In this document: one piece after another, positions 1-64,000 of the stretch
How the letters are laid out: each line of letters starts with the position of its first letter
Position numbering within the stretch: the stretch's first letter is position 1
Assembly (NCBI RefSeq): GCF_041146345.1
Contig: NW_027191409.1
Location: 992,001 to 1,056,000 of the forward strand
Reading direction: 5' to 3'
DNA from: Neodothiora populina
Lineage: Eukaryota
DNA length: 64,000 nt
The notes under the pieces: generated by a model
Database searches by the model: none
What the model saw: only the letters and a program-made list of their open reading frames with translations
Told to the model about the DNA's origin: nothing
Made by a program: the position numbers and the translations under genes

Positions 1-826
1 CTTCTCTCGCTCGGCGAACGAGCCATCGGGGGCTCTCGTCCATTGCCAGCAATAATCCTGCCTGCATGGTAGCAGGCAAGGCACCCAGACCAACAGCCCA
101 CCGCCAATGACCCTGGGCTGCCCAGCCGACCACATACGCAACCACCTGGCCACCGGTGATGAACAGGCTCTGAACCGTGACGAGTCTCCCTCTGGCGTCC
201 GCAGGCGCGCATTCAGCGATATACAACGGAGCGACCGAGCTAGCCAGACCGACCGCGGCTCCGACTATCGAACGACCTGTGATCATCATCCACACATGTC
301 CACTCGCGGCTTGTAATAAGGCACCGGCCACGAAGAACAGACTCGCGACGCCGAGCACTACTTTACGACCCAGCAGATCTGCAAAGACACCTGCCAAGGG
401 CGAGAAGATGAGTGCGAGAACCGACGTCGAGGATGTGATTGCTGATTTGTCCCATGTGGTCAAGGGTCGTCCGAGATCGCCATCAAACGATATGAGCATG
501 GACGATATGATACCTGTGTCGTAGCCGAAGAGCAGTCCGGACACGCCCGCCGTTAACGTGAGAAGCCATAGGGAGAGGCTAAGTGAATTGTTCTTCTTGA
601 CATCCGAAGAAGCAGATGACAAAAGACCATCTGCATCATCTCCGATTTCTCCATCTGTGGGACCCTCTGTTGAATATCGAGAGAAGAAATGCTCTTCCCG
701 AGGTGAGGAAGCTATAGTCTGATCATTTAGTGGCGGAGGATATGCATCTCCATCAGCGCCGTCCCCCTGTCCATGAGACCGGCTTATAAGAGGCTGGTGA
801 GCCGCGTCTTCGCTCGCTCCATGCAT
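1..826 (-). CDS. MFS sugar-porter family transporter, myo-inositol transporter-like (5' part; runs off the left edge)
   Basis: Not in the ORF track. Manual translation from ATG at 826 is open to position 1: MHGASED...LLTLTAGVSGLLFGYDTGIIS...ADLLGRK...ITGRSIVGAAVGLASSVAPLYIAECAPADARGRLVTIQSLFITGGQVVAY...WRWAVGLGALPA...ESPRWL. These are classic sugar-porter motifs. Confidence 0.9.
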   Translation of the reverse strand, partial: MHGASEDAAHQPLISRSHGQGDGADGDAYPPPLNDQTIASSPREEHFFSRYSTEGPTDGEIGDDADGLLSSASSDVKKNNSLSLSLWLLTLTAGVSGLLFGYDTGIISSMLISFDGDLGRPLTTWDKSAITSSTSVLALIFSPLAGVFADLLGRKVVLGVASLFFVAGALLQAASGHVWMMITGRSIVGAAVGLASSVAPLYIAECAPADARGRLVTVQSLFITGGQVVAYVVGWAAQGHWRWAVGLGALPATMQAGLLLAMDESPRWLVRRARE

Positions 827-1840
827 CGAGCTCAACTCTATCTCCGATATACTCTGACTTGAAGGTGCCACAATGGCGATGTTTCCTGCTCTACTGGAAA
901 GACAGGGGCACAGAAGTGGTTCATGATCCGACTGCTCCCCCGTTCACATGAGTTGTTCAGGTGCACACACCTGCTGGCATAAAGTTGCCGCTACATGCCC
1001 GCCCTGAGGATCCGCCCCATGGGGTTGATGCTTGGCGACCCTCGATTCATGGCATGCAAAGGCTCGATGGTGAAATAAATACCTTCGAGCGCCAACTGTG
1101 CATTTTGACTTGCAGAGTAGTGTATCTTGTTACTCAATGTGCTTACAGCTCATCTCACACATATGGTAGGACACTGCCATTCTGCTGTGCAATATGCGTT
1201 GCTGCTCCATGTCAGCGCAGCCCGCATCATCCACATGGCAAGACATTGTGATTCTGTTATACGCGTTACGTTGCTGCGCTATGGTTGGGGCCAGTGACAC
1301 TACGGAGAGAAAGTGATATGATGCTCCTGCATGATGGACTCAAAGATCCACCGAGAGCATTCACGGAATGACCGATCAGAGTAATATACTGCCTTTGATT
1401 TTGTATGCACTATAGTAGTCCCCGTTGCTAAGTACAGTCTGCCATACTATCTCCTCCCCAATCCTCGTGGCATATCGCTCACGAGTGTTATAATCGTCTT
1501 CTCGGACCGTCATCTTTGTTAATATAACCCCACCGCACCGGATGCTACAGCTTGCTAGCTGACCTCAACGGGGCCTCGAAGACGTCTAATCTTCCACCTA
1601 TACTGGTTCGCTCGTCTACCCATCAGCGCGAGCATGTGAACCACAAATCTCAAAGCTGTACAGTGAGCTATGCATCAAAGCAACACCGTCGATAAAGCCA
1701 TCCTTTTTGACGAGTTGGTCGTTCTCTCTGGTACGCCCGGCATACAGAGATGACTGGCTCCCATTTGCGGGCCTGTCTCTAGTGCACTGTTCGGAATTCG
1801 CTGCCGACCGAATTCATCATTGGGCCGGCCGGCTAACGAT

Positions 1841-4800
1841 TCATTTGCCCTCATCTCCACCTCCATTGCCAGGCATTGGAGGTGCGTTACCGGGACTTGG
1901 GCCTTGCTGAGGGGCTGCGTGGTGCTGACGAGGCGTCATGTGGTTACCATAACCCCCACCAGACATGGCACGATGCTGCATCGGGTACGGCCCTCCTTGG
2001 AACTGCTGCTGAGGATAACCACCACGCATTTGCGGCACTGTGTGGTTGTGAGCTTGTTGATATCTTCGATATGGCGAATTCTTGGACTTACTTTGTCCTG
2101 CATGTTGCGGCATCATGACCGGTCCACCTTGGGGCATCATGTACATGGCGCCCGGTCCGTGGCCCTGCTGGGATCCTTGATGTCTCATCGCGTGGGTGTG
2201 GGGCCCGCCGGCATATGGTCCCATCGCCGCTGGCTGAGCATGACCAGGGAAGTGTGGTTGCACATGAGCAGGGCCGGGTGAGCCGTACATGGGCATTTGT
2301 TGTCCCATCGGTCCGTTCATATATGGCCCGCTCGACGGCTGTTGCACCATCATTTGTCCACCCATTGGGCCGGGAGGGGTGAAGTGCGGACCGACGCCGG
2401 GCACTGGACGCATTTGCATTGCTGGACTCATCGCATACCCTGGCATGGCACCGGGGTAGTTCTGCATCTGGGGGTGCATCTGTCCTGGATATGCCATGGC
2501 TGGATGGCCCATGCGCGGGGAAGGCTGCACCGACGAGTTGCCCGATGCGTACTGCATGCGGTCTCCGTCCATGTGCTGATTGGGCATGCCGTGTGGCTGA
2601 GCAGCGTAGAACCGCGGTGTATGTTGGGCGGGCACCATCTGTGGCGTAGCGTTCTGCAATGGCAGAGGCAGCTGGTTCTGGTAGGGCATTCCGCCGTTGC
2701 GCGGGGTTTGCATAGGCGAAATGGCAGGCATCAACGACTTCTGGAATGCGTCCGCGTATGACTTCTCGGCATTCGCTTCGGGATGCTCCCAGACCGGCGG
2801 CGTTCTATAAGCTTGGGGAATGCCGCCGTTGTTGGAGTAATCTTTCTTGTCCGCAACAGCCTTCTCTGCCATGCGCTTGATCGGGTTGAAAGCATCGTCC
2901 CATGAGGTCCTCTCAGACGGGGGCTTCACCTCTTTGCTGACAAAGTGAGTAGATGATGAGGCTGCTGCTGAGACACTGCCGCGCTTTGATTGCTCGGGGC
3001 TGGTCTTGGCCTGTCCTGGATTGAAGTTGGATGCAGCTGGGTTTGGTCTGAACTCCATTGCTTTCACGTTGAATCTGCTCGATGCCGCCGATGAGGGGCT
3101 AGTGACACCAGAATCACGCAGTTCCTTTCCGACATTTGCAGCAGTGTGCAAGTTAGGTGGCATCTGCATGGGTCCGGGGCCGCCAGGGTTCACCGCACCC
3201 GACCTGTGCTGTGGATGACTGGGAGGGATTCTATGGCTCGTCATTGCAGGTCCTCGAGGGGAAGTGATTCCTTGAGTGGATGCTCTGAAGTTCTGAGGCG
3301 CACGCTGTTGTCTATGAGCCAGGTCGTTACCGGTATCAGGTCTACCAGTCGTTGGAATTGTGCGTGGTGTCTTATCGGCTGCTTCCGACTCAGGCTTCGA
3401 CGGTGTCGGAGTAGCCACTGGGGAAGGTGCCTTGGTCTTCTTGACCTCCTTGTCACGGGCCTGCTGTTCAGCCTTGGACACGATCTCCTCCTGCTTCTCC
3501 TTGGTCTTGGCAAGAATAGGCACTAGGTCGTCTGGTACTCGTGAGTACAGCTTGAAGTTGGCCGCAAACTTCTTCAGGTCGTTCAGCTTGACAGACTTCT
3601 CCTGGCGCACACTTGTGCGAGTACGCTCTTGCATGGCCCGCTGGTGCTGCTGATACTTGAGTTTCTCCGTGTTGGAAAACTGCTTGAAAGAGTCGAGCAC
3701 TCTACGTTCTACGCCTTCAGTGCCTCCCTCGCCAGCTCTTCGGGGTTTGGCAGACTGGCTGTCCCCAGCGACGGTGATGCTGGGAGCTGCAAGAGTGGCC
3801 GTGGGTGGTTTTGCGTTGGCAGAGTCCGTGGTGAGCTGGGCAAGGGTCACTGGCTTGGACGCCTCGTCCGTCTGTGCAGGCATCTGTGCAGGCGTCTGAG
3901 GCTTTGGTGTCTGACCGTCCGAAGAGAGACTGGTGGTGACAGTGGGTCGTGCAATTTGCGATGAAATGATGGCTGGATCGAAGGGTGCACCGGGTACTGT
4001 GGGTTGACTGGTGATGGGACGCATGGAAGGGGGAACATAGGCATTGTCACGACTCTTGGTCAGCGGAGTAAAGTCTCGCCTAACACCGCTGTACCTGTTG
4101 TCTTATCAATTGATTGTTGCAGGAGCTGCGTCTGCAATAAACTTACTTGTCTTCCTCGTCACCACCAGCGTCTGCCTTGGCATTCATGCGCCGTTCTTCG
4201 GCAACATGGGCGTTGACTGGTTCACTGCGCTCAATCTCATTGGCGATACGCTTGGCTTCAGCCTCCAACTGCTTATAGCGGGGATTAGACCTGTCAATGG
4301 TCGTGGTGTACAGGTTCTCATCGTAGTCACTGCGGACGTTGTAGAGCTTCTCATTGGCGGCGAACTGATCCCAGGTGCCCATGCCCGAAGCATCCAGGGA
4401 CAAATCGACGTCGGTATCGGGACCCGGTTGCCAGGGCTGTAGCTCCTTCTCCCGGATGTTCTTGATGCCAGAGATCTCGGCATCTGTACGGAAGGACGGC
4501 CCGCCGTTCTGGGCCTTGCTTTCGGTGGCTGACAACTGCACATCCCAGACGTTGAGATCGATGGTGTCTTGCAAATTGAACATCATCATGTGGTCATCTC
4601 CTGTGCCAATGTACTCGTTGGTCTTCTCTGCGTTGCCATTGCTCTGCGAGTGCGAGGGGGCGGAGATGCGCTTGACCATCTTCATGCTGAAACGAGAATC
4701 CGAGGACTCGAGTGTAGCGCCAGAAAAGATGCCTTCGAATATCTCCCCGTTCTTGAATGTGACTCGACCGTGTAGTCCCTAAGGCGAGGAAAGGAGTCAG

Positions 4801-5355
4801 CGGAAAGATTTCAGATCGACATGATGCCAATGCAAAAGCACATGTGCTTACAGTAAAGTTGGCCACCAGGAACAAAGTACGATCGTGAGCGTGCCTGTCA
4901 ACATTGTTGCGTGCCACCGATGGCTGTTGCTGTGTTGGCGCCCTCGAAGCATTCGGCGAGTTTCTGGCGGGATGGGAGGGTGCGCCATTAGGTGCGCTTG
5001 CTCCTGCAGCCCGTTGTGTAATTGGATTTGGGCCTTGCCAAGCTTTAGGTGGTGCCTTCTTGCTGTGTTTCGCAGGGTTGTCAGTCAGTGTTGGATCAAA
5101 GGGGGAGACGAGCTGTGCATGTGCGAGACAATGGAATGACGAGACAAGTCCTGTTTTCAAAGAATCGAAGAGAACTCACGTCGAGCTCGAGTCAACAGGG
5201 CTAGATGCCTGCATACGTGGACCGTCCAGCGCTTTTCCACCAGCAGATGTCTTGAGTTGTTGCTTTGCATTCGACGCTGTCGATGAGGCGGCTGCAGAAG
5301 CCTGCCTGGCCGGAGCAGAAGTGGCGCCGTTCATGGGGGAAGCGGTTGCGGACAT
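1841..5355 (-). CDS. PBP1: Ataxin-2/Pbp1 poly(A)-binding-protein-binding protein
   Basis: ATG 5355. Exons approx. 5355-5180, 5062-4852, 4778-~4147, ~4093-2092, 2037-1841. Lsm domain (GRVTFKNGEIFEGIFSG), LsmAD domain (WDQFAANEKLYNVRSDYDENLYTTTIDRS...HVAEER), PAM2-like motif (FNVKAMEFRP), and an M/Q/P/G-rich C-terminal low-complexity region. Confidence 0.92.
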
Positions 5356-7238
5356 TATGCAACCTGACAGAGTGGCCTGGGCGGCTGTACACCGGGATGG
5401 TGGACCAAGGAGAGAGTAGCAGCAGCTAATAAAGGATGGAAGCTCCGGGGCTCATTCAGCACGCGAGACGGGGGGGGGACTCTGCAACCAGGACAAGCGA
5501 ATGCCTGACAGCGGAGAAACAGCACTTGAAGCGCAGCGTGACGATAGAGAAGGAGGTGGGGGAGAAAGAGAGAGAGAGGGAGAGAAAATATCACGGACAG
5601 CGACAGCGGGGGATTTGGTTGCTGCTGTTCTGAACGACTGAGCGACGAGAAGGAGATGCAGTCGACGCAAGTCAGGGTCCCTTCCTTCTGACGCTCACGC
5701 TTGCCTGCTCTGGCTTGCTCTGGCTTTGGCTGGGGGCTGTCTGGAAATGGAAGCTACCAGGTACCGCTACTGTCGGTTTGGCCCAAGTGCTGCCAAGTAA
5801 CTGTACTTGTACCTCCAATCTGAGATTAGATCAGGTTGCCTATGTTGGGTTAGCAAGAGGCTCAGGACCAGGCAATCCAAAATAAAGAGGCCAGTCAGGG
5901 AATGGTGTAATCATGCTGCTGTACTCGTACAGTACAGTAATTACGGAGGTACAGTACAAGTACAACAGAACTTACGGGGACGGTGCACGTTGTCGGGTAG
6001 AAGCTCGGACGGTGCCGCCGTCTCAGATCCAGAGCAAAGACGTCAAGCAAAGAGAGAAACCCGGATCCTTTGTTTTGTTGTCGCCTCGGTCGACAATGTG
6101 TGCATGTGAGATGATATGTGGACGGCCAGTTATGATGCATGCATTTCAGATGGACAAGTAGATACGCTTCATGAGGAGTGCCTGATCAGTCAATGTCGCG
6201 CAGCATCGCAGGACAAATCACAGACGCAAGCTGGAGGTGATGCTATTACTGTACCTTATGTTGGAGTCGCGTGAGGCTAATAACCTAGCATGTGATAGTT
6301 ACGGAAACAAGCATCGGGACTAAGACAATCACAACGGCACTTGTACTTGTACATGGTCTCGTGTACTGCGCCTACCGTATGTGCATGGCATTCTTGAGGT
6401 TTAAGAACAATCGCTCAATGCTACTGTATACTGCGTTGCGAATCGTGATTATTTGCATGGCAGGGCAGGTCATTGCAAATCAATGATTAGCTCGGATACA
6501 ACAAGAAAATCACACCGTCATTTGTACATTATGTGGACGTCCAGTATATACCTTACCTTACCTTACGTATGTGGTGGCTAGTAAGTGTGCATGTGCAGGC
6601 GGTTAACGCATCGTGAGAACTCCTGGCGACGCCACGCCTTTGGCAGGCATATATTAAACACAACCCTCTCGAGTACGAAAGCAGCCAAACAAGTGACCCA
6701 ATACTGTGATAGCTCGGTGTGATCTACAAGAGGGCAGGGGCGCATCTGACGCCGGACCGGCATGTGCTTCTCTCAGGTGCTTCTTAAGTGCTGAGGCAAG
6801 GAGGATGGTGTACTTTACAGTCCAGCCAGCCAATGTACAGTACTGTACCTGTAACACAAGTTACTGTATCTCTTTCTTTACCGTATCTTGACATATCGCG
6901 GAGACAATATTTACCAGTATAACGAGATACCGTTTTTTTCTTCCCTAAATCCGTTCGATTCTCGGGGTTTGTAACTGTTCCCAGCCTTAGCCAGCTTCTC
7001 CCACAGTACTTTGCAAATAGCTGTGGTTATACAGTGTCTTGTCCACACCTCGACTAAGGTCCGGAGTATTCAAGGGATCCTCGCTTCCCCATACAGTTGA
7101 TCCAGATTATCCACCCTACCGTAGTGTACCTTAGGTTACTTTGGTAGTGTCTCGGTCAGGGGTCGGCGACCAACACATACTCTACAATCACAACAACACC
7201 AACGCCCTGCATTCTTTTGACCTGAAGCTGCCCGAAAC

Positions 7239-10200
7239 ATGTCATCCGAGGATGCGACCTTGAAGAGCTCGACGGGCTCGGGATCAGGGTCCGCGTCCGC
7301 ATCTGCCTCAGTCCGCTCCTCAGGCAGACAATCGAGACAGCAGCAGTCCGCTCCCCAGCAGCTGTCGACAATCGAGAAGAGCGTGACACATCTGCTTGTG
7401 GCCACGAAGCAACTCCTGGAAACCCTGACTCACTGGTCCAGAGGTACTGCGAGCGAGGCTGAGGTGTCCGACGTCTATGTGCGCCTGGGCTATGAGTTCA
7501 ACATCGCATGTCGCGCCTTCAACAGCATCGGCGTCGACACCAATGACCTCGGCCCTGTGCCCGATCTGCTGAGGTCGATACTCGAGGAGACTCTGAGCCA
7601 GGAAGCCTCGCAGCCCAGTCTCGACCGCTTCCTTCCACGCATCCGCGACATCATCATCAACCTGCTACATGGGCTGAAGAAAAAGCAACAGCGTCTTCGT
7701 CAACGCGCAAACAGCGGCACCGCCCAGACGTCGAGACAAGCAAGCACGGCGAGCAATGTCAGCCTCGACAGCGCAATACTCGGCAATGACGACAGCAACA
7801 GCAGTGCGCGACCGTCGAGTGGCCGCTCCTACGCCGCAAGAGGCGGAAGCGGCGACCTCAATGGTCCAGATCTGCCGCCGAGGTCTACCTCTGTGCAAGG
7901 AAACAGGTCTTCTCCCAGACGAGAGGGCTTCAGTCCGAGCAACAGCATGCACCGCACGCGAGACTCCCATCGCGACACGTACGCCTCGGATACATCCTCC
8001 ATGTCCAGTAATGCTATGCAGTCTATCCCTGTCATAGCTCCATACCCGCAAGAAGACACCATGCCCGGCCAGCCGCTGTCCTCGTCTCCTCCGTCTTCAT
8101 CTCATGATTCGGTCCAAGCACCTACGAACTCGACAACAGCGGCCCCTCTGCCCATGCCATCCGAACCGCCGCACAAGTACTACTCCGAAGAGTCGCTGCC
8201 TCCTCCACCTCCACCGCCGAAACAACAGGATGCTCTGGCCGCACTTCAAAGAGGCGGGGAACTGGAACGCCGCGCATCGCGAAGGTTTTCCGCCTATCAA
8301 ATATCCAAGCATCTCGGGTCTAGCAATGGCGTGCCCGTGATCCCGCCTGCTCAGAATTCGCCCGTCCCCAATAGAGGTAGGGACACGCGCGAGTCCATGA
8401 ATGCCGTGCGCACAAGGAGCATATACCAGCATGGAAGACAAAAGTCAAATCGCATCAACACCACCGACTCTCCTCGGAGAGAAGGAGGACCCGCAGACAG
8501 GAGGATCTCTGAAGAGCCCGGCGATGGCAGGATGGCTCCGCCCCCAGCTGAGTTGGGCAGTCCGATGGCGAAGACGCCTGATGACAAACTCGGAGCCTAT
8601 CCATTCCCCACTACGGAGGCCAAGTCGCAAGATGACATGGGCGCTACCGTCAATGGTCCAATTGATATACCGACCATTGAAGAGAGCCCCGAGCCACGTC
8701 AAACAAACGGCATACAGCGCCACAAGTCGACCTCGTCGCGAGACTCCAGCAAACGACAAACGATACAGCAATCCACATCGCAGCCTCAATTCGTCCCTGA
8801 AGGTTCGCCTCAGCCTGGGAAGGAGTTGACGCTCTTCCTGCAGTACAAGAGCAAAATCAAGAAATTCGTTCTGCCAGACGGTGGGGATCTGAGTATCCCG
8901 CGTCTGCAACTGGCTTTTATTGAGAAATTTGCATGGAACACGCACAGCAATGGAAACGATCTGCCTGAAATCTATCTACAAGACCCCGTATCGGGCGTCC
9001 GTCACGAACTGGAAGACCTCAGCGACATCAAGGACCGATCCGTATTGGTGCTCAACATCGAACAGCTCGACGAAGTGAAGCGCCACTTTGATGACGGTCT
9101 TGGTGGCATTCGTCATCTCATAGAGGATTTGCGCACCTCGGTCATCGATCAACAGACTGCCCTGCAGCGAGTTTCCGACAAACAGCAGGAGTCTGCGAAA
9201 GAGATTGCGAGCATCGCAGCTGCTCCGCGTGCTACAGCAGGATCGGGACCACGCACCTCCGGCAGCATCAAGTCTGCCTCGGCTGTAGAGAGTCAATTGA
9301 GCGAAGTTCAGTCATTGCGCCGTGATTTGGCCGTGGTCAAGCAGACTTACAAGTCCTTTGTGGATGACATCAACACATCAATGTCCCACATACGGACAAA
9401 GGCGGCGTCTGTCAAGAGCGTGGCTGAACAGGCAAGTCTGCCTTCGATGAGTGTCGACGCTGGTCGCGCCTATGTCAACTCAGGCAAGGAAGGTCTCGAA
9501 AACGAGAGTCAGAAGCTCGTTGATCGAGTAGACGACCTGCAGGACATCGTCGAGGATCTCCGGAAGGATGTTGTGACCCGCGGTGTGCGACCCGTGCCCC
9601 ACCAACTCGATGCCGTGTCTAGCGACATCGCAAGTGCCAACAAGGCTCTTCGTAAGATGCAAGAATACCTCAAGCGCGAAAAGCCGGTGTGGTCCAAGAT
9701 TTGGGAGAAGGAGCTACAAGTGGTATGCGACGACAGGGAACTCCTCACCATGCAAGAGGAACTGTGCATGGATCTCGAGGACGATCTGGCCAAAGCGGCC
9801 GCCACGTACGCGCTGGTCGAAGAAGCGACAAGACAGCAAAACGCACAGAACCCGTCCAACAACAAGGGCGGTGTCGCAGGCACGCGTGTGCTTTCGCGCA
9901 CGCTGATGCCCATCGCACTCGATCAAGGCGCCGACCCTCACAAAGCCAAAGACGGCGTCCTGGGCGAGGTGCGCGCCTTGCAGCCGAACCACGAATCCAG
10001 ACTCGAAGCCATCGAGCGAGCGGAGAGAGCACGCAAGAGAGAGCTAGAGAGCAGACAAGGCGGCGAATTCCAGAAGGAGCTTGGTAGTTTTGTCGAAGAA
10101 GGCAGACTCAAGAAAACCGGTGGTGTGGACGAGATCGAAAGACAAAGGAAACTCAAAGATGAGAGGATCCAGAAGGAAGTGTGGGAGAGACAACAAGCGC

Positions 10201-10262
10201 GAGAGCGGGAACGAGCAGCTAAAGCTGCGGCTAAGGCACAAGAGGAGGCAGCAGCCAAGACA

Positions 10263-10295
<33 letters not shown>

Positions 10296-10745
10296 GAACA
10301 AAACGGCGTCGAGGGGGCTGCAGAAGAGTCGTCCGCGCCAGCAGAAGCTGTGGCTGAAGACAGCGCTGAGCCAGCATCGACTGTCGAACCGACGCAAGAA
10401 GCAGAAGCCACGACAGCTGCCATTCCCACAATCGAAGAGCCTACACCAGAGACCGACGTCTCCGTTTCTGACGGCAACGAAGCACAACCCGCCACAGAAG
10501 AAGCAGCAACAACAGCTCCAGAACCATCAGAACCATCCGACGAAGCAAAAACAGAATCAACCGCAGTAACATCACACGAAAAAGCAGAAGCACAAGCAGC
10601 AAACCACCACGACAGCAAACTCGACGTTCTCGTCCCGACAGGAACCTTGAGCGTCGAGGATATTGTCGGGAGCGGTGGGGTGCCTAGTCCCGAGATGGAG
10701 TTCAGCGATGCCAAGGAGATGCCGCCTACACCTTCCGCTGAGTGA
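7239..10745 (+). CDS. BUD6: Actin-interacting protein Aip3/Bud6 (polarisome component)
   Basis: 1168-aa uninterrupted ORF. Conserved N-terminus (IEKSVTHLLVATKQLLETLT...VSDVYVRLG) and AIP3 domain (LFLQYKSKIKK...VDDLQDIVEDLRKDVVTRGVRP...EKPVWSKIWEKELQVVC). Confidence 0.93.
10264..10290 (+). repeat. (CAG)9 trinucleotide repeat encoding poly-Ala in the BUD6 C-terminal tail
   Basis: Read directly from the sequence. Confidence 0.9.
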
Positions 10746-11589
10746 TCGAGCGGTCTTGGGTCGTTGTCGTTGTCGCGAATGAAGAGGGGTGTGTCGTTCG
10801 TATGATGTATGTATATGGGTGTACTGTACTGTATATTGGAGATCCAACGAGGGGACAGAAAAAGAAAAGGAAAAGCGATCACGAGGCCCTGTCGTCGAGT
10901 CTCTTGAGAACCTTCACCTCTTGTCCATGTTGGCTTGTGGCACGGCATGTATGTAATATTCTTGGATTAGAGAATCCATACATTGCGCACATTACAACAG
11001 AACAGGATCTTGACTCTTTTGGTAACCTTGTTGGACAAGGGGATACTCAGGCCCGAGGATGGAATGCTTGCTCGTTTCCTTGCCGGCTAGCTAAAAGAAA
11101 ATGCCCAGAGCCAGGGGGAGTGGTGGGAGAGGAAGGGCAGGGCTCATATCTACTTGTTGAGGGATACAAGAAAACAAGAAGAATAGAAGAAGAGAAGAAT
11201 GACATCAAACAAATACACCAAAGAGAATGTTCTCGATTGTCTTGATCGTCTCGTCATACCCCGTGGCACTCTCCAGGTTTATTTCTCCTTTCGTCACGTT
11301 TTACTCATTGTACTCTGGTCTTTTGTGCTTCCCTTCCAAATCGCTTGGTTCATGATTGGCAAAGAATAATGCACCGAGTGTCATTGCTGCTCTGGAAATG
11401 CGAACGTGAGGGAAGGGAAGAATGAGGATGGAAGGCGAGAATGATAAGCAATAACTTTTCTTCACTGTAAGTAGATGCGAGGGTTTTCCTGTTTTCTCTT
11501 TCCCGTTCTTTTCGTCTATTGCTAAACCCAACCGCGGAGATAATCCTCACATCGACCCCAGCAAAGCAAACAAGACAAGTGAACCAGGT

Positions 11590-12880
11590 CTATTTCTTGG
11601 CCTCCTGTACCGCCTCATCGACACCCTCCTTGAGCGCCTTGATGGCAGTGTCAATGTCGCTTCTGTTCGGGTCCGTCACGCTGACACCCATGTGTCCGAA
11701 TCTGATATACTTGCTCGCAATCTGCTTGTGCAGACCACCAGCGAAGACAACGCCTTTTGCCATGAGCTTGGGCAAGACCTGGGGCGGGGTGATGCCCTCG
11801 GGCAGGTAGATAGCCGTCATGCCGTTTGCTTGGTTCTCGGGCTTGGAGGCGAGTTGTGAGAGACCGAGCGAGGCGACGGCGGATTTGACCTTTTGCGATG
11901 CGGCGCGGTGGGCCTCGAAGCGAGAGGACAGGGGTACCGAGGTGATTTGCGTGAGGGTGGTGTGCAAGGCGTGGATGAGCTGGGGAGAAGGAGTGGCGAA
12001 GTAGGATGGCTTGCCGGCTTCGTAGTTTTGCATGACTGTTTTGGGACGATTAGTCTTTAGACGTGCAAAGGGCAACACAGTGAAGAACACTCACTTGGCA
12101 ACCAGTTCTTCCATGAACCAAAGTATGAAGTAGGAGGAACCTTGCGGCTGTTGAAACGCTCGATGGCGCGGCCAGAGGCCATGACAATGCTCAGACCTGC
12201 TGGGCAGCCAATACCCTTCTGAGAAGCGGTCAAGACGCAGTCGAGTCCCCAGTTGTCGAACTGAATCTCTTCGGAACCGACACTGCACACGCCATCGACC
12301 ACGACAAGAGTCTCCGGGCTGACTCTGTGGACGAGCTTGCTGACGTGCTCAATCTCACTCAAGACACCAGTGGAAGTATCAACGTGTGTGATGGTGATGG
12401 CCTTGTAGTTCTTCTCCTTCAGCGCGGCCTCGACCTCGTCCAATTGCGGACGATCGCCAATGGGGGCCTTGAGCTGAGTGACCTTGATTCCGTAGGTCTC
12501 GAAACAATCGGCGAAGCTGTCGGCAAAGTATCCGGTGTGCAAGACAAGGACATCATCGCCGGGCTCGACAAGGTTGGAAGCGACCTGATCCCAGCCAAGA
12601 GTGCCGGATCCAGAGATGACAAAGGGTTGCGCCTTGGGATCCTCGGTCTGGAAGAGCTTCCTGAGCATCTTGAGAGTCTCGCTGAACGTCTTGACAAAAG
12701 GCATGCCGACGTGAGATTCACTATGGTAATTGCCACATGAGTACAGAGCTCGGGGATCAAAGACAACAAAAGGCAACGCTCGCTCTCTCACCTGTAGTGG
12801 CTCATGGACTGCAAGACCTGGTCATCGAACTCGATGGGTCCGGGAATGAGGAGAGCGGGGTGGGGTGCTTGGTTAGACAT
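11590..12880 (-). CDS. AGX1: Alanine--glyoxylate aminotransferase (class V PLP enzyme); a probable CUG-initiated extension starts at 13060
   Basis: Exons 12880-12792, 12720-12095, 12035-11590. Motifs: LLIPGPIEFDD, GSGTLGWD, THVDTSTGVL, VVDGVCS, the PLP-lysine motif TASQKGIGCPAG, and YIRFGHMG. Confidence 0.93.
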
Positions 12881-13937
12881 GGCGACGTTCTTTTCCTCTG
12901 GCTCGGCAGGTTGGAGGGTGGGAAGAGTAGTCGGTGGTGAGTAGGGAAGGTCGTCTGGTATACTCGACTGTCTCTCGGTGGAAAAGGGAGTGTTCAGTTC
13001 AAGTTGAAGTCTCTGGTCAAGATGTCTCGAAATGAGACTGAGTCTGTTTTGGGGCGCCAGCTTGAATGATGCAGCGATGTGGCGGGCAAACACCGACGAT
13101 CTGACCTTGAGCGGGGAAGTCTTGACTCTGACTACGGGTTGGACGATATCGGAAGACCGGAGGCGTTCTCCTGTATACACTGATACTGAGGATTTTTACT
13201 CAATAGTAACACCAATGACTGTCACAAGACAAGGAAGAGATCTGCGCTATCAGAAAGTGACTGCGGTGAATCTGATGATCAATTGATGGGGTGGGCTTGG
13301 GTGAATGAGTGGTTTGCCGGGATACAATTGCAGTTTGCGATGTTAGTCGATTCTTCAACTGTCTCCAAAAAAGGTCCCGCAATTTTTAGTGTCCGACGAT
13401 GCTGTGGAGAATCCAGCGTAGTGCACGCGTTTTGTGTGCCACTCTTTAAGTCCGACATTTGACTTTGGTTGGCAGCTCTGTCTGGGTGCAGTACGGAGTA
13501 CAGTATGCGTCTTCCGAAGCGTATATCGCGATACGATGTTGGTATTGATGGTCAGTAAAGACTGTAGGGCTAAAGTGTTTATTCCTCAGTGCCACACCCG
13601 TGTATAATCAGATTGGGCATCGGTATGACAAGCGTGTTCTTGTGTCGGACGAGTTCATAAGGTAAGGTACCTAGGTATGAGCCACTAACGGAGTTAGCAT
13701 CTGAGAGAGTGTTAGCAACAAGAGTGACTGAAGCATGCCCAGGTGGCTGCCTGAGGACTCTGACCCGCGCCTTCCTCACCGTCGCTCTCCAGCGCTCCTA
13801 CCTCAACTCACCCTAATAAGATACAAGTACCCTTTGCGCACGGGCCTCTCCGTCATCAGACGTCGCCAAACAAACTCGCGATTCCACGTCCTTGTCGAAA
13901 GAGTAGTGGGGAGCAGTGCAGAGAGCCATAACAAACA

Positions 13938-14852
13938 ATGACTTCAAGATTAGTGCTGGTCCTGGGAGACCTCTTCATCCCAGACAGAGCCATAGTGAGT
14001 GGTAGCGACTGCTCAATCCCCGTCCTTGACAGGATCCAGTTAGACTGACTCCAATTGACAGGACATACCAGCAAAGGTACAGCTCCTTCCAGCATGACAG
14101 ACGAATGCGCCGCATATAGACAGCCGAGGGAACACAATACTAAAGATATATACATCATGAACAGTTCAAGAAACTCCTCACCCCCGGCAAAATCGGCCAG
14201 ATCCTCTGTCTAGGCAACCTCACATCACCGAGCGTCTACAGCTTCCTGCGCACGCTTGCGCCCGACCTACAAATCGTCAAGGGCGACTATGACATTTCCC
14301 TATCAAGTTCCCTGCCCGCCGTCAATCCCAATGTGCCATACGCCGCCCCCACCGATGCTCCTCCCCAACCCACCGCTCTGTCCAAGGTAGTCACTCATGG
14401 CGGATTACGGATTGGATTCACACACGGCCACACCATCGTGCCACCGGGAGACCCAGACAGCCTGTTAATAGCTGCCAGACAGATGGACGTCGACGTGTTA
14501 TGCTGGGGCGGTACTTGCAAGTTCGAAGCATACGAGATGGAGGGCAAGTTCTTCATCAACCCGGGAAGTGCCACTGGCGCTGTGAGCTGGAATCACGATG
14601 TTGAGCTTGATTCCGAGGGCGAAATGGTGTCGTCGCCAAGTTTCGTCTTGATGGATGTGAGTATCATTGTCGAATATCATTTGGCTCAACTGCTTGTCCA
14701 TTGCATAACACATCTCCCCAATACTGACACGAATCGAAAAACAGGTCCAGGGCGATGTACTCGTACTTTATGTGTACCAGCTACGAAAGGATGCAAACGG
14801 TGTGGAGAATGTCGGAGTCGAGAAGGTCTCATTCCGTAAGCCTTCATCATAG
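13938..14852 (+). CDS. VPS29: Retromer subunit Vps29
   Basis: Spliced product [42 protein letters not shown]...GFTHGH...FFINPGSATGA...SFVLMD-VQGDVLVLYVYQL...VEKVSFRK. Includes a 15-nt exon at 14062-14076. Confidence 0.95.
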
Positions 14853-17800
14853 TCAACTTCCTTGGCCTGGCATAGATACACATACAAATACCCTCACATG
14901 TTCGGTGTCATGTGCACTGCTTCAGCCAAAACTTATAGCTCCGATCTCATCTTTGCACCAAGACACGTACTCGAAATCGGGGGAAATGTCACGATGATCA
15001 CCCATGCAATCTTAGTCAGAAATCATCAATCGCATCGAGATGGCTTGCAATGTCTTTCAATGTCAAATGCTTTCGCAACAGGGCAGTTTTCGACGACTGC
15101 TACACCTCGAAGTCGGGCAGAAGTAGAAGGTAGCGGCAGTGGTAGCACGTGTCCAATCATTGTGTCGTACCAGACATTAGAACTCTAGTATGAAGCGCAG
15201 GAGTGTCCCATAAGTACCCCAGACCTCCCCTGAGAATGGCTCTCAGCGTTGGTCCGTACGGTTGGCCAGAACGGTCTGGTTGTGTCAGTGATGCAAGTCA
15301 CACTTGATGGCCTTGAGTCAGTAGCACAAGGTACACGAAGGCAGCAAAGGCTCAAAGGTCCGAGAGTCCTAGTGACCGGGCAAAGTGCTGCTCTATGACA
15401 CTAGAGTGAGTTGTTGCGGCTCGGGTATAGTCGTATAGTGAGCACTACCTAACCTTGGCCTTCCCCTAGAATTATGGTTACCTGGGAGGCTAAACATAAG
15501 TTACACGAGTTCTCCTGCGGTACAAGTCGCATGCGGGAAGTTGTTAGCATTCGCTGCATCCAGCAAGTCTGCAAGTCCTTCCTAATTGACGGTTCAATAG
15601 CCGTGCACGGAGGGTACCATTGATGAAAAAGGCAAGAGCCTTCGCTGAATCCGGTCTTGATAATATACGTGCATCAAGACGTCGTGCAGTGTGCATATCT
15701 CTCCTGTTGTTGGCCTATCATTTGTTACCCGAAAGGACGGCGTTCACTGCATAAATATATTGCGCGGGCCAATTATTATCGGGCTGGTCGAGTCGGACGT
15801 GGTAGCGTGCATGAATTTGAGCGCCTGGTAAGCCCAGCGCAGATGGAACTGAATGCGTGTTAACCAACCTGCATACTCGTCTACAAGCAGCCGTGCAGTG
15901 GCTAGCCGTGATCCTAAGGTCGCATGTCGAGAATCGCAACGATGTCCTCACTTACATCGCCCCTAAATTTAGTGAGTCTCGGCTAGGGGTCCTGAACTCT
16001 CACGGCGCCCTCGGTTCGCGTCGACATGGTCTCCATGACAGATTTCTGGTTCTCGGTCGCTCGTATGATAATGTGGTTTGCTTCAGTCAATTATTGCCTA
16101 GGGAACATCGTATCCACAGGTGGTCTCTTCATGCCCCTTTCTTCAAAGTGGGATAAGATCGACCGGCTGCAGGTGAGTTTCTTTTCCCTCCTGCATGCAT
16201 ACGCGCTTGCATGATGCAGGACGAAGGACACAACTCGAGCCGGTAGTTGTACCTAAGGTAGAAAGCCGACGACAGTACGGTCCGTGCCGTTGATCACCAG
16301 AAAGACATTCTACAATTTGTGGCATCCGAGCATGCACTGATTAGTGAGTTTAGTCACTGACTGTGTCGCTCTGTGGTGCAATTGCGGGATCAAATCTCCA
16401 CGGTCGAGACTACAAGTAATAACCGGCATGTGTAGCTTCGCGGCTGGCGGAAGCGATCACGCCCACCTCCACGACATAAAAGTCAGATTGCGACGACCTA
16501 TACTAAGGTGTGAATTGGCTTCACTTGCTTGCAGAAGAGTTCGTAAAACGCAAGTGTGGAAACTGTAAATGGTCGTCACCCACTGAAGAGCTAATGTAGC
16601 CACGTTGGACGGGGAAGATAGGAAGCTGCTCGTCGCCTGTTCTTGGGTCAGGTACTTGGGACGTATTGTGCACCAACGTCACGCCGTAGCCACTTTTCTT
16701 CCCGACCACGATCCTCTATCGTGTACCTGTATTGTGAATTGTATTTGAAATGTCAACTTGATCCGCCGCGCTTCGCTTGTCTCCGAGCGGGATCGCGTAA
16801 TCGCAAGGGTTTTAGCCTCGGCTCTGCTTGCTGGCAGGAAACTCGGCAGAATGTGGGTTTCTAAGGTAAACTCTTGCCATGGCAGCGCTAAACATCTAAT
16901 GGTCTGCTCATTGTCAGCGCGTGAAAGAAGGGGGCATGAACAAATCGGATGAGAAGCAAGCTACGTAACGTAAAAGTCGAATTAGGTCGCATGTACACTT
17001 CGACGTCTGGATACCTAGCATTGAGCAGAACTTTGGCAAACTTGCGTCGCAAGGCTGGAATCGGACCTGCCTTACTCAAGCTGGGAAGTGCACTTGTGAA
17101 CGATGTGTACTGCAGATCGACAGTTTCCACACGCACGGGACGAGTATAGTCGGTACGGCTGTCGAGCTAACGACATTGATCTTCGCGCATCGATACGTCT
17201 CCACCTCTGAGATCTTGCCTCTTCGCTACCCGTTGCTGGCCAACGCCTTCGAGCCTTCGAGCCTCCAACCTCATGGCGATACGCCATGTGGTTCCTCTGT
17301 CCAATGACAGCCATGAACTTACTAGCTTTTGGCAGCTGTGCAGTAGACTCTTGCTTTTCCAAGACTCAAAGTGTACATGCATGTCCAGGGTCTCCTTGTG
17401 GTTCAAGCCTTTTCTCTTTAGCTCAGAGAGACACTCAGCTGGGGAGTGCACAACTATGCCTCATTTGTATCAAGGAACTATGTAATCATGCACTGAACTC
17501 CGGAGGCAGTGCTGAATGATTCCTGTCAGTGGCTTATATGGTGTTCCCCACAGCTGCAACTCGGCCGTTGGAAACGACTACCTTAGTGTATAGTTGAGCT
17601 GGTCCCGCGTGGTACGTTATGCGTGAGGCGTACCTTCCCTGTACGGTACCGCGAAGGAATACCTCTCGGCTCAAGGCGAGGAAAGCTCTCTGTAGATGGG
17701 TCCCAGCAAACGATTAGTTACTTTACTGGTTCCTTCGGACTACAAGCAGGTTCTTCGACGGTTGCGTTACTCATAATAGGAGTCCTTCGCCAGCCAGTTC

Positions 17801-18061
17801 CGCTCCCTGCTCTAACCTTGAGTCTCCGATATCACAACCAAATATTCGCTTTGCACGCGTACTTCGGTCGTCAACCACGCCTCTAAAATTGGGACAGTAC
17901 CGGTGACTTCTGAACACACGCAATCTCGCCACCTCGCCATCAAAGTCCCTGCTCTTGCTGAGGGCACTCTTTCTTCTTGTACTGGATAGCCTCGATTGGA
18001 CTCATCATTTGTCTTACATCAAGTAGTTCTCATATCGTGTTAAGTCCTACTGCTGGTCACT

Positions 18062-19532
18062 ATGCCGTACCCTATCAATTACAGACGTCCGCCACACGTC
18101 CACGACGAATCGATCCGGAACTCTATCAGCGGAGCTGCGAAGCAAGACTCTATCCAGGAGTCTGTCGAGTCCGGTAATTCTGGGATGTCCAATGGCATTC
18201 CAGAAGCCTTGTCGTTCGATCGTATCATCGCTGGAGGCGTTTGTCCAGTGAGTCAGATAAATGGTCATTTACTAGAGAATGTTGCTGACACTTTGCATTA
18301 CAGCCATGTACTATCCGTGATTTCATGAATTACATGAAGTATATCGAACACGATGCAGAGAATTTGCAGTTTTTTCTTTGGTATCGTGACTATTGCCAGA
18401 GATTCGAACGTCTACCTGCCTCAGAGCAGGTGCTATCTCCAGCATGGACCTCGAGTCAAGCTGATGCCGATGCCCAGGCTGTACAGGCTACTCGTAGCAA
18501 GAAGGTCGACCCTTTGATTGCGTCAGTTCTCAGAGACACAGAGTTCGGCGATGGCATCGCTCAGCCTGTCAACCACGAGAAACGAGATCCTTTCCATGAC
18601 CAGTCTACCACACCTTCCTCAGAGGAGAGACGCGACGTGATGTCCTCTGACTTCGGTTCGTTTTTTGATGATGAGAAGACGATCGCTAGCAGCGGAGCTT
18701 TTAGCAGAAAGGCTGACGAAGCCTTCGACGAGGCAGGCATGAAGTGGAAACCATGTATGTGTCGTTTGTTCCCGCCTGTTCTGATATATCGTGCTAACGA
18801 AGTTCAGTCACCACCCAACCTTTCCGGCAAGAGCTTACTCGCATTATCACCATATACATTGCTGTGGACAGCTCTCGTCAGTTGAATCTTTCCGATCGAG
18901 AACGCACTGCTGTCCTGCATGCTCTGCAAAACACCACGCATCCTTCCGCGCTGCGCGCAGCAGCCAATAGCGTTGAGTTCACTCTGAGGCGCCAGGCACA
19001 TCCCAACTTCATCCGCTGGACCATCTGCAACGGCAATGGCCCTCGTGTGATCTTTGCACGTGGTCTCGGTGTTGCTGGTATACTCGCTGGCCTTTTGGCT
19101 GACCTTCTCATTACTCTAAGCCATGCCGGACGTGCTTGGCGAGTTCTGCCAATCATCGGCTACTTCATCGGTGTATCCACGCTTATCGCTGCTTGGAAAG
19201 GCATGTGCGTCGTTCTTCATGGAATGCACCATCGTCATCTTCGGCCATGGGAGCTATTTGCAGACGAGCATGATCCTATCCATAGTGAGAACTCATCCTC
19301 GGAGAGCCTGACCAGTAACTCCACAAACAGTTACGAGGACGAGCCTTGGGTGGCAAAGTACCAGAAACGCAATGTGGTCCGCAAAGTATTTGACCGCGAG
19401 GTGTGGATCCAGGAGCCTGCTCTGCGCCAGATTCAAGACACGATATTTATACAATCGCTGCTCGGCGCTTTTGTTGTCTCGATTATCATCGTCGGCATTT
19501 TCTGCGCAGTGCCCCATGGCAACCTATACTAA
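18062..19532 (+). CDS. Fungal RGS-like domain membrane protein
   Basis: Exons 18062-18247, 18304-18754, 18808-19532. RGS-type segments (FMNYMKYIEHDAENLQFFLWY; YIAVDSSRQLNLS...HPNFIRW) followed by three hydrophobic helices. Confidence 0.8.
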
Positions 19533-20379
19533 GAGGGCGAATTGACGACTGAATGAGGCATATATGTTGTATGAAAAGTTCTATGATGTGAAATGTAGAG
19601 AGCGTTCGGGCAGGAGTTATGGGTGAGAAAGCTGACACGATCTCGGACATGATCTGGTTTATTCGTTTCAATCGCTCATACATGTGGGCTGGTGGTTTTA
19701 TCTTTTGATCGGTATGTCATGGAGAGACTATCCCTTGTGCAATTCTCTTATAGAAGAATTGCTTTTTACTTCAACATAGTCTGATGGCTCTTTTTCGTAC
19801 TCAATTGGCTCAATACCTACCTACCTCCCTTAGCTCAGCATGAGCTGCACGGCGTGGTCTCCTTGTCTGGTTGCCTGCGTCTCAAGACCTGTTAATAGCT
19901 AGCTACAATATTTGACCTGCTTTCTAGAGCCTCATACTTATCGTTGCATGGGACCAATGGCTATCGCATTTACGACGATCTACGACCATTATGAGGGCAA
20001 ATGGGCACCCATGCTGATTTCACAAGCGACAACATAGCCGTAGGGAGTGTTACTCACATCGGTCGTTGCTACAAATACGTTATGTTTTATGTTGTTCGAT
20101 GGTCCTTAGATGGCTCCAACATGCGCTGCCAAGATATATGGCTTCGAGCGAACATCAATAAACCGGAACTACCTTACTTTCTGTGACAGCGGACTTTGAT
20201 TTAAAATATCTCGGTTGATGAGAGCTATCAACACTCGATCGATTCTGTCATCATTCAGGACGCTCTCTGCCAATGATATTTGAGAGTTCGTGGAGGTTTC
20301 TCATCGTCGGCATAATAATACCTCGCTCTGGCGCCACACAACCAAGCCGCAGGCTTCACACCTCAGTCACACAGCTGCA

Positions 20380-22275
20380 ATGGCTGCACCCTTAATTAGT
20401 CCTGCAGCGGTCGACCCGCATAGTACTTTTGACCCACAAGTACCAGGTCAACATTTACTCTTCCCGGACCTTCCAGGGGATAGATGGCGACCAATGCTAC
20501 AGAGCCAATGCACATTTGAGCCGGACATGTTCCTACAGGTCTTGCAGAATCTGATCAAAAATCCCAATATCATGTCGACTCACCTGTTCCGTGCGGATAT
20601 ATTGTACGACAGTCAGAAGGACCAGACGATCATTAGTGAGCCTGGCGAACAGCAATTCAGCGAGTACACGAAACATCTAAAAAAGGATTGTCAGCCGGTG
20701 TATACCCCGGTATCTGGATTTCAGTGGCAACAGACATATGTCAGGCAGTTGGTACCGCGCAATCGTCAATTGGATAAGGATCTGTTGCAGACGTGTCATT
20801 TCTTCGTCAAGCGATCTGGTGTATCTACGTCTAATCTAATATTATATGTCCCGCATGTATCCGATTCTGCGGACATGCCCTGGTATCATCCTAAAGTCAA
20901 ACAAGTTGCGTTCTTGCATGAGTTCGAAAAGTCTAGCAACAGAGATACAAAGCATACGGGGACTGTGTCTGTTCACTTCTGCGAGTTTGATGATGTAGAG
21001 TTGGATCAGCGACTCGAAAGGACGGCACTGCAGTTGCTGTCTAAGATTCACAAGCATTCTAGAGGTCAACAAGCAGGCTATGTCAAGCGCGGTCGCCATG
21101 ATCTAATCGTGACTCAGCAGAAGTTTCAAGAAACTTATGCACGGCTCAAGGCCAAGTATGCGAAAACGCTCATTGAAGGTTGGGTAGAAGAGACGGACCC
21201 TTCCAAGCATATTTTCGAGGATCTCGGAATCGCAGCGTTCTTGATTGAGCTTTGGTCAGAGATGTATGACTGTAGCAGCGCATCAGGCAGTCTCGATGGA
21301 GACCAAGCAGCTGACGATCAAGCCCAGGAAAGAAGAAAATTTCCTGGCTTTGTAGATATTGGCTGCGGCAACGGTCTTCTGGTAAATCTGCTTGTTCTCG
21401 AAGGCTATCCAGGCTGGGGGTTTGATGCGCGGAGGAGAAAGACATGGGAGACCTTTGCCCCTGAGATCCGCGAGAGCATCAAGGAGATGGTCCTCGTACC
21501 GGAGGTTCTTCACATACATTATGAAAACACGAACGGCGGAGAAGCAGTGAACATCAGTGCCGATGCGCTCGAACATCGTGCTTTTCATAATGGTGTGTTC
21601 TGGGAAAACGACGGCTCTGATCCACCCTTCATAATATCCAATCACGCAGACGAGCTGACTCCATGGACACCTCTCATCAGCTATCTCAATGGGTCATCCT
21701 TCATAGCCATACCTTGTTGTTCGCACAATCTTGCGGGTGCGAGGTTTCGCGCTCCGGTGGCAAAACAAGTGAAGGAGAGTTCTCAATCTGCGCCCGCTGA
21801 AGATGGAGCAGCTACAACGACTCGACAAGACATTGGTCTACGCGATAGCCAGGCAGCTGAAACAGGATCGCTCAAAAAATCTGCGGCGGGGAAAAAGATG
21901 CCATCTGCGTATGCTTCGCTTTGTGATTATGTCACCAAGCTAGCGAATGAAGTCGGATTCACAGTAGAAAAGGAGATGCTCAGGATACCATCGACGAGAA
22001 ACGCCTGTCTCCTGGGTAGGTTTCCCACTCACGGGTCTTCGGGTACTCAAAATGTGCTGTCTACATCTGCAAACAATCCAATCGATCTTGCTGATATACA
22101 AGAGAAATTATCTGCATCCAAACCGACAGACCCTGCGTCAAGCGATATGCAAATCAAGCAAACCCATGTTCAAGACATATTGACAAGAGAACTTGACACA
22201 CCACTAGCAAACATCTGCGATGACTGGATTTCGAGAGCGAAACAGATAGCAGGCAAAGTAGGCGATGGCCATTGA
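20380..22275 (+). CDS. TRM44: tRNA (uracil-O(2'))-methyltransferase Trm44
   Basis: First ATG in the ORF is 20380. Motifs: WVEETDPSKHIFEDLGIAAFLIELW, the SAM-binding FVDIGCGNGLLV, GWGFDARRRKTW, FIISNHADELTPW, IPCCSH and LRIPSTRN. Confidence 0.92.
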   Translation: MAAPLISPAAVDPHSTFDPQVPGQHLLFPDLPGDRWRPMLQSQCTFEPDMFLQVLQNLIKNPNIMSTHLFRADILYDSQKDQTIISEPGEQQFSEYTKHLKKDCQPVYTPVSGFQWQQTYVRQLVPRNRQLDKDLLQTCHFFVKRSGVSTSNLILYVPHVSDSADMPWYHPKVKQVAFLHEFEKSSNRDTKHTGTVSVHFCEFDDVELDQRLERTALQLLSKIHKHSRGQQAGYVKRGRHDLIVTQQKFQETYARLKAKYAKTLIEGWVEETDPSKHIFEDLGIAAFLIELWSEMYDCSSASGSLDGDQAADDQAQERRKFPGFVDIGCGNGLLVNLLVLEGYPGWGFDARRRKTWETFAPEIRESIKEMVLVPEVLHIHYENTNGGEAVNISADALEHRAFHNGVFWENDGSDPPFIISNHADELTPWTPLISYLNGSSFIAIPCCSHNLAGARFRAPVAKQVKESSQSAPAEDGAATTTRQDIGLRDSQAAETGSLKKSAAGKKMPSAYASLCDYVTKLANEVGFTVEKEMLRIPSTRNACLLGRFPTHGSSGTQNVLSTSANNPIDLADIQEKLSASKPTDPASSDMQIKQTHVQDILTRELDTPLANICDDWISRAKQIAGKVGDGH

Positions 22276-22811
22276 CAGATTCTCCGTACAATACTGCCTG
22301 ATTCGTAATACTGCGAAATGTCTCCTTACTTGGATCAGTCTCGACTCTTTCGCGAAGGTGGGGCCTTGGTTCAGGATCTATAAGCAGATCGGTGCGTTGT
22401 AAGGGTCTAATCTCGTTCGGGCCCTAGCGCGCGTGGAGATTATAAACATTGGCGCAAATCTCGCAGTATACCAAGCCATCCACTAAAAAATGCCGTTGAC
22501 CATGTCAGCCATAATTCACCATAATAGAATGATTTTAACAGGAACAAAAATTGAGGCTCTGGCTGATAAATGAATACATTCAGAGATTTCCAATATGGAC
22601 CCCTATGTGCAGAAGCAAGATGTGGGGCTCTCTATACATATATCAGCCACTTTATCTTTATGTAGTATTTCGGCTCTCCACCATCGACTCTAAATAGTTA
22701 TCAAACAATCGGAAGGGTTTCATCGCAGACATCTCCAACAACTATTTGAATCGATTTCCTCCATACTTTTTTCCTTTCCTCTGCTAGACCACAGATCCTG
22801 ATATCGCAAAA

Positions 22812-24132
22812 ATGAGCGGACAATCTGGACAAAAGAACATCGTGATCCTCGGTGCTTCTTACGGCGGCCTCAGTGCAGCACATTATTTCCTCAAGGTAAG
22901 AATTTATAATGATGATATATCAACGGCCGCAACTAATTGCAGGAATTCAGCACGTTCTCCCTCGTCTGCCCTCAAATGAGAAATACCATGTCTACCTTGT
23001 GAACCCTTCGACTCACTTCTATCATCGCGTTGCCTCGCCTCGCTCGGTCGCTTCCTTCGAGTTGATGCCAGTTGCCAAGACCTTCCTCGAGATCAAGCCT
23101 GGTTTCAAGCAGTACAAGTCAGACGTTTTCACCTTTGTGCAAGGCAAAGCTGTTACCACTGATACAGCTGGACGCACCGTGACCATCAAGCACACCGGAG
23201 CCGCCGATGGCACCGTTGAGACTCTGTCTTACCATGCTCTCATCCTTGCCACGGGTACCAAGACTTTCGACCCAACCTTGTCCCTCCAAGGAGGTCTTCA
23301 CGAGGACATCCTGAAGGCTCTTGCATATATGCACAAGAAGCTCAAGACCGCCAAGACCATCGTAGTTGCTGGCGGTGGCCCTGCCGGAGTTGAGGTCGCT
23401 GGTGAAGTCGGCGAGTACTTGAACGGTGCTGCTGGTTGGTTCCAGAAGCGACCTGCCAACCCCAAGGCCAAGATCACTCTTTACAGCGGCTCCAAGAAGC
23501 TCCTACCTATCCTGCGACCGGCTTTGGCACAGCAAGCAGAGGTGTACCTTGCGCGAGTTGGTGTTGATGTTGTGCACAACATCAAGATGGACCGTGTCGT
23601 GGAGTCAGCCAGTGGCAAGACCAAGGTCATCTTCAGCAACGGCGACGAAGTGGAATGCGATGTGTTCATCCCCTGCATGGGCGTCACTCCCATGACCGAA
23701 TACTTGCCCAAGCAGCTTTTGACCGAGACTGGTTACATCAACACCAACAAGGAGACCTTGAGAGTTGATGCAGCGGGCCCTCGCGTTTACGCTGTGGGCG
23801 ATGCCGCGTCGTACACCCGCGGTGGTATCATGGACATGTTTGAAGCCATCCCTGTGGTGATGACCAACCTGCAACGAGACCTTCTTGCTGCATCCAAGGA
23901 TCCCAATGCCAAGCCTTCGGGACCTGACAGGAAATTCACGCCAATCACCGCTGAGACCCAGTTGGTTCCCGTTGGACAGTCAAAGGGAGTGGGTGCATTC
24001 AATGGCAACAAGCTACCAAACTTGATGGTCTACATGATCAAGGGCAAGGATTATATGAGCAGCTCCGCCACAGATATCCTCTCAGGAAACAAGTGGAAGA
24101 AGGAGAACGGATGGAAGCCAACTGACGGTTGA
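22812..24132 (+). CDS. AIF/AMID-like FAD-dependent pyridine nucleotide-disulfide oxidoreductase
   Basis: Exons 22812-22895 (NIVILGASYGGLSAAH, FAD Rossmann fold) and 22951-24132 (YHALILATG; NAD(P)H-binding IVVAGGGPAGVEVAGE; VYAVGD). Confidence 0.88.
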
Positions 24133-25678
24133 AAGGGCGACAGGGTGTAATTACGACATCGAGGTCCTTTTAGATGTTATTGGCGTTTCTGATGGAAAGA
24201 TACCATATGCTGGGCTTATTGTTTTATTTCTTATGTTTTATCTTACTTGCATTTCCGCTGATTAGTACAAGACCTGTTACTGTGCACCCGATCTAGAGCA
24301 CACGATAATTAATTCACCTTCATCATATATATGCACACATATACAGCGCGTAAACTGGTAGGCTCTTAGGTGACCCATTGTTCTGGAGCACAGAATGACA
24401 GTCTGTGCGACAGGCTGCACGCAGGACTAGTAGCCATACTGGTGAAGCGTCTGCATCATGATCGACGTTTGGCGACGTGTTGAGAGCATATTGGACTTTG
24501 AGCCGCATCTCTGGGGTATAGAAGCCGCCGCCAGAAACCCGCAACCCAGTTGACGTCTGACCGGGACGAGATACGGAGTGCACAAGTCTGTGCTGTGATT
24601 CGTGACCAAACACACGACACAGATCGCTGGCGTGCTTGCGCACTCCATCACCGCTATAGTCATGCATGTTGATGTCATTGCCTCACTACTGCCTCTCGGG
24701 CTGCCTTTGATTATTTTTCTTCTCACAGTCCACCGCCTATAGTGGGTCACCTGCCTATCAAATTGCTAACCTATATAATACTTAACAATGCCACGCCCAC
24801 GCCTCCGGAGCACGCGGGTTGACATGTTACACATATTCATATCTTCCTATACTTGCTCCGCGCTGGCTCGGGCACTAACATCTGGATTGTCTGAATCTCT
24901 TGCAGTAGGAGGAACACGGTGTGACTGGCGAACATCATATCCAGCAAGGCGCATCAGGAAAATCACGAGCTAGAATAGAATCTTAGCAGACTGCTGTGTT
25001 ATTCTGGCGTATCAACGCAGTTCGTGTAACTGCAAAGACACTCGCTATGGCTGGTAATTGCCTTTTGATCATATGTAGATGTGCTGGAATGAGAGACACA
25101 TGGCTGACACCTCCTAGGTCTTGCTCTGAAAGGGTAGGTTCCAAATCACGTTCTTTCCTATTGTGAAACATGTATCTCCTTCTCTGCCTCTCTCTAATCC
25201 ATTACACTGTTCCATGGCTCCTTAACTCTCTTCAATTTCACGTTTCTGTTGAGCGAGGAAAGAAGACAGACATACGCTATCAGACAGGCTCATTTGCATC
25301 CACTACTGTATACCCTGCATTTCAGACTCCAAAATCTCCTTTGTCTTCTAGCATTGCTTGCAGCTATGCCGCTCAAGGGTAATGACATACCGTGGCTTAC
25401 GGATACGACCTTAGAGGCGGCACTTACGGCGTAGGTTTGTGTGGTAGTGGTGGATCTTTATTGACTTAGCTATCGCAAACAGCCTGACCCCACCTGCCAT
25501 ATTTGACATTGCACTGTTACAGTCGACGACATCGCCGGCGACATCATGGTCGACATCATGTCGAGGTCGCCGTTTGCCCGCAGATTCACTTCCCCTGTCA
25601 CTGCACTCGCTTCTTTGTTCTTGAACACTTACATCCACCATCACTTGCCCATTCCACCTGCTCTTTCATCTCTCCACG

Positions 25679-26983
25679 ATGGGTCTTAACACAATTTTAC
25701 TAAAAGGTCTCTTCAATAGTGTTATGTATGGCGCCGAAAAGATTCCAGACAGCTGGTTCCACAAGATACCAGGCGGATATTATCGACCTAAAGAGGACAA
25801 AGACAAGGACAAGAAGAAGAAGAAGAAGAAAAAGAGTGGCAGACACTCCCATCGCCGCTCTGAGGCTGATCGCAACTACGATGATGAAGATGATTACTAT
25901 GTGTCCGATGATTACGAAGGTCGTCACGGTGGACGCAATCGCTTGGCAGACTACGAGGATGATGGATTCGAGGGCGACTATCATGGCGGACGCGCTCGGG
26001 GTAAAAGCGTAGACGCAGCGAGGACTTTTGATGAACCAAGATACCGCGGGCCTGCTCCCGCAGGACCTTCCAGGCGCGAAAAGCCATATGATCCCGCAGA
26101 CCTTGCCTCCGAGAGCGCCGTTGAGAGAGAGTACTACGACAGCCGGCCTTATGATCTAAGAGGCGACAGCACGAGACTCGTATCAGTTCGTTGATTATAT
26201 CAAAAGTGAAGAGCTCAATGCTGACCAATTCATAGCCCGTCGCCGCTGGCGTGGCAGCTGCTCACTACGTGGATTCGCAGCAACGACCAACCTCGTCGTA
26301 TTCTGGTCCTGCCCCCGGCTACGTCCCTTATGCAGACATATACGGCACGGAAAATCAGCAGCCACGTACCACTAAATTGCAGCGAGATGCAGAACGTCAT
26401 CCGCACAATTCAGAGTACGAACAGCCACGCTCAGCACATGATCCGTATTACCGTGCTCCGTACGTTTCGGACTATCGCTCCACTACCGACTCCCCTCAGT
26501 CTGTACACTCTGGCGAGCGTCGCCACCATCGTCAGCATCATGGAGACAGCTCTCGAAAGCGTCACAAGTCTCGCAACCGCTCGCGTGCACGATCCTCTGT
26601 GCGCGATCGCTTCGACACTTCCGACAAAGGTCTTGGCTATGGCACCATGGGTGCAGTTGCTGGCGGCCTGCTGGGTAATGAGGCAGGAAGGGGCGGTGTC
26701 ATCCCCACCGTTGCGGGCGCAGTGATTGGTGGACTAGGAGCCAATGCCTACGAAAATCGCGACAAGTAAGATTTTATGTTATGTGTAAGTCAGGGGCTAT
26801 TGCTGACGAATGTACCTTTACAGGCAGAAGAGAGGAAGTCGCCAGGGAAACAAGTACGATGATCGCTACGATGACCCCTATGAGGATGACAGCCATGCCA
26901 GTCGGCGCCGTAGTGGTCACCACGGTAGTCATCGCAGCAGTAGGCGCAGCCATCACGGCTACCATGGCTACTACTCTGATTGA
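25679..26983 (+). CDS. Hypothetical R/D/Y/H-rich protein with a C-terminal glycine-zipper hairpin
   Basis: Three exons (approx. 25679-26185, 26236-26765, 26824-26983) join in frame through GT-AG introns. Contains GLGYGTMGAVAGGLLG...TVAGAVIGGLGANA. Confidence 0.75.
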
Positions 26984-29201
26984 GGCACTGGCCAAGTACA
27001 GGCGTGATTGTTATCCCGGGGCTGTGTTCTTTGACCAGAAGATATTGCCGCTTGTATCACACGCCGGTTGACTTGCCATGCCTCATCAGCAGGGAAAAGC
27101 AAGACCATGGACCATGGACCATTACCACATCCTAGTGGAGTCCATTGAAGCCAATGCTGTCTAGCTGTTGGCTTTACGCCATTATTTTATTCTCCCATAT
27201 GAGGAGCTGGGTGAAGGGCCCATTATGATTGCTGTTATCTACAGGCTTGTCTGCCTTGGCTGACTTCCAGATACTGGACTGCCGAGATAACATGTGTGGA
27301 TTTCTATATGATGTTATGAGTATGACTTGAGATCTCATGGTTGTCCTATCACAACACATTGAGAGAATGATAAAGAATTCCAATTATTTCACGATCTAAA
27401 TGTCCGATCTTGACCGGTGTAGCTGTCTTTACTCCTCCTTGACCTATCGTACTCGGGTGCATGTTTGTGTACAGCCACGATGGCCTGCATATATGGACTG
27501 CGCACTTAACATACAATCGTAGAAATGACTGTATTCAAGACCTGTCCATGGTCTGGAAGGTATGCTAAGAGCCATATGTGCGTACGTCGCCTATAGGATT
27601 CGTCGAGACCTTTACAAGACCATGAAGGGTACGAGAGCATAGAAGCTGAAGCGAGAGGCCGCAGGACAATCTGTCACCAGCTTTCCGTTGACGGCGATCT
27701 CTCGCCTCACTACTCCGTCTCGCATACATGTACGTCGCATTGGGCTCGCGTGAGCTGCCTTTACTTATCTCGAGATCTCCGAGCACCGCGCTGTACTACG
27801 CCTTTGACTCATGGCGTGACGCCCACTCTATGTGCATCGGAAACCGTCTAGTTCCAGAATGCATGTAGCGTTGGAGAGCGTCTGATCAAAGGCAATGGAC
27901 AGCGGCATCAGACGGTTACATCTCCGACCTGACCGACACTTAATGCCAATTTTTAGGGCCGGCGTGGGCATTTAGCATAGTATTCTCGACTGCCGACTCG
28001 GATATGTCAGCCCAAAAATCAAAGAGCCAGCCAGCCAGCCAGCCGATTGCTCTGCTTTGCTCTGCTTTGCCCTCCCGTGACGACGGAAACGTCCCAGGCA
28101 AAAAAGCATCCTACCTTACGCATCGCTTGACGCGGGAGAGCGGCCGTGGAAGCGCCGCAGTGCACGTGCCCCAATGACGGAGTTTGTAGAGGAATTTCTC
28201 TTCGAGAATCAACTAATTCCATGTGAAGCGTACCCGTTGCACGGACTTGCAGAAGACTACTGATGGTTCGGCCTGAAAGTCAATCGCTTGTTGCTGCTGT
28301 TTTGTATAAATGCAACTTGGGAGATTTGTGGGTGAGCCGCAGCAGGTGTTTCACCCAATGTAGTGTGCTCTCGAAAAGAGCCGCTGATGATGTACAACAC
28401 TGACCAATGTTTGCAGATTCAGCTTGCACTGCAGATATGGAGAACGATAGTCGAAGAGTCGAAGAGGAAGACAATTGATAAAGATACTAGACTGTAATCG
28501 AGGTCAACACGTGGTTACGAGGGGTGATTTGATGCTAACAATCTATGGACTTGGCTAATAGGAGGGGATCCCACATTCCGTCACTGGCTGTTTTTGGGCC
28601 CCGCTCAAGCTCTCCCACGCCCCGGCCGCTCGAAGTCAAGAGAGAAGTTGTCAATGGTAGCAGAAGCACGATAACTCACGATACAAAATCGACTGTCATC
28701 TCTCCATCTTACCCAGGTCCACACCACCCACTAAAGCAGGTCCCGAGTCGCGTGTCACTTTTCTTTCACACTGTTCACTCTCCCGCCCTGGCTCACCATC
28801 GGCGCACGAGGTCTCTCCCAGCTCCTGCTCAGTCACGCCGCCCCTCATCGTCCTCCTCATCATCCCCAGGCGCTGAGCACCGAGACGACCCACCCTCCCA
28901 AAACTTCCTCCGCGAGCTCCACACTTTGTCCTCTGCTAGTGATTCCGCAATTCCCCATTTCGCCCACCCTGTTATCTACCTTGTAGTCCTCGTCCTCGCT
29001 CTCGTCTTGCATTTCATTCTTCCCTCGAGTCTTCCCTTTTCATACTTTCAATCCTCCTCCCACTCTACTACCCCTCCAGGTTCATATCTTTATAGTAACC
29101 ACTGTCCTCCTCATCCTGCAAATCCCTTCGTAGATTCTTACGTCTGTCCTCAATCCCCGATTCGCCAAACAAGCACATTATACAACACCTCACCGCGCGA
29201 C

Positions 29202-30879
29202 ATGGGTTTGGCAGAAGAGGCGAGCCGTGTGGCCAAGGAGTTCGAGTACACACCCGAAGATGTGAACAAGGCTACCAAGGAGTTCATCCGCCAGATGAGT
29301 AAGTCGTGATTTCGCAGGCAAGCATGAAGATCATCGCTGAAACGATGCTCCTTACAGACGAGGGTCTCCAGAAGTCCGGAACCAGCTTGAGCCAGATTCC
29401 CAGTTATGTGACTGCTGTGCCCAATGGCACCGAGAAGGTAAGAACTTCAATCAGCCTCACGGCGTAGCTTGATTTTTTATAAGAAACACCGAGCTGAGAT
29501 GCGACTAGGGTTTATACATGGCTGTCGATCTCGGTGGTACCAACTTCCGTGTCTGCTCCATCAACCTCCACGGCAACAGCACCTTTTCTCTCACCCAATC
29601 CAAGGTTCCCATCCCCAAAGAGCTTATGGTCGCCAAGACAGCCCAGGAGCTTTTTGCCTTCCTCGCCAAACAGATTGCTACTTTCCTCCAGAAGCACCAC
29701 GAAGAACACTACAACTCGACTGTTCGCAGAAAGTCTACTGTCAGCGGGCCTGATGGCTACCAAGACGAAGAGATCTTCAACCTTGGCTTCACCTTTTCTT
29801 TCCCTGTACACCAGGTTGGCATCAACAAGGGTACGCTGATCAGGTGGACCAAGGGCTTTGACATTCCGGATGCCATTGGCAAGGATGTCTGCGCTCTGCT
29901 TCAGACCGAGATTGACGCTCTTCACCTTCCCGTCAAGGTCGCAGCTGTCGTGAACGACACCGTCGGCACCTTGATGGCACGCTCATACACATCCCCCGGC
30001 AAGACTGGCACGCTACTGGGAGCCATCTTCGGCACCGGCACCAACGGCGCGTACGTCGAGAAGCTTTCCAAGGTTAAGAAGCTTGAGACAGAGAGCGACC
30101 TTGGCGAGTATGACACTACCACCGGAGACATGGTCATCAACTGCGAGTGGGGCTCCTTTGACAACCAGCTCTCCGTGCTCCCCAACACTTCATACGACAA
30201 GGAGGTGGACAAGGTGACGCCCAACGTGGGTGTGCACATGTTCGAGAAGCGCGTGTCTGGCATGTTCTTGGGAGAGATTCTCCGTCGTGCCCTTCTGCCT
30301 TTGATCCAAGACCCCAAGATTGGCCTCTTCTCCGATGCCGACAGTAGCACCAACGACGCACGCAGCACAGCCTACCTCTACCAAGACAGCCCTCTGTACA
30401 ACGTTTGGGGTCTCGACACCAGCTTCCTCAGTATCGCCCAGGAGGACACCAGCGTCGGCCTCAAGGTCATGCGCCAGACCCTCGAGCGCGACTACGGCGT
30501 GCACGCCCCCTCGGCCGAAGACGCCGAAGCCGTCAAGAAGATCGCAGCAGCAATCGGCCGACGCGCCGCCCGTCTGTCGGCGGTCGCAATCGCAGGTATC
30601 GTGCTCGGCACCGACAAGCTCAAGGCACCACAGGACATCGCCACCGCCGACGACGAGGTTGTCAACGAGGACGACATTGTCGACATCGGTGTCGACGGTT
30701 CGCTTGTCGAGTACTACCCCGGCTTCGAGGACACCATCCGCGAGGCCTTCCGCGAGATCGAGGGCATCGGCAAGCACGGCGAGAAGAGGATCAGAATCGG
30801 CATTGCCAAGGACGGCAGTGGTGTCGGCGCGGCTCTCATTGCTCTGGTCGCTGACAAGATCTCAAAGGCCAAGCAGTAG
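29202..30879 (+). CDS. GLK1: Glucokinase (hexokinase family, GlkA/Glk1 type)
   Basis: Exons 29202-29298, 29358-29437, 29509-30879. Motifs: AVDLGGTNFRV, LGFTFSFP, WTKGF, VNDTVGT, IFGTGTNGAY, NCEWGSFD, FEKRVSGMFLGE and DGSGVGAA. Confidence 0.95.
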
Positions 30880-31838
30880 ACGAGCAAGAAAAGAAAGAGT
30901 AAAGACGAATATAATGTGAAAGGAAAGCTTAGGATATGTCAAAAGAGATGTCACGAAAGAAATAAGAGGGAAAGAAATCATGCACATAATATATATCATA
31001 CCACAGGAAAGAGAAAGAGAAGCGAAAGAGAATCAAGGTCATTAGGGGCCGACACCATATGAAAGTCGCAACGTTTTTGCTTTTACTTTTTCAATGTCAT
31101 ATATCTCATGGAACCTTGGACACAAGTCACCCTTGGTCTGATTCTTCGTGTGTCAGCAGTCGATAAGAACGCGAGTATCTCGTCCATGGTTGTCGTTTCT
31201 CCTGCCCTCGTCTACTCCCCCTGCCAAGTCCATGCGACTCCAGCACAAGGGATTGGTTCTCTGGTAACGAGGTGATGTAGACTGTATATCCTCTTGAGCA
31301 GCTCTCTTACCCTGTGGCAAACTTCATCATGTCATTTGGTAGTCATTGTAAGGAAAGCATGTCATCGTGTCAAGTCGGTCGTCTTGTACCTGTTCCTACG
31401 AGGGGGGCCATGAACTGTCCAGCTTCCTCCTTGGTCCTCGGGTCGACTCTAATTACTCAGACTCGAGCTAACCTGCTGGTTAACGAGTCCTGGCGCTGCC
31501 TCGCGCTTTCGTTGCCCGCCTTGGCGCCGAAGCAAGTGCGTGATCGTTGCTAGGCTGTATCAGGGCTGAGTGACCGGGACTCTGGATCCTCGCTAGTGGT
31601 GAGCTAGACAGCGGAGTCAATCGTTTGTGCGCCGATCAGTATGACATGGCGCTCTCGTAGAGATTGTATTGCCCGGGCAGATGTCGCTGTCCATCGAGCT
31701 GTCATTCTCTCTCGCTCTGGCTCATTCTCTCTACCTCTTGTCTGCTCAGTGGCGGAAGTAGGCAGGCGGCGCGCTAAGTCTTCCCGAGACGAGTGGCCAG
31801 GTTTTGCTTCGTCTTTTGATTGTTTCCTTCCCTCTCTT

Positions 31839-32630
31839 TCAACTGCCCAGCAGATCCCCGACACTGACCTCCCTCCTGACGACGACAGCGCTAGAAGGTT
31901 CAAGGCGGCGATAGTACCCTTCTTCTGTACTCTGCTCTCTGAAGCCTCTTTTCGCGTACCAGGCCCTCCCTTCCTCGTTCGCCGTCCACACGTGAGCGCC
32001 TACAGAGCGGACACGGTGGTGTTTTATGGCATGGGAAGTCACCGAAGACAGCAGGTGTGTAGCGATGCCGTATGTGCGGTAGGCACTCAGGACGACGAGC
32101 GTGGAGATGTAGAGAAAGGGAGAAGATGATTCGCTGGTGAGGAGACGGCATCGAATACCCCCGACCACTCTGCCTGGCGAGGACGACGCAGAGTCCGGGT
32201 CGTCGGTCCACACGGCTAACAAGGTGATGGAGGCGACGATGGGGTCGGAGATGATCTCGTCGTAGAACTTGGCGGGATAAGGGATTTGCAGGAGCAGCGA
32301 GTTCAGGCGCTTGAAGTCTTGAAGGCGCGGTTTCGTGCAGGGAACCAGGGTCAGGTTAGGGATCAGTGGGCTCGGGGCGTATTTTTGGGTCAGGTTGGAG
32401 GTAGAAGACGAAGTGGACTTTGTGTTTCTGGATATGTCATGCTCCTCTTCCTTCTTGTGGCAGTCGCGTGCTTCCTCGGGCGGTGGTGTAGGTAGACCGT
32501 CCCATGCTGGTTTCCGTGGCGTTGACAACCTCGTCGTGTCTTCTTCTGGTTGAGACGAGGTAGGAGAGACGGATGGAGCCTGCTTGACGGAATCAGGCTT
32601 CTTCAGCCAAGTCAGAAGTGAAGATTGCAT
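31839..32630 (-). CDS. GNAT N-acetyltransferase, Naa50/Nat5-like
   Basis: ATG 32630. FKRLNSLLLQIPYPAKFY, LYISTLVVLSAYRTYGIAT (acetyl-CoA motif A) and AHVW...WYAKRGF...YYRRLEP. Confidence 0.82.
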   Translation of the reverse strand: MQSSLLTWLKKPDSVKQAPSVSPTSSQPEEDTTRLSTPRKPAWDGLPTPPPEEARDCHKKEEEHDISRNTKSTSSSTSNLTQKYAPSPLIPNLTLVPCTKPRLQDFKRLNSLLLQIPYPAKFYDEIISDPIVASITLLAVWTDDPDSASSSPGRVVGGIRCRLLTSESSSPFLYISTLVVLSAYRTYGIATHLLSSVTSHAIKHHRVRSVGAHVWTANEEGRAWYAKRGFREQSTEEGYYRRLEPSSAVVVRREVSVGDLLGS

Positions 32631-33054
32631 TTGCGAACACAATTATTCTGATACCGGCAATTATTCGTCCTCAATCAACACATGAACGGCAGGAACAACG
32701 ACGCGAAGGTTTTTGGCTTTCTGTCGATTCACTTGTCCACAAGTGACGTCGCCACGCGTTTCCCGCACCGCACAGAATCAATTAAGCCGAGGTGAGTTCA
32801 TCTAGCACATAGGGCTGCCAGGACGTTCATGCCAAGACATATCGGCATATCGGAGCCAAGCGGAGACTGGCAGTCTTGAGCCTCCGGTTGCGCCTGCGAA
32901 TGGAAGCTGCGATAGAGAGCGAATTGATGCATAGAGAGCTATAGAGAGGAATAGTGATATTGTCCAGTCTACTCCAACTCTCACTCACGCCCAATTGGAC
33001 CTCCTCTTCCTCCCTGTCCAGTCCCCTCTTCTTTCTCTCTACCACATTCACATC

Positions 33055-33803
33055 ATGGGTGCCGGAAACTCCAAGCCCGAGGGACAATATGTCTTTGCTG
33101 CGTAAGTCGACTCTCTTGCGTTGAGTCGAGGAGGATATGGTGCGCAAGTATAGGAAGATATACTGATCCTGTTCTTTGCAATCGTACAGCGACAGCCCCG
33201 TCTCCTTCTCTTCGCAAGTGGTTGAGAGCCTCCAGACCAGCCCAGAGGTACGCTAGACCACCACTCTCGTCACCCATTGCCCTTCCCTCGGCAGCAACCT
33301 CACTTCAGCCTTCCGAAGCGCAGAGACAGTAGTAGAGACACTAACCAAACCACCAACAGACCGACTCCGTCCGCGCGCGCAACCTCGAACTCCAGGTCCA
33401 AGCCCGCGTCGCCGAAGAATTGCAAAAGATCCGAGACACGGAAGCCGCGCGACTGACATCGTACACGGAGAGCCTGACACCCACCTCGGCCGACGAGGAC
33501 TCTTCAGAACAGCAGTCACTGGGATCCAGAATCGCCGACGCTGTGACTCCCTCGGCCTTCAAGGACTCGACCGCCTCGCACGGAAGCGTCAACAAGGAAG
33601 TCGCCGACCTGCGCGCCAAGCTCGAGCGCCGCAGACAACGTGACGATGCCACCGACAAGGGCGTCGAGGGCGCAAAGGACGAGCTGGTCAAGTGCTTGAG
33701 ACTCAAGGATCGCAGACCCCTGGATTGCTGGGAGGAGGTCGAAAAGTTCAAGGGTGAGGTCGCCAGGTTGGAACAGAAGTTTGTCGACAAGGCGCTCAGA
33801 TGA
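33055..33803 (+). CDS. MIC19: MICOS complex subunit Mic19 (Aim13)
   Basis: Exons 33055-33101, 33190-33247, 33360-33803. MGAGNS N-myristoylation motif, TDSVRARNLELQVQARVAEEL, and a C-terminal Cys pair CLRLKDRRPLDCWEEVEKFK. Confidence 0.87.
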
Positions 33804-34485
33804 GAGAGCCCGTTGGTTGAGCCAGGAGAAAGAAAAGAAAGAAGGCCATCACCACCTAGAACAGCACTTCACGCATCACACACAAACACTCCCACACGAT
33901 CCTGTACCTTTTTCTCCCTCCCCAACTAGCAGCATAGACAACGGGTGTAGAGCTACTTGGGGGGACTCGAGTGAAACCACCCTGTATCAAAAAAAGCACA
34001 ATTCACCAATCGTAATTGCAACATAAGCTCCAACTTCAGGTGACGTACACTGTCCGGCTCCTGCCCTTTCCTATAAACTATCGATTCACTGGACATATAT
34101 GCCGGAAAAGTACCTTGTTCAATACACACTTCATGTCACTTGTTTCCGATTTCGTTAGACTGAGGCAGGCGGAGCTGCTTTGCTTTTGGGCTTTCCCTTC
34201 TGTCTTTCGCCCTTTTCATATTGGTCTTATATCGTCAAAAGGAGGTCTCGTTGTTGACCTCACCACACGTCTTCTATTAATGAAACCATCTTCTCAGCTT
34301 CCGAAGAGAAAAGACAGAAGATCGAGTAAATGACAGTCTGACGGAAAAGAAAGATCAAGGCTCGGAGGTGGTGGAAACGAAGCAGAGGGATATGTTTTTG
34401 GTCTTGGAGGCAAACGACATGATATTTTCTTTGTTGCTTTGAGGGTTTTTTTAAGACACAAAAAAGAAGCAGCAGCAGACGTTTT

Positions 34486-35533
34486 TTACTCGACGTCGGC
34501 CTTGCCCTCGAAGTTCTCGCCCTCGACGAGCTCAGGGATGTCGTCGTCGTCCTCATCCTTCTTCTCCTCGCCCTCGGCGCCCTTTTGCATCGACTGGTAG
34601 GACTCGGCGAGCTTGCGCAGGGATGCGAGTGAGTCGGGTCCGAGCTGGTTCAGGATGCCGGGGACGAGCTCGGTGAGCTCCTTGTCCTCGCCGTTGCCGT
34701 AGATGGCGAAGGTGTTGCTGGGGACGGCGGCGTGCACTGCATTCATGTCAGTCATTTTCGCTCTGCTCTCATTCTTGTGGCCTCCAATATTTCCCCAATT
34801 GCCCGTTCTTGTCACCACTGCAGTCTTTCCAAATTCCTGCTGCTGCTATTCTTCCTATCCTCCCTCTTGCCCAGTTGATGACCTGGATTTTTGCTCCTCC
34901 GCTTGACTCTCCAATCCACCTCTTGTCGTTTGCAACAGAAGAAAAGAAAAAGGCGGGGTATTACTCACCCTTGGGAGCGGCGAAGTGGATGACGTTGCCG
35001 TCAGACTTGAACATGTTGACCTCCTCAATGGCCTGGATGGGCTGGACGTTCATCTTCTTGAGGGTGGTCTGGAGCTTCTTGTCGTCGACACCGGAGGTCT
35101 TGTGAACCTTCTTGACCACACGTCTCGGGGTACCCTTGCCACTGCGCGCAGAGAAAAACACCATAAATGTCAGCCTATAATCCCGAGTCTCGAGTCCTCT
35201 TTCTGTGTCCTCCATTTCATTCCCGCGGGTTTTCGTCCGTCGGCGCAGCGCCGCAAACTGTGTGACTCCACATCCATGGCTTCCTGGCGAATCTTGCGAA
35301 TATTTACAGAGCCGATGGTTTCGCAGCTTCCAAAGCTTTGTGTGTGTGGGAATTTTGGGAGTTCGTTTTTTGCTTACCCTACAATCTCGTGATTAGCTCC
35401 AAGTCATGCGTTATGGCACTCGTTCGGTTGCGAATTTTCCGCAGCGCCGAATCGAAATGACACGGATTTTATTGCACATACCGGTACGCTGAGCGGCCGC
35501 AGCCTGCATGCGTTGGAGCTTTTCCATATCCAT
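34486..35533 (-). CDS. EGD1: Nascent polypeptide-associated complex beta subunit (BTF3)
   Basis: Exons 35533-35482, 35378 (1 nt), 35141-34969, 34736-34486. Product [32 protein letters not shown]...[11 protein letters not shown]...IEEVNMFK...[22 protein letters not shown]...[14 protein letters not shown]...DDIPELV. Confidence 0.95.
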
Positions 35534-36000
35534 CTTTGCTGAGTTTAGGAGGAGGAGCGGGGTTAACTGGGCGGCGCAAGCGAGTCAGAAATTGCTGTGA
35601 TACGGGTGGTTTGTCTGGGACGGCAGTTTTATACACACAAGTTAAACCGAGAAGAGAGCTTGAGATGTGGTGGTTGGATCTTCTGGATTGCCTACTACAC
35701 AGCACAGCAGAGACTGAGATTCAATTGCTGGCGTCGCTGCCGACTCTCGCTCAGTTCTCTGCTGCTGTCCGCAGCGTGCACGGGCAATTGTTCGCCGATT
35801 GTGGGCTCGCTAAGCCGCTGCTTAAAATCCTACGTCACGAGCTTCTGCTGTGCTCTGCAGCAACAATAATACACATGCATTTCACCATGATTATACTATC
35901 TTATTGTACCTTGCGCATAGATCAAGTGAAGATGTCACTTATAATCTGATCCTTGTGAAACATGGAAAGCTAGTCGAAGGAGCAAGACGTCTCGCGTCGC

Positions 36001-38013
36001 TCATTCGTGTACAAGTCTATAAAATAGTTCAACTCTATCCACACACTGGGGCTGCCACAGAAGTCTCTCGTTACCACGACCAGGGGGTCCGTAATATCCA
36101 GGCCCATGTCGCCGACCACGATGTGGTGGTCCTGACGGCGGTTTGTCGTCCAGCAGCTCTTCGGTATCCTGCAGAAATAATCCACCCTCAGTGATGTGCG
36201 GGGGAGTCGTTGCGAAATCCAATGGCCACATCGGTATCCAGCAGATTTCTCCCGAGCCACATCCTGGGTCGCATTTCGTCCATTGATCGGCCCATCCCAA
36301 CCAAGCCATCAACTCCTCAATCTCATGCTGCCAGACCTGTGCCTTCCTGCCAAGTGGTTGCAAAGCATCCGAGGTCCGGGGTTGACCCTGGTTAAGGCTG
36401 TACCAAGTAACTTCCACAGAGAGAAAGACTGTCAGCACTACGCGACACATCTCCCCGAGGACGTCCAATGTGGCATTGTAGATCATTCTCTCGGACTCAG
36501 CTAGATCGACCGACTCTGGAGGTGAGTGCTGTGACTTGCATCGTTGGTACGCGCTCTGAGACTTGGCGTTCGCCATGTCGAATGCTCGATCAATCGACGA
36601 CTCGACTTCCGACTGGGATGGATACTCGTAGTAAGGCATCAGCATGCCATATCCCATCGAACGCACCACTGCTAGCCATTTGTGCATGTGTTTTTCGTTG
36701 CTTGATGTGATATTGCTTACCGTTTCGAAAAACCTACCAAGTTCTTGTAGGGGGGAGCTATATTCCATCACAATTTCTTCGGTTACGGACTGCCAATCTA
36801 TCCCACTGCAAGAGGTTGGGTCAAGAGAGATCCTCATGCGCGTCTCGATAGCTTCACGCATATAAATGCCGTCTGCCTCGCTGACATTGTTAGCTCGATG
36901 CAGTCTGCGCCGTCGCTCAAGCTGCAGTAATGCTGCCTTCCGCTCTCCTTCCTTCCTTGGTCCAGTCCAGATACCGTCGCCCGAGATGTTGAGCGCTCTG
37001 CGTTCTCTGGATATCCTGGCATGCTCTTGGTCCTTGAGTCCGGAGTCGTAGAAGCTCCACGCTGCACAACTGTCGACCTTGACTCTGACTTCGCCTCTTC
37101 CAGGTCCTCCTGCGAAGCCGTAACGATTTGCAGTCGTCCTCAGCCATTCTGCATAGCCGCTCCCTATGAAGGGTGTTCGTGGTAGCAGCCCATGAGGGTC
37201 ATAATTTCTTGGTCTTGATAGGCTTCCCAAAGACTCCAGGGCCATGAGCGATTGCTCCACAACCTGCGGGCTCCGGTTCTTGCTTTGTTTGTCAAGTACT
37301 GATGGCACGTCACAGCTTGTCTTGGATACAAGAAACACGGACGGGCTATCGAAATCGCACCAGATCATCTCAAACCCAGCATTCATTCTCACGATGCTCT
37401 CATAACCCCAACCCTTGCCACCTAAGCTTTGATCACGAATAAAGTTACACAACCTCCGGGCCCTGTCATACTCAGCACCGAGCACTGGCGCATTTGGATC
37501 TCCAGAAGTATGATTGTTGCGTCCGGGGTCCATTCCGAATCGAGGGTCACGAGGTACATTCGCACTATTATTATTCAGGAAAACCATCTGAGAGTCCAAG
37601 TTTCCCGACCTTTCCAAAGATGCTGATGCTCCATCGAAATAGAGACACTTGACAATCTTCGTCGTCTTATATGTGAACATGTTCGATGAGTTGAAAGTCC
37701 CTGCCAAGGCATACGACATGGCAGCATCGAATGCAAACCATTCGGGACTAGATGGTAGGCGGTTGTCGATTCTTGCATGATAAAGTCTGGTATTGACTGG
37801 TACTTCGCAAGGCACAATCGTGTGGCCAAATGGGAAGAAAGTGTTTGTCCATTGTTGCAGCAGACCAAACGTCGAGGCGAAAATGTGCGGTGAGGCAGAG
37901 GAGAAATCGAGTGAGGCAGCGTTCTGCGATTGAATCTCGATCACTTTACTCTGCGCTGCCGATGGAGCAAGGGCAAACAGGGAAGCGATAATGTGAATCG
38001 AGACTTTCGTCAT
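36001..38013 (-). CDS. Secreted hypothetical protein (670 aa), conserved fungal-type; function unknown
   Basis: Long uninterrupted ORF with an N-terminal signal peptide (MTKVSIHIIASLFALAPSAA) and a Cys/Trp-rich C-terminus (WLGWADQWTKC...CGSGEICWIPMWP). Confidence 0.85.
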   Translation of the reverse strand: MTKVSIHIIASLFALAPSAAQSKVIEIQSQNAASLDFSSASPHIFASTFGLLQQWTNTFFPFGHTIVPCEVPVNTRLYHARIDNRLPSSPEWFAFDAAMSYALAGTFNSSNMFTYKTTKIVKCLYFDGASASLERSGNLDSQMVFLNNNSANVPRDPRFGMDPGRNNHTSGDPNAPVLGAEYDRARRLCNFIRDQSLGGKGWGYESIVRMNAGFEMIWCDFDSPSVFLVSKTSCDVPSVLDKQSKNRSPQVVEQSLMALESLGSLSRPRNYDPHGLLPRTPFIGSGYAEWLRTTANRYGFAGGPGRGEVRVKVDSCAAWSFYDSGLKDQEHARISRERRALNISGDGIWTGPRKEGERKAALLQLERRRRLHRANNVSEADGIYMREAIETRMRISLDPTSCSGIDWQSVTEEIVMEYSSPLQELGRFFETVSNITSSNEKHMHKWLAVVRSMGYGMLMPYYEYPSQSEVESSIDRAFDMANAKSQSAYQRCKSQHSPPESVDLAESERMIYNATLDVLGEMCRVVLTVFLSVEVTWYSLNQGQPRTSDALQPLGRKAQVWQHEIEELMAWLGWADQWTKCDPGCGSGEICWIPMWPLDFATTPPHITEGGLFLQDTEELLDDKPPSGPPHRGRRHGPGYYGPPGRGNERLLWQPQCVDRVELFYRLVHE

Positions 38014-39388
38014 CTCGAGAGCTCACTCGATGCGTTGCATACATTCGGAATAGTTCCACAAGGTATACCAAGCAAATTCGCTTCGATATGAACTTATATC
38101 ACCTATAATGAATGTGAGATTCTAGGCTGCCGCTTAGATGCTGCGTGGCAGCCTACTGTTATCGCTAGATTTCCTTGCTGCACAGAGTGAGGCAGCTTAG
38201 CGAGGTTGGAAGATGCTCCCGGAGTCGCCAAGATTCCAGGACCCTTCGAGGTGCCTCACTCTCATCCACATTCTAGCCACACACTTTGTATTCGAGACTT
38301 TTAGCTGTGGGTGGGGCTTGAGTGAGGTAAGGTCATCCTACCATTGGCGATCTGTGGCGTTGCCGTGTCTCGCTGTTAACGGCTGTCCCAAGCTGACCCA
38401 AGCTGCAAGTACCGTACTTTTGGGTGTTGTTTCCCAAGAGGAGTTGGGCGATCAGCATGATCTAATCACAGGAATTAGCAAAGAAACCAAAAATCAATAT
38501 CGCAGAGAATACGGGAATTAAAACTGCTCGCAATAGGAGTATGAATATTCCTATCCTGCATGCAAAGGGCGTTTGTTTGATCATGAGATATGGACGTCGT
38601 CAGCCACCTGTGGCGAAGAAGACATGCCGGAATGTGGCTAGCGACTCCCACGACCCTTTACCCTTGATGGGAAAAAGCTTCAGAGACTACGTCACAAGAA
38701 ATTTGCACGATTCGCGGGAACGTCAAGTAGAGCCGCGCTAAAAGATTGTCCAAGTGACAGAAAGCGTAGATCATCCAACATCGTATCCGTTTCGTGCCCT
38801 GTTTTGGGCACAACCGCAGTGCAGACCAAATGCACCTCGAAGGTCTTTTGCTTGATTTGATGGGTAAGATTGCATTTTCATCAAATTAGCGCCTTGACTA
38901 GGGTGACTGTAGTGGGCTAAATTGCTTAACACGTACCGAGAATGCTGCGGTGTATGAGGTAAGGGTGCACCGCGTCGGGTGAGGAGTCTGCTCGATGCTC
39001 ACTATAGCAATCCCAAGCAGGCCCAAGGAGCCGCCAATCTCCTACTTTTTCCAAATTAGCTTGCTAATTTAGTATATTCAGAGGGTGAGATTCACGGTGG
39101 TGAAAACGTCACTGGTACATGTACCTCGAGTTGGGTGATGCAAGGCCAATGACCTCACCTCTTGTTTTTCTGCAAGTGGTGTTTGATGAGATGGCTGGTT
39201 TCAGGTGATGTGTGAAAGGAATAAATGCAGGCGCATGGCCGCGCCTTCTTGCTTTGGTCACACAAACAACAAGCATCTCATCTATTTCTACATTCCTCTT
39301 CTTCAAGAGTAAAAAGCTTCTCTCACATCACTCGAACCAATTGCCAAAGCATATACCACATCAAACTCAGCACCAGCAAATCATAAAC

Positions 39389-39638
39389 ATGGGTGCCGTC
39401 GTCTCTTGCGTAAGTCATGAATGATGGTCCTTTGCGAACAAGCAAGTTCTAATAGAACATTCAGATCACATCGGTGTTTCGCGCCATTGGCTCTGTCCTC
39501 ATGGCCATCGTGAACGGAATTGGTGCCATTCTCAAGGCCATCATCAACGGAGTCGTCGCCGTCTTCGACATCATTATCTCTTGCCTCACCTGCGGTCGTG
39601 GCGGTGGCAGAAGTCGAGGCACGCGAAGCGCGGTCTAG
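39389..39638 (+). CDS. Small (64 aa) hydrophobic/amphipathic protein, probably lipidated
   Basis: Exons 39389-39409 and 39465-39638 (GTAAGT...CTAAT...CAG intron). Product MGAVVSCITSVFRAIGSVLMAIVNGIGAILKAIINGVVAVFDIIISCLTCGRGGGRSRGTRSAV. Good start context (AAACATGG) and C-ending codon bias. Confidence 0.8.
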
Positions 39639-40623
39639 TGAACGAAAGGAGCGAGCAAGCCGCATGAGTGTCAAGCGACAACGCGATTGCAGCTGTAGCG
39701 TCGACATATCATAAACTTCGACGACATGTCTTGGATGTCATTGATTGCTTTCGACCCGAACGCTGCTACACCTGAACCATACGCTTGGATATGCAACACA
39801 CGCACTCACCGACCACTGCTCACGACAACACATTCGAAAGCTCGCTCGTTTCGACTTTCTTCTACATGATGAACACAACCAACACGCAACGCACGCATGC
39901 GCATTTCCTTTTGTTTCTATGGAGAGCACTGTACGATGAGAGTTTCAGAAGGACGCGCGGGGGGATTTGATTTTACGACGGACGGTTTATCACGACCATC
40001 AATGCATTGATACCCATTGGGAGTCGCCCATTTTCTTTAGACTGCTTAGCAGAGCGTAATACAGAACCTTGTTATCACCACTTCGGACTGTCTTCTTCTA
40101 CGTGCAAATCTATGACATTGTTATTGAGGAAACAATGGTCAACTCTGTGCCGTACTGGCTCTGCCTACATTGATCGCATCAGTCCAGCTTGATATAGTGT
40201 GGTCTCTTCTCGAAGCACGAGTATGTTACGAGCAGATCATTCACATCTGTCTGTTGGCAATAACAAGGAAATGTGTATTTTTCAGTGATATCTGAGTTAT
40301 GATTCCGCCACCTTCTGAATCTCATATTTACACGGCCACGTGGAAAAAGTGATATACAGCTTCGTGTTCCTTGTGTCAATAATACCAGGAACGCCATGAA
40401 TGCAAAAAGCCGACATCAACAAACCATCTCATCTTCTCCTTCGGCCTCTCCGTTCTTCTTTCTTCGTCCAATCTTTCTTGTTTCTTTCCTGTCGAACGTG
40501 CACAACACACACATACACAGACCATCACTGCACCATATCGCTGTGCGACAGAGGATGTCTAAAGTGAATTGAGCATGTGTAGGATCGCAGTGAAAATTGA
40601 ATATCAATCTCTCGGATCGTTCT

Positions 40624-41507
40624 CTACTTGCGGTACCACATGCGGGTGATCTTGGTATGTCTCATCTTCTTCTGAAGCTGGAAGATACCGAACATGAGGG
40701 CCTCAGCGGTAGGTGGGCATCCAGGGACGTAGATGTCGACGGGGACGATGCGGTCACAGCCTCTGGTGACGGAGTAGCTGTAGTGGTAGTAGCCGCCACC
40801 GTTGGCGCAGGAGCCCATGGAGATGACCCATCTGGGGTCGGGCATCTGGTCGTAGACTTGACGCAGGGCGGGCGCCATCTTGTTGGTCAGAGTGCCGGCG
40901 ACAATCATCACGTCCGACTGGCGGGGCGAGGCGCGGAAAATGATTCCCATTCTGTCTTGGTCGTAACGTGGGGTCGACAGGTGCATCATCTCTACTGCGC
41001 AGCAGGCGAGACCAAAGGTCATGGGCCAGAGAGAGCCTTGACGTGCCCAGTTTGCGATTTGGTCGAGGGTGGTGCTATGTTGGGTGTGGTGTTAGTTTTC
41101 TGTGTTTTCTTGCATGGTCGCTCTGGTGGTCGTCTTCATCTTCTGCTCTTTCTTCTCTCGCTCGACGGAGACGTACAGTGCGTATTGCATGACTCCCTGC
41201 TTGCCCTCCTGGCTGGGCAATGGGACCTCACGGTGGTCCTTGCCGGTGATGGCCTTCATGGGTGGCGGCGTGCCCGGTTGTCCGCTGACGAGACCAGGCT
41301 TTTGCATTGCAGGCGCAGCAGGCTTGCTCGATGTGTTGGAGATGAAAGCAGCCTGGGCGCCGCGGAGGGGAAGGAGAGTAGAGGCAGGGTTGGCTATAAG
41401 CAGTATATCAGCGAATTTGCTCGTCTTGGGGTGAGTCTTTGCTATCCGACGAGGTGGGCCATACCGCGCAGCGCCAGAGCCCTTGCTGTCCGGGTGGTCG
41501 AGAACAT
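40624..41507 (-). CDS. NDUFS7: NADH:ubiquinone oxidoreductase PSST/20 kDa Fe-S subunit (NDUFS7 orthologue)
   Basis: Mitochondrial presequence [14 protein letters not shown] and two introns. Motifs: [38 protein letters not shown] and YVPGCPP. Confidence 0.96.
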
Positions 41508-41953
41508 TGTGAAGCTTGCGATAGTGATCGAGGCAGCCGTGGAAGAAGGTAAAAGCGCAGTTGACGAGGGCGCCGAGGGGTAGAGTGGAGATTGGTAAAT
41601 ACAGGTAGGACTGTATTCCTTATGGGTGGCGGTCCTCCCGTTCGATGATGCTGAGATGGAGGTGCAGGTGCAATTCGACGAGGACGGCGCTTGACCAGAA
41701 ACAGAAATATGGAAGATAATCTGATAAGCGCGCCCGTGATTGGTCGACAGGCTGTATAAGCGTAACTTACTGTACACCACAGTGCTTTATGGAACATCAA
41801 ACACCAGAAGCACCACCCTTTCATGGACCATACTTGAAGATAGAAGTATTATCATAGAACTCGAGTCCAGTTCGCCTGATACTTGAAGCTGTTGCGTTTC
41901 TTTCCTCATTTCCAACGTCCCTCACTCCTACAATAGGTTCTTAGCGGCACAAC

Positions 41954-42625
41954 ATGGCTACCACAAATAGAAGTCCGGCTATTGCTTGTATTGGTGTCAT
42001 AGGAAGACATGTATGTCGTTGATCCGGAGTCTCACCTACAGAAATACATGAGATCTTCTGAATTGTAGAAGAAGCTTGTCTGACCAGCTCAAGAACAACC
42101 CTTTACACATCTCTCTGTTTGCTGCCGAAGGAGATTCAGAGCCCAGGGACAAACTCGAGTTCTCCTTCATGCTGTCCACATGCCTTGACTTGTTCGAGGC
42201 ACGGATGCCTTCCAAGACCGTCGGTCAAGACTTTGGCCTTCTTCAGGCCATCGACGAGAGACTTGCCATGTACGGATGGCTCACGAATACCGGCGTGAAG
42301 TTCGTAATCATCGTGGATATGGAGGGGCGATCCTCTAATCTGCAAGACAACAAGAATCCTGCTGTGCTCGGACTGAAGAACTCGGATCTCACTTCTGTAA
42401 TTATTGACCATATACCACCTCACGCTCACGGCAAGACTAATGTTGTGCCAGACTTTCCAAGCAATACAAATAGCATACATTCGGCTGTTGAGGAATCCAT
42501 TCTACACTCCTGATGATCATGCTCCTGGTAAAAGTAGCGGCTCAACACAGATTACCAGTCGGAGGTTTGTCCAGGAAATTGACCGCATCGGCAATGCTTG
42601 GGCACCCGTCATTGCAACCCGATAG
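41954..42625 (+). CDS. TCA17: TRAPP complex sedlin-like subunit (TRAPPC2L/Tca17)
   Basis: Exons 41954-42010, 42094-42396, 42452-42625. IACIGVIGRH-NNPLHISLF...GLLQAIDERLAMYGWLTNTGVKFVIIV...AYIRLLRNPFY. Confidence 0.85.
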
Positions 42626-43587
42626 TGACAGTCCATCTCGGATTCTTTACTATGAGCACACGACCAGCCTCACAGCGTGCCCAGACTCTGTGGAAAGAGG
42701 CCGCTACTTTCTCGATGTCTTGCAAAGGAGTGGCGAAGGCATCATCAGATGGCCTCAAGCCATGCCATATACATCCAGCCTTGACCTTGAACAACTCGTC
42801 CGGTGGTACACCGCATGCCTTCTGGCAGCATCAGCAGCACGTGCAGCTAAAATTTAGGGCCATTTCCAGCCTCGGAGGATACTTCGAAGGGAGACGGTAG
42901 TGTTGTAACATCAATCAGCAGTCGTACCAGGGGGGTGATCAGTCTCCTCTCTCCTTTGTTATTAGAAATTGTGTAACCCACATCCACCGCGTTAGTCATG
43001 TGCGGACGGAAACTAGCAGTTCACTCTCGAAGACAAGAACGCAAAGACTAGCCATCGATGCACATGTCAGCATTATGCAGTTGGGTTTCAGGAGCATCAT
43101 GGGCAGGAAAGCCATGCTTATATATGGTCAAGGCATAACACACACTCCTATCAATATGATCGCTAGAGGGCAAGCTTGGCTCATTGGACGAATCCTACAT
43201 TGTGGATAGTCATTTTCGTGCAACCCGCCCATCTACAAAAGAACTAGAACGCCCAGAGTGAACCAAAGGTAGCCCAGGTACCTACCTTGTAGTTGTTTGA
43301 ACGTACTTTAATCGTCCTATCGGGCAAGACAGAGTCTTACCATCATCCAAGAGAACATGCATGACATACGGTTTGCAAACAGTCATCAATCGTGCTGCGA
43401 GCTGTATACCTGACCCTTGAGCAACGGACAGGGTCGCCGTTGTTTCCTTGCAGTGGTTGCCCCATACTCGAGTTGACTCCATCTATTGATCGTGACATGA
43501 CGGCTTGGCGTCGATGACAATAGATTGTTTCGCGACCACAGCAGGCAGACATACATTTGTCGCAAGGAGGATGAAGGAAGATTCCAG

Positions 43588-46507
43588 ATGCCTGAACATA
43601 ATGCGGACCCGCCGGTGAAGTTGTCGTTGCCTCTGGTACTGACCCAGTGGAACAAACCTCAAAGAAACTCCACGCTGACTAGTGACGACAGGAGTTCCAG
43701 CAGGACATATTCCGCGAGGTCCGAGAAGAAGATGAACTCGTGATAATAGCCCGGGGACTGGGTCTCCTCCGGATCGTCACCAACCTTCTGCACTCATATG
43801 ATGCTGCTGGAAACAATCTGATCATTGTCGTGGGCGCGGATGAGCGCGAGAATGGCTGGATTGGAGAGGCGTTGGCGGAGCATGCTGCCATCAGTGGCTC
43901 GCCCAAATGTCGAGGTCTCACTCTCATCAACACCGACTTGACAGGTGTGGGGACGCGGGAGAAGATGTACAAACAAGGGGGGATATTCAGCATCACTTCA
44001 CGCATCCTGGTGGTGGATCTGCTGTCCGAAAACCTCGATCCCACCAAGGTCACTGGTCTCATCGTCCTGCATGCGGAAAGAATACCTGCCACTTCGCTGG
44101 AAGCCTTCGTGGTGCGCATCTTCCGACAGAAGAACAAGACTGGCTTCCTCAAGGCTTTCTCCGACACTCCAGAGCCCTTCACAAGTGGATATTCTCCTCT
44201 GGCTACATCGATGCGCAACCTGTTTCTACGGAAGCCGTCGCTGTACCCGCGCTTTCACGTCACCGTTGCCAAATCTCTCGAGGGACGTCGCAAAGCCGAA
44301 GTCATTGAGCTAGAGGTGCCAATGAGTGATGCCATGCGCGACATTCAGAATGCCGTCATGGAGTGCGTCGAAGTCAGCATCGGAGAGTTAAAGAAATCCA
44401 ACAGCGGACTGGAAATGGACGATTGGAATCTTGACAGTGCATTGCACCGGAACTTCGATGCCATTATTCGACGCCAACTGGATCCAGTGTGGCACCGGAC
44501 CAGCTACAAGACCCGACAGATCGTGCGAGATCTCACCCTATTACGGAACATTCTCCATTACCTTCTGACCTTTGACGCGGTCAGCTTTTTGCGATATCTA
44601 GACACTGTCCTTGCTGCTTCGTCACCTCCGCCAGGCTCGAGTCGACAGAACCAGTCACCATGGCTCTTTCTGGATGCTGCATCTACCATCTTCGATCAAG
44701 CCAAGAGGCGAGTCTACACTGGAAAATACACGGATACCTCGACGACACAGGGTATCCCTGATGGCTTGACTCCAATCCTGGAGGAGATGCCCAAGTGGTC
44801 CTTGCTAGGCGAGATCTTGGAGGAAATCGAACGGGACATGCACTTCAACACTTCCTTCCAGGATGAATCCAACGGCAGTGTTCTCATCATGTGTGGAGAT
44901 AACGGTACTTGCCGCCAGATACGTGAGTATCTTCAGACGAGGCACATCAGCTCTAGACGTCAGAGCGCAAGAGCAAAGAACGGTGACGACGACGAAGAAA
45001 TGACCGCTACCGTTATGATGCGTCGCAAACTCCGCCACTACTTCACCTGGAAGCGCGATCTCAATAGGCTGAGTAACTCGCTGTTCCGTGAGAACCAGAA
45101 GCAGATCAATACCTTGAATGACCAGAAAGGTGGACAGAGTGGTCGCGGTGGTCGCGCCCCACCGAACAAGCGCCGGCGCACGAGAGGTGGCTCCAGCATC
45201 GCTGCCGCACCAACGCGTACCGCCAGTGGCAGTATACACGTTGCAGGAGACAAGGACTCACATGTTGCGAGTCTACTAGCTGAGCTTGCACCGACCGAAG
45301 CAGAGGCTATGGAGAAGGGCGAGATTGGCGCCGACTCCCTCGAGAACATGGACGAATATTACGAACTTTACGAAATGAAGGATGTTGTCTTGATCCATCC
45401 CTACGACGGTGACCTCGATGAGCATGTGCTCGAAGAGGTCAGACCGAGATACGTGATTATGTACGAGCCCGACGCTGCCTTTATCAGAAGAGTCGAAGTG
45501 TACAGGAGTAGTCACGTCAACAGGAACGTGAGAGTCTACTTCATGTATTACGGTGGAAGTGTTGAGGAACAGAAGTATCTCAGTGCTGTCAGGAGGGAGA
45601 AAGATGCGTTTACTAAGCTCATCAAGGAGCGAGGTGTAAGTCTCACATGGTCTATATTGCCCAGGAAGTACGACTGACATCGTGACAGAGCATGGCCGTG
45701 ACGTTCACCCACGATACTGCTGGTTTGGACCCACAGGAAGCTTTCCTCCGTACAGTCAATACACGCATCGCCGGTGGTGGCAGACTGGCTGCAACCGCTG
45801 AGCCGCCTCGGGTCGTTGTAGACGTGCGAGAGTTTCGATCGTCTTTGCCGTCGCTGCTTCATGGTCGTAATCTCGTCGTCATACCATGCACCCTGACCGT
45901 CGGTGATTACGTGCTCACCGACGATATCTGTATCGAACGAAAATCGATCAAAGACTTGATATCATCCTTTCAAAACGGCCGCCTGTACCACCAAGCAGAA
46001 GTGATGATGCTACACTACAAGAACCCCATGCTACTCATTGAATTCGACGCGCAAAAGTCTTTCACGCTCGAGCCATTCGCAGATCTATCGACATCCGTCG
46101 GCGCCGCAGCAATGCAAGCATCCGACCTGCAAACCAAACTCGTCATGCTAACCCTAGCATTCCCGCGTCTCCGCATCATCTGGTCCTCATCTCCATACCA
46201 AACCGCCGAGATCTTCGAGGAGCTCAAGAAACAGCAAGAAGAGCCTGACCCGATCCGCGCCGTCAATACCGGACTCGACGAAGGCGAAGACGGCACCACG
46301 GAACGCACGTTCAACCAGCGCGCCAATGACTTGCTGAGTGCGGTGCCTGGCGTCACGCCTAAGAACATCACGAGTCTGGTGCTGAATTATGAGAACGTAG
46401 AGGAGATTGCTAATGCTGAGGAGGAGCAGTTGAGCAAGATGATTGGAAAGGAGGCTGGACGGCAGATTTACAGGTTCTTTGACAAGAGTGTTTTTGACGA
46501 TCTATGA
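43588..46507 (+). CDS. RAD1: DNA repair endonuclease XPF/Rad1 (S. pombe Rad16)
   Basis: Exons 43588-43635, 43692-45635, 45689-46507. Helicase-like N-terminus (ITSRILVVDLL, GFLKAFSD), ERCC4 nuclease (VVVDVREFRS...VGDY...ERKS) and a HhH tail. Confidence 0.95.
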
Positions 46508-46951
46508 TATGCTGTTGTTGTGGTCGTGGGTTGCCCGCAGATGGGTGTAGATGAATATTAGTTCCGCCTTCACTTCTTGTTTGTGGGTATATGTGACATC
46601 AGAGAGGGCCAATGCATCCATCTCTCTACCTTCCTATAGTCACTTGAATATCATACCAAAACAACCTTGAGTGTTTTCCCTCATATGGGCTATTGACCGC
46701 ATACATCGTGCACACCCGTGAGTTAAATCATAAAGCCATCGACTAGCACAATCACGCACTGGATCATACGAAAAGCCGTAGTCTACAGCACCAGAAGACG
46801 ACTGACAGAAAACAAAAGAGTCGCAACGTGCTCAAACCAAAGAGCACAAAACCGAGGCATACACATATAAATACAAAAGCCCACACACTCCCCCTTTCCA
46901 CGCGCCATTCTTGCCCAATTCAATAACGGCAAGTACTACATTCAACCCCTT

Positions 46952-47665
46952 CTACGAAGCCGACCCTCTGATCTCCCGCCTCCTAGCCTCAGCCGCATCG
47001 GCAGCAGCCTTCTGATCCGCGATCGTCTGCGCGATGCCCGCCTGGCGACGCTCCTCTGATTCTCTGTCCCATGCTGTCCAGACTGTGTGCGCACAAGTGT
47101 TAGACGATGACTCCGGAAGGTCTCGAGAAAGACGGCAGCAGCAGCTGACGAGAGAACAGACAGGATTGGCAAGAAATGGGATGGAAAGGGAAAGGGGAAG
47201 AGGAAAGAAACTTACTGGGCACGTCGCTCTTAGAGTGTCTCTTCAGACTCGTGACGAAGTCGTTGAAGTTCTCTTGTTTCTCCTTGCGGTTCTCTAGCGA
47301 GCGGCGCTGGAGGTCTGGGTTATATCTCTGGAGATCCAACAAGCATTAGTAATTAAGTCGTGGGAAAGGAGAACATCGAGGTTTGCTTTCTGGTTTTGCT
47401 CATGTCGATAATCAAAGTCATTGGATACTCGTCTTTCGATATGTCATTTGAACTTCAATATCCGTGTTCAATTGGCTCTTATCCTTTCGCCTCTTTTTCA
47501 CAACACAGCGCAGTGGACCGAAGATGTTACGGAACAGAACATGTCACATACTTGGAACAACTCCTCTTCCGTCGGAGTCACATAATAGACGAGATAAGGA
47601 CCCCCGATGCACAATAAAGCACCACTGCCGAGCATCTTCGCCCAGGTAGCTGCTCCGAGACCCAT
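46952..47665 (-). CDS. CBP4: Cytochrome bc1 complex assembly factor Cbp4
   Basis: Exons 47665-47552, 47327-47216, 47082-46952. [42 protein letters not shown]...[16 protein letters not shown]. Confidence 0.9.
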
Positions 47666-48059
47666 GATTTGATGGTGGCGAAAAGAGGTAGAATCGATAT
47701 CAAGCTGTCGGATGAGTGTCTGATATCTCTGTGCTTTCAGGACTTGATGTATAAACTCCGATGGAACTTTGGCGTGTTTTGTTTCGTCAGAAGAATGCAC
47801 CTATAATCGTGGGTGTAATGGAAATCATACCACAGATGCTTGGCATGATCTAAGACGCAGAGATGGGAAGACATGGTCGCTTGAAATGGTATAGCGCTGC
47901 CAAGACCATGCTTCGTGCACGACTACATGCTGTACTTTACTACGCTGTAATTACTCCTCCAATTTATTGTTTCACGACATTCATGAAGTAACATTCTTTT
48001 TTTTTGGTAGAAACCAGTAGGTTGCCTAGGACTTGTCTAGACTATCAGTGGATGTACGT

Positions 48060-50261
48060 CTACGTATCGAATATGATCTCGTCCCATAGGCGGTTTGAGA
48101 AACTCTGCTGCAAGTCCTTCAAAGTCCAGCCTTGTCTCGTCCCTATTTTCTGGAGAGTCTCTTTAAACTCTGCAATATCCGACTTGTAAGAGAAAGTCTT
48201 GATCCATTGTGGCGCAGACAGATTGTCCATGTGTAGACCGAACCTGTTCAGGCTTAGTACAAATGAGTCCAGCACGATAAGTCTTCTTACATACCACTCT
48301 TTGCCCCAGTGCGGACGTACCCTGCCCTCAGGACCAAGACCACGAAGTATGTCAAAAGCCATTTGACAAAAGTAAGCCCACTCGTCGTCCCCGACGACTT
48401 CAGGCACAGTCCCAATCTCTATAGCTACGGTACCGAGCTTGTTGCCTCGCTGCGGTGCCATAATAATGTCACTATCGCCCATAATCCTCATTTCTAATGA
48501 CAGGCGTAGAGGGGAGGCGGCCGTACCATACACAAGGTCTATCATCTTCCACCACAGCTTCCGAACGAATGACCAGTCCGGCTTTTGAATGTCAGATGTA
48601 GTAGATGTTGGTATTGCTGGTATCGGTATTTCTAGTTCCATACCACGCACACGCATGTATTGGAAATCTCTTTTCAGATGTTGCGCATTTGGAACTGCTG
48701 TCTTGATGACCAAGTCATGCGGATCTGTCAGCTTGGGGGGTAAGACAGACATCCCAATAGACGCAAGAATCTGCGACTGCTAGCGCGCAGGAATATCGGC
48801 GTAAAAGTCAGTGGAGCTGATGACTCCTCCAATCCAGCCACTGATCCATTGTAGAAAGCCCTGTACATTGTCAATGTAATCGACAGCACCCTCCCTGCCC
48901 AATCCAGAAGTCCAAGTGTTGACAAGCACACTTGACTGGTATGGATACCAAGTCCACTCTGCATGTTCGCTCGTCTCGGCCCTCACTTCGAAGTCCAGCA
49001 CAGCCTCGTGGACTTGCTCCTTGGTCGTAAGAAGTTGCAAAGCTTCAGGAACCTCAGAAAGGTCCAGAGGAGGAATGGCGAGCATGGTTGGCATCTTGCG
49101 AGGTTTCATGACCGCATAGGTTGTCCTTCGGACCTCGTAGGTGATATGTGTCACAATTCCTAACAGGCCAAAGCAGCCCGCCGCTGCACAGAGTTCAAGA
49201 TCATCTGTAACAACCTGTAATACCCCATTGACGTCGACGTACTCAATGTCTATCACTTCGTCGTTGATAGTCTTGTGCGAATAACCTGAGCCATGCGAGA
49301 TGGAACCATTGAGACCACCGATTGTGATCCTGCACAGGATTAGCCAAGAGATGATGTTCACGACCCGCGGTCAACTGACTCTCCCATCGAAATGTCTGTA
49401 GGCAAGGCCCATTCGTCCTTGACTGCGCACTGTCGAAGTTCTTCCACTGTTACTGCAGAGCCAACGCGAACGTGCAATCGATCTATATCCTTGCCAGAGG
49501 GAAGTAACTGGACGGTACGTAATTCACTGGGTGACGGTTTATGAGCGTCAGGGATTAGAGCTGATGGATCCGGCAACGACGTGACCTGTCGGAGAGGTAG
49601 TAATGATACAAGAATGTCCCCATCATCAGTGAAGACAGGGGCGCGACTATGTCGGTAACCGCTGCACCGGATCCGCTGACCTTTGTAAGCTCTGACCAGA
49701 TTCTGCAAGCCCAATACGGTTGTGGGAACGAAGGTGTATATTGGCCTCATTCTGATATTGAGAGCCCAATTAGTGAAGGGGACGTCAGCATAAACCTATG
49801 TGGTAAGGTAAGCCGAATGCGGGAAAAGTATGCAAAGCATTGGAAGAAGATACCTCCATGATCATGCTTTCTTGCTCATCCTCATACACGATAGGGCTGT
49901 TGGTCAACTTTGCTTTGGCTTTATCAACTAGCTTGTGTGCTGCACTTTCATGTGAGTGAACTCCTTTATGTCCCATATGAGCGAGCTTGTGATGGTCAAA
50001 AACGTGATGTCCGGCAAATGACGATGCAGTTTCGAGCCCATGCGCCGCAATCTCAGCAGCAGGTTTACCCTCTACGAATGCAATAACTTGACTTTGTGTT
50101 TTCGGATCTAGCTGCTCTGAAGCATAATCGAAGCTATAAGTATCCCTGAAGATCTGGCAGAAAGCTCGCAAAGCGTCCTCTGCTTCGACTCGATCATTCC
50201 GTAAAGCATCGGCAAGCGCTCGAAGCATGTCAGTGTCGATATTCGGGTGTAGCTCTGACAT
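48060..50261 (-). pseudogene. FAD-binding oxidoreductase (aldonolactone oxidase/VAO superfamily) with an in-frame TAG at 48782-48780
   Basis: Spliced frame gives FTNW...TFVPTTVLGLQNLV...RIRCSGYRHS...TIGG...SHGSG...AAAGCFGLLGIVTHIT...LEMRIMGDS...RPHWGKEW. It is interrupted by ...IPAR*QSQILASIGMSVLPP with no splice signals around the stop. An alternative ATG lies at 50345. Confidence 0.75.
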
Positions 50262-51114
50262 AGCATTGATGTTGTATACAATTTCGCCGAGGATGAAATT
50301 GGTGTTGAGCTTTGTAGGAGGCGGGCTCCAGAGTTCGAGTACCATGTTTAGGAATAATTGTTATGGTAAAGCGTACGATAACGAGTCACTTCAGGGGGCC
50401 AACTCCAGTACAGCACACATAGGTGCAAAGAAGTCAATATCTATGTTGTGATATCATTTTGAACGAAATAGAAGGCAGGCACGACCGAGTATCGACTAAG
50501 CTAGGTGGATGCCTGCATTCAACGCCGTCACATCACGAACATCGTGATACGCAAAAAAGTGCGCATTTTCCCTGGGTAATGCTGCTTAGGACAACGACAC
50601 TATTGCGTTTACTTTGATCCATGAAATGAAAGTGCAGTCATGGATGTAACGTCAATACCGGCATTTACACATGTGTTGTTGAGCCCTACAGTCGGATATA
50701 GACACGTAATAGGATGAGGTACAGGAAAATGGACACTGGTTGCAAGAGTCAACTTAGCCATTGCATATTCGACTCTACGCACCTATCCGCGTACGACTTG
50801 TATGGCTAATGCTTTCTCCGACCTTCCTGCTAAGTGGACAGGAGCGTACGGAACAATCATGCAATGCTAGTACGACTACCCTTTGCACGGCGTTCACAGA
50901 GATAGAGACTTCGACTCAAGGGAAAACATAATACTATGACTCAACATCAACGATAATTGCCTTAAATCTGTTGCGGCCTGGTTCCCGCGAACAAGTGGTG
51001 TAGACGGTTTAAGCATGAGTGACATCGCATCCGAGCATGCACGGTCCATCACGGAGGAACACGGACAAGTCATTAATCGACAGGTCACAAGAGTACTTCT
51101 CAGTACGGCTCATA

Positions 51115-51120
51115 CACGTT
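51115..51120 (+). promoter_or_regulatory. Possible Pho4/NUC-1 type E-box (CACGTT) about 350 bp upstream of PHO81
   Basis: CACGTT is a known Pho4 site variant and PHO81/nuc-2 is phosphate-regulated, but a single hexamer is weak evidence. Confidence 0.25.
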
Positions 51121-51470
51121 TAGCAGTCTAGACGCCTTATTGGTCTGAACTACGTCGTCAACCAAGTCAAAGGACAACAGCAATCCACCTTCACTGGACT
51201 CTAGGGCTGCTGAAGGACCGTGCCACTCTTTCTTATCGATACAAGCCCCTCAACCTTTATTCTCGTGTTGATGCTGAAAGAACAGAAGGTGTGAGTATAG
51301 TGATCCAAGAACCCATCACCAGACAGGAGGAACATATAGTGAATCGCTCCATTGGGGAAACCGGCATGTCCACTCGTTTTGCACACACCATCCCAAGATC
51401 AGCTCGATAGCTTGAACTTATACTATTGGTATTGTGAGCAAGAGCGCAAAGGGTTCATCGAGCTGCCAAG

Positions 51471-54400
51471 ATGTATGTCACATCTATACTGCCATGTGGA
51501 TGACATCCATAACCTTTGTGCGTAGGAAGTTCGGCAAACACATCCAGAAGCGGCAACTCGACATCCCTGAATATGCTGCCAGTTTTGTCGACTACAAGGC
51601 GCTGAAGAAGGTCCTGATAAAGTATCGTGCGACAACATCCGCAAGGAACTAACACTGTCACAGTTGATCAAGAAGCTTAGTGCTACTCCAGTAATTAATG
51701 CGCAAGAATCACTGCAACACCGAGAACATCTTGCATATTCCCAAGCTTCGCTTCAAGCAAATAAAGCCACCTTCTTCTTCCGCCTGGTAGGTCTACATCT
51801 CTTGCGGGAATGCAACTGTACTAATGGCCATTGTAGGAGCGAGAGTTAGAAAAAGTCAACATCTTCTACCTACAAAAGGAAGCAGAGGTATGCCAATATC
51901 ATCGCATCAGAAGACCTATAGACTGATGTGTACAGCTCGAACTCCGTTTACGAACTCTCTTGAACCGCAAGAGACTACTCCAATCGCGGTCTTCTTCAGC
52001 TTCAAAGGTGTCCTCCATCTATATCACATTAGATGAGGGATTTCGCCTCTTCAACAATGATCTCGACAAGCTTCAGGTAGGCGGGATCGCCGTTTTTTTG
52101 GCTTCTGCACGAGCAACAACTAAGACATCCTAGCAATTCGTTGAAATCAATCAGACTGCATTTTCGAAGATTTTGAAGAAGGTAGCTACAGTTCTTCCCC
52201 TGACTAGGTACCGTGCCAAATGATATGCTAACAGGGAAATAGTGGGACAAAACGTCAAAAGTCAGTCCGGTCTGCCTGAAGACAAAGTGCTAGATTACTA
52301 ACATTTCTTTAGTCGCGGACAAAGGAGCTTTACCTATCTAGAGCAGTAGAAGTCCAACCATGCTTCAACAGAGATGTCATCCGAGATCTTTCCGATCAGG
52401 CGACCACCAGCCTACTTGAACTTGGTGCTTGGGCGGAAGGAGAAAAGATTGAATTCACTCCCTCGGCATCCGACCAAGGATCCCGCACTCAGATCAATGC
52501 CCAGGACGACAATGACATAGAGGTACAGATACAGCAAGCTGTTATTTCTGGAAATATCGGAGTAATTCAAGACTGGATCGCTCGAGTGCGCTCAAGCCCC
52601 GAGGCACAAGATCGTATCAGCCGAGTTTTTCTGGCCACTGTCAATGATGCGCCCTTGGAGGCCCAGCAGGCACTTCTAGACACTGGCCTCGTCGACTTGA
52701 ACTACGTCGATGAGATCAACGAGCGTACCCCTTTACACGAGCTTGCAATTTCCGGAAGGATGCAATCTCTGATCTGCTTACTTGAACGAGGTGCCGACAC
52801 AAGATCGACTGATGTCTATGGGCGCATACCGCTGCACTACGCATGCATGCACGGTAATGTTGGTGCGGCCGAGGCTTTTGTCAAGTATGACGGCATGGCA
52901 GCAGCCCGAAGCGCGATATCTGGAACGACGAGTACAGGCTCGATTGTAGATTTCAAGGATCTGGACAATTTCACCCCTCTCGTCCACGGCCTTGTACATT
53001 CACAATTCGCAGCTGTGCAGTCAATACTGCAGCTCGGTGCCCGGGTTGATCCTGATAGCGAGGCTGACCACATTCCACTTAACCTGGCATGTCAGTATTG
53101 TTCAGTAGCAATAGTGGACTTGTTGCTTCAATACAAGCCACGGATTCTACCGGATGCGGAAGGTCTCTATCCACAGCATCTAGTACCTCGATCGGGGCGA
53201 AGCCCGCAGATACTACTAATGCTCCGGAACTATGGAGCCAATCTCGATCAGCCAGATAAGCTCTATCAATGGACGCCCTTATTCCACGCAGTCAGTGAGG
53301 GCCACCTTGCCTGCCTGCAGACACTGCTGGACTGTGGTGTCAAAGTCGACGTGGTCGATGAGAAGGACCTTTCAGCAATGTACTATGCGGCGTGGGAAGG
53401 TCACCTTGACTGCCTTCGTCTGCTCGAGCAAGCCAGCAACGCCAGAAAGGTAGAGGAGAAGCCGAAGCCCATTGCTGCCACCGTTTCGTCACTCTTGTCT
53501 TCCAGTGCGCCGATGCCAATGAGCGCCGAGATTGAGGCAATACCTGATCTTTCTCTGCCACCACCTATCATCCCTCTCCGAAGATATGGTCACAATTTCC
53601 TGGATACGACAAAGACGTTTATCGTCATCAGCTTCGACAACGAGAACGGAGATCCTATTAAGTTCTACGGCGACAACAAGTATCCGGCAGCAAGGCTTAC
53701 GATTTCCTCAAAGTCATCCGATCTGGTGCCACGTAACGTTCCGTTACCTATCCAGGATGACTTCAAGGTGATTTCGTTCCAGATTGAGAATCTTGAGACG
53801 TTCTCATTAGATTTCGACATATTCCCCACTTTCGGCTCCAAGGTGATCGCGCGTGGAGCAGCGTCGTCGTTGGTGTTCTCCAGCAGATACAACAGCTCGG
53901 GTAGCTGGCATTTGGAGCTATTTGACCCGAGACTGCGTGCCATTGGACGTATCAGCTTCAGATATCAAGTCGTCACACCATTCCATGGCATCCCCTTGGA
54001 AATCACACAGTTCGCGACATACTGGAAGGCCACGAGCCAGATCAGCTCGCAGCCCAATGCGCTTATCACAGGGTCTAGTCTGACTGGAGAGTACGTCCGG
54101 CTTTTTGTCCAAGCGACCAGAGATGGCGTTCCCGTCATGTATCCACAGTGGGCCATTCCTACGGACAACACAAAGTACGGAGTGAACAACGATCTCATCG
54201 GTCGGCTGACGTACGAGCAATTCCAGACCATCGCCAGAGGTCACGGAAAGGGGGCGGACAAATTGGCGTCAATACTGCAGAGTATCCCTCATGACCTCAC
54301 AGCTCTATCTCAGGGACTGGCCACGTCATGGTCGTCACTGAAGGAAGCGCTAGACTTACTTCCTCCTGAAGTGCATCTGGACTTGCACATCATCTATCCG

Positions 54401-55046
54401 GACCGCACGCAAGAAGATGAGCTACAGCTTGGGCCGACAGGAAATATCAACCATTTCGTCGACAAGATACTCACCGTGGTGTTCGATCACGCGACTCAGC
54501 TCAGGAGCAAACACGACGGGCACATCAGATCGATAGTGTTCTCGTCGTACAACCAGCACATATGCACAGCGCTGAATTGGAAACAGCCAAACTGTAAGTT
54601 TTGATGTGGTGGTGATGGCACGACAAGACGACTAATCTATTCTCTACAGATCCCGTACTGTTATGCAACGATCTCGGCATCGAGGCGACGAGCTCTTCGA
54701 CGTCAGGGTCGATGGTGGAAAGCAGCGGACGAACAGCGATATCGGTCAAGGAGGCAGTGAGGATCGCACAGACCAACAACTTCATGGGTCTGACGTGCAA
54801 CTCACGTCTGCTCGTAAGTGATCGTTTGTGGCGATGCAAAGCAGGTCGACTGACAAGACACAGGATCTCGTGCCAGCTCTCACGGAATCGATCAAGACAG
54901 CAGGGCTTGTGCTGGTCAGTGATCTCATGCACAGGGATTCCAGTCCTCGAGCGGCCTATGACTCGATGCAGAGCGACCCTGAGGGACTGGATGGAATGCT
55001 GGAGAACAATGCAGTGTTGCGTTTCCACGACAGCATCGACATGTAG
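51471..55046 (+). CDS. PHO81: SPX-ankyrin-GDPD-like cyclin-dependent kinase inhibitor (Pho81/Nuc-2)
   Basis: Start codon split AT|G by intron 51473-51525, giving MKFGKHIQKRQLDIPEYAASFVDYKALKK (SPX). Several short exons, including 18-nt WDKTSK at 52243-52260. Ankyrin repeats (TPLHELA, IPLHYAC, WTPLFHA), LPPPIIPLRRYGHNFLD, and a GDPD-like tail (CTALNWKQPN-YPVLLCNDLG). Confidence 0.94.
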
Positions 55047-55177
55047 AGGTGTAGAAGTGCAGAAAAGGCACGCGTGCAGAAAAGCAAGGGTATATAATAG
55101 CTCAGAAACAATGAGAAAAGAACAAATTAGTTGTTGCAGATCCCAGTTGCGTTTCTAGTGCATAGGAGTGGGCCCTT

Positions 55178-55860
55178 TCATGCACCCTTGTAGTTGTACT
55201 TGAGGCGCTCGAGCTCCACGACATCGACGGCAGTCATCTGGCTCCGGGCAAACAGGATGACGGAGAAAATGGCTGTGAAATGTCGAAAGTCATCAGCCTT
55301 TCTGAGCCCACGCACGGCAGACACATGACCAAGACTAAGGCACGGAAAAGAAAAAGGAAAAGGTACCAACCTCCAGGTAGCACGCCCCTCCAGAAGCCCT
55401 CGACAGAGCCCCTCCTCCAAGCAACAACCGCGACGAGGCCCAGCACAAGACAAAGCAGCGCATTAAGCAGCACGATGAACCTCTCAGCCGGACCTCTCGG
55501 ATCCCCCTTATAAGCGGGCCTCTTACCCCTCTTCCTCGCCGACAAGTTGCTTCCATCCGCATCATCATCGAATCGCAACGGCAGCAAAAACAGAATATAC
55601 GCCGTGCCGACCAGACTGGTAATCGACAGAACGGCGATGAGCCAGTCGCGGTAGGCGCGCGGGATGATGACGGCGGGCACGTAGAGGAGCAGAGACGCGA
55701 GGGGCAGGGGCAGGAATGCGCGGCGGTAGAAGTCGTTTTGTCGGGCGTCGCGCAGGGTTAGAGACGTGATTAGTTCTTCTTGGTCTTGCGTGTCGAGGTC
55801 GGGCTCGTCGTCGTCCGAGGACGGGTAGTGGAAGGTTTTGCGCAGGCGGGTTGTCGCCAT
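55178..55860 (-). CDS. Hypothetical multi-pass membrane protein
   Basis: Exons 55860-55371 and 55272-55178. MATTRLRKTFHYP...LDTQDQEELI, about four hydrophobic segments, ending VELERLKYNYKGA. Confidence 0.8.
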
Positions 55861-57083
55861 CTTTGCTGGAGCTTGCGTGGTTGGAGTGGTGGTTTGGTGG
55901 AATGTAGAGGTGTGGATGTAGAAGTGGGGGTTTTGTTCTGTCTGCCTGTTTTTGACAGTAACGTAGACTACCGTAGGTAAGCTAAGGTAAGGTAAAGTAA
56001 GTAAATATAGTAAAGACAGCAAAAGAACCTGTATAACAAGGTAGTTTCACGCGGGGCAGGTTGACGTGACGTTTATTTGTTTGATCGATTCAAGAATGAC
56101 GAAGTATCAGAAGTCGCTGTTCGGTTAAACAGTTTCGCCGAAGTGAGAAGCAGTCGTCGGCTGTGCTTCCGTCACGAAAGTTCCCCGTCACCTGCTGCTA
56201 TTCTATGTAATTATCTGCTAAGCAATTTACATGGGCTACTCGAGAGGAGCAAAAGGACCAAAAAGGTATGGATGGATGGATCGCCGGATGGACTACAAAT
56301 GGGGATACGGCTCCGTGGACTTGAAAAGCGGAGCAGATACACGTGTACTACCATCTTGTCTATATCCATGACTGATCATCTAACCATGTCCATTACTTTT
56401 TCTGATCTCCGTTTCCACATCTACTTACCACTGCACCACTCATATGCATGACTGCAAGTAAACGTACAAGCATAGAAGAAGGAGAAACTCATCTAGAGAT
56501 AGCATACTGTATATGCCCCCGAAAAATAACACATAGCATGTACCATGTACCACACAGACCATATACCATATAAAACATGTTCAATACATGGGGGGAAGAA
56601 GAGATGAAATAGTATAGATAGACGTACAGACTTCCCAGTCAAAGAAATGAAGATCGAGAATCGAAAACGAGGGTTATTTCAGATAGATACTAAACAATTT
56701 GATAGATAATGAACGAATGAATAGACAATAGAATGAATGTGACAACCGCGAGGAATAGAGATAAGACGACGCCAGAGAACGAAGAGGAGAAATGGGAGAA
56801 AAGAAACGGCTGACCAGAGCACTTTTTCATTTCTCTTTTCTTCTCCCTCCTTTTTCAGTTCTTGCCTTCATCTTCTCCCTGGACTCGGCGATTTCTTGTT
56901 CTCGTTCTTGTTGTCCATTTGGATGACGGAAGACTCGAAAGGGGCAAGAGAAGAAGAAAAAGAGTTCCTCTGCCTGCCCCTCACTTACTCCTACGCTTTG
57001 GTACTGCCCCACCAAGTCCCACTTTCCCTAGTACTTTCTCGAGCGGATGCGTGAGAAAGCATGAAAAGAGAAGAGAACAGAGC

Positions 57084-58827
57084 TCAAGCCTTGACACCAA
57101 CAATGCCGGCAATCTTAGTAGCGGCCTCCTGCGTGTTACTTCCATAGCTCAAATGAGTACCGGCACCCTGAGTCTTACCGCCCAGATCACAAACGGTGTC
57201 GCCAGCGTAGCAGTATCTGACCACCTTACTGTCGTCGACCTTGTTGAACCCCTGGCTGTTCTCCGGGTCACCGAAAGCGGCCACGGCGGCGACTTTGGAG
57301 CCGTCGAAGCCGCCCGCGCTGGAGAGGGCGTAGTGCACGACCATGGCGCCTTGCGAGTAGCCGCCTAGTACGATCTTGGTATCTGGACATTGGGATATGG
57401 CTTGGTTTGCCAGCTTGGCCATTTCGGGACCGCCGGATCCGCCGAGTTGTGCGTTGCCCTGGGCGGGTGTTAGTCTCATGGGTGCAAGTGCGAGAATAGA
57501 GGAAGCTACGTACTTCGACGGAAGCAGGGTAGTCAACACCCTGGACAGCGAGAGACCCGGTCGCCGTCTGGAGATCCGAAGCAAGACTTGGTCCGACAAT
57601 CTCACCGAGAGTGCCCAACTCCGTGGTACCACGAGCATAGATGAGAGTGACCTTCTTGCAGCCTGTGTTACCAGCCACATCGTTGGAGCCAACGGCACCT
57701 GCAGCGCTGCCGGCTATAGCCATGACATTAGCATGTTTAATTGGCAAGAGGTGATGAGAAATAAAAACATACTGAGGGAACCGAGATCGCCAAAACCACT
57801 TGTGGATGTGCCTGTTGAACCTGTAAGCCCTGAGAGCCCTGAAAGGCCAGAAAGACCAGAGAGGCCGGAGAGTCCACTAGTACCGGTGGAGCTGCCAGAC
57901 GCAGCAGCAGATGACGACGTTCCTGTAAAGCAAGTGGTTAGACCCGAGGCTCCAACTTCTACAATCGAGCCATGCTCATGTGCGACCAATGTCGTTCTCA
58001 GCGAGGGCAGGCAATGGAGACATACCTGTAGAACCTCCGAGCAGACTGCTGAGGTCTTGGCGCTTCTCCTTGAGACCTCCGCCGAGAGAGGACAGGTCAC
58101 CAAGTCCCGAGCCAGATGTCAACGAAGAGAGATCTCCTAGGCCAGAGCCCGAAGAACCAGATGAGCCCGACGAACCGGACAAGCCCGACAAGCCTGACGA
58201 TCCGGATGAACCGGTCAAGCCCGACAGACTCGACGACCCAGACAGACCTCCCAAACCAGAAGTGCCAGAAGTCAAGGATTCGAGGCCAGAGAGGCCAGAA
58301 GATCCTCCACCCAGGGTGGGAGTACCACTGGTCAGCGATCCGAGAGAGCCCAAAGAGCCAGAGCCGCCGAGACTGCCCAATGAGCCTAGGTCCTGACGCT
58401 TTTGACGATGAGTGCGGTAAGTGCTACCACCAAGACCAGTGCTCAGAGGCTGAGGCAGCTCAGGAGAGCTTCCACTACCTTGAGGAACAGGAAGAGCTGG
58501 GCCGCTGGGAATGGGCCAGCTGCCAGAGCCGCCCATGGGGAAGCCGGTCGGTTGTGCCGATCCCAGTCCACCACCCAGGCCAGATCCAAGAGAAGGAAGG
58601 CCAGTGCCTTGACCCAAAGCTGGGAAAGAGAAGGATGGGAGTCCGGAAGGAATGGGAAATCCGGTACCTTCACCCCCAGCGGGAAGGGAAAAAGATGGCA
58701 ATGAACCGCCAGAGCCTAGGCCAGAGATGGCAGACTCACCTCCCTCGGAGGCCTGACGCTGCTCAAGGGGCGCGGCAATGGCACACGCAGCAAAGGCCAG
58801 AGCGGCCATGGTGTATGAGTACATCAT
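57084..58827 (-). CDS. Secreted cutinase (CE5) with a long Gly/Ser/Leu-rich N-terminal region
   Basis: Signal peptide. Exons approx. 58827-58026, 57922-57773, 57713-~57514, ~57459-57084. CKKVTLIYARGT, VQGVDYPA, CPDTKIVLGGYSQG (catalytic Ser), FGDP, CYAGDTVC (Asp), HLSY (His). Confidence 0.92.
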
Positions 58828-59056
58828 AGTTGTAAGGTACAAGAAAGTGAATGGAAAAGAGAGTGGTTGGCGTTTAGTCAAAGAGAGAACACCGGCGCAA
58901 GATAGTCAAGCCTGCTTGATATGGATTGCGAGGAAAGGAAAGCGATGGAATGGATGAGAGAGTTCTAGCTGGAGCCAAGGACCGTATACTTATACAATCC
59001 TAGACGGCATCTATTCCAACACATCACATCGAGGTTGATGGCATTATATTCAACAA

Positions 59057-59816
59057 GCCGAGGCCGCTTGAACAGTCAACGCCTGCCATAGGCTGGTCTC
59101 TCGCTGGCATGGCGTAACGGAAACAGAGAGCTGAAGCTGAAACAGCGACAGCAAACTGTCCATGACGATACTGCCAGGAAGGGCTGGATGTTCTAGGCAA
59201 TAGCGAACATGTCCGTCCATTTCCAGCGAGCACAATCAAAGGTCTATCACTTACTGACTCGACACGCGGTGGTGTGATAGCGGTTGCGCCATTCGAAGTC
59301 ACTGCCATTAAGGTAGAACCTCGTTCCGTTGCAAGGACAATGGTGGGGGTTTTCTTCCGTGTAGGAGACTTGCCTCGGATGTCGAGTACAGCGGAAGTCA
59401 GCGGTTCGCTGTCTTGACTTGCCCATGGCATGGTGATTGTGCTTTGTTCTCAAGGTGGATACATTTATAGAAGTGGTCGCTGTTTCGTGCCGAGACAAGC
59501 TCTCAGGCTCGACGCCACTAGTGCTAAGATCTTCATGACCTACACGATCTCTATCATTCCTCGGGGTGGAGGCGTTTGTCTCTCTCGGTTGGACATACTG
59601 TGACAAATTTCATGTCAGTGTCAGAATACGCATAGAGATTGAGGGTGTTGCGGCGTGGTTCCGGAGTCTACAAGACCATTTGGTGCTGATGTTTCAAGCT
59701 GCACCTTCTGTGTATGACAAGTCGAAAGATTGCCCAATGCGGCCTTGAGATGGCAAAAGTGTTGCCGGAGCGCTTGACAAAGGAAGGTAGGTAGTCATCG
59801 TTGCTCAGATCCGAGG
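59057..59816. promoter_or_regulatory. Cluster of four FarA/FarB (CTF1) core sites CCGAGG/CCTCGG upstream of the cutinase
   Basis: Sites at 59058-59063 (inside GCCGAGGC), 59373-59378, 59559-59564 and 59811-59816. Confidence 0.6.
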
Positions 59817-60700
59817 TAGATACAGTACAGACTTCTCAATGCTTGGTCGTTTGAAACCAAAGCGACGGCACACATGCATGAAAGGCAATGCAACAGGAAT
59901 CGAGGATGCACATTGCCGCTTGAAGGGCAGTGGGTATCACACTCTGACTCTGTGGGGCTGTTGTCGGAGAATTGCATCTTGGATACAGTGGCTGAAGTGG
60001 TTGGTCAGTCACAGATGTCGGCATATTATGACCAACTGAACCCCGGATTTTGGTGTTTCGTCATGCACGAAACCGCGCTGGAGGCACTAGTGTGGAATCA
60101 TGCTATAAGTGGTGATGCTCTGCCATGTGGCTGAGGTTGCTCAACACAGTAATTCCAATGCACTGTAGTAGGTTGAAACAGATGTACTCTCTGTTCCGAC
60201 TGTGCCACAAGGGAAATGTTCGGCAATGCAATCCGAGTGCTGCCTTACGCAGGTACTAGTGTATTGCTAGACAGAAGACACGAGTACTCGATCAAACCGA
60301 CCCTATTATACCCTTACGAACAGCAGCTATAAGCGCGGCTGGTGTGTTTTATGCAAGTCAATTGACATGTGTGAACACTTGCATATGGTCAAGCGAACAT
60401 GCAAATGGTCTTGCCTGCCATCATTCCAATTGCTGCAAATAACTTTGATGGCAAGCACAAAGGACGAGAACATGGGCAATACAGTATGGACAATATAGTA
60501 TGGGTAATATAGTATGGGTAATATAGAAATCGAGAGAGTCAGGATTGCGACAACAATGAGCTCGGGCCACCTCCGCCTAGTTGACACGCGCATACACACA
60601 TACTTGTGCAAGACATACAGTATCCCTCTGGCAATACTATACCCATATCACAACTACAGATCGAGACAGCAGCAGCAGCAGAGCAGCAACAAGCGGAGAC

Positions 60701-62371
60701 ATGCTCGTGTCATTAGTTGTCGGCAAGGTCGATGCAGGCGTTGCCGTGCTGCTGACCGAAGACAAGCGATTGGTAGGCGCATTAATATCACAAAGGAGAC
60801 ATCTGCTTTTTGATTATAAGTGCTGACCATACCTCTTCTCCTTGCTGCAGATAGAATTCCCCTCGATCCTTCTTCCTCCAGACATCACATCGGGTTCAAT
60901 CGTCGACATCAACGTCGCCCGCAACTTCCAATCCGAGCAAAGGGCTGCCGCGCACTTTGCCTCGCTGCAAGATGAAATCTACAACACCTTCGGACAAGAG
61001 TCGCCTTCCGCCCCTGTTCTTCGATGCCGCAACGCCACCCAGACGTCGGTCGTGCTGGAATGGGATCCCGTCAGTCTCGCGACCGCCGAGCTGCGCTCTC
61101 TGAGTCTCTACCGCAACGGCAGCAAGGCAGGAAACATTCCGCGCGACAAGCTCAGCACCAAGATCTCGGGTCTGGCCGTCGACACGGAATACACCTTCCA
61201 CCTGGTCCTGCGAACGAGCGCGGGCACTTACACCAGTGACCGGCTCACCATCAGGACCCAGAAGATGACCGATCTCACCGGTATCACAATCACCCCTGGC
61301 GTCATGCCCGCCCAGCTGCGCGAGGACCTGGCCGCAACCGTCGAGCGCATCGGCGCCAAGCTCATCGACACGGTCAGGATAGACACGACCCACTTCGTGT
61401 GCACAGAAGCGCGAGGCCAGGCTTGGGAGAAGGCGGCGGAGATGAACGTCCCTGTCGTGGTGCCAGACTGGGTCAAGGGCTGCGAGCGGGAAGGCAGAAT
61501 CGTGGGAGTGCGCGGCTACTATCTCAACGCCGACCCGAAGCTGCGACAAGTCGGCGCTGGAGCAGTGAGCAATCAATCGCAGAGTTCTCTGTCTTCGCAT
61601 CAACCACAGCAAGGATCCGTGTCATCGGCAGCAGAAAGAAGACCCACTCAGCTCGACAGACAGGGCTCGCAGCTGCGTGTCCAGCCACCCATGACAAGCC
61701 CCAGGATCGAACACACCCCTCCCACTCCCGAACAACCCCACCCTGCACCGTCCAAGATGAATGGCACGAGCGAGGAACCCCCACCCACGCCGCCGCCAAA
61801 GCACCAAAGAAGCAACCAGACCAGCTCTCCCGATTCGGCCGCAGCAGCAGCCACAGCAGCGGCATCCGACGCAGCCACTCCCTCGACCACCGTCCCCGAA
61901 GCAGCAGCAGTAGCAGCAGCACCGCAACAACAAGAGCAGCAGCCCTCCGTCAGAACCAATGGCGTCATTCCCGAACCGCCGACAAGCCCCGAGCCAAGCT
62001 ACCAAGAAGCAGCGCAAGAAGACGACGACGAGGAGGAGGAGGAGGAGGAGGAGGAGGAGGAGGAGGAAGCAAGATCAGAAGCAAACGACGAGCAAGACCG
62101 ACCAGAACTACCGCGCGAACGCACAGAGGACATATCGCCCAAATCCGTGCACGCGGCCAAGTTCCCTAGTTTCAGCGAGACGAACAATCTCAAGGCGATA
62201 GGAATACCGCATGCCGCCGTCGAAGCACACGTGGACGATGACGATGATGACGAAGAGGACAATGCAGCAGGTGAGAGTGAGAAACACGATTCCACTTCTG
62301 CTCCTGCTCTTTCTCCTGCAACCGAACAGACCAAGGAAGACGACGAGGGCTTCGATGATGTTGCGCTCTGA
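60701..62371 (+). CDS. CHS5: Exomer subunit Chs5 (chitin biosynthesis protein)
   Basis: Exons 60701-60772 and 60851-62371. [33 protein letters not shown], FN3 domain (TQTSVVLEWDP), BRCT domain (IDTTHFVCTE...PVVVPDWV) and an acidic tail. Confidence 0.95.
62030..62065 (+). repeat. (GAG)12 trinucleotide repeat encoding poly-Glu in CHS5
   Basis: Read directly from the sequence. Confidence 0.9.
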
Positions 62372-62927
62372 GGACTCTTGTCACAGTGAATAATCCCCTT
62401 GTCTCTGCTTTCTCCTTCCTGCTCTTGTCCCCATCTGTTAAGCTATCATCGTGTAATCTCCACATCTTAGACCTTTCTTCCAGCGTCATCTTTTTCTGCC
62501 GTTCTGTCTTGCCTCAAACGGAGCTGGTGGAAACCTTCTTGTTGTCATTGTCATTAGTAGTCATGTCTTAAATCCTCTTTCTGCCCTCTGCCTGCTCCCT
62601 TTGTTCCTACGGTCTAGGGAAGACGTTTGGCCTTCGGAAAAAGAGAATCACACGTGTTGGCATACAGAGTAGAAAGGGAATATAATTACATGCTCTTGTC
62701 CCACACCATTTGTTCCCATTTTCCGTTAGTCAGTCGATTATTGCAGTAGTAGCCTTTCGTCAGAAACATTAAATGTACACGCAGTAAGATGCTTGCTTTT
62801 CCCCGATTGCACACGCTGTAAATGATTTTTTTTCCCACAAAGTAAGAAACATATCGCTTAGGTACAGAACAGATTCTGTCAGCAAGCCGTACCATGCGTC
62901 TTACACCATCACCACAGCAAAATCGCT

Positions 62928-64000
62928 TCACTCTTCGAATTCAGAGTCGACGTCGCTGGCTGCGCTGCTCTCATCCTCCTCGTCGTCGTCTTCGTCGAAC
63001 TCCTCGGCAGCTTTCTTTGTCGCGTTCTTGCCGCGCCCTTTCTTCTCCGTTACCTTCGCTTTCGCCGCTCTCTGTCTTGGGGCCCGACGTCGAGGTGGAG
63101 ATGCAGCCGGTGGTGAGTCTTCTAGATCGGAATCTGCGTCGCTCAATCCACTACTCTCGGCTAGCTCTTCTTCCTCGCTGTCGTTGTCCTTGGCTTGTTT
63201 CTTGCCGCCTTTCGCGCCCTTCTTCTTGGGTGTGCTCTTGGAACCAGTCTTGCTTTCTTCACCATCACCGCTGACGCGTCCGTTCTTCTTGGGCTCGAAC
63301 CTGGTGACCAGGTGCTCGATTGGACAGCCGTTGCTCCACTCCGCGCTCGCTGTTGTCGTGGCAGCTTTACATCTTGGGCAGACCTTGCCGTGCTTGATGA
63401 GTAGCTGATGAAGCGGGTACTTGAGATCATCAGGCACTCGAAGTTCGCAGTGCTTGTATGCTGATTCTCTTCCGACTCTGGGCTCGCCCTTCTTGACTTC
63501 ATTGGGAGGAGGAACCCATCCTAGGTACTGGACCAGACGAAACACGTGAGTGTCGACCGCAAAACTGGGTCTGCGTAGGCAGAAGAGCGCTACACATGAC
63601 GCCGTCTTTGGTCCAATACCGGGAAATTCAGACATGCGATCTATAGCAGCTTGAGTTTCCATAAGGTGAAGGTGATCAAGCGAGAGGACATTGGACTCGG
63701 CACGTGCAATTTCGGACTCTTTTTCTTCTGCAGGTTCGTTCTCCGAGCCCGCAGGACCGGCTTGCGACGCTGCCGTCTTGTCGCCCGAATCCGCCGCTTC
63801 CTGCTCTTCTTTGAGTGCATTTCGGCGTGCTTGATTCTCCTGATACGTAATCTCCAGAATCGCTTTGATGTCTTTGCTTTTCATCTGCGCGAGGCCGCCA
63901 GACTTGATTGCCTCGAAGACCTCGCGCTGTGAGGCAAGACGGACCTTGTTCCAGTCTATCAAACAAAGTAAGCATTTGTCCCGGATCAATCACATTAGTA
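62928..64000 (-). CDS. HhH-GPD family base-excision DNA glycosylase (endonuclease III-like), 3' part
   Basis: Last exon begins about 63955 after a CTAAT...TAG acceptor. AIKSGGLAQMKS, the HhH motif FPGIGPKTASCV, FAVDTHVFRL and LHQLLIKHGKVCPRC. Confidence 0.9.

Follow-up and report, generated by a model that had tools for sequence, protein, structure and literature searches.

Mammalian alanine-glyoxylate aminotransferase (AGT) has an N-terminal mitochondrial presequence and a C-terminal PTS1, with alternative start sites involved. How this enzyme (AGXT) is divided between mitochondria and peroxisomes differs from one mammal to another (PMC3798809), and in fungi a peroxisomal AGT has also been described: AGT1 of Magnaporthe oryzae, which the appressorium requires for its function (Bhadauria et al. 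2012, PMC3338719). According to the available text of that report, AGT1 was studied as a protein of 385 aa, its localisation was followed only through a fragment from the C-terminus (residues 340-385), no signal was obtained with full-length fusions, and the peroxisomal signal was assigned to the C-terminal QKA and not to a PTS2; an N-terminal PTS2 is not considered there. Three other fungal systems, again as described in the available portions of the sources, bear on how an alternative N-terminus can be made. The 6-phosphogluconate dehydrogenase of Ustilago maydis, Pgd1, has a cryptic PTS2 in its 5′ leader that is reached by non-AUG initiation (Kremp et al. 2020, PMC7214817). In dual-localised fungal proteins, weak AUG and near-cognate first starts interchange in evolution (Wallace et al. 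2020, PMC7049704). In Neurospora crassa, cpc-1 receives an N-terminal extension from conserved near-cognate codons, and A at -3 with G at +4 is the key context for near-cognate starts in the Pezizomycotina (Ivanov et al. 2017, PMC5487733).

Here we describe an AGT gene in a stretch of 64,000 nucleotides from Neodothiora populina (the window). The gene lies on the minus strand in three exons and is, by homology, alanine-glyoxylate aminotransferase. Its features are as follows.

11590..12880, minus strand: AGT (class-V aminotransferase) gene body, from a Pfam match and spliced alignment
12880-12792, minus strand: AGT exon 1
12791-12721, minus strand: first AGT intron
12720-12095, minus strand: AGT exon 2
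12094-12036, minus strand: second AGT intron
12035-11590, minus strand: AGT exon 3, with the stop TAG at 11592-11590
12878..12880, minus strand: main AUG (site 3), which begins the 386-aa enzyme without a signal

Exon 2 matches PF00266 (Aminotran_5) in Pfam with an E value of 3.2e-21. The spliced model has a single, terminal stop and aligns over ~430 residues, at 67-78% identity, to seven full-length relatives; the relatives so aligned bear the name alanine-glyoxylate transaminase. These seven alignments begin not at the main AUG but at residues 0-8 of an N-terminal extension upstream of it. The product would be 386 aa from the ATG at 12880 and 446 aa from a CTG at 13060. It ends in ...QEAKK, in line with the original prediction that the protein lacks a PTS1: a tripeptide of the S/A/C-K/R/H-L type (the form quoted in the available text of PMC3338719) is absent from the C-terminus. 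Of 46 representatives, 42 have a Met 9 residues ahead of LLIPGP. The base at -3 of the main AUG is A in 42/46 and G in 4/46, and the window is among the G cases.

The region upstream of the main AUG contains the following.

12881..13060, minus strand: N-terminal extension of 60 codons, in frame with AGT, which aligns to the annotated N-termini of relatives
12881..13455, minus strand: leader of 575 nt without any ATG; going upstream, the next one is at 13458
13196..13198, minus strand: in-frame TAA at which the open frame ends on the upstream side, consistent with the ORF 12788..13180
13058..13060, minus strand: proposed CUG start codon (site 2), TTCAAG CTG GCG; the homologous codon in relatives is CTG, ATG or GTG
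13019..13045, minus strand: PTS2-type nonapeptide RLSLISRHL, residues 6-14 if CUG starts translation
12971..12997, minus strand: second conserved motif, LNTPFSTER, conserved in relatives and outside the PTS2 consensus

The original prediction held that about 100 codons are open upstream of the main AUG with no ATG, and the frame proved to run for 105 codons to the TAA at 13198-13196 with zero in-frame ATG. The claim holds in any frame: the 575 nt from 13455 to 12881 contain no ATG at all, against ~6.8 predicted from base composition, and triplets of the same composition occur 2 to 12 times each in this leader. From the CTG the extension reads L-APQN-RLSLISRHL-DQRLQLELNTPFSTER. A Pfam search with the 100-aa upstream frame returned no family match. 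The annotated AGTs of many relatives carry the same extension, in groups that, from the organism names, we take to be Eurotiomycetes, Dothideomycetes, Lecanoromycetes, Leotiomycetes and Sordariomycetes, and in Geoglossum.

The CTG at 13060-13058 lies exactly 60 codons ahead of the main ATG, with A at -3 and G at +4, at the position and in the context that had been predicted. The Aureobasidium protein P0004 begins MAPQSRLSLISRHL, and its Met-1 corresponds to the CTG of the window. A census of this codon was made over 46 non-redundant loci (clusters at 90% nucleotide identity) in which the codon was picked by an amino-acid-only rule. The rule returned CTG in 21, ATG in 18, GTG in 5, CTT in 1 and TTG in 1; the CTT and TTG cases (L045 and L077) are misplacements by the mechanical rule, with a homologous CTG or ATG a few codons upstream. 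After correction by homology, the second and third positions are T and G in 46/46, and the first position divides into 22 C, 19 A and 5 G. The expectation of a conserved near-cognate codon is borne out, with CTG, GTG or ATG in all 46 loci once the two artefacts are resolved, and among relatives the putative start position is shown to be limited to AUG, CUG or GUG.

How often this codon has changed can be read from a tree of 42 representatives, on which ATG, CTG and GTG must have interchanged at site 2 no fewer than 7 times, although in this quick tree the well-supported branches force only 2 changes per state. The window pairs with locus L001, which has CTG, beside one GTG locus and one ATG locus. 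Between the upstream stop and the PTS2, 22 of the 28 non-AUG loci have no in-frame ATG and 6 have a distant one, 49-169 codons upstream of the PTS2. Among the 120 relative proteins listed, 14 are given without an initial Met.

The same codon could be read in another way, as an ordinary internal Leu in a protein whose AUG comes from elsewhere, from an in-frame upstream exon or an alternative transcript. The AAG directly before the CTG in the window could act as a 3′ splice site, and the gene models of some relatives do add upstream ATG exons. The AG is not conserved, however: the homologous contexts include ACC, ACG, AAT, ATC, AAA and AAC. Nor was a canonical donor seen after 13458, the only nearby upstream ATG. 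Codon usage points the same way, with CTG or GTG in 26/28 of the mechanically called non-AUG cases against 22% of the other Leu codons (CTG in 86/386) and 20% of the other Val codons (GTG in 25/122) in the same sequences, a matched control that eases but does not remove the non-independence of loci that share descent. An ordinary internal Leu or Val would not be expected to stay so far above background usage. Finally, close relatives carry ATG at exactly the codon of the window's CTG. On the grounds of the unconserved AG, the codon bias and the ATG in relatives, an upstream spliced AUG exon was rejected as unlikely, and we regard this reading as highly improbable.

We return to initiation at the CUG itself. 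The bases around the start differ with its identity. Among the 28 non-AUG site-2 codons, A stands at -3 in 24 and G at +4 in 25, the context that the original prediction had called for; at the 18 AUG starts the base at -3 is A in 5, C in 5, G in 4 and T in 4. With the two artefact rows dropped, A at -3 in 24/26 non-AUG against 5/18 AUG starts gives p = 1.2e-5 by Fisher's test. A second property concerns the path from site 2 to the main ATG, which leaky scanning requires to be free of ATG. Summed over the 46 loci, this path contains 8 ATG triplets in 8,394 nt against ~75 expected; over the same nucleotides the control triplets AGT and GAT occur 71 and 89 times. The ATG-free run foreseen for the window is found there, with a count of zero, and in 40/46 loci overall, the window included. 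RNA structure, as an aid to CUG recognition, has no support: the 96-nt fold downstream reaches -17.2 kcal/mol (z = -0.81), and 36/200 shuffles were as good.

We next consider what the extension would carry. The PTS2 consensus quoted in the available text of PMC7214817 is (R/K)-(L/V/I)-x5-(H/Q)-(L/A), and RLSLISRHL meets it at all four defining positions, so that both the exact match and its coordinates (13045-13019) in the original prediction were confirmed. The enzyme core is present in 115 related proteins; of these, 94 show a strict R-[LVI]-x5-H-[LA], 15 a variant with F, I or V as the last motif residue, and 6 are truncated models; at the DNA level the motif is retained in 75/81 homologous loci. 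With this retention and these strict and variant forms, the motif is conserved beyond chance. It is degenerate in four loci (L064, L071, L079 and L080), which indicates that the PTS2 signal can be lost.

Variation within the motif is concentrated at synonymous sites, with mean nucleotide diversity of 0.31, 0.15 and 0.60 at codon positions 1, 2 and 3. R1 and H8 are invariant in 46 parsed representatives and are spelled by six and two codons, respectively; because these representatives were selected by a regex for R/K, L/I, H and L/F/I/V at positions 1, 2, 8 and 9, invariance at those four positions is partly by construction. Elsewhere in the 46 motifs, the residues are S, D, G, T, K or N at position 3, L, V or Q at position 4 and R, K or N at position 7; position 5 stays hydrophobic and position 6 small. 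The predicted conservation of the leader frame and of RLx5HL across the Pezizomycotina, with synonymous-biased change, is accordingly what the loci display. Since the extension is present in annotated AGTs, keeps its motif, and varies at third positions while residues stay fixed, we conclude from these comparisons that it is coding; in the main frame it is under purifying selection.

The position of the motif depends on the start. In 24 relatives whose annotated N-terminus is the Met at site 2, the motif begins at about residues 5-15, and in the window its place at residues 6-14 requires translation to begin at the CUG. RLSLISRHL resembles a validated signal, the Pex7-dependent RLSQVTSHL of the Histoplasma thiolase (available text of PMC13343957). 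A PTS2 reading leaves LNTPFSTER, as strongly conserved as the nonapeptide, unexplained.

Upstream of site 2 many relatives have a further start (site 1), 10-30 codons away in 37/46, and the 25 residues before site 2 are basic and poor in acid, with 196 basic and 25 acidic among 1,126 residues. The window and eight other representatives have no site 1 and retain the motif. The loss has left a trace in the window.

13061..13123, minus strand: remnant between the lost site 1 and site 2, from nucleotide alignment with L001

Where L001, the closest relative, has AAG CTG GCT GCC, the window has AAG ACT TCC (13123-13115), and no strong-context NTG codon was found upstream of site 2 in the window. Two GTG codons, at 13180 and 13093 (-40 and -11 codons from site 2), were tried as starts for a presequence-like peptide and rejected, with T at -3, T at +4 and positions that are not conserved. 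The original prediction had raised a mitochondrial presequence upstream and graded it much weaker; in the window this idea fails, the corresponding start having been lost. A usable start before the basic, acid-poor peptide is a property of many of the relatives (37/46).

These observations admit an alternative: translation of the extension would begin at the CUG, but RLSLISRHL...LNTPFSTER would belong to a mitochondrial presequence, or to a different kind of N-terminal module, that sends the long form elsewhere than to the peroxisome. The frequent upstream start, the excess of basic residues and the equal conservation of LNTPFSTER, which has no place in a PTS2, would suit such a module, as would the mitochondrial AGT of some mammals (available text of PMC3798809). 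Several features of the nonapeptide speak against it: the fit at the four defining positions with a hydrophobic residue 5 and a small residue 6, the close likeness to a validated fungal PTS2, the persistence of the motif in the nine representatives without an upstream start, and its placement, from a CUG start, where a PTS2 usually lies. We consider this alternative rather unlikely.

A broader scheme would accommodate both upstream sites. Across the Pezizomycotina, three nested AGT starts on one mRNA might supply mitochondria, peroxisomes and cytosol: the upstream start would give the basic presequence-like peptide, the second the PTS2, and the main AUG would follow. At both upstream sites an AUG in weak context would swap freely with a CUG or GUG in strong context, with the leak rate held roughly constant, and lineages would tune the split by losing sites, the lineage of the window having lost the first. 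We offer this scheme tentatively, as possible but doubtful.

For the window, the reading that we prefer, and consider quite likely, is that one mRNA yields two AGT proteins by leaky scanning, a peroxisomal PTS2 form from the CUG and a signal-free form from the AUG. A minority of scanning ribosomes would initiate at the CUG at 13060, in its near-optimal context, and produce the 446-aa form, whose RLSLISRHL would be bound by Pex7 and direct import into the peroxisome. Most ribosomes would skip the CUG, traverse 180 nt without an AUG in any frame and initiate at the AUG at 12880 to give the 386-aa form, which would have no targeting signal. We infer a transcript that spans the CUG, initiation at that codon, binding of the motif by Pex7 and a minor share for the long form. 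The comparative data are in favour of, and support, the original interpretation on the level of sequence, and one AGT gene probably provides enzyme to the peroxisome as well as to other parts of the cell.

The two-protein scheme could still be history at this locus, if an ancestral AUG decayed to CUG, the extension persists as a relic, the long form is negligible and only the 386-aa enzyme matters. The window already lacks site 1, motifs are degenerate in some lineages, and non-AUG initiation can fall to ~2% (available text of PMC7214817). Decay is nevertheless hard to reconcile with a PTS2 that is intact in both the window and L001, despite different Arg codons (AGA in one, CGT in the other), with a CTG in A(-3)/G(+4) context kept over many lineages whose synonymous sites are well mixed, and with the maintained ATG desert. 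We judge it very unlikely that the extension is such a relic.

Neither a PTS2 nor a non-AUG start on a fungal AGT was found in the literature outside subscription papers (e.g., those on fungal microbody proteomes), and the string RLSLISRHL was not found in the same literature. Entries for aminotransferase, transaminase or glyoxylate are absent from two supplementary files of a Magnaporthe PEX7 paper (whose Table S2 gives 65 putative PTS2 proteins), and the main text of a Histoplasma peroxisome-proteome paper contains no AGT term. In their available text, PMC7214817 does not mention AGT (as aminotransferase or glyoxylate) and PMC7049704 does not mention peroxisomes. If the leaky-scanning reading is true, AGT would be the second PTS2 form made by non-AUG initiation, U. 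maydis Pgd1 being the only other found in the literature searched, and would be far more widely conserved than Pgd1. The swapping of AUG, CUG and GUG with compensating context would form an evolutionary signature readable from genomes alone. The data suggest that peroxisomal glyoxylate removal by AGT may be a general trait of filamentous ascomycetes. Magnaporthe AGT1, on which rice-blast infection depends, would gain an extra targeting signal that had not been considered before. There is also a practical side: AGT gene models are inconsistent, beginning at the inner AUG or at arbitrary upstream ATGs or being marked partial, and a fixed rule could correct them.

Set against the described systems, mammalian AGT is the same enzyme, with its compartment set by which N-terminus is made; the fungal protein differs in its N-terminal PTS2, its non-AUG start and, in the window, the lack of a PTS1. 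The available text on Magnaporthe AGT1 concerns another Pezizomycotina AGT, one for which a peroxisomal signal was experimentally observed; it ends in QKA and the window protein in AKK. The cases of Wallace et al., as far as their available text describes them, share the architecture, in which the first start (a weak AUG or a near-cognate codon) is leaky and a strong AUG stands in frame behind it, and also share the evolutionary exchange between these two kinds of first codon, but involve mitochondrial presequences, mainly on aminoacyl-tRNA synthetases. The available account of cpc-1 likewise describes a conserved Pezizomycotina non-AUG start with A(-3)/G(+4) and an extension under purifying selection; cpc-1 is, however, a transcription factor with no targeting signal and with uORF interplay. 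Pgd1, from the available text of its report, is like AGT in that a PTS2 precedes the annotated AUG with no AUG in frame ahead of the signal, and in that the motif is conserved in relatives; from its near-cognate start comes a minor peroxisomal form and from its AUG the main form, a scheme like the one that we propose for AGT. The two differ in enzyme and in phylum, and in the start itself, which in Pgd1 is a tandem AGG AUU ~20 codons upstream and in AGT would be one CUG with an optimal context, 60 codons before the main AUG. Unlike that of Pgd1, the putative AGT start swaps with AUG and GUG over a whole subphylum and is accompanied in many relatives by a second upstream start.

The spliced product of the alanine-glyoxylate aminotransferase (AGT) gene contains a single, terminal stop codon and aligns at 67-78% identity over ~430 residues with seven full-length relatives. 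The introns of this three-exon gene begin with GT and end with AG, and alanine-glyoxylate transaminase is the name given by the sources to relatives in the match list of our extension search. The gene and its neighbors are as follows.

12880-12792, minus strand: AGT exon 1
12720-12095, minus strand: AGT exon 2, with a Pfam Aminotran_5 match (E 3.2e-21)
12035-11590, minus strand: AGT exon 3
7239-10745, plus strand: Bud6/Aip3 homologue (PF03915, E 4e-156, plus PF23153)
14333-14839, plus strand: open reading frame divergent from the AGT gene, with a Metallophos_2 match below the curated cut-off (E 1.4e-5)

Roughly 1.4 kb upstream of the AGT start leaves room for a promoter and leader. Translation from the main ATG (12880-12878) yields 386 residues ending in QEAKK, which lacks a PTS1-like tripeptide, as had been claimed. 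The original prediction placed a cryptic CUG start and a PTS2, the Pex7-dependent peroxisomal signal, upstream of this ATG, and re-reading of the minus strand bears out its sequence description in every detail. The frame is open for 105 codons back to a TAA at 13198-13196 without an in-frame ATG. The CTG (13060-13058) lies exactly 60 codons upstream of the ATG in the context TTCAAG CTG GCG, and the nonapeptide RLSLISRHL is encoded at 13045-13019. The 575 nt between 13455 and 12881 are free of ATG in every frame (~6.8 expected), and triplets of the same composition occur 2-12 times each in this stretch. Folding of the 96 nt from the CUG gave no unusual structure (z = -0.81).

Of 406 candidate proteins, 229 matched a 129-residue query comprising the upstream frame plus exon 1 at E ≤ 0.001. 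Within the best 120 of these 229, the LL[IV]PGP core of exon 1 is found in 115; a strict R-[LVI]-x5-H-[LA] motif precedes it in 94 of the 115, a variant ending in F, I, or V in 15, and the other 6 gene models have an N-terminus that starts within or past the motif. Named organisms among the matches listed include Aspergillus, Penicillium, Histoplasma, Aureobasidium, Hortaea, Parastagonospora, Alternaria, lichen fungi, Rhynchosporium, Diplocarpon, Coniochaeta, Geoglossum, and others, which we take to span several Pezizomycotina classes. On this comparative evidence, the upstream extension of AGT is a conserved coding region. The first residue is not Met in 14 of the same best 120 relatives (P0002, P0020, P0022, P0027, P0028, P0040, P0051, P0061, P0071, P0074, P0084, P0092, P0099, and P0102). 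Several of these are tagged ‘partial’ by NCBI and start shortly before the PTS2, as one would expect of annotation pipelines with no AUG to find there. A second motif, LNTP[FY]SxER (window 12971-12997, minus strand), lies 8-10 residues past the nonapeptide and is conserved in the relatives inspected.

Metagenome contigs were scanned with an alignment of the extension; 102 of 587 pattern matches were confirmed and 80 loci returned, for a set of 81 DNA sequences including the window. The motif is kept in 75 of the 81 (70 parsed automatically and 5 on inspection), and two sequences are cut off by contig ends. The other four loci (L064, L071, L079, and L080) carry a degenerate nonapeptide (a deletion, one inserted residue, or Pro in second position); some lineages may have lost the PTS2-type signal. 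The 66 sequences in which the start-site pattern occurs together with the inner Met were grouped at 90% nucleotide identity into 46 clusters, hereafter representatives. A Met lies nine residues before the LL[IV]PGP core in 42 of the 46, and A occupies -3 of the inner Met in 42 of 46. In three loci without the usual Met (L032, L034, and L036), the nearest inner Met is ~17 residues before LLIPGP.

The site homologous to the window’s CTG (site 2) was located by amino acids only, as the last M/L/V followed by A/S/P no more than 17 residues before the motif. Its codon in the 46 representatives is CTG in 21, ATG in 18, GTG in 5, and CTT and TTG in one each; over all loci (n = 62) the counts are CTG 32, ATG 21, GTG 8, and TTG 1, and five more loci checked by hand have CTG, CTG, GTG, ATG, and ATG. 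The CTT and TTG (L045 and L077) are misplacements by the amino-acid rule: in L045, AAG CTG GCG stands ten codons ahead of the motif, and in L077 an ATG shared with close relatives stands sixteen codons ahead of it. With homology corrected, all 46 codons end in TG, and only their first base varies (C 22, A 19, G 5). As a control sharing the same phylogeny, since it was drawn from the same sequences, CTG makes up 86 of the 386 other Leu codons (22%) of the representatives and GTG 25 of the 122 other Val codons (20%), and all six Leu codons are used at the three Leu positions within the PTS2. Diversity at codon positions 1, 2, and 3 of the adjoining PTS2 is 0.31, 0.15, and 0.60, a normal coding pattern that site 2 reverses. 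A site that is Met, Leu, or Val exclusively as NTG has, judged from these alignments, the appearance of a start codon. P0004, a protein of Aureobasidium melanogenum, begins with MAPQSRLSLISRHL, as compared with (L)APQNRLSLISRHL in the window. Supply of an AUG by splicing would account for the extension in another way, but the restriction to NTG and the lack of a conserved AG before the site-2 codon make it very improbable. In a quick-search tree of 42 representatives (exon 1 core plus exon 2), the window pairs with its closest relative, L001, which also has CTG (support 98), and this pair adjoins one GTG locus and one ATG locus; the tree implies at least seven changes among the three codon states, of which well-supported branches force only two per state.

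The start-codon reading of site 2 extends to its context. Non-AUG sites have A at -3 in 24/28 and G at +4 in 25/28, and the 18 AUG sites have A, C, G, and T at -3 in 5, 5, 4, and 4 loci. With the two artefact rows dropped, A at -3 differs between non-AUG (24/26) and AUG sites (5/18) with p = 1.2e-5 by Fisher’s test. This pairing of weak starts with strong contexts, and of strong starts with weak contexts, is what selection on the leak rate would predict. An in-frame ATG between the upstream stop and the motif is lacking in 22 of the 28 non-AUG loci. Between site 2 and the main ATG, 40 of the 46 loci have no ATG at all, with 8 ATG triplets in 8,394 nt against ~75 expected from base composition (AGT and GAT occur 71 and 89 times). 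Read across the aligned loci, the context pattern and the scarcity of ATG are signatures of leaky scanning. That the extension is a relic without function is very improbable, given that this ATG desert is maintained and that the window and L001 differ synonymously in a motif that is intact in both.

RLSLISRHL, residues 6-14 if the CUG is the start, agrees with the PTS2 consensus quoted by Kremp et al. (PMC7214817). Throughout the 46 representatives, Arg (six codons in use) occupies position 1 and His position 8, position 5 is I/F/M, position 6 is S/A/G, and positions 3, 4, and 7 vary; because these rows were selected by a regular expression on positions 1, 2, 8, and 9, the independent conservation figure is the 75 of 81 loci with the motif. 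The nonapeptide is closely similar to RLSQVTSHL of a thiolase from Histoplasma that requires Pex7 for its import (PMC13343957). We infer that Pex7 would bind and import the AGT nonapeptide; a role for the motif other than as a PTS2 is unlikely.

The weaker idea of a mitochondrial presequence further upstream fails in the window, but it leads to a genuine family feature, a further upstream start. Ten to 30 codons upstream of site 2 (site 1), 26 of the 46 representatives have CTG or GTG preceded by a purine at -3 and followed by G at +4. Another 11 have an ATG there (pyrimidine at -3 of 13 of the 14 ATGs found), and nine, including the window, have neither. Loci noted for this conserved site are L001, L016, L019-L022, L024, L025, L027, L028, L030, L039, L041, L043-L045, L047, L051-L053, L059-L062, and L065. 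The linker that joins the motif to the main ATG has no strong-context CTG or GTG in 2,072 codons. Over the 25 positions preceding site 2, 196 of 1,126 residues are basic and 25 acidic (for example, LALRRLYPAI and LAAPRRLF), and the basic, acid-poor peptide past site 1 looks like a mitochondrial presequence. In L001, AAG CTG GCT GCC corresponds to AAG ACT TCC in the window (13123-13115). The upstream NTG codons of the window are limited to GTGs flanked by T at both -3 and +4. By this alignment, the window has lost the site-1 start conserved in relatives. Two leader blocks are exactly common to the window and L001, TCGGTGTTTGCCCGCCACATC (~13081-13101, minus strand) and CTTCCGATATCGTC (~13141-13154, minus strand); the frame of CTTCCGATATCGTC differs between the two, so it looks like a nucleotide-level element and not coding sequence.

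We propose that one Neodothiora populina mRNA would be translated from two starts: CUG 13060 would give a 446-residue form directed by its N-terminal PTS2 to Pex7-dependent peroxisome import, and AUG 12880 a 386-residue form without the signal. The long form is probably minor since non-AUG starts are generally weak; Kremp et al. measured ~2% for Pgd1 (PMC7214817). Relatives may extend the scheme to three starts and three compartments. N-termini with the PTS2 are already visible in some public AGT gene models. For fungal AGT, literature mostly outside subscription journals described neither a PTS2 nor a non-AUG start, within the accessible parts of Kremp 2020, Ivanov 2017, Wallace 2020, a dual-targeting review, a Magnaporthe PEX7 paper with supplementary text, and the main text of a Histoplasma peroxisome proteome.

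The mechanism class is already known. Near-cognate starts of Pezizomycotina have A(-3)/G(+4) as their conserved context according to Ivanov et al. (PMC5487733), and Wallace et al. describe fungal genes with the same architecture and interchange of weak AUG and near-cognate codons as AGT, there serving mitochondrial dual targeting (PMC7049704). A peroxisomal AGT makes biological sense: Magnaporthe AGT1 gives a peroxisomal signal and is required for appressorium function (PMC3338719). The accessible part of that study deals with a protein of 385 residues, a fragment from the C-terminus, and QKA as the putative signal, and does not consider a PTS2. The comparative signature of the putative AGT CUG/PTS2 start is unusually clear.

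Follow-up and report, generated by a model that had tools for sequence, protein, structure and literature searches.

Our analysis suggests that the beta-NAC gene of Neodothiora populina very probably contains a real, inherited exon of a single nucleotide, the G at 35378, which stands between two complete canonical introns of the U2-type GT-AG class. All positions refer to the window, by which we mean the whole stretch of DNA that was analysed (64,000 nt). A sequence-only reading of this stretch had proposed that beta-NAC requires a one-nucleotide exon, and the proposal is borne out by the strength of the splice sites, by the conservation of AG-G-GT and by an extra G in intron-free sequences of relatives. 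The end of exon 1, both introns and the single G were all found on the minus strand, at the coordinates and with the motifs which that reading had given (Table 1). The string TTGTAG-G-GTAAGC spans 35384-35372, and exactly one nucleotide separates the acceptor of intron 1 from the donor of intron 2. One Gly codon would be put together from three exons, with a G from exon 1, a G from the micro-exon and a T from exon 3. When the four exons are joined with the single G, they encode a NAC-beta protein of 158 aa containing TGGKGTPRR.

Table 1. Features of the beta-NAC gene in the window, in the order of transcription, and the start codon used by the public model.
Feature	Position	Strand	Description
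Exon 1, coding part	35482..35533	-	ATG at 35533-35531; 17 residues and base one (G) of the divided Gly codon
Intron 1	35379..35481	-	103 nt; donor GTATGT; acceptor TTGTAG
One-nucleotide exon (probable)	35378..35378	-	G, middle base of the Gly codon G-G-T
Intron 2	35142..35377	-	236 nt; donor GTAAGC; acceptor GCGCAG
Exon 3	34969..35141	-	T as base three of the divided Gly codon, followed by the beginning of the NAC domain
Intron 3	34737..34968	-	232 nt; GTGAGT...TGCAG
Exon 4, coding part	34486..34736	-	Remaining NAC domain and acidic tail
ATG used by the public N. populina model P0001	35213..35215	-	Inside intron 2; 165 aa, MEDTERGL...

The coding part of exon 1 ends in ...CGT ACC G at 35482, and its N-terminal pattern, MD..KL..MQ, agrees with that of the orthologues. 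Exon 3 opens with T GGC AAG GGT ACC CCG AGA CGT. Both introns beside the G have a branch-like element, which is GCTAAT at 35397-35392 in intron 1 (12 nt before its AG) and GCTGAC at 35174-35169 in intron 2 (27 nt before its AG). Intron 3 is spliced out in contigs of relatives, and an intron lies at the same point in 78 of 80 related loci. The stop codon TAA (34488-34486) comes directly after the last sense codon, whose final base is 34489.

The name EGD1 or beta-NAC, under which the gene had been described from the letters alone, is correct, as shown by the NAC domain and by best matches that are fungal NAC beta subunits. Exon 3 alone matched the Pfam NAC family PF01849 with an E-value of 1e-15 (57.8 bits, cut-off 21.3), and the match covers profile positions 1-38 of 57. 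A protein search returned 819 matches, the best 120 of which showed 86-100% identity over exon 3. Many of these best 120, among them the P. nodorum entry in Swiss-Prot, carried the name NAC subunit beta, and the top match was that of N. populina (Dothideales) itself, with 100% identity over exon 3. The beta subunit of NAC has an N-terminal basic ribosome-binding motif of the form RRK(X)nKK. At the putative ribosome-binding position, the protein described here has RRVVKK, while nearly all of the listed orthologues have RRK.K[KR]. The element is basic and is positioned as expected, but the first K of the motif is substituted.

The G at 35378 is needed for the conserved reading frame. With it, the full-length protein with GGKGTPRR is encoded; when it is skipped, a premature stop is reached after 47 codons. 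Retention of introns also leads to premature stops, after 40 codons for intron 1, after 18 codons for intron 2 and after 40 codons for both together. The sequence-only reading had claimed that skipping the G, retaining intron 1 or using nearby alternative GT/AG sites would all shift the frame. Skipping and retention indeed end the frame early, but the claim does not hold for the nearby sites. In an exhaustive scan of GT or GC donors and AG acceptors, 119 single-intron combinations kept the frame open and continuous with the NAC tail. The most plausible in-frame alternative, with TGIGKG as its product, pairs acceptor 35142 with the GTGCAA donor at 35477, which is formed by the second GT of GTATGT. 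If the G were kept but acceptor 35175 used, the protein would gain 11 residues without a frameshift.

Splice sites were scored with weight matrices trained on introns of the relatives. The donors at 35377 (9.1 bits) and 35481 (7.5 bits) were the top two among 19 GT sites, and donor 35477 scored -0.6 bits, which placed it 8th of the 19. Among the 28 AG sites, acceptor 35175 ranked first on the acceptor matrix, acceptor 35142 second (6.8 bits) and acceptor 35379 third (5.8 bits). No CTRAY branch motif was seen in the sequence directly upstream of acceptor 35175, and the residues that would be added through this site are present in no orthologue. The in-frame alternative sites depend on poor signals.

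Metagenome contigs were scanned with exon 3, and the best 80 of the 284 related loci, which showed 86-95% identity to exon 3, were used for comparison. Of these, 78 still have an intron following exon 3, which marks them as genomic (genomic-type loci), and the other two, L045 and L063, are intron-free. The AG-G-GT junction first noticed in N. populina was surveyed in these orthologues, and the order exon1-G / GT..YAG / G / GTA.G..YAG / N-GGC was present in 77 of the 78 genomic-type loci. Exon 1 was located automatically in 72 of the 78, and all 72 parse as ...R-I-G, GTNNGN...YAG, G, GTA.G...YAG, N GGC AAG. The AG-G-GTAAGC structure was seen by eye in L001, L021, L026, L027 and L075, and the 78th locus, L079, ends 168 nt upstream of exon 3.

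The 72 parsed loci represent 57 distinct intervening sequences, or 58 with N. populina, and 19 different exon-1 peptides were found when N. populina is counted. The length of intron 1 in this set ranges from 61 to 487 nt and that of intron 2 from 68 to 236 nt. Acceptor 1 has a pyrimidine at -3 in 57 of the 58 sequences, and donor 2 has A at +3 in 56/58 and G at +5 in 56/58, with GTAAGC as its commonest form (25/58). In 54 of the 58 distinct sequences, acceptor 1 is preceded at a distance of 5-45 nt by a CTRAY motif, and the strict motif is missing in 4/58. AG-G-GT was observed in all 58 distinct orthologous sequences, compared with 5.5 expected from dinucleotide shuffles, in which an AGGGT parse arose in 9.5%. 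When the branch motif was included, 54/58 were observed and 1.0/58 expected from the shuffles. The AG-G-GT arrangement is far beyond chance, although the 58 of 58 do not stand for 58 independent events because the loci are related by descent. Selection has kept this arrangement while the lengths of the introns drifted widely.

The best named protein matches of the loci included Dothideomycetes (Sphaerulina, 100%; Ophiobolus, 99%), Leotiomycetes (Oidiodendron, 99%), Eurotiomycetes (Microsporum, 93%; Cladophialophora, 86%; Thermoascus, 85%) and the lichen-forming Lecanoromycetes (Mycoblastus and Lasallia). The arrangement is inherited and not confined to N. populina, being shared by orthologues with nearest named relatives in Dothideomycetes, Eurotiomycetes, Leotiomycetes and Lecanoromycetes. 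On these comparisons, deep conservation of the single-G exon can be regarded as essentially shown.

The conserved signals also bear on an explanation that would leave the mRNA unchanged. A single intron with non-canonical ends, which keeps the G of the donor GT or of the acceptor AG (GG/TATGT...CAG or G/GT...GCGCA/G), would give the same mature mRNA, so that the conserved internal signals alone favour the exon. Since the micro-exon is a G and the last base of exon 1 is one as well, an aligner would draw such a single non-canonical intron. We consider this arrangement very unlikely. It needs UA...AG or GU...CA ends in a housekeeping gene, and it does not explain why YAG-G-GTA.G is kept in 58/58 sequences inside otherwise unalignable introns of widely differing length. 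Most of the internal acceptors also have a branch motif 11-27 nt upstream, which a single non-canonical intron leaves without explanation.

Sequences of relatives that resemble mature transcripts contain the G predicted by the one-nucleotide exon. L045 and L063, which are without any introns, read ...CGC ATC GGT GGC AAG... and ...CGG ATT GGA GGC AAG..., respectively, in the order exon 1, one additional G, then exon 3. The best 120 of the 819 matches include 48 non-NCBI proteins, and 23 of these show the pattern ..R[IV]G-GKG (RIGGKG or RVGGKG). We read those 23 proteins as probably transcript-derived, because they have the full ORF on contigs of ~1-3 kb, while all genomic loci have introns here. 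Loose contig ends of relatives in two public runs, one of which is a metatranscriptome, gave ATT GGA GGC AAG and xTA GGA GGC AAA; they had been reverse-complemented by hand before reading. No pair of cDNA and genomic locus from one species was found among the loci; L045 and L063 showed only 77-87% DNA identity to any genomic locus, with best values of 83-87%.

RNA of N. populina was sought in 24 listed public runs, and no RNA run of the species turned up; no more than 0.16 of the sampled words were found in any of them, and this highest share came from a DNA-like contig. The contigs of runs X1, X2, X15 and X18 contained no readable joint across 35482/35141 for N. populina. Those of X2, X15 and X18 are from other species; intron 3 is spliced out in them, and they diverge before exon 1. 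In one X2 joint, which connects 35115 with 35505, the two sides are separated by unknown letters.

Run X1 gave one DNA-like contig of 211 nt that is identical over 35368-35578, and this contig touches on the quality of the assembly. A single-base error in one genome would produce the same symptom as a one-base exon, and an assembly indel at an exon boundary had been named in the sequence-only reading as a point on which its structure could fail. Within the order exon 1 / intron 1 / G / donor 2, the identical contig covers three of the four boundaries and speaks against an indel at them. An indel or a decaying gene copy is also opposed by the presence of this structure in 77 further loci, which come from many independent assemblies, and by exons that are all intact and highly conserved. 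The chance that an indel or a decaying copy mimics the one-base problem is practically negligible. The 211-nt contig may share its sample with the assembly.

The public model of N. populina, P0001, runs through the acceptor of intron 2, and the conserved N-terminus is missing from it. We read the start of P0001 as an annotation artefact. If this model were correct, translation would begin at ATG 35215 in 'intron 2' and the upstream exon would be outside the gene. P0001 is indeed an open frame in the DNA, but it swaps the conserved MD..KL..MQ..R.G segment, encoded just upstream, for unconserved residues. This segment was found at 72 genomic-type loci and in the intron-free L045, and the region through which P0001 reads has a strong branch site and acceptor. 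The correctness of the public model is thus extremely improbable.

The expectation that gene predictors mis-model this structure was confirmed by P0001 and by the orthologue models. Among the best 120 of the 819 protein matches, 72 NCBI-sourced models were judged, and the junction was correct in 7 and wrong in 65 of them. Sixteen of the 72 had one extra residue, RIGxGK, with x being I, D, E, T, N or H, which matches a shift of the predictor to the +5/+6 GT of the GTNNGT donor 1. Six were one residue short (RIGK), 29 kept the N-terminal helix with an otherwise wrong junction, and 14 were without the N-terminal helix. The models P0058 and P0112 are fused to neighbouring genes. RIG-GKG was found in 13 of the 28 members of two clusters, among which are the Phaeosphaeria nodorum entry of Swiss-Prot and several named models from Dothideomycetes; the NCBI models of Phaeosphaeria nodorum, on 154 contigs, are without the Gly.

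The models with one extra residue correspond to a gene with one intron only, from donor 35477 (GTGCAA) to acceptor 35142, and with an extra Ile in TGIGKGTPRR. The product of this intron is open and in frame, and several predictors chose a solution of this type in other species, as the 16 models with exactly one extra residue would indicate. We judge it highly improbable for N. populina. Donor 35477 is weak, as its score and rank indicate, and the extra residue is absent from L045, L063 and the 23 transcript-like proteins of relatives. The single intron from 35477 would also leave the conserved internal AG-G-GTA.G and the branch site unexplained.

For the one-nucleotide exon, which remains our preferred explanation, the splicing mechanism can be outlined from what is generally known. 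Short fungal introns are recognised by intron definition, and a one-base exon would therefore present no recognition problem. Each of the two introns would be recognised separately, as general splicing knowledge suggests. With U1 bound to donor 2 (from -3 to +6), the AG of acceptor 1 would be covered, and a spacing of one base leaves no room for two spliceosomes at once. The introns would therefore be removed one after the other. Such consecutive removal would be like recursive splicing, but with one base left behind. Either order would produce a canonical substrate, ...CGG/GTAAGC after the removal of intron 1 and ...TTGTAG/GTGG after the removal of intron 2, and the order of transcription suggests that intron 1 may be more likely to leave first. 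The mature mRNA of N. populina is predicted to read ...CGT ACC GGT GGC AAG..., with the junction CGTACCGGTGGCAAG. The G would fit both of its roles, as acceptor +1 and as donor -1. Nelson and Syed gave the same argument for a G that suits both splice roles in CYP621A (PMC12940212).

If donor 1 were joined to acceptor 2, the G-skipped mRNA would be frameshifted, and its stop after 47 codons would fall within exon 3, ahead of the last intron. Such a transcript is likely to be a target of nonsense-mediated decay. In yeast, the product of the NAC-beta gene is reported to be about equimolar with ribosomes (PMC11565464). The proposal that skipping is used to tune NAC levels is pure speculation. In a wider reading, an ancient constitutive exon of a large part of the Pezizomycotina, with ordered, recursive-like splicing and occasional skipping of the G, would send a fixed share of mRNA to nonsense-mediated decay and so set the dosage of NAC, and loss of a flanking intron elsewhere would leave introns one base apart in position, which would appear as intron sliding. 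We find this joint reading unlikely as a whole. Its deep conservation is the part that is essentially shown, and among the published cases compared the beta-NAC exon would be the most deeply conserved one-base exon.

The ratchet points of Drosophila are zero-nucleotide recursive sites with the form AG/GT, at which no base is retained, and they are located in very long introns. The arrangement in beta-NAC resembles them in that an acceptor stands directly before a donor, splicing would create the next 5' splice site, and removal would be stepwise. A zero-nucleotide recursive site was rejected here, as one G is retained and the introns are only 103 and 236 nt long. Fekete et al. described the stwintrons of Pezizomycotina as complex intervening sequences that are removed by consecutive splicing reactions, and linked them to one-nucleotide differences in intron position; in a stwintron, one of the splice signals of the external intron is split by an internal intron (PMC5587772). 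A stwintron was likewise rejected, since each of the two introns has its own undisrupted donor and acceptor in the DNA, is complete and does not overlap the other.

A one-base exon in EGD1, BTF3 or beta-NAC was not found in the full-text literature, the coverage of which leaves out most subscription journals. The one-base exon of beta-NAC adds to a class that is already published, with members in Arabidopsis APC11, Fusarium CYP621A and Coprinopsis. Guo and Liu reported the one-nucleotide exon of Arabidopsis APC11 (PMC4674806). It is likewise a constitutive single-base exon needed for the frame, and its authors also argued for intron definition and a recursive-like, consecutive removal of introns. 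APC11 differs in that it is a plant gene, the base is A, and the exon was shown experimentally with reporters. Both rice paralogues of APC11 are described there as being without an intron, and rice cells still splice the Arabidopsis construct correctly. In the basidiomycete Coprinopsis cinerea, a long-read annotation listed 13 one-nt exons in 13 genes, which indicates that fungal spliceosomes handle such exons more than once per genome (PMC12230235). The passages on these exons give neither gene names nor an analysis of conservation. A search for NAC terms in five supplementary files of that article gave no match.

The closest likeness is with the one-nucleotide exon of Fusarium CYP621A, which Nelson and Syed (2026) presented as the first fungal example and the second overall (PMC12940212). 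As in CYP621A, the gene is fungal, the G is in AGGGT and would supply the second position of a Gly codon that belongs to a conserved motif, and the micro-exon lies between two short canonical introns and was overlooked by automatic annotation. The CYP621A case comprises 20 orthologous Fusarium genes (24 aligned sequences) and has read support from SRA. In comparison, beta-NAC is a housekeeping, ribosome-associated chaperone, its one-base exon is shared by loci with nearest named relatives in four classes of Pezizomycotina, and its structure is known here from sequence. Recent structural work describes NAC as a sensor of nascent chains inside the ribosomal exit tunnel (PMC13043293). The mis-annotation is costly in practice, as 65 of the 72 NCBI-sourced models lose or alter the N-terminal part of NAC-beta. 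The beta-NAC exon is of note for being in a housekeeping gene, for its conservation over loci with nearest named relatives in four Pezizomycotina classes and for its wide mis-annotation. Introns one base apart would also offer a ready route to one-base 'intron sliding' through the loss of either intron. One-base exons have so far been curiosities, and the survival of this one indicates that the fungal spliceosome processes AG-G-GT accurately and efficiently. The beta-NAC gene provides a natural substrate for studying how introns one base apart are removed, including the order of removal, steric exclusion and skipping.

In Phaeosphaeria/Parastagonospora nodorum, the junction spanning the one-base exon of the beta-NAC gene was modelled in two ways (protein matches P0135 versus P0139): as VRI-GKG in the NCBI models, which occur on 154 contigs, and as VRIG-GKG in the Swiss-Prot entry Q0ULD0. 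The sole difference between them at the junction is the Gly that is completed by the one-base exon. In N. populina itself, the public protein model (P0001) begins at an ATG inside intron 2, its frame runs through the intron 2 acceptor, and the conserved N-terminal MD..KL..MQ segment is absent from it. In two annotated proteins the NAC-beta sequence is joined to that of an adjacent enzyme: a 375-aa model of Aspergillus fumigatus Z5 named UDP-glucose-4-epimerase (P0058) and a 454-aa model of Elsinoe fawcettii with short-chain dehydrogenase domains (P0112). Failure to model the one-base-exon junction is probably behind these fusions as well.

A possible rival acceptor lies within intron 2. The AG of TTATAG obtained the top score (7.3 bits) among the 28 AG sites scored with the acceptor matrix, and its use together with the single G would give 11 extra in-frame residues. 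On inspection of the window sequence, no CTRAY motif that could serve as its branch site was seen shortly before this AG, and an insertion of this kind was found in no orthologue.

The introns vary at the related metagenome loci, of which the best 80 of 284 were considered. Besides the one-base exon, locus L001 (200-560) carries an extra short intron within exon 1, after MDHEKLAR, and it was the sole such case seen among these 80. Three loci (L013, L037 and L052) combine an intron 1 of 475-487 nt, far above the 99-nt median, with an intron 2 of only 82 nt; the one-base exon was retained despite the highly unequal introns on either side.

Features of the beta-NAC gene discussed here
Feature	Window position	Strand	Remark
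AG of TTATAG	35175-35176	minus	shortly before the branch motif of intron 2
Start ATG of P0001	35213-35215	minus	inside intron 2; public N. populina protein, 165 aa
QRTGG	35482-35490	minus	VRIGG in almost all listed orthologues
RRVVKK	35110-35127	minus	RRK.K[KR] in almost all listed orthologues

Compared with the listed orthologues, N. populina is unusually divergent both in the residues preceding the split codon and in the RRVVKK segment, which we take to be the basic ribosome-binding stretch of NAC-beta.
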